Virus record (IMG/VR): IMGVR_UViG_2706794695_000003 | Source of the DNA: a virus | Lineage: Duplodnaviria; Heunggongvirae; Uroviricota; Caudoviricetes | Reading direction: 5' to 3' (one strand) | Length of the DNA: 9,386 nt | Part shown: positions 1 through 9,386 of the stretch, piece by piece | Position numbering within the stretch: position 1 is the first letter of the stretch | Layout of the letters: every line of letters begins with the position of its first letter | Notes under the pieces: model-generated | Databases searched by the model: none | Told to the model about the DNA's origin: nothing | Seen by the model: the letters and a program-made list of their open reading frames with translations, nothing else | Translations under genes and position numbers: made by a program

Positions 1-20
1 AGAGCCTGTCCAATGTGCAT
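1..20 (-). CDS. Possible 5' end of the next head-module gene (partial, runs off the window)
   Basis: ATG at 20..18 on the minus strand directly after the T-run of the hairpin at 27..54; frame stays open to the window edge. Only 6 codons are visible and there is no clear Shine-Dalgarno, so identity and reality are unknown. Confidence 0.2.
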
Positions 21-54
21 AAAAAAATCCGGAAACAAGTGAGCGTTTCCGGAT
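21..54 (-). terminator. Intrinsic-terminator-like hairpin downstream of the portal gene
   Basis: Perfect 10-bp stem (27..36 atccggaaac pairs with 45..54 gtttccggat) with an 8-nt loop; on the minus strand it is followed by a run of 7 T (forward 21..27 is A-rich). Lies about 35 nt after the portal stop at 88..90. Confidence 0.5.
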
Positions 55-87
55 TCTTACACAGCCACTGGATCGGTCAACTGATCC

Positions 88-1335
88 TTAACTGATCGGC
101 ATTACACCACCGGGACGCGGATTCATATCTTCCAGGTCGCGGCAGTCATTGGAAGAGTAAATTCCCCAGTTGATCCCGGTGGCGTAGGCTTCAAAACGGG
201 ACTTCATATCCCCGCGCAGTAACGCCCCGGCGTTAAATTTGGCGTAATAAACGCCCTGCTTACTTTTTCGTACCAGTCCGGTGTTGATCCGCTGTTCGAT
301 GCGGGTCAGATACGGCACCAGTGAATAGTTGATAAATCCCAGCCCCAGCTCTTCGATATTGTTGAAGGTGGCGCGATCGGTGTTCTGCACCATGTGCAAC
401 GGCACCCGGAACAGACGACAGATTTCTTCCAGCTGAAACTTGCGGGTTTCCAGGAACTGACTGTCCTCGGCGTTCAGCGCCATCGACTTCCAGTCCAGCC
501 CCATTTCCAGAATCATCGGGCGGTGAGCATTGCCAAGCCCCGTGTGACACTCCTCAAAATCTTTCTTCAGACGCTCGTAAGCATCCGGCGTGAGCTTTTG
601 TTCCGTACGCAACACACCGGATGTCACCGCACCATTACTAAACAACCTGGCACCGTGCTCCTCGGTTGCCGCTGCCAGTGAAATGGCCTCACGCGCATAC
701 GCAATGGGATTCAGCCCGACAAGTCCATCCAGCGTCAGGGTGCGCACATGCCAGATTTCATTCTGGGTCAACACATCCACGGAACCATCCGGAAACGTCA
801 CCTGATAAACCGGCTGCCACTGGCTGTTCAGCTTCGGTTCCACACAGCCCGGATCTATCGGAAGAAGCTCCACCACTTCTCCCAGTGCCTTTACCTTGTA
901 GGCGTAAAAATTCCCCCGTAGACACAGGCAGACAATAACCAGCTCCCAGAATTCCTGCGGTGTCATGTAGCCATTAGGTTTTGCCGAAACCAACTTATGC
1001 AGTCGTTCATCCACCGCCCGTGTTTTCAGGGTACCGCTGATTTTGTAGAGACTGCAGGGCAGCATACCAACAGACTCTGCCAGCACCCTGACGCAAGAAT
1101 AGACCGCCGTCAGGCGCATGGCCCGCTGGCTACTGATCCGCTTTCCGGTATAGGTGTCGTATGACAGCCCGATAGCATCAGCAGTTCTGCTGGCGTGGTC
1201 ACCGGCACATCGCTTTTTCGTTGAAATAATCCCGAAAAGAACACTATTTACCTCCGCCGACAGACTGCCGTGTACGGTCGAGATATCGCGCCACCAGCCA
1301 CGACCAGAACAGGCACAGCGCCCCGGCAACAACAA
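88..1335 (-). CDS. Phage portal protein (HK97-family type); true start uncertain
   Basis: 415-codon ORF with a portal-like core (…[28 protein letters not shown]…) sitting immediately after the terminase large subunit and a small ORF. The track start at 1335 is TTG and overlaps the upstream small ORF by 92 nt; the only in-frame ATG is at 1119..1117 with no Shine-Dalgarno. Stop TAA at 90..88. Confidence 0.8.
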
Positions 1336-1426
1336 AACCCGCCGGGGGATAAATCAGCCAGGCACCATACGCCAGCAAAAGCGCACCCAGCACGCCCACC
1401 AGAGGCGCGAGAATCAGCATGATCAT
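1244..1426 (-). CDS. Small membrane protein, two predicted transmembrane helices (possibly the DUF1056-like ORF often found between terminase and portal)
   Basis: 60-aa ORF, ATG at 1426..1424 preceded by GAGGT 7 nt upstream; two hydrophobic stretches ([21 protein letters not shown] and [17 protein letters not shown]). Starts 11 nt after the terminase-large stop. Family assignment is from memory. Confidence 0.55.
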
Positions 1427-1437
1427 AATTACCTCAG

Positions 1438-3171
1438 TTAAAGCGAGCGGATCCCGTAGGACTCAATGTGGTCAGACAGCGTGTCTTCTTTCTCGTACAG
1501 CATGGCTCTGCCAACCGCCATAATCAGCGCAACTGCACCATCGATTTTGTTTTCCGCCTGCTCTTTGACGGGTTTCACCACATCATCGTTACCCGGCATG
1601 TTTTTGCCGACCACGTTGCCGATACACCAGGTCATGATGGGATTGCCGTCATGATGAAAACGTCCCGATTCAATCGCTGCTTCCAGCTCTTTCATCGGAT
1701 CGGACATATTGGTGAAGTTCTGGACGATAGTGACGGGATTCAGGTCTTCATCAGCAAGGTCATGTGACAACCCGGTCGCCCCGAAGGGGTCGATGGGTGA
1801 CTCACTGACCGGGCTGATTTTGTTCGCCGCTTTGGCCTCCTCGAGGATGTAGCGATAATCCACCTCCGCACCATCGGTAACGGTCAGAACGCCCATTTCC
1901 ACCCATTTCTGAAAGCGTTCGGCTGTCCGTCGATCTTCATTTTTCTCGACGCTGTACACCGTGTCATACGGTACCCAGAAACGCGGGGCCACACTGTAGT
2001 AATGCGTTTTACCGTCAATCTCGCGGGTATAAAGTCGCGCCATGCTGTTCATATCCAGCTTACGCGCCAGGTCAAAGGCCAGAATGCACGGCTGCCCCTC
2101 GAACTGCTCAAGGGTCAGTGATTTATCCTCGCAGCTCTGCCAGCTCACCAAGTTGAAATACGCCGAACGCGCCGACACCCAGATATTGAGGTGTTTTGTT
2201 TTAAAGACGTTTGCCAGACGGGCGTTATTTTTCGCACGCTGCTGCTGACTTAACAAAAATTCGCGATAAACCGACACGCCAATATTTGGATTGGCTTTTT
2301 CCAGCACCTGCGGGCCGGTCCAGTCGTCACCTTCATCAACGGTATAGATGATCCCGAACAGTTCATCGTTAGGCACCGAGCCGTTGAGCATCTCGATGAC
2401 TTCCCGCCGCTTGTCGTAGCACGGCCCCTCAATGTTGTACCCGGCGGTGGTGATGGCCCACATCAGTGGCTGACGTCGCGCCCCCATCCCGGTAAGCATT
2501 GTGGTATAAAGCGCATCGGTGGCATGCTCGTGATATTCATCAACCACGGCACAGTGGGGTGATGAACCATCACCTGGGTTGCCGATCAGCGGTTCAAACC
2601 GCGCGCCATCCTCCGGACGGTTCATGTTTGAGGCGTTAACCTCAATCCCGAACGCTTCCGTCAGCATGGGTGTGCGTTTACACATCAGTCGCGCCGGGCG
2701 AAAGACTTCCCACGCCTGTTTCTCTGTCGTGGCACCGGAATACACTTCCGCGCCAAACTCGTTATCACAGGCAAAACAATACAGGGCAACACCGGCAGAG
2801 ATTGCTGATTTGCCGTTCTTACGGGGGATTTCGGTGTACACCTCCCGGAAGCGGCGCAACCGGGTGCCTTTATTGACCCAGCCAAACGCACAGCAGATCA
2901 CAAATAGCTGCCACGGCTCCAGCGTGATGGGCATCCGTTTGAATGCCCACTCCCCCTTGGTGTGCGGCAACAGCTGAATAAATTTCGCGGCCCGTTCAGC
3001 CAGGTCCTTGTCGAAGCGGTAACGAAACGACTTACTTTTTTCCGCCATCAGGTCATCAAGATGGCGCTGGCAGGCCTGAATCACAAACTGGCAGGCAACA
3101 ATCTTTCCGCGCACGACATCCCGGGCATACTGATTTGCAGCATTTACGTTGGGGTAAGATTTCCGGCTCAT
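1438..3171 (-). CDS. terL: Terminase large subunit
   Basis: 577-aa ORF with a Walker-A-like motif (EIPRKNGKS) and a nuclease-like C-terminal half; ATG at 3171..3169 overlaps the stop of the upstream small-subunit gene (ATGA). Gene order HNH, terS, terL, portal is typical of HK97-like packaging modules. Confidence 0.92.
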
Positions 3172-3662
3172 GATTCGATAATTTTCAGAAACGGGTTAGT
3201 GGCTTTCTTCTGCCCCGCCAGGCCAATCAGACGCTGGCGGCTGCTGGGGTCGAGTCCGAGCATTGCCCCCGTGCTGCTCATCTCGGACTCCTGTTCTTTT
3301 TTGGCGGTCAGCTCCGGATTTTTGACCCTGCCGCCCATTGCACCGGTGATGGTGTTGCCCTGTATGGCAATATTTTTCACGGCACGTCGCCAGAACTCAT
3401 AGGCCACGCACCACCGCTCAAGTACCGCCAGGTCAGTCACGCACAGCAGGCCCTGACCGCAGAGTTCTTTGGTTGTCAGTTGCCACATGATCGTGGCGAG
3501 AGGGAGATCTTCTTCAGCGAACCACTCTGGTGGCTCAACACCTTTGATGGGCGTAAAAACAGGTTCATCTTTGTTCAGGGCTCGCTTGCCGGGGTTTCCG
3601 GCCAGCGCCTTGCGCGCCGTTGGCTTGGGGCGACGCCCGGAACGCCCCGCCGTTCCAGCCAT
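3168..3662 (-). CDS. terS: Terminase small subunit (P27-family-like)
   Basis: Basic, Gly/Pro-rich N-terminus ([29 protein letters not shown]…) typical of P27-type small subunits. The track start at 3671 is a GTG inside the Shine-Dalgarno; the real start is taken as ATG 3662..3660, with AGGAG 8 nt upstream. Stop TGA 3170..3168 overlaps the terL ATG. Confidence 0.8.
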
Positions 3663-3704
3663 ATGCGGCACTCCTGGTTAAATTTCATTTTTCGCGGGTA
3701 TAAA

Positions 3705-3765
3705 AAAACGATGGGGCGGGCAGTCCGGAAGACGTCAGGTCACAGGGATTTGCCCCGCCCCTCCC
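3705..3765. other. GC-rich dyad between the HNH and terS genes; candidate cos site or terminator
   Basis: 8-bp G/C arms (3713..3720 ggggcggg, 3754..3761 cccgcccc) flank about 33 bp that contain GACGTC. On the minus strand the 3' arm is followed by ATCG and a run of 7 T. In HK97-like phages cos lies between the HNH gene and the small terminase gene. Confidence 0.3.
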
Positions 3766-3783
3766 TACAAGTGAGAATAATTA

Positions 3784-4134
3784 TCACCGGATTCGTTCGC
3801 GCGCTGTTTTCGCTTTATGGCAGGGCCAGCACAGACTCTGCAGGTTGCTGTCTGCGTCTGTTCCGCCATGCGCTTTCGGGATGATGTGGTCGACGGTTTT
3901 CGCCTCGCTCACCACACCGACACGCAGACACAACTGACACAGACCTTTATCGCGCTTCAGAATACGGGCACGAATCACCGTCCATTTTGAGCCATAGCCA
4001 CGCTGGTGGCGGCTCAGTCCGCGCTGGTGCTGCACCCAGCCTTCACCGCGATGTTTATCGCAGTAACCCGAACTGTCTGTGGTTGTACCTGCACATCCAC
4101 GCTTACGGCAGGCACGTGGGATTAGTGATGGCAT
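3784..4134 (-). CDS. Phage HNH endonuclease (terminase-associated)
   Basis: 116-aa ORF rich in Cys/His (…CDKHRGEGW…, …DHIIPKAHGG…NLQSLCWPCHKAKT…) with a zinc-binding HNH fold pattern; ATG 4134..4132 with GAGGT 4 nt upstream; directly upstream of terS as in HK97-like phages. Confidence 0.88.
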   Translation of the reverse strand: MPSLIPRACRKRGCAGTTTDSSGYCDKHRGEGWVQHQRGLSRHQRGYGSKWTVIRARILKRDKGLCQLCLRVGVVSEAKTVDHIIPKAHGGTDADSNLQSLCWPCHKAKTARERIR

Positions 4135-4176
4135 AAATACCTCATACCCTGCGAAATGTTTACCACGATAAAAAGG

Positions 4177-4425
4177 CTACTTAATGCACTGAGTGCGGAT
4201 ATACTCCTGTGCCCCTTCCAGTTGCATCTGCATCGTCATCAGCCGCTCTCTGAGGGTGAAATAATCCCGTTCAGCGGTGTCTGCCAGTCGGGGGCTGGTT
4301 GCATTATCCACGCCGGAGGCGGTGGTGGCTTCACGCACTGACTGACAGACTGCTTTGATGTGCAACCGACGACGACCAGCGGCAACATCAGCGCGCAGAG
4401 TTTCATTTTCAGCTTTCGCATCAGC
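4177..4425 (-). CDS. Rz: i-spanin Rz, C-terminal 82 codons (5' part lost in the N-masked gap)
   Basis: Visible translation ADAKAENETLRADVAAGRRRLHIKAVCQSVREATTASGVDNATSPRLADTAERDYFTLRERL… closely matches my recollection of the lambda Rz C-terminal half. The upstream end runs into the N-run at 4426. Confidence 0.85.
   Translation of the reverse strand, partial: ADAKAENETLRADVAAGRRRLHIKAVCQSVREATTASGVDNATSPRLADTAERDYFTLRERLMTMQMQLEGAQEYIRTQCIK
4239..4421 (-). CDS. Rz1: o-spanin Rz1 lipoprotein, embedded in the +1 frame of Rz
   Basis: 60-aa ORF MRKLKMKLCALMLPLVVVGCTSKQ…PPPPP… with a lipobox (VVGC) and a proline run; ATG at 4421..4419 lies just outside the N-run; wholly inside Rz in another frame, as in lambda. 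Confidence 0.8.
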   Translation of the reverse strand: MRKLKMKLCALMLPLVVVGCTSKQSVSQCVKPPPPPAWIMQPAPDWQTPLNGIISPSESG

Positions 4426-4700
4426 NNNNNNNNNNNNNNNNNNNNNNNNNNNNNNNNNNNNNNNNNNNNNNNNNNNNNNNNNNNNNNNNNNNNNNNNNNN
4501 NNNNNNNNNNNNNNNNNNNNNNNNNNNNNNNNNNNNNNNNNNNNNNNNNNNNNNNNNNNNNNNNNNNNNNNNNNNNNNNNNNNNNNNNNNNNNNNNNNNN
4601 NNNNNNNNNNNNNNNNNNNNNNNNNNNNNNNNNNNNNNNNNNNNNNNNNNNNNNNNNNNNNNNNNNNNNNNNNNNNNNNNNNNNNNNNNNNNNNNNNNNN
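4426..4700. other. N-masked gap (275 N)
   Basis: Run of n. Hides the body and 3' end of the endolysin gene and the 5' part of Rz. Confidence 1.
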
Positions 4701-4790
4701 ACCACCTGGGCCAGTGATTAACACAGATGCTATAGCAACAGCCCCACCACCAATAGCAGCTGCAACAGCCTTGCGTAATGATGGCGACAT
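4701..4790 (-). CDS. SAR endolysin (phage-21 R-type lysozyme), N-terminal 30 codons only; remainder masked
   Basis: ATG 4790..4788 overlaps the holin stop (TAATG). [30 protein letters not shown] is a Gly/Ala-rich weakly hydrophobic signal-anchor-release segment, matching my recollection of the phage 21 R N-terminus. Confidence 0.7.
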
Positions 4791-4963
4791 TATTCACCTC
4801 TCGCAGCCTTACGCTTGTCTTCTCTTATTTTGAAATACAGATTTGTCAGATAAGTCAGAAGCCCCAGAAGCAGACTTCCCAGCACACCAATCGCAGCCCA
4901 CTGTGATGGACTGACCTGATCCAACCACTGCAAAAACCAGTAGCCGGCACTGCCGGCGGAGGT
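4790..4963 (-). CDS. Pinholin (phage-21 S-type holin), C-terminal 57 codons; N-terminus masked
   Basis: Visible translation [57 protein letters not shown] has two transmembrane segments and a charged tail, matching my recollection of phage 21 S (about 68-71 aa); stop TAA 4792..4790. Confidence 0.8.
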
Positions 4964-5192
4964 NNNNNNNNNNNNNNNNNNNNNNNNNNNNNNNNNNNNN
5001 NNNNNNNNNNNNNNNNNNNNNNNNNNNNNNNNNNNNNNNNNNNNNNNNNNNNNNNNNNNNNNNNNNNNNNNNNNNNNNNNNNNNNNNNNNNNNNNNNNNN
5101 NNNNNNNNNNNNNNNNNNNNNNNNNNNNNNNNNNNNNNNNNNNNNNNNNNNNNNNNNNNNNNNNNNNNNNNNNNNNNNNNNNNNNNNNNNNN
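4964..5192. other. N-masked gap (229 N)
   Basis: Run of n. Hides the holin start and whatever lies between the tRNA cluster and the holin. Confidence 1.
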
Positions 5193-5255
5193 GAGTCAGA
5201 CATTCCCACACAATATTGTGTCAGTGCAAATAACAACCTTCGTCTCAAATCTCGC

Positions 5256-5330
<75 letters not shown>

Positions 5331-5333
5331 ATA

Positions 5334-5409
<76 letters not shown>

Positions 5410-5411
5410 GC

Positions 5412-5488
5412 TGGCCCACCACCGAGGACTCGAACCTCGCACCGTCAACTTAGAAGGTTGATGCTCTATCCGGATGAGCTAGTGGTGG
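5412..5488 (-). tRNA. tRNA-Arg (anticodon UCU)
   Basis: 77-nt cloverleaf: acceptor CCACCAC/GTGGTGG (unusual C1-G72), D-stem GCTC/GAGC, anticodon stem TCAAC/GTTGA, loop CTTCTAA, T-arm CGAGG-TTCGAGT-CCTCG, CCA encoded. Confidence 0.75.
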
Positions 5489-5489
5489 T

Positions 5490-5566
5490 TGGTGGCCCTT
5501 GCTGGACTTGAACCAGCGACCTGGCGATTATGAGTCGCTCGCTCTGACCAACTGAGCTAAAGGGCC
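5490..5566 (-). tRNA. tRNA with anticodon CAU; likely Ile2 (lysidine, ileX/ileZ-like) rather than Met
   Basis: 77-nt cloverleaf: acceptor GGCCCTT/AAGGGCC, D-arm GCTC-AGTTGGTCA-GAGC, anticodon loop CTCATAA, T-arm GCTGG-TTCAAGT-CCAGC, CCA encoded. Overall close to my recollection of E. coli ileX. Confidence 0.75.
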
Positions 5567-5575
5567 GGAGGCAGA

Positions 5576-5604
5576 ATAATAACCATATGTCATCACATCT
5601 GCAA
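5576..5604 (-). promoter_or_regulatory. Candidate sigma70 promoter for the tRNA cluster
   Basis: Minus strand: -35 TTGCAG (5604..5599), 17-nt spacer, -10 TATTAT (5581..5576), ending 9 nt before the first tRNA 5' end at 5566. Match by eye only. Confidence 0.3.
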
Positions 5605-5652
5605 ACTCATCTGACCACCAGCACGTTTAACGTCCTGTGCCGTTTTTCAGGT

Positions 5653-5680
5653 ATAAAAAAACCCGCTCATCGGCGGGTTT
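5653..5680 (-). terminator. Rho-independent terminator downstream of the ORF6N-domain gene
   Basis: Minus strand: stem ACCCGC/GCGGGT (forward 5661..5678) with a 6-nt loop, followed by 8 T (forward A-run 5653..5660). Confidence 0.6.
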
Positions 5681-5755
5681 AAGCTGTGTGGCGTAGTAAC
5701 CACTCTTAACAGGATATTCAACTTTTTACGATCGTAAAGTTTTCGGAAAAAATTT

Positions 5756-6319
5756 TTAAAACCGCATCAACCGCTCCACCAGTTGCTCTTTACGGGCAAC
5801 GATCCACCCGTGTTGCTCCAGATAAAATTTAAACCGTTCCAGAGTACATACCATCGCATCGGCGGGTACCTTTTCCGTGAACTCAACCTGACCGTGTTTA
5901 TCGAAGTGGCTCAGTAATGCGCATCCATCATTTTCGATAGATGTGTTTTGTGCCGCTGGTGGCTGTTTCTGGTTGAAATAACAGTCTTCCAGTTTTTCGA
6001 ACACTTCCCACGCCTGATCGGTTTCGAGCATTTTGGCGTGACGGGCTGCGCCACGTTCTGTCCAGAGGATGAGGGAGCGAACGTTACGGGCAATTTTCAC
6101 AGAAACTCTTAAAGAGTTTTCGTTCTTCAACTCTCGTAACGCATCACCTTCTATCAGGAAAAAATGTTTACCTTCTATAAACCGTTCTTTGTTTCGATTG
6201 AAATTGTTTGTCAAACGCTGGCGCTCTGTTCCGTACAAATCAGCCAGCAGCTCTGTTGTCATGACAGGAAGATGGTTATGCGTAAGTGACGGGAGTTTTT
6301 CAATAGACGTGCGATTCAT
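5756..6319 (-). CDS. ORF6N-domain protein (antirepressor-like DNA-binding N-terminus, C-terminal domain of unknown function); accessory cargo gene
   Basis: ORF open from 6517 (GTG) to stop TAA 5758..5756. Preferred start is ATG 6319..6317, with AAGGA 7 nt upstream, giving 187 aa. The N-terminus (…LPVMTTELLADLYGTERQRLTNNFNRNKERFIEGKHFFLIEGDALRELK…) fits the ORF6N pattern as I recall it; the C-terminal ~100 aa is unrecognised. Confidence 0.7.
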   Translation of the reverse strand: MNRTSIEKLPSLTHNHLPVMTTELLADLYGTERQRLTNNFNRNKERFIEGKHFFLIEGDALRELKNENSLRVSVKIARNVRSLILWTERGAARHAKMLETDQAWEVFEKLEDCYFNQKQPPAAQNTSIENDGCALLSHFDKHGQVEFTEKVPADAMVCTLERFKFYLEQHGWIVARKEQLVERLMRF

Positions 6320-6525
6320 AGACATGTCCTTTCGAATATTTTGATTTACCCCTTTTGAGAGGGTGACCGGGCGCTCAAAACCGTCGAAAGTCGGCGGGCG
6401 TATTTCCATTGCTGGTATTGTATTAGCCGCACACCCGGTCATAAACCAAGAATTCTGGACACAAAAAAACCACATGGCTATCGGGTGTGGATACCGCTTT
6501 CGAGGTGTTTTGAGCACCGCGGGGA

Positions 6526-6554
6526 AATGTAAACTGCAAACCTGAAACTGTCAA
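6526..6554 (-). promoter_or_regulatory. Candidate sigma70 promoter upstream of the ORF6N-domain gene
   Basis: Minus strand: perfect -35 TTGACA (6554..6549), 17-nt spacer, -10 TACATT (6531..6526). The -35 lies inside the 7-bp inverted repeat AACCTGA-N14-TCAGGTT (forward 6539..6566). Confidence 0.35.
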
Positions 6555-6679
6555 CACCGTCAGGTTCCAATCATCGGGTGGTGAGACGCACAGGGTTGGA
6601 ACTACCGGGAAACCGACCGGCGAGCTTTTCAGCTCCCCCATGCGCCCCACCATAATTCAGATGTGCGCGTGCATACGAC

Positions 6680-6704
6680 AATAAAAAACACGCTCGCGGC
6701 GTGT
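6680..6704 (-). terminator. tR'-like intrinsic terminator ending a short pR' leader RNA
   Basis: Minus strand: stem ACACGC/GCGTGT (forward 6688..6704) with a 5-nt loop, followed by TTTTTTATT; about 75-80 nt downstream of the predicted pR' start. Confidence 0.6.
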
Positions 6705-6765
6705 GTCTGTCGCGGTCTCTATCCGGGGTTCCAATCCCGACGCCAGATTTTGCTGGCGCGTGAGG

Positions 6766-6795
6766 AATATAGCCCCGGACAATGTGTCTGGTCAA
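6766..6795 (-). promoter_or_regulatory. pR'-like late promoter immediately downstream of Q
   Basis: Minus strand: -35 TTGACC (6795..6790), 18-nt spacer, -10 TATATT (6771..6766), starting 5 nt after the Q stop. The early transcript carries hairpins GCGCCAG-N6-CTGGCG and CGGG-N8-CCCG before the terminator, so the qut region would be here. Confidence 0.55.
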
Positions 6796-6799
6796 GCAC

Positions 6800-7186
6800 C
6801 TACATAATTCGTTCTACGTATCTGTCCATCTCCAGCCGGATATCAAGCATCATCAACATGCCATCAATAACCCCTTCCGCTTTCTGCAGGCGCTTGCCAA
6901 TACAGGTATCCGAACACCCATGTTTCCGTGCCAGACTCATAAAAGTCATTCCACCTACGTAATAATCCACCAGCAAATCGTGCAAATCCTGATTTTTCTT
7001 GTTCAACCGGGCCATACAGCCACAAATTATCATTGCATCATCATCAGAACACTGAGGGCGTGATTTCACTTTCGACGGAATTAACCCTTTAAAACCAGCA
7101 GCGATCGACGCCCAGGATACATCTTCATGAGTGTTTGCAGCCCAAGCCCCCCACCGTTCCATAACCTGCTGAATATCACGCGCCAT
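6800..7186 (-). CDS. Q: Late-gene antiterminator Q (short QuuD/phage-21-like type, not lambda-Q type)
   Basis: [61 protein letters not shown]…[23 protein letters not shown]… matches my recollection of the about 127-aa QuuD/Q21-family proteins. Start taken as ATG 7186..7184 with AGGTGA 5 nt upstream (the track ORF extends to 7207); stop TAG 6802..6800; followed by pR'. Confidence 0.85.
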
Positions 7187-7547
7187 CGTTATCACCTGTG
7201 ATTTCATAAATCTTCACGCCCAGTCGCCCACCAGGAACGAGCTGACCGCGCACAATATTGATTTCATCAAACTGCTCGTCGTCTATGAGTAGTCCGGCAT
7301 GCGTCAGCGCATCCAGTGGTGCTTTCAGGATATTGTCCAGGTCACGACGGCGCTTATCCGGTGGCTCTGCAATAATCTTTATCGCCAGCCTTCCGGACAG
7401 GTTTAATTTCAGCCGCTGCTGGCGAACAATTAGCGTCACATCACGGCGATAACGCTCACCAACTTTTGATACAAAATATGTGCTGCCACGACGTCGCCAG
7501 TAAGTATTCACCGTCGGCGGATAAGGTAAAATAAACTCATGGCGCAT
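7176..7547 (-). CDS. rusA: Holliday junction resolvase RusA
   Basis: 123-aa ORF with RusA-like sequence (…[12 protein letters not shown]…, …[27 protein letters not shown]…); ATG 7547..7545 overlaps the upstream stop (TGATG); sits in the nin-region position just before Q. Confidence 0.88.
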
Positions 7548-7804
7548 CAGCGCAGCACCTCCTGCACCATTTTTTCAAACTTTCCAACTTTGGTTTCCAG
7601 CTCTGCCACACAATCAACGAGCTCATCCACCGCTTTTTGTGCGCGATGTTTCGCCTGCATCAGTTCCCTGAGCGCTGGCACCATATCCCGACGAATGGCA
7701 TCTTTTGTTACACCTGTTTTTTCCAGTTGTTCCGCCTGTCGCAACATTTCCTGCGCGTGTTTACGCAATTGTTCAGAGGTAAAAGTCATTGTCTGGTTGT
7801 TCAA
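7547..7804 (-). CDS. Small charged, probably coiled-coil, hypothetical protein in the nin-like region
   Basis: 85-codon ORF. TTG at 7804..7802 overlaps the helicase stop and has GGAG 8 nt upstream; the alternative ATG at 7789..7787 gives 80 aa. Sequence is rich in E/K/R/Q/A. No family recognised. Confidence 0.5.
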   Translation of the reverse strand: MNNQTMTFTSEQLRKHAQEMLRQAEQLEKTGVTKDAIRRDMVPALRELMQAKHRAQKAVDELVDCVAELETKVGKFEKMVQEVLR

Positions 7805-9192
7805 AAGAAACGCTCCATCTTACTGCTGTCGGTACGTGTATTGCTGTATCTGCGCGGCTGGGGCTGCCGCATTGGGGTGGAAAGAACCTGTGCGCTTTCC
7901 TGGTCCACAGGCAGAAAATGTCCGTTATAAAAACGCCGGTAAATCGTCCCCAGAGAACCGTTACGTTGTTTCGTGATATTAATTTCTGCTATGCCTGTAG
8001 CCTGTGTATCCGGGTTGTACACTTCATCCCTGTAAAGCATCAGAATGATGTCTGCATCCGCCTCTATTTCTCCGGAATTTTTCAGGTCTGAGTTCATGGG
8101 ACGTTTATTGGGTCTGGACTCCACACCGCGGGAGAGCTGGCTCAGCGCAATCAACGGAAAACCACCGGATTTTGCCAGGCCTTTAAGCCCCTTTGAGATT
8201 TCACCCACGGCAAGGTCATGACGCCCCGTGGTTCGGGTTTTTATCAGCCCGAGATAATCAACCACCACCAGCGCCGTTTCCGGATGTTTAATCAGATGGT
8301 GTTTCGTTGTTGCGCATATCTCATCAATGGTCAGGTTCGCCTGGTCCACCATCCAGATATTGCGCCCGGTCATCCGCCCCACCCCTTGTGAGAAACGCGC
8401 CCAGTCTTCATCTTCAAAGTGAGCCACAGATTTCAGGCGTGATACTGGCATCCCTCCAGCCGCAGACACCATACGTTCACCAATCTGGATGTTCGCCATC
8501 TCCATGGTGAACAGAAGCACACCATGCCCCTGCTCAGTCACCTTGTCGATGATGTCCAGCGCAAGTTCGGTTTTCCCCATCGAAGGACGGGCGGCAATGA
8601 ATACCAGGTCTCCGGGCTCCATACCGCCTGTTTTTGCGTCCAGTTCATCAATACCGGTCATCAACGTCCTGGATTTCTCCAGCCCCTGATTCCGGCATTC
8701 AACACGCTCAACCACTTCCGGAAGCACATCATCAATATGTACCGGCTGAATGACGCCCTTTCCTGTCGACAGTGTGACCATCATGTTCTGCGCATCCTTC
8801 AGGGCATCTTCAGCTGCTTCACAGGTATGCGCATCACGTAATTTCTGCAGCGCCTCATTCAGTGTTTTTTCTGCATCGCGCAGTGCGGCATTGCGCCGCA
8901 ACGCTGCAACATAGTGCTCCAGTGAAGACTTCACCCAGGTTTTACGCCCGGTATCAGTAATCACCGGGGCAAGTTCCGGCATCTCATTACACAACAGCAC
9001 GGGGTCAATCACTCCTGAAACACGGGCCTGTCTGCAGATGCCTGTGTAGATATCCCGATACGCTCGTACAGAAAAAATGTCCGCCGGTAGTGTGATCAGA
9101 ATATCCATCACTTCATGATCTGCCCCACGCAGAAAGAATGCGCCAATGACAGCGCCTTCCAGGTCATCATTACGCCAGACTGGTGTTGTCAT
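7801..9192 (-). CDS. Replicative DNA helicase, DnaB family (phage-encoded)
   Basis: ATG 9192..9190 with GAGGT 8 nt upstream, giving 463 aa (the track ORF extends to 9333 through an unlikely N-terminal extension). Walker A ARPSMGKTELALDI, DnaB-like N-domain and RecA-like C-domain motifs; stop TGA 7803..7801. Confidence 0.9.
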   Translation of the reverse strand: MTTPVWRNDDLEGAVIGAFFLRGADHEVMDILITLPADIFSVRAYRDIYTGICRQARVSGVIDPVLLCNEMPELAPVITDTGRKTWVKSSLEHYVAALRRNAALRDAEKTLNEALQKLRDAHTCEAAEDALKDAQNMMVTLSTGKGVIQPVHIDDVLPEVVERVECRNQGLEKSRTLMTGIDELDAKTGGMEPGDLVFIAARPSMGKTELALDIIDKVTEQGHGVLLFTMEMANIQIGERMVSAAGGMPVSRLKSVAHFEDEDWARFSQGVGRMTGRNIWMVDQANLTIDEICATTKHHLIKHPETALVVVDYLGLIKTRTTGRHDLAVGEISKGLKGLAKSGGFPLIALSQLSRGVESRPNKRPMNSDLKNSGEIEADADIILMLYRDEVYNPDTQATGIAEINITKQRNGSLGTIYRRFYNGHFLPVDQESAQVLSTPMRQPQPRRYSNTRTDSSKMERFF

Positions 9193-9386
9193 GCAGCCAC
9201 ACCTCTGATACAAGAACGGTAGCTGGGCCAGTTGAACGACAACCAGTTGCGCCCCCCGTCTGTGATCCTGTCGGCAATGCGGGGGCTGATGAACGCTGGA
9301 TTTGCCCCTATATTTCCAGACACCTGTTATCACTTAACCCATTACTGGCTTGCTGCCGTAGATATTCCCGTGGCGAGCGATAACCC

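Follow-up and report, generated by a model that had tools for sequence, protein, structure and literature searches.

The portal gene of this DNA is almost certainly an ordinary pseudogene, frameshifted in its 21st codon and cut short by the insertion sequence IS4, within a phiP27-like prophage remnant of the Shigella sonnei chromosome. The first-pass annotation of the window (the whole stretch of 9,386 nucleotides analysed here) had concluded that the portal gene has no credible start codon where one is expected, and had offered three ways out: a TTG inside the upstream gene, a late ATG at 1119, or a one-nucleotide indel, the last being either a sequencing error or an inactivating mutation in a decaying prophage. 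What looked like a missing start codon follows from the frameshift in this pseudogene and does not point to an unusual initiation mechanism. Homology to intact portals begins at a GTG, changes frame at a one-base deletion and ends at an IS4 terminus, and this arrangement is present in all sampled S. sonnei assemblies. The features on which the argument rests, together with the neighbouring genes, are collected in the table below.

Table. Features of the portal locus and of the remainder of the window (positions of the window)
Feature	Position	Strand	Remarks
IS4 left end	1..104	-	Terminal repeat TAATGCCGATCAGTTAAGG at 104..86; matches annotated IS4 in E. coli
Portal codons 22-380 and first base of codon 381	105..1182	-	Neighbouring frame; essentially the whole Phage_portal domain
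Premature TGA	1110..1112	-	Stops GTG-initiated translation after 44 codons
ATG, equivalent to Met-43 of the intact portal	1117..1119	-	Automated start of a 343-aa product; upstream sequence CGGATCAGTAGCCAGCGGGCC, without Shine-Dalgarno
One-nucleotide deletion site	1182..1183	-	Window GAA CT- GCT GAT; relatives GAG CTG GCG GAK
Portal codons 1-20 and first two bases of Leu codon 21	1183..1244	-	GTG frame
Ancestral portal start codon GTG	1242..1244	-	Homologous GTG begins the portal CDS in intact relatives
ymfR-like small membrane protein gene	1244..1426	-	60 aa; ORF, hydrophobic N-terminal two thirds, homologue annotations
Shine-Dalgarno GGAGG	1251..1255	-	6-nt spacer (TAAATA) to GTG
TTG inside ymfR	1330..1332	-	Here the CP000038 annotation begins a product of 414 aa (locus L009, gene 7840-9084, equivalent to window 1332..88)
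Terminase large subunit gene	1438..3171	-	577 aa, intact, immediately upstream of the ymfR-like gene; Pfam TerL_ATPase and TerL_nuclease
P27-family small terminase gene	3671..3168	-	
HNH endonuclease gene	3784..4134	-	116 aa; immediately upstream of the small terminase gene
Four-tRNA cluster (Met-CAT, Arg-TCT, Thr-TGT, Gly-TCC)	5256..5566	-	

Since the portal genes of relatives begin at the homologous GTG, the expected start is both present and well signalled in the window. A megablast search of positions 1500..900 against complete E. coli genomes returned 1392 records with a query coverage of at least 80%, and the matches listed carry the annotation “terminase large subunit”, “YmfR” and “phage portal protein”. 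In E. coli A36 and UPEC129 (95.8% and 89.7% identical to the query), the portal CDS comprises 1242 nt and 413 aa and starts at the homologous GTG. This codon overlaps the ymfR stop by one nucleotide in A36, UPEC129, phiP27 (gene L38) and the K-12 prophage e14 (beeE); the SfIV portal starts at the same GTG, in a record without an annotated upstream ymfR gene. The TAG of the small membrane ORF at 1246..1244 and the GTG at 1244..1242 had been placed correctly in the first-pass annotation, and the one-nucleotide overlap that they form (TAGTG) suggests translational coupling of the ymfR-like gene and the portal gene. The GGAGG, which had been put at 1257..1253 and eight nucleotides from the GTG, actually lies at 1255..1251, with a spacer of six. 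The Shine-Dalgarno block, GGCGGAGGTAAATAGTGTTCTTTTCGGG, is shared without change by the E. coli homologues (L001, L002) and every S. sonnei locus, and K-12 e14 has it as well. The idea that a credible start is lacking is a little off the mark: ribosome-binding site and GTG 1244 are in place, but they have been cut off from the rest of the coding sequence. Homologues of the upstream gene are annotated as “protein YmfR” in E. coli or as “membrane protein” (L37) in phiP27; Pfam and NCBIfam profile searches assigned no family to its 60-aa product, nor to the 44-aa peptide read from the GTG.

The disconnection is caused by a change of reading frame. As described previously, the GTG frame closes after about 44 codons, at TGA 1112..1110, and the long portal-frame ORF (1335..88, minus strand) runs in the neighbouring frame, where TTG codons at 1335, 1332 and 1329 are followed by no ATG, GTG or TTG between 1326 and 1120, the next candidate being ATG 1119. 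When an intact portal was used as a tblastn query, residues 1-21 aligned at window 1244..1182 in the GTG frame and the remainder, up to residue 380, in the neighbouring frame. The frame-by-frame alignment to portals that had been proposed as a check therefore reveals a clean jump, and continuous homology was found neither from a TTG at 1335..1329 nor from the methionine at 1119. Identities were also counted in each frame: before the deletion, the GTG frame shares 20/21 residues with an intact homologue and the long-ORF frame 2-3/21, whereas after it the long-ORF frame shares 351/359 residues with the E. coli A36 portal and the GTG frame 1/23. The same counts indicate that the portal-frame tblastn segment, which seemingly begins at residue 5, does so by over-extension of the alignment only.

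The one-nucleotide indel among the earlier alternatives is hence the one borne out, as an inactivating mutation in a decaying prophage: a single base is absent between 1183 and 1182. With respect to all five references (DNA alignments and the K-12 sequence) it is the third position of Leu codon 21, and its absence is the sole gap in 1377 nt aligned to phiP27. The deletion probably arose through loss of a G from CTG-GC. Because one base has been lost from this codon, ribosomes starting at the GTG would halt after 44 codons.

A sequencing or assembly error, leaving the 5' end truly intact and the absent base an artefact of the window's own assembly, was the other form that the indel explanation had taken. 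That assembly is indeed gapped, N runs standing in place of 620 and 659 nt of Ss046, but the deleted base lies outside any homopolymer run (context CT|GC) and, above all, the 31-nt frameshift site occurs without a mismatch in 20/20 S. sonnei loci from 18 different assemblies. These assemblies include several multi-megabase records, CP000038 among them, and three short draft contigs that represent 7, 15 and 20 or more samples. An identical deletion in 20 loci of 18 assemblies indicates a fixed mutation rather than a sequencing error, for which the chance is vanishingly small. Exact-protein matches to the large terminase subunit also include complete chromosomes, such as CP000038, which we take to be that of S. 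sonnei Ss046 (accession and species name co-occur in 28 papers); apart from two N runs, it matches the window at 100% identity. Furthermore, the portal/IS4 junction is exact in all 17 of the S. sonnei loci long enough to span it, and 1695 blocks of the assembly collection list the 343-aa product together with the tail that IS4 encodes. Both lesions therefore appear to be fixed in the sampled sequenced S. sonnei genomes. The 31-nt site had no exact match among the GTDB species-representative genomes, and S. sonnei presumably lacks a separate species representative there. Among complete E. coli genomes the closest copy is 95.8% identical, and no shift was found in the copies examined.

Restoration of one base in codon 21 yields a portal protein that scores above the curated cut-offs of its family. 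The repaired product matches PF04860 (Phage_portal) with E=2.6e-107 and 359 bits (cut-off 39.1 bits) over residues 47-373 and profile positions 2-321 of 321, and TIGR01537 (portal_HK97) with E=2.5e-78 and 263.6 bits (cut-off 112 bits) over profile positions 3-343 of 343. It aligns in a single piece, over residues 1-380, to 15/15 top phage records, with amino acid identities of 97.1% to phiP27 and 91% to SfIV, SfI and ST64B. An intact homologue matches the solved HK97-type portal 8CEZ, presumably the HK97 portal structure itself, with E=1.2e-53 and aligns to its residues 31-405. The strong profile matches are thus shared with HK97-family portals (PF04860, TIGR01537), whereas the window holds no full-length member and no single intact ORF from start to stop; the frame jump after codon 21 and the replacement of codons 381-413 by IS4 identify a pseudogene derived from this family.

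Initiation at a TTG inside ymfR (1335, 1332 or 1329), giving a portal of 414-416 aa with a novel N-terminus, is allowed by a portal frame that is open from TTG 1335, and it has been adopted in the CP000038 annotation, where a 414-aa product begins at TTG 1332. Nevertheless, the sequence upstream of these codons, CCCCCGGCGGGTT, contains no Shine-Dalgarno; such a start would add about 50 residues without portal similarity (2-3/21, as against 20/21 in the GTG frame), and no intact relative has an N-terminal extension of this type, all being 413 aa from the GTG. The product would still be without the portal C-terminus and the partner head genes. A TTG start is accordingly most improbable, and the annotated start at TTG 1332 was rejected as an annotation artefact, given the missing Shine-Dalgarno and the 2-3/21 portal identity upstream of the deletion.

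A late start at ATG 1119, giving a portal of 343 aa that is shortened at either end yet still serves some function, such as interference with related superinfecting phages, fares little better and is judged very unlikely. Starting at the equivalent of Met-43, the product would keep most of the Pfam domain (residues 47-373 of the repaired protein), and gene callers have chosen this codon in many assemblies. However, it has no upstream Shine-Dalgarno and is simply the conserved internal methionine of the portal family (QRAMRLTAV); the C-terminal 33 residues are exchanged for the IS4-derived VMPIS, and no selection on it is evident, the copies in S. sonnei all being identical because the species is clonal. 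Low-level translation of the truncated product from this codon is conceivable. It is barely credible that a portal fragment is made, either as 343 aa from ATG 1119 or at near full length through rare -1 slippage, and has been retained as a domesticated dominant-negative defence; if this were true, the fragment would poison portal-ring assembly of superinfecting phiP27-, SfI- or SfIV-like phages. Neither the TTG nor the late ATG that had been proposed is the ancestral start, since the alignment to homologues begins at the GTG.

The frame might also be restored by programmed -1 ribosomal frameshifting or transcriptional slippage, as a -1 shift anywhere in 1244..1112 would fuse the two frames and an A5 run is located at 1218..1214. 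Yet the GTG frame from 1244 to 1110 contains no X XXY YYZ heptamer and only T4 and A5 runs, and the A5 run, which intact relatives share, would not be long enough to cause slippage efficiently. Programmed frameshifts are conserved among relatives; here, the shift is absent from phiP27, SfIV, the E. coli prophages, e14 and the 15 phage records examined, and the two-frame arrangement is private to one clonal lineage. Recoding of this kind consequently deserves almost no credence.

The second lesion, the truncation by IS4 at window 104, had been overlooked in the first-pass annotation. Portal homology ends at window 105, that is, at residue 380 of 413, and codons 381-413 are replaced by the IS4-encoded residues VMPIS and a TAA (90..88). 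The conserved C-terminal P-GGDV motif of HK97-family portals sits exactly at the cut. In E. coli, sequences matching window 1..~120 carry the label “IS4-like element IS4 family transposase”, and a hairpin followed by a T-run is located inside the IS4 end (52..~20, minus strand). The complete element in one S. sonnei locus (L006) measures 1426 bp, has inverted ends TAATGCCGATCAG... and ...CTGACTGGCATTA and encodes a 442-aa product with Nterm_IS4 and DDE_Tnp_1 domains; it thereby shows the length of about 1.4 kb, the imperfect terminal inverted repeats and the IS4-type DDE transposase by which IS4 is recognised. Some E. coli IS4 matches run about 15-20 nt beyond the terminus into the portal-derived flank at roughly 95% identity overall, which may reflect target-site preference or chance.

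No target-site duplication was found flanking IS4, the left flank being ...CCCGGTGGTG and the right flank CAGCCCTTGAGC (raiA side) or GCTCATTGAGCA (bamE side); the junction is therefore attributed to an IS4-associated deletion or rearrangement rather than to a simple insertion. Beyond IS4 lie chromosomal genes (bamE-recN or raiA-pheA). Protease, capsid and tail genes are absent downstream of the portal at the locus, whereas the E. coli prophages and phiP27 have prohead protease and capsid genes there. Out of the head module (terS, terL, portal, prohead protease, major capsid), only the upstream half with HNH, terS, terL and ymfR persists in order. The right flank of IS4 varies by strain, with raiA-pheL-pheA-tyrA or bamE-recN as the alternatives (loci L006, L007 and L018 as against L003, L009 and L013), and this variability indicates that IS4 has mediated inversions or other rearrangements here that distinguish S. 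sonnei strains. Apart from its flanks, most S. sonnei genomes have IS4 itself interrupted at its position 1123, where an element of about 1.33 kb is lodged (about 10191..11520 in L009); in L006, L007 and L018 it is uninterrupted. The interrupting element has two products, HTH_Tnp_1 (121 aa) and rve (301 aa), and is on that account assigned to the IS3 family; by size it looks like IS2.

Taken together, two lesions mark the gene. The original initiation signals, namely GGAGG, the six-nucleotide spacer and a GTG overlapping the stop of the ymfR-like gene, are kept. Loss of the base in Leu codon 21 (1183/1182) has stranded 359 homologous codons with no start of their own, and codons 381-413 and everything downstream are missing from the locus, where IS4 now adjoins codon 380; the missing part may have been deleted or, by an inversion, moved next to another IS4 copy. 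The portal has probably lost its function as a consequence.

The Pfam domains given for TerL in the table are those listed for an identical product, and its homologues are annotated as “terminase large subunit”; the pairing of an HNH endonuclease with terminase is typical of HK97-like cos packaging modules. In some assemblies (L016, L020, L021 and L022, in the region homologous to window 1438..3671), terS, terL or both are called as fragments, of 127+37 aa for terS and of 194+341 aa or 498 aa for terL; either these strains have decayed further or long-read sequencing introduced false indels. The tightly packed tRNA genes are flanked on one side by the lysis cassette and on the other by an ORF6N gene, itself preceded by the antiterminator gene Q; in lambdoid and Stx-type phages, too, tRNA genes are found at this place. 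The N runs at 4426..4700 (275 nt) and 4964..5192 (229 nt) take the place of the lysis genes (holin, lysozyme and Rz) and of noncoding DNA upstream of them; they replace 620 and 659 nt of Ss046 and imply that the window comes from a gapped or scaffolded assembly. ORFs crossing these runs (for example, 4790..5248, 4239..4790 and 4177..4797) were discarded as artefacts.

Comparison with the relatives places the S. sonnei locus among decayed members of one prophage family. The Stx2e-converting phage phiP27, whose portal L38 (NP_543090.1) shares 93.9% DNA identity over 1377 nt, has the gene order terS, terL, 60-aa membrane protein (L37) and portal in common with the window, as well as the same GTG start and one-nucleotide stop/start overlap. 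In phiP27, however, an uninterrupted 413-aa portal ORF is followed by head genes, whereas the window lacks one base of codon 21 as well as codons 381-413, and IS4 occupies the place of the head genes. Among named genes, the nearest counterpart is beeE in the cryptic K-12 prophage e14, a defective prophage of the same family with the same ymfR-TAGTG-portal junction and a likewise decayed portal. The manner of decay is different: beeE has an intact 5' frame (CTG GCG), but a deletion or a fusion with jayE has left it only about 140 homologous residues, whereas the S. sonnei portal keeps 380 codons, is frameshifted at codon 21 and is capped by IS4.

IS4 is one of the five insertion sequences (IS1, IS2, IS4, IS600 and IS911) that have expanded in all Shigella species, a proliferation that plays a part in the loss of functional genes and in the degradation of the genome (Hawkey et al., 2020; PMC7373316). 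The portal gene abutted and truncated by IS4 is a typical instance of such IS-driven pseudogenisation, with no difference from the pattern described (PMC7373316). As a further case of IS-associated prophage decay in S. sonnei, the portal pseudogene raises no new biological question. Its practical value is one of annotation: public records for the locus give 414 aa from a TTG in ymfR, 343 aa from an internal ATG, or no call, and should be corrected to a portal pseudogene with a frameshift at codon 21 and a 3' end cut off by IS4. Moreover, as the lesion is fixed in S. sonnei, it could serve as a marker of this lineage.

Follow-up and report, generated by a model that had tools for sequence, protein, structure and literature searches.

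The physical ends of virion DNA have been determined for the Shigella flexneri serotype-converting phage SfI, whose termini were sequenced by run-off and, when compared with the prophage, were found to leave "a 10 nucleotide (5'-TGCCCGCCCC-3') gap" (PMC3636060). In HK97, the boundaries of the database record are the cos ends, with 10-nt 3' overhangs (PMC9410871; 10-nt 3' overhangs are also given in PMC11331095), and cos cleavage is stimulated by the HNH protein gp74 (PMC9410871, PMC11331095). The nonamer site of the HK97 TerS lies at +15..+29, where C:G pairs stand beside an A-tract of essential flexibility (PMC11331095). The cos of lambda is tripartite, cosQ-cosN-cosB (PMC4669245). Sites of the type described below are already known from SfI, SfII, SfIV, SfV and phiP27, and the feature is in this sense an ordinary one.

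The window, that is the whole 9,386-nt stretch of DNA that was analysed, has all of its genes on the minus strand and shows the layout of a lambdoid prophage's late region, with a packaging module of the HK97 type. Read along the genes, a DnaB-like helicase gene (7801-9333) is followed by RusA (7176-7547), the antiterminator Q gene (6800-7207), a gene for an ORF6N-domain protein (5756-6517), four tRNA genes (5256-5566) and the lysis genes (about 4239-5248, partly masked by N runs). These are succeeded by the gene for an HNH endonuclease, the accessory nuclease of HK97-type terminases (3784-4134; PF01844, E 1.6e-16), by terS of the Terminase_4 / P27 family (PF05119, E 3.9e-20), by terL, which encodes an HK97-type ATPase and nuclease (1438-3171; PF03354 and PF20441), and by the portal gene (88-1335; PF04860, E 3e-107). 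HNH, intergenic site, terS, terL and portal, all on the minus strand, therefore stand in the order expected of an HK97-type module. The HNH protein matches HK97 gp74 with 34% identity over 70 aa (E 2e-10) and the solved phage HNH endonuclease 5h0m over its full length (E 1e-12), while TerL is 26% identical to HK97 gp2 over 522 aa (E 8e-31). At the DNA level terS is 98% identical to that of SfI, SfII and SfIV. The open reading frame of terS spans 3168-3671, but its true start is probably the ATG at 3662 (terS 3168-3662), judging from the annotation of SfV and SfI, where this ATG is the start, and from an AGGAG at 3675-3671 ahead of it. The HNH-terS gap, put at 112 bp in the original prediction, agrees with the open reading frame as called, whereas it becomes 121 bp when counted from the likelier ATG.

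Several other features lie between Q and the lysis genes. Just downstream of Q, also on the minus strand, gathering-level Rfam matches were obtained for c4-a1b1 targets (6720-6772), isrK (6683-6759) and the C4 antisense RNA (6574-6657), and an sRNA-Xcc1 match (6357-6440, minus strand) falls inside the ORF6N-domain reading frame 5756-6517. These matches suggest that the segment 6357-6772 is an IsrK-like c4/antirepressor module of the P1 type that has been inserted between Q and the lysis genes. The four tandem tRNA genes, located between the Q region and the lysis genes, are Met(cat), Arg(tct), Thr(tgt) and Gly(tcc), and a strong terminator-like hairpin is found upstream of them at 5680-5659. 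The lysis cassette contains the two masked N runs of the window, 4426-4700 (275 nt) and 4964-5192 (229 nt). The reading frames 4239-4790 and 4790-5248 are consequently unreliable because they were called across these runs, and the Rz1 and P21-type holin Pfam matches in the lysis reading frames come from unmasked parts only.

On the gene strand the intergenic region reads ...TGA taattattctcacttgta GGGAGGGGCGGGG CAAATC cctgtgacctGACGTCttccggac TGCCCGCCCC atcg TTTTTTT atacccgcgaaaaatgaaatttaacc AGGAG tgccgcat ATG. From its sequence it is very probably the cos of a lambdoid prophage whose packaging module (HNH, terS, terL and portal) is of the HK97 type, and it falls into one family with the sites of the Shigella phages SfI, SfII, SfIV and SfV and of the E. 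coli phage phiP27. The 10-mer 5'-TGCCCGCCCC-3', the equivalent of cosN, has a single occurrence in the window (minus strand, 3722-3713) and is identical to the mapped end of SfI. In the GenBank record of SfI, the end ...GGACTGCCCGCCCC aligns to 3713 and the restart GTCGTTTTTTTATACCCGCG... aligns to 3712. Moreover, phiP27 (NC_003356) carries a 10-nt misc_feature labelled "cos-site", CGCCCGCCCC, which aligns to 3722-3713, and the HK97 record ends directly after the aligned 10-mer, in the same register. The comparison with cos sequences of HK97-like phages that had been proposed as a check accordingly bears out the original prediction of a cos in the HNH-terS gap of an HK97-like module. When the HNH-terS stretch was compared with phage records by megablast, SfII, SfIV, SfV and SfI were recovered at 97.5-98.4% identity, and the matches to the Sf phages begin inside the gap because those records are linearised at cos. 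At the level of sequence, both the identity to a mapped cos and the conserved architecture can be regarded as established.

Both SfI run-off reads leave a gap and not an overlap, which implies recessed 5' ends and hence 3' overhangs. The SfI paper makes no statement on overhang polarity (PMC3636060), and we infer 3' from the gap result together with HK97. By analogy, nicks at 3713|3712 on the minus strand and at 3722|3723 on the plus strand would generate 10-nt 3' overhangs. From sequence homology the ends of the prophage genome, in minus-strand reading, would be 3712 on the left and 3713 on the right. For annotation this sets the genome ends of the prophage and would place the element among those that package from cos with the help of HNH and have 3' overhangs, for which specialised rather than generalised transduction is expected.

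The architecture around the cut was compared by joining the ends of the HK97 record and setting them beside the window, SfV, phiP27, the Klebsiella phage Kp4882-1, phi467 and ST64B. All seven share a G-rich box, (T/G)CAAATC, 24 nt ending in AC and a C-rich 10-mer, the last of which is in HK97 the final 10 nt of the record and therefore the physical end. In the window this conserved upstream element (3747..3765, minus strand) consists of the G-rich box GGGAGGGGCGGGG at 3765-3753 followed by CAAATC at 3752-3747, and it is separated from the cohesive end by a 24-nt spacer (3723..3746, minus strand) of fixed length and variable sequence that ends in the invariant AC. The G-box/CAAATC is nearly invariant over 22 aligned representatives, HK97 included, as is the start of the 10-mer (YGCC). 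The 24-nt register fits 88 of 89 related junctions, which comprise 80 IMG/VR loci found via the HNH protein together with reference phages. Viral contigs were also scanned independently for GGGGNGGGNCAAATC and ACYGCCNCC separated by any 10-40 nt, a pattern that leaves out the overhang type of the window itself; 119 of the 120 matches were spaced by precisely 24 nt, with 46 distinct spacer sequences, and the remaining locus has 22 nt. The constancy of the length across 46 spacer sequences indicates that the spacing is conserved and the spacer sequence is not. The predicted cohesive-end 10-mers of these IMG/VR loci (L094-L213) fall into at least 15 variants, among them CGCCGCCTGA (67 loci), CGCCCCCTTA (13) and CGCCGCCTTA (12).

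HK97 and the P27/Sf group have the G-box/CAAATC in common, and it persists even where terS and the sequence beyond the cut have been exchanged; this conservation suggests a function of its own. By analogy, it may tentatively be seen as a cosQ-like recognition element for the TerL nuclease and/or the HNH protein, which positions the second nick or triggers termination of packaging, although we hold this role to be somewhat less probable than not. Among the literature covered, which is partial, no description of this upstream element was found, and the HK97 work maps only the downstream TerS site (PMC11331095). With its strict spacing, the G-box/CAAATC is a cheap and testable candidate for the site that directs HNH/TerL nicking or the termination of packaging in a large group of phages.

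On the other side of the cut, a T7 run (3708-3702, minus strand, +5..+11) is followed by ATACCCGCG and AAAAATGAAATTTAA at 3701-3678. The minus-strand U-run that had been noted beyond the dyad is indeed present as this T7, begins 4 nt past the terS-proximal dyad arm, and forms the first part of the downstream block. Such a block, T5-7 and then ATACCCGCGAAAAATGAAA, is kept in all relatives with an Sf/P27-type terS regardless of the overhang variant, and is replaced wholesale by the unrelated CCCTTCCTCACATCGCCGCAGGTTCGAAAA... where terS is of the phi467 type (24% identical). Since the T-run belongs to a conserved block that tracks the type of terS, the segment 3678..3708 (minus strand, +5..+35) appears as the best candidate for the TerS-binding site, equivalent to cosB, by analogy with HK97. 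A transfer of the HK97 TerS site by protein homology was rejected, as BLASTP of terS against HK97 gp1 gave no detectable similarity (E 6.9), gp1 had no match in Pfam and terS had none among PDB sequences; the assignment of the TerS site hence rests on analogy and conservation. The terS found here is of the Terminase_4 / P27 family, like those of SfI and phiP27, which makes the site a member of the P27/Sf sub-group and not of that of HK97 proper. The high-identity segment shared with the Klebsiella phage continues about 100 nt into the terS coding sequence, so that mosaic exchange is inseparable from selection on the non-coding block, and the conservation of the latter could in part derive from a recombined mosaic segment instead of selection on a binding site.

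In the lytic cycle, cos on concatemeric DNA would be recognised by the terminase holoenzyme, whose TerS most likely binds at +5 to +35, in the T-run / ACCCGCG / A-tract block that directly follows the cut. The TerL nuclease and the HNH protein would then nick the two strands 10 bp apart around TGCCCGCCCC, leaving 10-nt 3' cohesive ends. A stimulation of cos cleavage by the HNH protein in this element is suggested by the homology of HNH and TerL to their HK97 counterparts. Packaging would start at the terS side, run toward lower window coordinates and on around the genome, and stop at the next cos, in which case the G-box/CAAATC would be the last DNA to enter the head.

This scheme presumes a prophage that is still active. 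The sequence might instead be a relic of cos in a defective prophage that has lost its packaging function; many prophages of E. coli and Shigella are cryptic, and a 9.4 kb window whose lysis region contains masked N runs leaves room for a defective one. However, HNH, terS, terL and portal are all full-length reading frames with complete domain matches, and the stretch from the G-box to the terS ATG differs from that of the active SfI at 3 positions, none of them within the 10-mer. We therefore consider a relic unlikely, though the best placed of the alternatives to a functional cos, and the prophage is presumably still capable of packaging.

A functional cos also accounts for the hairpin-like appearance of the gap, for which termination of transcription is another explanation. 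The 8-bp G/C dyad around 33 nt that had been described is present, with the arms GGGGCGGG at 3713-3720 and CCCGCCCC at 3754-3761 on the plus strand (3761-3754 and 3720-3713 in gene orientation), 8/8 complementary and 33 nt apart. The dyad and the T-run could together form a Rho-independent terminator of the lysis/HNH transcript, instead of or besides cos, and a G/C-rich hairpin (-27 kcal/mol) leading into the U-run is in fact possible in the RNA of the gene strand. Nevertheless, the fold is no better than that of shuffled sequences (z -1.09 and -1.49; 31/200 and 12/200 shuffles at least as good), and the equivalents in phiP27, Kp4882-1, phi467 and HK97 have z values of -1.2 to 0.0. The stem encloses a branched interior of 33 nt, and a consensus scan for terminators (loop 3-8 nt) made no call; likewise, a scan of the window with Rfam revealed no RNA family overlapping 3660-3790. 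Across 8 pairs in 22 representatives, 73% of the cells are paired compared with 71% in shuffles and 55-70% in slid registers, and no covariation was detected in the dyad stem of these 22, with only 1 pair changed on both sides. The pairing thus mirrors the opposition of G-rich and C-rich composition and not a maintained helix, and the dyad as a conserved structure was rejected on these pair counts.

The distribution among relatives also argues against a terminator. Most of them keep the G-box, yet their overhang (CGCCGCCTGA, CGCCCGCCAA or similar) is not complementary to it and no T-run is adjacent; the T-run goes with the terS-type block and not with a hairpin, as in Kp4882-1, which has the T-run although its arms are complementary over just 5 bp. 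Finally, transcription has to read through the site to reach terS, terL and the head genes, which follow it in the same orientation, and a gene for the antiterminator Q is located upstream. A weak terminator would be overridden by Q-modified polymerase in lambdoid phages, where the terminase and head genes downstream depend on such read-through. A short-loop stem directly before the U-run, a stability exceeding that of composition and compensatory changes were all absent. Termination as the main function was rejected (z -1.5 to 0.0 over the window and four relatives, no scan call), and the second role that the original prediction had allowed for, as terminator of the lysis/HNH transcript, is unsupported in view of z values of -1.1 to -1.5, the lack of covariation, the 33-nt interior and the upstream Q. 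Altogether we regard a terminator as improbable.

A far weaker case can be made for the dyad as the working core of the site, either a symmetric target for a protein or a cruciform, with the cut made at or near the central GACGTC. In its favour, the dyad is rare by chance (0.08% of gap shuffles), and the first base of the SfV GenBank record, 1 nt beyond GACGTCT, corresponds to window base 3729. According to the SfI paper (PMC3636060), however, the cos of SfV had been postulated and not mapped. The mapped SfI ends and the HK97 ends put the cut at the 10-mer, 17 to 27 bp from GACGTC, the centres of the dyad and of the staggered nicks do not coincide, and HK97 and most relatives keep the architecture without dyad and GACGTC, which makes this reading barely credible.

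Under the preferred interpretation as cos, the dyad is a by-product of the G-box and the C-rich cohesive end. Its HNH-proximal arm (3761-3754) lies within the conserved G-box, and its terS-proximal arm (3720-3713) lies within the cohesive end, which consists of that arm plus 2 nt. Taken alone, the dyad is only mildly unusual. A perfect 8-bp inverted repeat with a spacer of 3-60 nt occurs in 7.4% of dinucleotide shuffles of the gap, and one with all-G/C arms in 0.08% of them; the whole window contains 14 seeds of 8-mer inverted repeats, where 8.3 +/- 3.9 would be expected, and a single all-G/C seed, for which the expectation is 0.1 +/- 0.36. The GACGTC called central is present in the spacer at 3731-3736 (3736-3731 on the minus strand), but about 3.5 nt off the spacer centre. 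It carries no weight, since a palindromic hexamer in a 33-nt spacer has a chance of roughly one in three by rough arithmetic. Among the aligned relatives it is confined to Sf-type spacers, and as a cut site it was rejected, being absent in phiP27, HK97, Kp4882-1 and the commonest class. As for the dyad and GACGTC as the core of cos, the predicted cut flanks the terS-proximal arm (3722-3713) and not the dyad centre or GACGTC. Judged by the aligned sequences, the informative signal is the homology to mapped cos sites and not the dyad, and neither the dyad nor GACGTC defines the cos family to which the window belongs; conspicuous as they are, they are not a functional hallmark of the site.

Homologous HNH-cos-terS junctions are present in 1294 of 5426 complete E. 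coli genomes. Among the known systems, the serotype-converting phages SfI, SfII, SfIV and SfV share with the window 98% DNA identity from cos through terS, the cohesive end TGCCCGCCCC, an identical 24-nt spacer with GACGTC, the T7 / ACCCGCG block and the position between HNH and terS. The three substitutions that separate the window from them between the G-box and the terS ATG are G for T before CAAATC, C for T after it and A for G at +1. In the HNH gene and in the sequence preceding the G-box, the window resembles phiP27 (93.7%) more than the Sf phages. With a phiP27-like HNH side and an Sf-like cos-terS side, the junction is a mosaic.

The joint itself lies at cos (3690-3790), where the HNH and G-box side is nearest to phiP27 (L001) and the spacer, cohesive end and terS are nearest to the Sf phages. 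In the relatives the sequence upstream of the cut and the downstream block are likewise combined in various ways, so that cos appears to be a recombination boundary.

The Stx2e phage phiP27 has the G-box, CAAATC, the 24-nt spacing and the 8-bp dyad in common with the window, as well as the ACCCGCGAAA block, and its annotated cos-site CGCCCGCCCC differs from the cohesive end at 3722-3713 only in the first base. Its terS is 48% identical, and it differs in having another spacer sequence without GACGTC and T5 in place of T7. HK97 shares the G-run, CAAATC, 24 nt ending in GAC and a C-rich 10-mer at the physical end, and the homologous terL and HNH genes; downstream of the cut, C:G pairs are again followed by an A/T tract. 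In contrast, a dyad is lacking, as the overhang CGCCGCCAAA of HK97 cannot pair with the G-run; its terS is without detectable similarity, the sequence downstream is unrelated, and its HNH gene and cos are about 300 bp apart. Lambda follows the same logic, with an upstream element that is packaged last, a nicking site and a downstream region bound by the small terminase beside the small terminase gene (PMC4669245), but it has 12-nt 5' overhangs, an unrelated terminase (gpNu1/gpA), no HNH partner and no sequence similarity to the site described here.

Follow-up and report, generated by a model that had tools for sequence, protein, structure and literature searches.

The window analysed here, a stretch of DNA of 9,386 nt, is interrupted in the middle of a lysis cassette by a run of 275 Ns at positions 4426–4700 (N-run 1, gap 1; no strand), and the question that this locus raises is whether the length of that run says anything about the sequence hidden beneath it. 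From the letters alone, the initial annotation had argued that it does not, on the grounds that the missing parts of a phage-21-type endolysin of about 165 aa and an Rz of about 150 aa would need roughly 600 nt.

The visible flanks of gap 1 were read on the minus strand. On the right, the SAR endolysin (phage-21-type; ORF reading) starts with an ATG at 4790–4788, and 90 nt are readable down to 4701, so that 4701–4790 holds codons 1–30 and comprises the Gly/Ala-rich signal-anchor-release segment only. On the left, the last 82 codons and the stop of Rz, the inner-membrane spanin subunit, occupy 4177–4425, with the stop at 4177–4179 and 246 nt readable up to the edge of the gap (ORF reading and PF03245). 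The counts of 30 endolysin and 82 Rz codons given previously were accurate to the codon on the window letters. In a Pfam search the 82-aa Rz fragment aligned with model positions 45–125 of the 126-position PF03245 only, and the N-terminal part is therefore absent. The outer-membrane lipoprotein spanin subunit Rz1 (60 aa; 4239–4421, minus strand; PF06085), which is embedded in the +1 frame of Rz, is entirely readable in the window; it begins 5 nt away from gap 1 and is among the annotated genes of the source record (locus L031, 3543–3725). The span from the Rz stop to the endolysin ATG measures 614 nt in the window and 959 nt in relatives.

Relatives were identified through exact look-up of the 116-aa HNH endonuclease encoded just downstream of the lysis cassette (3784–4134, minus strand), an exact-match anchor that returned ten chromosomal loci. 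Exact 30-nt flanks from both sides of gap 1 were present in seven of the ten (L003, L005, L006, L008, L009, L010 and L012), and the three visible blocks of the window were collinear, and in the same order, with the related loci. Against the long visible blocks, six of the seven flank-matching loci (counted without L009) were free of substitutions and differed by one or two single-base indels at most. One of the seven, L008, is the complete genome CP022457.1, which Table 1 of PMC10924462 assigns to Shigella sonnei 2015C-3566.

In all seven loci the distance between window positions 4425 and 4701 was 620 nt, and the sequence was identical. The same 620 nt were found in the three IMG/VR contigs holding both flanks (L016, L019 and L020), giving an identical stretch in 10/10 flank-matching sequences. 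More distant Escherichia coli prophages, with flanks 88–98 % identical, shared this geometry; in one of them, L001, Rz is 465 nt and rrrD 498 nt long, and 620 nt again separate the aligned flanks. Since all ten flank-matching sequences hold 620 nt, N-run 1 does not measure the hidden stretch. Gap 1 hides 620 nt, a length that we infer for the isolate itself from its near-identical relatives. The need for about 600 nt had thus been estimated well from the visible codons, and the check proposed at the time, alignment of the flanks to related prophages to measure the true distance, returned the 620 nt directly and upheld the warning that the 275 Ns should not be read as a length.

The content of the hidden stretch was examined in a reconstruction of 10,161 nt, in which 620 and 659 nt were put back into the two N-runs of the window. 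The reconstruction yielded a 71-aa holin, a 165-aa endolysin, a 154-aa Rz and the 60-aa Rz1. The hidden 620 nt are accounted for by 135 endolysin codons plus stop (408 nt) and 72 Rz codons (216 nt), less a 4-nt overlap, in which the endolysin stop and the Rz start share the motif ATGA. Both the predicted product sizes and the predicted shortfall of about 135 and about 70 codons were therefore borne out, with endolysin residues 31–165, including the whole lysozyme domain, and the first 72 codons of Rz falling inside gap 1. In reconstruction coordinates Rz runs from 4177 to 4641, with Rz1 inside it at 4239–4421 in the +1 frame.

Each product of the reconstruction matched its Pfam family over the full length. 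The holin is of the S21-type class II (pinholin) and lies directly upstream of the endolysin, its stop overlapping the endolysin ATG; the last 57 codons and stop are readable at 4790–4963 (minus strand, ORF reading) and the first 14 codons lie in the second gap. The 71-aa product, combining 57 visible and 14 hidden residues, matched PF04971 (P21 holin S) with E=1.5e-35. The endolysin matched PF00959 (phage lysozyme) with E=2e-45, a domain seen only in the reconstruction; the reconstructed Rz covered PF03245 model positions 1–125 (E=3e-52) and Rz1 matched PF06085 (E=6e-20). Over all 165 residues the reconstructed endolysin was near-identical both to RrrD (PDB 4ZPU; E=2e-109, six differences in the alignment) and to the 165-aa lysozyme chain of PDB 3HDE (E=1e-108), which we take to be the SAR endolysin of phage 21. 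The catalytic triad of R21 is Glu35-Asp44-Thr50, and all three residues are present in the reconstructed endolysin, each within the hidden part.

In the reconstruction, the lysis region is a complete, ordinary pinholin/SAR endolysin/spanin cassette. It has the same gene order and overlaps as the phage 21 cassette (S21 pinholin, R21 SAR endolysin, Rz/Rz1) and the DLP12 copy of K-12 (essD-rrrD-rzpD/rzoD), and further resembles them in its PF04971 holin, in a 165-aa endolysin that aligns end to end and in an Rz1 embedded in Rz, with only a few amino-acid substitutions separating them. Unlike those two cassettes, that of the window is located in a prophage remnant with a P27-type terminase, where it is preceded by four tRNA genes and followed by the HNH endonuclease.

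A second reading would take the gap lengths as right, with only 275 nt hidden under gap 1, a real 345-nt deletion across endolysin and Rz that leaves an endolysin stub, and a further 430-nt deletion under the second gap. Further losses are conceivable in a prophage that has already decayed and is flanked by IS elements, and the missing 345 nt are a multiple of 3, although this has a one-in-three chance of arising anyway. Two independent events would be required, each wholly inside an unassembled stretch, whereas the ten flank-matching sequences of the lineage are invariant over 620 nt. No flanks spaced 270–280 nt apart were found in species-representative genome contigs, a scan that shows only the absence of a 275-nt variant among genomes which also lack the left flank alone, as an exact 35-mer. 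We consider true gap lengths very improbable. The specific form of the event, an in-frame 345-nt loss leaving a SAR-anchor-only endolysin stub beside an intact Rz/Rz1, is just as hard to credit; if it were true, it would represent one more decay step of a domesticated prophage remnant.

The origin of the N-runs was traced through exact-product look-up of the 57-aa holin fragment, which led to CWUT01000156.1 of the draft assembly GCA_001257135.1. This record, at 9386 nt, is the window itself, and its length already includes both N-runs. Its stretch 1790–7963 (locus L031) is base-for-base identical to the window, with both runs (275 and 229) included, and the genes stored for the record end at the edges of the runs. 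The runs join three contigs, at 1–4425, 4701–4963 (only 263 nt) and 5193–9386.

Before this record was found, a deliberate mask had been considered, that is, Ns introduced by the preparer of the window in a number that says nothing about how much was masked, as a few stretches of one sequence collection are described as N-masked. The NCBI-sourced copy of CWUT01000156.1 carries identical runs with gene calls ending at the run edges, and an exact look-up of the ORF read through N-run 1 (4239–4790) gave no match; both argue against a mask, which is left with only a slight chance of being correct. This origin was dropped once CWUT01000156.1 was shown to hold both runs: being present in the deposited draft record, the N-runs are scaffolder gaps and not a mask introduced for the present analysis.

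Taken jointly, the best explanation, in which we have high confidence, is a draft-scaffold gap of underestimated size with 620 nt hiding ordinary parts of endolysin and Rz. The locus resembles the estimated-length scaffold gaps of short-read drafts in having non-standard N-runs (275 and 229) inside a deposited WGS record, contigs collinear with finished genomes, gaps in multi-copy prophage sequence and scaffold ends in IS elements. It differs from the usual gaps of this kind in the large size error, 275 versus 620 nt and 229 versus ~659 nt.

The second gap (N-run 2, 4964–5192; no strand) consists of 229 Ns and is the second scaffold gap in CWUT01000156.1. Relatives with matching flanks have 657–659 nt at this position, and the excess of 659 - 229 = 430 nt does not divide evenly by 3. 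Judging from these relatives, gap 2 hides the first 14 holin codons and ~615 nt upstream of them. The hidden stretch includes a 98-aa ORF, which had no Pfam hit on the record where it was called (L003).

For the first gap, counted on the window letters, 275 mod 3 = 2. The excess of 620 - 275 = 345 nt is 3 x 115, and as a multiple of 3 it happens to leave the codon phase across gap 1 intact. Endolysin and Rz1 are read in one and the same frame across N-run 1, which is why the ORF at 4239–4790 runs from the endolysin start through to the stop of Rz1. The ORF listing includes five X-filled ORFs that cross N-run 1, namely 4177–4797, 4239–4790, 4355–4717, 4360–4833 and 4421–4705. None of these drawn ORFs is real, since a stop codon and a start codon within the hidden sequence are passed over. 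The ORFs drawn through the N-runs are artefacts, as the initial annotation had held; its caution about carrying frames across gap 1 needs the qualification that the phase itself happens to be preserved (345 = 3 x 115).

The window is best explained as a short-read draft scaffold of an S. sonnei-type defective lambdoid prophage, and S. sonnei is very probably its source. In this reading a scaffolder joined the three contigs with N-runs of estimated length, both estimates being far too small. The break at the lysis cassette probably stems from the multi-copy nature of the prophage sequence. Of 5426 complete E. coli genomes, 5066 contain the 620 nt, with a median of 2 places per genome and as many as 8. 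The too-short lengths would reflect unreliable gap-size estimates with an anchoring contig as small as 263 nt, and both gaps are anchored on that same contig (4701–4963). According to the BESST paper (PMC4262078), estimates of gap size are more stable when the contigs on either side are large; for the proposition that scaffolders underestimate large gaps, the literature searched offered indirect support only.

Contig ends in other assemblies show that the surroundings of gap 1 are a break-prone region. IMG/VR contigs end 111, 123, 125, 240 and 606 nt into gap 1, NCBI and Logan contigs of relatives start at window positions 4411–4427, and a 511-nt contig present in at least 20 samples begins exactly at 4963. 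With breaks spread over 4411–4427 and not at one base, there is only a suggestion that the gap edge falls on a repeat boundary.

A sharp repeat boundary at the edge of gap 1 was also considered. A look-up of the 82-aa Rz fragment returned 8 draft contigs whose first base lies no more than 2 nt from the edge. Control look-ups for neighbouring break codons returned 6 contigs for an 81-aa fragment and 4 for a 77-aa fragment. Counts of 6 and 4 versus 8 indicate diffuse breaks, and the sharp boundary was dropped.

One further locus, L011, belongs to a different prophage type with a 585-aa TerL and a 160-aa TerS. Inside gap 1, at reconstruction coordinates 4418–4782, its lysis cassette and that of the window type agree at all 365 nt, with one mismatch immediately on either side (4417 and 4783). 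The shared stretch would be a candidate collapsed repeat if a single genome contained both prophages.

The feature at 4426–4700 is an assembly artefact over already-known genes and adds nothing new biologically. It matters for data handling only: the N-run lengths in CWUT01000156.1 are unusable as distances, and ORFs are not readable across them. The apparent truncation of endolysin or Rz at gap 1 is no evidence of gene decay, and equal caution is due for gap 2. The biology that is hidden is that of a textbook phage-21-type lysis cassette, already available in finished genomes.

The wider prophage context was also recorded. In finished relatives the scaffold ends (1–90 and ~9307–9386) run into IS elements. 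At one end an IS4-family transposase lies beside a portal gene that is seemingly cut short at its C-terminus, and the portal homologue in L001 is annotated as missing its C-terminus. At the other end an IS3-family (HTH_Tnp_1/rve) ORF is located upstream of a DnaB-like helicase. The presence of IS elements at both ends indicates that the prophage is a remnant, lacking both head and tail genes, and that the contig ends are repeat breaks too.

Four tandem tRNA genes were found at 5256–5566 on the minus strand, placed between the Q antiterminator/ORF6N gene and the lysis cassette. They were called as Gly-tcc, Thr-tgt, Arg-tct and a CAT anticodon assigned to Met; the RefSeq labels for the homologues in L001 are Gly, Thr, Lys and Ile.

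The locus L004 (CP032523.1, S. sonnei AR-0030) has the same prophage backbone with a divergent Rz/endolysin segment and an Rz of 155 aa. Compared to the reconstruction it is 97 % identical over 2.5 kb, with mismatches clustered at reconstruction coordinates 4210–5106. On this alignment, L004 shows that the lysis cassette undergoes mosaic exchange within S. sonnei.

Follow-up and report, generated by a model that had tools for sequence, protein, structure and literature searches.

The second run of N in the window (the whole 9,386-nt stretch of viral DNA that was analysed) is, with a probability of roughly 90%, a scaffold gap of arbitrary length over about 659 bp of ordinary, already sequenced DNA, and not a biological feature. 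The run (positions 4964–5192, 229 N; henceforth called gap 2) corresponds to 657–659 bp in finished genomes, which comprise holin codons 1–14 and about 617 nt of a late-operon leader. We infer this content from genomes with identical flanks rather than having read it directly in the source strain. From the same gap-closed leader we conclude that protein-coding cargo is absent. For this prophage lineage a false lead would thereby be removed, namely a masked interval in the position of a toxin gene, which holds no hidden toxin or defence gene; and the lengths of N runs in drafts of this kind are not usable for reasoning about their content.

The minus strand of the window carries the late region of a lambdoid prophage, which is a degraded remnant. 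In order of transcription, genes for a DnaB-type helicase, RusA, and the antiterminator Q are followed by small-RNA matches, an ORF6N-domain gene, four tRNAs, and gap 2, and then by the holin gene, the start of the endolysin gene, the other N run, Rz/Rz1, an HNH endonuclease, the small and large terminase subunits, and the portal. Exactly two N runs are present, at 4426–4700 (275 N; henceforth called gap 1) and at 4964–5192. Positions 1–20 of the window lie inside an IS4-family transposase ORF of the finished genomes, just past the truncated portal gene, and the last 79 nt (9308–9386) lie inside an IS3-family ORF beside the helicase gene; the window has the appearance of a single scaffold bounded by IS elements. 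Proteins identical to the ORF6N and large-terminase products of the window are labelled “Shigella sonnei” or “Shigella” in public sources.

All genes of the lysis cassette are likewise on the minus strand. A class II (phage-21-type) holin (PF04971; 90% nucleotide identity to the phage 21 cassette) is visible from codon 15 to codon 71 plus stop at 4790–4963. The first 30 codons of the endolysin (PF00959) follow at 4701–4790; this visible N-terminus is rich in Gly and Ala and weakly hydrophobic, and is putatively SAR-type, given the annotation of the homologous phage 21 gene as “SAR endolysin.” Beyond gap 1, which stands for 620 bp with endolysin codons 31–165 and Rz codons 1–72, lie the C-terminal part of the i-spanin Rz (4177–4425, PF03245) and the embedded ORF of the lipoprotein Rz1 (4421 to 4239; lipobox-like LVVVGC; PF06085 in locus L032). 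Gap 2 is bounded upstream by tRNA-Gly(TCC) (5256–5330, minus strand), the last of the four tRNAs, and downstream by the holin gene, which is where the sequence-only reading had placed it.

For gap closure, finished chromosomes with the same prophage were retrieved by exact-protein look-up of the ORF6N and HNH proteins of the window, and 15 distinct records were compared. The ORF6N look-up gave a match with the start at 6319 and none with the ATG at 6325. The three non-N segments of the window (4,425 + 263 + 4,194 nt; 8,882 bases) are matched at 99.9–100% in 14 of the 15 records, and seven of these 14 are 100% identical, in one piece per segment; the 15th (CP032523.1; L014/L024) has a diverged lysis cassette, its identity being 97.0% for the 263-nt segment and 99.3% for the first one. 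The flanks are contiguous in all 15 records and are spaced by 620 bp at gap 1 and by 657–659 bp at gap 2. The hidden 659 bp of gap 2 are identical in 9/15 records (11/19 loci), and the differences in the other records of the prophage are of one base only, in runs of C6, A6, or G6. At gap 1, the hidden 620 bp are identical in the 13 records in which both anchors were found.

The same continuation was found outside the finished records. In viral contig L050, too, the 659 bp are enclosed by flanks of 100% identity, and three complete E. coli genomes (L001, L002, and L005) match the window up to both edges of gap 2, with 660 bp between the edges; among complete E. coli genomes, the leader was found in only a few records. 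The visible start of the leader (5193–5255, minus strand), directly downstream of tRNA-Gly, is followed by the same 611–708 bp at every locus found. A 35-nt pattern from this right flank of the gap led to the same leader with at least 99% identity at every locus found, and relatives with the identical 62-nt right flank (E. coli, S. flexneri, and viral contigs) continue in the same way at no less than 99%. Within the species-representative genome collection, the 35-nt flank was matched by just two genomes, S. flexneri SFBU1023 and E. coli ECMA0423, at two loci each; two leader copies per genome were seen in these two and in contig L050 only.

Since the spacing in the finished genomes differs from the N counts, neither N run is length-faithful when judged by these alignments (229 N vs. 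657–659 bp, and 275 N vs. 620 bp). For gap 1 this had already been stated from the sequence, and the comparison bears it out. A faithful length of gap 2 would mean that the source strain has just 229 bp there, its leader having lost about 430 bp. We consider this hardly credible: other lambdoid prophages do have a shorter tRNA-to-holin spacer of 292 bp, which gives the idea no direct support, but this spacer type lacks the 62-nt right flank of the window and was rejected as a model of the gap, and a shortened leader was seen at none of the loci with this flank. Gap 1, moreover, is unfaithful too, as its 275 nt have no room for the 620 nt that two otherwise intact genes lack there.

The gap-closed DNA has the makeup of a leader. 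From tRNA-Gly to the holin, the spacer spans 680 nt (11065–11744 in late direction in locus L015, whose coordinates are used below for hidden positions), of which the window shows 62–63 nt and the gap masks about 617 nt. The hidden part of the holin comprises 42 nt or 14 codons (residues MYQMEKISTGIAYG), so that the earlier estimate of about 14 masked holin codons is exact in finished genomes with identical flanks. The gap-closed holin has 71 aa and starts with MYQMEK (Met1, Met4), and both the 71-aa and the 68-aa versions have been called. In phage 21, the Met1/Met4 pair gives antiholin and holin.

The leader is a mosaic of two modules. Module 1 (the first approximately 290 nt) is linked to tRNA-Gly; a search of a phage collection with the leader gave almost no match, except for weak similarity at the same position downstream of tRNA-Gly in an LT-IIb prophage and in one other phage. 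Module 2 (the last approximately 385 nt) is linked to the holin and has three counterparts at 85–88% identity: DNA preceding a holin gene in another prophage, a relic on a ColV-type plasmid next to iss/Rz fragments, and a fragment within an ST131 island. On plasmids and in ST131 chromosomes, unannotated DNA aligns at 85% identity with 350 bp of the leader. The two such loci examined, on a ColV-type plasmid and in one ST131 island, were considered as a mobile element or gene and rejected, each being what is left of a prophage and adjoining iss/Rz remnants or IS fragments.

The coding potential of the leader was assessed on its longest hidden ORFs (98, 71, 53, 50, and 37 aa). Scans of six leader ORFs, and of a RefSeq “hypothetical protein” of a relative, against Pfam, PHROGs, and PADLOC gave no match, and the NCBIfam scan of the leader ORFs gave one chance-level match to RhoL only (E-value 0.068, 13 bits vs. 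a cut-off of 85). In RefSeq, the leader interval carries no annotated gene in the three E. coli genomes. Could the 98-aa ORF (L015 11242–11538) nevertheless encode a real small cargo protein? It was called by gene callers in two of the distinct records listed, and a GGGGA motif stands 3 nt before its ATG. Against this, it has no credible family match in the four libraries, and among 5.8 billion proteins only Shigella copies were found: six clusters of unnamed proteins, four at 87–100% identity and two consisting of 70-aa variants with 71% identity over part of the length. The ORF also straddles the junction of the two leader modules, which have different evolutionary histories, and homology to the 85–88% homologues begins inside it. 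Its frame is broken both in the aligned part of these homologues (indels of +2, +1, −2, +3, −10, and −1 nt) and within the same prophage, by homopolymer variants at L015 11478 and 11504, and RefSeq leaves it unannotated in E. coli. A genuine cargo protein is thus extremely unlikely here.

Over the gap-closed 657–659 bp of the 15 finished records, no ORF has a family match, diverged homologues, or a conserved frame, and no credible protein-coding gene (toxin, esterase, or defence) lies between the last tRNA and the holin. The conclusion that cargo is absent from the gap-closed leader is drawn because its ORFs lack family matches, the frame is broken, the module junction is crossed, and RefSeq annotates none. 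The sequence-only reading had left two outcomes for the masked interval, a mere spacer or an unseen cargo gene; the 15 finished records and one viral contig favour the first, with only the holin 5′ end and intergenic leader, and lend the cargo gene no support. That first outcome had been put as a short intergenic region; with 617 nt hidden and 62 nt visible, the spacer is not especially short.

Several RNA elements are predicted in the hidden leader. A long hairpin (L015 11183–11263; −40.4 kcal/mol, z −5.9) lies about 120 nt downstream of tRNA-Gly and is followed by a weak terminator-like hairpin (L015 11323–11342), a perfect 12-bp stem (L015 11512–11523 / 11558–11569; −27.4 kcal/mol, z −4.3), and a strong predicted intrinsic terminator (L015 11678–11704; 10-bp stem followed by T6), which ends 40 nt before the holin ATG. 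With a 20-nt pattern from the 3′ arm of the long hairpin, 110 stretches of viral contigs were retrieved; the end of a tRNA-Gly gene lies 170–200 nt upstream of the 3′ arm in 99/117 instances, and the hairpin is usually flanked by a phage tRNA-Gly on one side and a holin on the other. Aligned across 26 distinct variants, the hairpin proves to be conserved and covarying: 97.5% of the cells of its 31 pairs are paired, and eight pairs show compensatory change, values reached by 0/500 shuffles, while slid controls were paired at approximately 36–55%. Many positions are G–U pairs, which would be A–C mismatches on the opposite strand, and the hairpin is therefore specific to the late-sense RNA.

Known RNA families do not account for these elements, as Rfam gave only microRNA-like chance matches on the leader, far below gathering scores, and blastn-short of PasA, PasC, PasD1, and PasD2 (EPEC E2348/69) against it likewise gave only chance matches. 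It is conceivable, and we put it forward tentatively, that the hidden leader is not inert and that the hairpin is a cis-acting RNA element so far undescribed in lambdoid late operons, perhaps a site of RNase III processing or stability or an element that affects antitermination. If so, such a processing or stability site would set the lysis mRNA apart from the tRNA-bearing part of the late transcript.

Contig L050 (IMG/VR, 4,330 bp) matches the window at 100% from the tRNAs through the leader to the holin (L015 10654–12167). In this contig, the endolysin gene is truncated at L015 12167 and followed by a second, partial copy of the leader (L015 11199–11738), which starts inside the hairpin. Some strains thus carry rearranged or duplicated lysis leaders, which could complicate the content of gap 1 in an unseen strain.

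Relatives with the hairpin differ in what they carry between the tRNAs and the holin. A holin start (phage-21-type or PF16931 type) lies within 700 nt downstream in 68 of the 84 hairpin-bearing loci with enough sequence. An ORF of 141 aa with a TerB domain occupies the slot in about seven relatives. In L068 and L089, an IS110-family element (PF01548) sits at L015 11735–11738, between the terminator and the holin ATG; the leader of L056, L073, and L102 is followed by the same element, and neither holin type was found at these three loci; in L007 and L009 the homology ends at this same point. IS110-family elements thus recur at this site, just ahead of the holin ribosome-binding region (L056, L068, L073, L089, and L102, and probably L007 and L009), and an insertion there would cut the holin off from late transcription.

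An insertion in the source strain, either an IS element or a cargo gene, that lies in gap 2 and itself broke the assembly is accordingly to be weighed. The IS110-family transposase genes between leader terminator and holin ATG or after the leader, the halted homology in L007 and L009, and the TerB-domain ORF in the slot of other relatives are all in its favour, as are the IS elements at the window ends; Shigella genomes are IS-rich. Nevertheless, no insertion is present in any of the 15 finished records of the prophage or in viral contig L050, and identity to the 263-nt holin flank of the window is only 98.5–98.7% in those IS110-bearing loci that have kept a holin. An insertion would also be expected to give a larger, not a smaller, estimated gap. 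Taken together, we regard an inserted element as very unlikely, and retain the scaffold gap over the common leader as the reading of N run 2.

As to the origin of the gap, we infer a repeat-broken assembly, because the ends of the window lie in IS elements and because contigs with the ORF6N gene are short (only 2–10 kb in most public assemblies); the twofold leader of SFBU1023, ECMA0423, and L050 fits the same picture. The source would be a short-read draft of a Shigella sonnei-type genome that broke at repeats and was joined by N runs of estimated size. At gap 2, the N would then replace the rest of the tRNA-Gly-linked module with the 31-pair hairpin and the weak terminator, the holin-linked module with the perfect 12-bp stem and the strong terminator about 40 nt before the holin ATG, the holin ribosome-binding region, and holin codons 1–14 including Met1/Met4.

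Upstream of the tRNAs, the window holds further elements, all on the minus strand. The Q antiterminator gene (6800–7186; 128 aa, PF06530) is directly followed by a promoter-like site (approximately 6766–6795). Four Rfam matches above gathering score come next: c4-a1b1 (6720–6772), isrK (6683–6759; 77.5 bits), which ends in a terminator, a C4 antisense RNA (6574–6657), and sRNA-Xcc1 (6357–6440). The ORF6N-domain (antirepressor-like) gene (5756–6319) is the protein-coding extra gene between Q and the tRNAs, and it lies outside the gap; a hairpin resembling an intrinsic terminator (5659–5680; L015 10640–10661) lies downstream of it. The real extra module of the late leader is this Q-to-ORF6N interval and not the gap. 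The tRNA cluster (5256–5566) comprises a tRNA with CAT anticodon, Arg(TCT), Thr(TGT), and Gly(TCC). The first of these (5490–5566) was called tRNA-Met by ARAGORN; it is probably a lysidine-modified tRNA of the ileX/ileZ type, like the first tRNA of Stx phages, because RefSeq calls a 99.8%-identical E. coli copy tRNA-Ile.

From these elements, a model of late transcription can be proposed, in which the roles of promoter, terminators, and hairpin are predictions. Transcription would start just after Q, at the isrK-type promoter-proximal RNA, and Q-modified RNA polymerase would read through at least four terminators (those of isrK and downstream of ORF6N, and the leader pair) into the holin, endolysin, Rz/Rz1, and head genes. 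In the lysogen, the terminator before the holin would insulate the lysis genes from transcription of the tRNAs and ORF6N, and the long hairpin would probably serve as an RNA processing or stability element, e.g., an RNase III site. This logic of termination and antitermination, as well as the function of the hairpin, is suggested by analogy with established lambdoid biology (PMC7547250, PMC4825925). Hairpin and pre-holin terminator together may be part of the reason why lysis genes stay silent downstream of phage tRNA genes and of extra genes inserted there.

Among known systems, the cassette itself is closest to the phage 21/DLP12 type (S21 pinholin, SAR endolysin R21, and Rz/Rz1; essD-rrrD-rzpD in E. 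coli K-12), with which it shares the gene order. Nucleotide identity to phage 21 is approximately 90% over the visible parts, and the prophage of the window has a holin of 71 aa, a PF00959 lysozyme of 165 aa, and a PF03245 Rz with embedded Rz1. Unlike that type, it has a four-tRNA cluster and the 680-nt leader directly upstream of the cassette. In DLP12, the nmpC porin gene lies between Q and essD, and what it has in common with the window prophage is limited to the holin gene (80.6%) and an 82-nt segment that precedes essD; the holin-proximal leader module is absent from the K-12 DLP12 region upstream of essD. The shared segment (L145 5196–5277 vs. L015 10582–10663, window approximately 5657–5738; 88% identity) covers the terminator region after ORF6N and lies about 120–200 nt upstream of essD. 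Set against DLP12, the post-ORF6N terminator and the holin seem to have been separated by an insertion consisting of the tRNA cluster and the 680-nt leader.

The layout also resembles that of Stx-converting lambdoid phages, in which Q, PR′/tR′, tRNAs, stxAB, nanS-p/yjhS, and the holin follow each other (PMC7547250): here, too, Q precedes a tRNA cluster (first anticodon CAT; including Arg(TCT)) and then the lysis cassette, all within the late transcription unit, and both features of a Stx-type slot are present, i.e., a Q gene upstream in the same orientation and a tRNA cluster between Q and the lysis genes. The interval is indeed the stx slot of such phages, as had been proposed; in Stx2a phage LC567838, tRNAs, stx2A, stx2B, yjhS, two hypothetical genes, and the holin follow in this order, and the interval amounts to approximately 4.5 kb with genes, whereas the tRNA-to-holin interval of the window prophage amounts to 680 nt without a credible gene. 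The idea of a cargo slot is therefore sound in general, and in this lineage the slot is empty according to the gap-closed genomes. The LT-II enterotoxin prophages with the tRNA-Gly/hairpin leader (phage SerU-LTIIb, L011, and seven IMG/VR loci) have their toxin genes downstream of the endolysin, a cargo position that differs from that of the Stx phages between tRNAs and holin.

The upstream module parallels the antQ-isrK-orf45-anrP-isrJ locus of Gifsy-1 (PMC4825925), in that a Q-like antiterminator is followed by the isrK match and an antirepressor-like gene. Unlike the Gifsy-1 locus, it also has matches to a C4-type antisense RNA and to sRNA-Xcc1, and the layout from Q to ORF6N in addition parallels the C4/ant immunity module of the P1 type. 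The leader, finally, can be set beside the prophage sRNAs next to holin-lysozyme operons, namely PasA/C/D of EPEC and AsxR/AgvB of EHEC (PMC4104026, PMC8550237, bioRxiv 10.64898/2026.05.13.724894). It differs from these Pas RNAs and anti-sRNAs in lacking sequence similarity to PasA, PasC, PasD1, and PasD2 and an Rfam family at gathering score, but belongs to the same class by position, that of non-coding, terminator-ended RNA genes within the insertion-tolerant stretch downstream of PR′ beside the holin operon.

Follow-up and report, generated by a model that had tools for sequence, protein, structure and literature searches.

A probable AnrP-type antirepressor gene in a portable lambdoid cassette with sRNA-Xcc1 as its predicted translational gate

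In phages P1 and P7 the c4 RNA blocks translation of ant at its ribosome-binding site and sets heteroimmunity (reviewed in PMC12197685). In the isrK-orf45-anrP-isrJ locus of Gifsy-1 (Hershko-Shalev et al. 2016, PMC4825925), the promoter PisrK drives transcription of anrP, which stays untranslated until IsrK is supplied in trans; expression of AnrP leads to more antQ-operon mRNA and to prophage induction. Its authors attributed activation to the binding of IsrK to the mRNA and to coupling through orf45, not to titration of the C4 homologue. They found that over-production of STnc1160 strengthened, not weakened, the growth arrest mediated by IsrK, and described IsrK as a structural homologue of the SeqA RNA of P4 (PMC4825925). 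Gifsy-1 lysogens contain abundant IsrK and STnc1160 in every condition tested (PMC7067206). A further RNA, sRNA-Xcc1, was described in Xanthomonas campestris as integron-borne, trans-acting and controlled by HrpG/HrpX, with an unknown target (Chen et al. 2011). Its position next to ORF6N genes in APSE phages and next to symE in Xanthomonas has been noted earlier without interpretation (for symE, 10.1101/2025.06.18.660453).

In the current study we analysed a 9,386-nt stretch of DNA from a virus of the Caudoviricetes (IMG/VR record IMGVR_UViG_2706794695_000003), referred to below as the window. A gene for an ORF6N-domain protein is located between the Q antiterminator gene and the lysis genes, which lie beyond four tRNA genes and are N-masked in part (Table 1). 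The first-pass annotation had correctly placed an ORF6N gene in this slot and regarded it as unexplained cargo. The gene proves to be a homologue of anrP with an RNA leader, and four RNA elements between Q and its start had been overlooked: c4-a1b1/IsrK, C4, a second promoter with a terminated leader, and sRNA-Xcc1. Rfam gave four matches above the gathering score in this interval, all on the coding strand and in the correct order.

Table 1. Position of the ORF6N gene, its RNA elements and its neighbours in the window, in the direction of transcription
Feature	Coordinates	Strand	Remarks
Q antiterminator gene, upstream neighbour	6800..7207	minus	Pfam PF06530, E 2.7e-52
PisrK promoter-like site, TTGACC-18-TATATT	6766..6795	minus	Predicted start = position 1 of IsrK model
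c4-a1b1 (6772..6720) and IsrK (6759..6683)	6683..6772	minus	RF03163, 50.1 bits (c4-a1b1); RF01394, 77.5 bits (IsrK); upstream a1/b1 copy of C4 targets
C4 antisense RNA (= STnc1160/'orf45' of Gifsy-1)	6574..6657	minus	RF01695, 71 bits
Cassette promoter P2, TTGACA-17-TACATT	6526..6554	minus	Predicted start near 6519
Leader 2, IsrK-like decoy	6463..6519	minus	
sRNA-Xcc1 element	6357..6440	minus	RF02221, 77.4 bits against a gathering score of 53; model positions 1-87 (full length)
Predicted Xcc1 target on mRNA	6327..6359	minus	b2 overlaps SD
ORF6N antirepressor-family gene, AnrP homologue	5756..6319	minus	187 aa
Conserved 3' non-coding element with intrinsic terminator	5614..5717	minus	
Four tRNA genes: Met-CAT, Arg-TCT, Thr-TGT, Gly-TCC	5256..5566	minus	Between cassette and lysis genes

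The layout is that of the Gifsy-1 locus in several respects. Both loci lie directly downstream of Q, and the order in both is Q, isrK, C4/orf45, anrP, tRNA gene and, farther on, lysis genes. PisrK, IsrK and C4/STnc1160 are homologous, and the PisrK site aligns with the Gifsy-1 promoter region. In contrast to Gifsy-1, the window carries ~200 nt of extra sequence between C4 and the gene, made up of the second promoter, the second terminated leader and sRNA-Xcc1. The Q proteins also differ (135 aa and PF06530 in the window, 225 aa and phage-82-like in Gifsy-1), and IsrJ (RF01393), which Gifsy-1 has, was not found in the window by a search relaxed to E ≤ 1. Promoter-leader-gene units recur in the slot that follows Q. 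About one in four complete E. coli genomes has pieces of the region, and a single genome may have them at as many as five sites; in an O157 strain the region following a related Q gene is unrelated to that of the window. The repressor of the prophage is located beyond the window.

The longest mechanically called reading frame for the ORF6N gene extends from 6517 to 5756. The start is most likely the ATG at 6319, because the Shine-Dalgarno (SD) sequence AAGGA (6331..6327) is 7 nt upstream of it and the closest database proteins, among them P0001 with 99% identity, are also 187 aa long. Starts at GTG 6517 (253 aa) and ATG 6409 (217 aa) were rejected since these frames run through Xcc1 and are not conserved; in E. 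coli EC12 a stop codon shuts the in-frame upstream ATG equivalent to 6409. In many E. coli genomes the homologous gene is annotated as intact.

The protein consists of a conserved N-terminal region up to about residue 117, a disordered linker (118-130) and a C-terminal domain (131-187) with a β-hairpin and two helices. Pfam ORF6N (PF10543) matches residues 15-99 (E 9e-21, 74.4 bits against a cut-off of 27.8), and an NCBIfam search of the protein returned zero matches. The C-terminal domain, which had been called unrecognised and ~100 aa long, indeed has no match in Pfam or by structure, but it spans only ~57 aa. Relatives share the N-terminal region and differ in their C-terminal domains, one of which is P22_AR_C. 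The PHROG 2379 'anti-repressor' profile matches over positions 2-187 of 187 (E 3.2e-85), C-terminal domain included, and Gifsy-1 AnrP is a full-length homologue (49% identity over residues 5-186, E 6e-58). The function had been left open, with an anti-repressor among the candidates. These two homologies close much of that gap in favour of this candidate: the protein is probably an AnrP-type antirepressor, that is, prophage-inducing. The name derives from the family annotation and from the phenotype of AnrP (prophage induction and raised antQ-operon mRNA). Full-length alignment to an antirepressor beside a repressor gene had been held to speak against a cargo gene. This is nearly what is found with AnrP, except that the conserved neighbour is Q and not a repressor gene.

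Alternatively, the ORF6N protein could be a DNA-binding transcription factor whose KilA-N-like ORF6N domain directly activates or represses phage promoters, in place of contact with a repressor protein and with the RNA gate unchanged. ORF6N is reportedly classed with the KilA-N-type DNA-binding domains. The best structural matches of the protein are winged-helix DNA binders, although none is significant, and the work on Gifsy-1 documents raised transcription only, not binding of a repressor. The exchange of the C-terminal domain for P22_AR_C nevertheless fits partner-specific protein binding better, and we consider direct action on promoters unlikely.

The RNA elements fall into two units. In the upstream unit, IsrK has its own promoter directly downstream of Q and ends in an intrinsic terminator (6704..6688). 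The C4 joiner has a 7-nt match, TTGGAAC, in this upstream leader, and an a2-like C4 site, GAUUGGAAC (6572..6564), is retained downstream of C4. No ribosome-binding site matching the C4 hairpin-2 loop was found downstream; the best match is 4 nt and is not followed by an SD. This loop match is 6-10 nt in most other C4 loci and 5 nt in EC12, which has the layout of the window, and in L050. Judged by sequence, C4 in the window is an orphan that has lost its ribosome-site target, in contrast to Gifsy-1. Since the C4 unit lacks this target, we propose that the ORF6N gene is gated by Xcc1 rather than by C4. The IsrK-C4 unit would be older than the cassette that follows it and of the same type. The mode of coupling described in Gifsy-1 also differs. 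There orf45 overlaps STnc1160 and stops at the start of anrP; the equivalent frame in the window (6653..6423, 76 aa) ends 104 nt before ATG 6319, and translational coupling is therefore impossible. Position alone does not mark PisrK as a Q-specific late promoter, since it is also found, together with the isrK-C4 module, in contexts without Q (in the nin region of Nil2 and near int in F765).

The second unit begins at P2, which had been pointed out as a promoter with a perfect -35 element. Taken alone it is not above chance, as the window has 8 promoter-like sites where 7.1 are expected. Its position, however, is kept: TTGACN-16..18-TANNNT occurs at a fixed distance upstream in 29 of 34 homologous cassettes, compared with 3% of random 200-nt windows. 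The homology with the cassettes of Nil2 and TL-2011c has its left border at the P2 -35 hexamer, and the promoter-leader-gene unit also occurs in the nin region of Nil2 and the early-left region of TL-2011c. The view of the unit as self-contained is thus upheld: it is portable and has its own conserved promoter. A dedicated terminator also exists, an 8-bp stem followed by a U-run at 5680..5659, but it lies outside the interval 5756-6564 that had been assigned to the unit. In an ST131 prophage the 3' element that holds it precedes late genes with no ORF6N gene present; this element is no more than a candidate for pR'/tR'.

Transcripts from P2 would begin with leader 2. Its a1 site, GCUCAAAAC (6515..6507), is in the loop of a hairpin that was drawn from single-sequence folds and by eye, and its b1 site is UCGAAAG (6503..6497). 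A terminator hairpin (6490..6470) and a U-run (6469..6463) follow. RNAalifold on leaders of the Xcc1 type recovered the terminator stem and nothing else. The duplex of leader 2 with the 3' half of Xcc1 has an energy of -26.1 kcal/mol, which was reached by none of 500 shuffles. In Xcc1 itself the hairpin-2 loop contains b', CUUUCGA (6390..6384), the joiner contains a', UUUUGAG (6380..6374), and the closing stem is followed by ACC, resembling the 3' end of a tRNA. The C4 covariance model gave no match to the Xcc1 element at E ≤ 1, so the likeness between Xcc1 and C4 may be one of convergence. The predicted target on the mRNA comprises the a2 sites CUCAAAA (6359..6353) and AUCAAAAU (6345..6338) and a b2 site, UCGAAAG (6335..6329), that runs into the SD. 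The single-sequence duplex of Xcc1 with the mRNA of the window (-14.0 kcal/mol) was reached by 45 of 500 shuffles and is not significant alone; the support for this target is therefore comparative. When the whole of C4 or Xcc1 was folded as a duplex with the flanking sequences, the only informative result was that of Xcc1 with its own leader.

We surveyed the neighbours of homologues in other genomes, as the first pass had suggested. Among 80 ORF6N loci, Xcc1 was found directly upstream of the gene in 30 and C4, at the same position, in 19, with the RNA ending ~50-75 nt ahead of the start of the protein match. A further two loci carry the P22 sar RNA at this position, and in 28 of the 80 no recognised upstream RNA was found. 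The hairpin-2 loops of 34 Xcc1 loci have 24 different sequences. Each loop is complementary to a site at the SD of its own gene, and most also match the decoy site in the leader. The mean longest perfect loop match was 7.1 nt for cognate and 4.6 nt for non-cognate SD sites, and 6.7 versus 5.1 nt for leaders. Duplex energies over the SD window were -17.1 kcal/mol for cognate and -10.1 kcal/mol for non-cognate combinations (p 7e-17). In an alignment of 15 sequences 89% of cells pair, compared with 39-53% when the partners are slid. Changes on both sides were seen at 12 of 25 intermolecular pairs in a structure derived from the very 15 sequences counted, a number that none of 500 shuffles reached. 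Compensatory changes affect five of eight pairs in the b':b2 helix and four of seven in the a':a2 helix. Loci of the C4 type likewise have two-site pairing at the SD or the start codon of the ORF6N gene.

These results bear on the possibility that the gene is a stand-alone 'moron' whose protein is produced in the lysogen and helps the host or has another function, the upstream RNA matches being incidental. The gene has its own promoter and terminator, which are separable from the phage operons and travel with it, the Q-to-lysis slot is a classic site for cargo, and the C-terminal domain has no known relatives. Yet the leader from promoter to start codon is filled by conserved RNAs, with covariation between their loops and the ribosome-binding site. 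In the resting lysogen the homologous anrP is transcribed without being translated, and the ORF6N protein family is one of phage regulators. We find a moron of this kind very improbable.

The reading we prefer, and hold to be probable, is that of an AnrP-type antirepressor in a portable cassette, its translation gated by Xcc1 leader RNA in the fashion of C4. The cassette would consist, in order, of a σ70 promoter, a short terminated leader with a1/b1 decoys, Xcc1, a2/b2 sites overlapping the SD, the gene and a terminator. The following mechanism is modelled on the paradigms of P1/P7 immI and Gifsy-1 isrK. P2 would be active in the lysogen, and the leader terminator would stop most transcripts to give a decoy RNA of ~57 nt. 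Transcripts that read through would yield the 84-nt Xcc1, probably via an RNase P cut at the tRNA-like stem with its RCC end. Free Xcc1 would then pair with a2/b2 of the mRNA through its hairpin-2 loop and 3' joiner and mask the ribosome-binding site, and the antirepressor would not be made. Xcc1 seems in this way to be a C4-type translational gate that blocks translation of the ORF6N gene by the logic of P1 C4, so that in the lysogen the protein is probably not made. The earlier proposal of expression in the lysogen would then hold for RNAs and probably not for protein, given the antisense RNA predicted to lie over the ribosome-binding site.

With leader RNA or mRNA in excess over Xcc1, the antisense would be titrated and the protein translated. 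Possible triggers are an upshift of the promoter, prophage replication, an incoming relative of like specificity, or terminator-resistant transcription entering from upstream of the cassette. The protein would inactivate a repressor and thereby drive or reinforce induction, the conserved N-terminal 117 aa serving as a common scaffold and the swappable C-terminal domain choosing the partner.

The P1/P7 immI locus (c4 RNA, icd, ant1/ant2) shares with the cassette a leader-encoded antisense RNA on the same strand as the controlled gene and duplicate targets, a1/b1 upstream and a2/b2 downstream at the ribosome-binding site; in the window the downstream pair belongs to Xcc1, not to C4. In both, specificity varies among relatives and the controlled gene is an antirepressor, for ORF6N by family. 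The loci differ in the gating RNA, which here is Xcc1 and is missed by the C4 model, in the location of the element (a lambdoid late region here, a plasmid prophage in P1/P7), and in the lack of an icd-like coupled ORF: the ORF list of the window has no small ORF between Xcc1 and the ORF6N gene. The immI region of P22 (ant, sar) and the CI/seqA-seqC system of P4 resemble the cassette in having an anti-immunity gene under small-RNA control. The P22 connection extends to sar itself at ORF6N loci and to P22_AR_C as the C-terminal domain of relatives, but sar is transcribed from the opposite strand; CI of P4 acts by transcription termination on replication genes. In contrast to the original description of RF02221, Xcc1 is here part of a lambdoid prophage leader with covarying targets in cis. 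AnrP/C4-type systems are known; the variant with Xcc1 as gating RNA appears from the sequences to be new.

Xcc1 might instead be an RNA antitoxin that restrains a toxic ORF6N protein, freed when a phage attacks or the element is lost, so that the benefit would be defence or addiction. In Xanthomonas integron cassettes Xcc1 lies upstream of the toxin gene symE on the same strand (10.1101/2025.06.18.660453), PADLOC gives weak matches to the candidate defence family PDC-S05 (E 1e-7), and over-expression of the isrK locus halts the growth of Salmonella. However, the PADLOC matches span the ORF6N domain only, the toxicity in Gifsy-1 was traced to AntQ, downstream of the prophage derepression driven by AnrP, and the ORF6N protein itself has no known toxicity. 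Fusions to P22_AR_C and the C4 and sar contexts indicate antirepressors. A toxin or abortive-infection module therefore strikes us as an improbable account.

A wider interpretation of the gated antirepressor, on which we are evenly divided, is that Xcc1 serves as immunity RNA in a portable, self-gated cassette spread across Proteobacteria, making it a functional counterpart of P1 C4 and not a virulence sRNA that stands by itself. It would have matching sites in a promoter-proximal decoy and in the ribosome-binding site of an antirepressor, or of a toxin such as symE. The loop is hypervariable (at least 24 alleles among the 34 loci) and would serve as a barcode against cross-triggering of co-resident prophages. 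The orphan IsrK-C4 unit may also provide the Q-dependent late operon with its terminated leader, in which case late transcription would be coupled to release of the antirepressor.

For Gifsy-1, the comparison suggests a simpler reading of isrK, in which IsrK acts as the decoy that draws off the C4 homologue; this conflicts with one experiment by the Gifsy-1 authors, the over-production of STnc1160. For sRNA-Xcc1, so far viewed as a virulence-linked RNA acting in trans, the analysis provides a concrete predicted target in cis and a mechanism. What was an 'unknown cargo gene' becomes a switch, open to testing, by which lambdoid prophages of the Shigella/E. coli type could be induced independently of SOS; relatives of Stx phages that carry these modules are among them. 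The diversity of loop alleles suggests that specificity is encoded in RNA, for cross-talk or insulation between co-resident prophages.

Read on the minus strand, the window is a lambdoid prophage's late region, with the cassette described here lying between the Q and tRNA genes (Table). The closest database protein to the ORF6N product, 99% identical, is from Shigella sonnei, and the best E. coli DNA match across the whole region is strain EC12, at 87.6% identity. Among 5,426 E. coli genomes, only two cover 80% or more of the 1,261-nt region, while pieces of it were present in 1,349. Two runs of N hide parts of the holin/endolysin/Rz region and prevent a full reading of the lysis genes. The tRNA cluster occupies the position where Stx phages have ileZ-argN-argO, and its CAT tRNA is possibly of the Ile2 type.

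Coordinates of features in the window, in order of transcription
Feature	Position	Strand	Remark
DnaB-like helicase and RusA genes		-	ahead of Q
Q antiterminator, 135 aa	7207..6800	-	PF06530
Region of the finding		-	between Q and tRNA genes
Promoter-like site	6795..6766	-	predicted start is position 1 of IsrK model
c4-a1b1	6772..6720	-	Rfam; overlaps IsrK
IsrK	6759..6683	-	Rfam; terminator at its end
C4	6657..6574	-	Rfam
Frame equivalent to orf45	6423-6653	-	76 codons
C4 joiner target	6572..6564	-	GAUUGGAAC
Second promoter	6554..6526	-	TTGACA-17-TACATT
a1	6515..6507	-	GCUCAAAAC
b1	6503..6497	-	UCGAAAG
sRNA-Xcc1	6440..6357	-	Rfam
b'	6390..6384	-	CUUUCGA
a'	6380..6374	-	UUUUGAG
a2, two alternatives	6359..6353; 6345..6338	-	CUCAAAA; AUCAAAAU
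b2	6335..6329	-	UCGAAAG; overlaps SD 6331..6327
Terminator	5680..5659	-	
Four tRNA genes	5566..5256	-	Met-CAT, Arg-TCT, Thr-TGT, Gly-TCC; between cassette and lysis genes
Lysis genes			after tRNA genes; N-masked in part, 4426-4700 (275 bases) and 4964-5192 (229 bases)
HNH endonuclease, small and large terminase subunits, portal gene			after lysis genes

The first-pass annotation had described an ORF6N accessory gene with its own promoter and terminator in the Q-to-lysis slot, an observation that was confirmed and an interpretation that was partly supported. Both the ORF and its ORF6N domain (aa 15-99, E 9e-21) are present, and the terminator was found. ATG 6319 is the best candidate for the start codon, for a 187-aa product: it stands at a suitable distance from the SD sequence AAGGA, the nearest homologues have the same length, and in EC12 a stop codon interrupts the in-frame extension upstream. 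A single promoter match in the window is not above chance (8 promoter-like matches were found versus 7.1 expected). The second promoter, the one proposed in the first-pass annotation, draws its support from conservation across loci: TTGACN-16..18-TANNNT occurs 112-121 or 142-146 nt upstream of Xcc1 in 29 of 34 distinct Xcc1 loci. Of 200-nt windows drawn at random from those loci, only 3% contain it. The C-terminal domain did prove to be without a match in Pfam, PDB or BFVD, but it is smaller than the ~100 aa claimed. The AlphaFold model is confident in the N-terminal region to about aa 115 and has a disordered linker (118-130), followed by a domain of ~57 aa with two strands and two helices (pLDDT about 75-90). 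Weak PADLOC matches (E 1e-7) of the protein encoded at 5759-6319 (-) to the candidate defence family PDC-S05 are confined to the ORF6N domain.

When phage genomes were searched with tblastn, STM2616, which is AnrP of Gifsy-1, ranked among the two most complete matches. Aligned pairwise, the two proteins are 49% identical over aa 5-186, and the homology therefore includes the C-terminal domain. Profile comparison gave a full-length match to PHROG 2379, 'anti-repressor'. Among relatives the N-terminal 117 aa are almost invariant while the C-terminal domains differ, for example P22_AR_C in Nil2 AntB. The gene order in Gifsy-1 is Q, isrK, orf45/STnc1160, anrP, isrJ and a tRNA gene, with lysis genes further on. 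There, PisrK transcribes anrP, whose mRNA is untranslated until short IsrK is given in trans (139-fold), and AnrP raises antQ operon transcription and induces the prophage (Hershko-Shalev et al., PMC4825925). The gene belongs to a known family and is an AnrP orthologue by both position and sequence; by itself it is ordinary to a specialist.

Between Q and the start codon, four Rfam matches exceed the gathering score; they all lie on the coding strand, and the first-pass annotation had missed them. Relative to Gifsy-1, C4 and the gene are separated in the window by about 200 additional nt, which begin at the TTGACA of the second promoter and consist of a short leader with a hairpin, a terminator-like hairpin and U-run, and then Xcc1. 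The C4 joiner target is kept directly behind C4. The C4 loop matches only 4 nt downstream, without a ribosome-binding site after them, and the Xcc1 cassette starts there. In tandem behind Q, an orphan IsrK-C4 and then a complete Xcc1 cassette form a variant of the Gifsy-1 locus that the window shares with some E. coli prophages; in EC12 the layout is the same. The frame equivalent to orf45 of Gifsy-1 opens with the same two AUGs inside C4, crosses the second promoter and stops within Xcc1, 104 nt ahead of the gene. This makes translational coupling impossible, and the gene in the window is probably gated by Xcc1 in place of C4. The length and end point of the frame differ from those in Gifsy-1, which favours reading 6423-6653 as non-coding RNA.

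Side-by-side comparison of 34 Xcc1 loci revealed complementarity of two kinds. The second hairpin has a loop, b', that is complementary to the leader site b1, just ahead of the terminator, and to b2, which overlaps or adjoins the Shine-Dalgarno sequence of the gene. The unpaired joiner a', 3' of this hairpin, is complementary to a1, the loop of the first leader hairpin, and to a2, a few nucleotides 5' of b2. The 34 loci hold 24 loop sequences, and the targets vary in step: the mean longest perfect match for cognate versus non-cognate combinations was 7.1 versus 4.6 nt at b2, 6.7 versus 5.1 at b1, 6.6 versus 5.2 at a2 and 7.7 versus 5.7 at a1. Duplex energies were likewise -17.1 versus -10.1 kcal/mol for the SD window (p 7e-17) and -22.6 versus -17.6 kcal/mol for the leader (p 3e-12). 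With 15 loci of Pectobacterium, Serratia, Photorhabdus and relatives aligned by MAFFT, the named pairs were kept in 89% of cells, compared with 39-53% when partners were slid by 1-3 columns. Both sides had changed in 12 of 25 pairs (5/8 in the b':b2 helix, 4/7 in a':a2), a count reached by none of 500 shuffles, for a structure derived from the same 15 sequences on which it was counted; a few rows out of register lowered rather than raised it. Taken by itself, the window has a strong Xcc1-leader duplex (-26.1 kcal/mol, reached by 0/500 shuffles) and a modest Xcc1-mRNA duplex (-14.0 kcal/mol, reached by 45/500), so that the case for the mRNA site depends on the comparison between loci. This difference fits a leader that would out-compete the mRNA for the antisense RNA.

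Control of antirepressors by C4 is classical. Among the C4-type loci examined, the majority have a hairpin-2 loop that matches the ORF6N gene over 6-10 nt at its SD or start codon; a 7-nt match to the joiner is usually present immediately behind C4 and again in IsrK. The published P1/P7 c4 scheme has the same two-site pairing (review PMC12197685). Since the pairing schemes match, Xcc1 would work like C4, although the C4 model, run on Xcc1, left it undetected. In all 34 Xcc1 loci, including the window at 6357-6364, the closing stem leads into N-C-C, often N-C-C-A, as in a tRNA acceptor. By analogy this end suggests RNase P processing as for C4, whose tRNA-like end, Hartmann et al. reportedly found in 1995, makes the precursor an RNase P substrate.

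Our Rfam survey took in 80 loci (handles such as L012) that code for relatives of the protein; they come from gamma-, beta- and deltaproteobacterial genomes, with a few records assigned to other phyla. About 50-75 nt ahead of the protein match lay the end of sRNA-Xcc1 in 30 loci and that of C4 in 19, most of the latter with an IsrK match about 20-25 nt upstream; C4 and Xcc1 thus share one position before one gene family. C4 was further off in one locus, and Rfam recognised nothing upstream in 28. In two loci (L062 2881-2952, L080 2899-2967) a P22-type sar RNA (RF00262) is found immediately ahead of the ORF6N homologue, on the other strand, a third type of RNA gate for the family. The same unit, which starts with the -35 hexamer and extends to the gene, also precedes antB in the nin region of phage Nil2 and an anti-repressor gene in the early-left region of TL-2011c, in both with another gene between it and an isrK-C4 unit, which indicates a cassette that moves as a whole. 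Two Xcc1-ORF6N cassettes stand in tandem in L012 (2637-3292) and two isrK-C4 modules in L013 (2745-3950), so unit stacking is not unique to the window. Related prophages also carry hok/sok type I toxin-antitoxin loci a few kilobases from the ORF6N gene, mostly upstream (L001 3478-3648, L005 387-562, L007 376-526, L014 1140-1286; also L025 and L056).

Both cassette types occur directly behind Q-like genes in several unrelated genomes, and the post-Q slot recurs independently. Loci with this arrangement include L011, L061, L028, L039 and L040 (Trabulsiella, Izhakiella, Symbiopectobacterium). PisrK moves with its module to sites without Q. Deletion of PisrK abolished Gifsy-1 phage production (PMC4825925), a result that, we infer, would also fit PisrK as the late promoter. 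IsrK and STnc1160 are abundant in Gifsy-1 lysogens under all conditions tested (PMC7067206), which supports expression of these RNAs in lysogens for Gifsy-1. A conserved non-coding element at 5614-5717 (-), holding the terminator, is also present where no ORF6N gene is found. In an ST131 prophage, DUF262/HEPN defence genes precede the element, and a small ORF, a DNA methyltransferase and a holin follow close behind; the element may be the late-operon leader. In the model that we build on the observed elements, their order, homology and covariation, Xcc1 would be processed and block translation of the gene, the leader would titrate Xcc1, and the product would have a repressor as its target.

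Xcc1 has been noted upstream of an ORF6N gene in APSE phages in one paper, and upstream of symE in Xanthomonas integrons, where its regulation was termed 'divergent' (10.1101/2025.06.18.660453); elsewhere it figures as a virulence-linked trans sRNA. A role for it as a C4-type gate was not found in open-access text. The reassignment of sRNA-Xcc1 and the diversity of its loop alleles merit a bench test.
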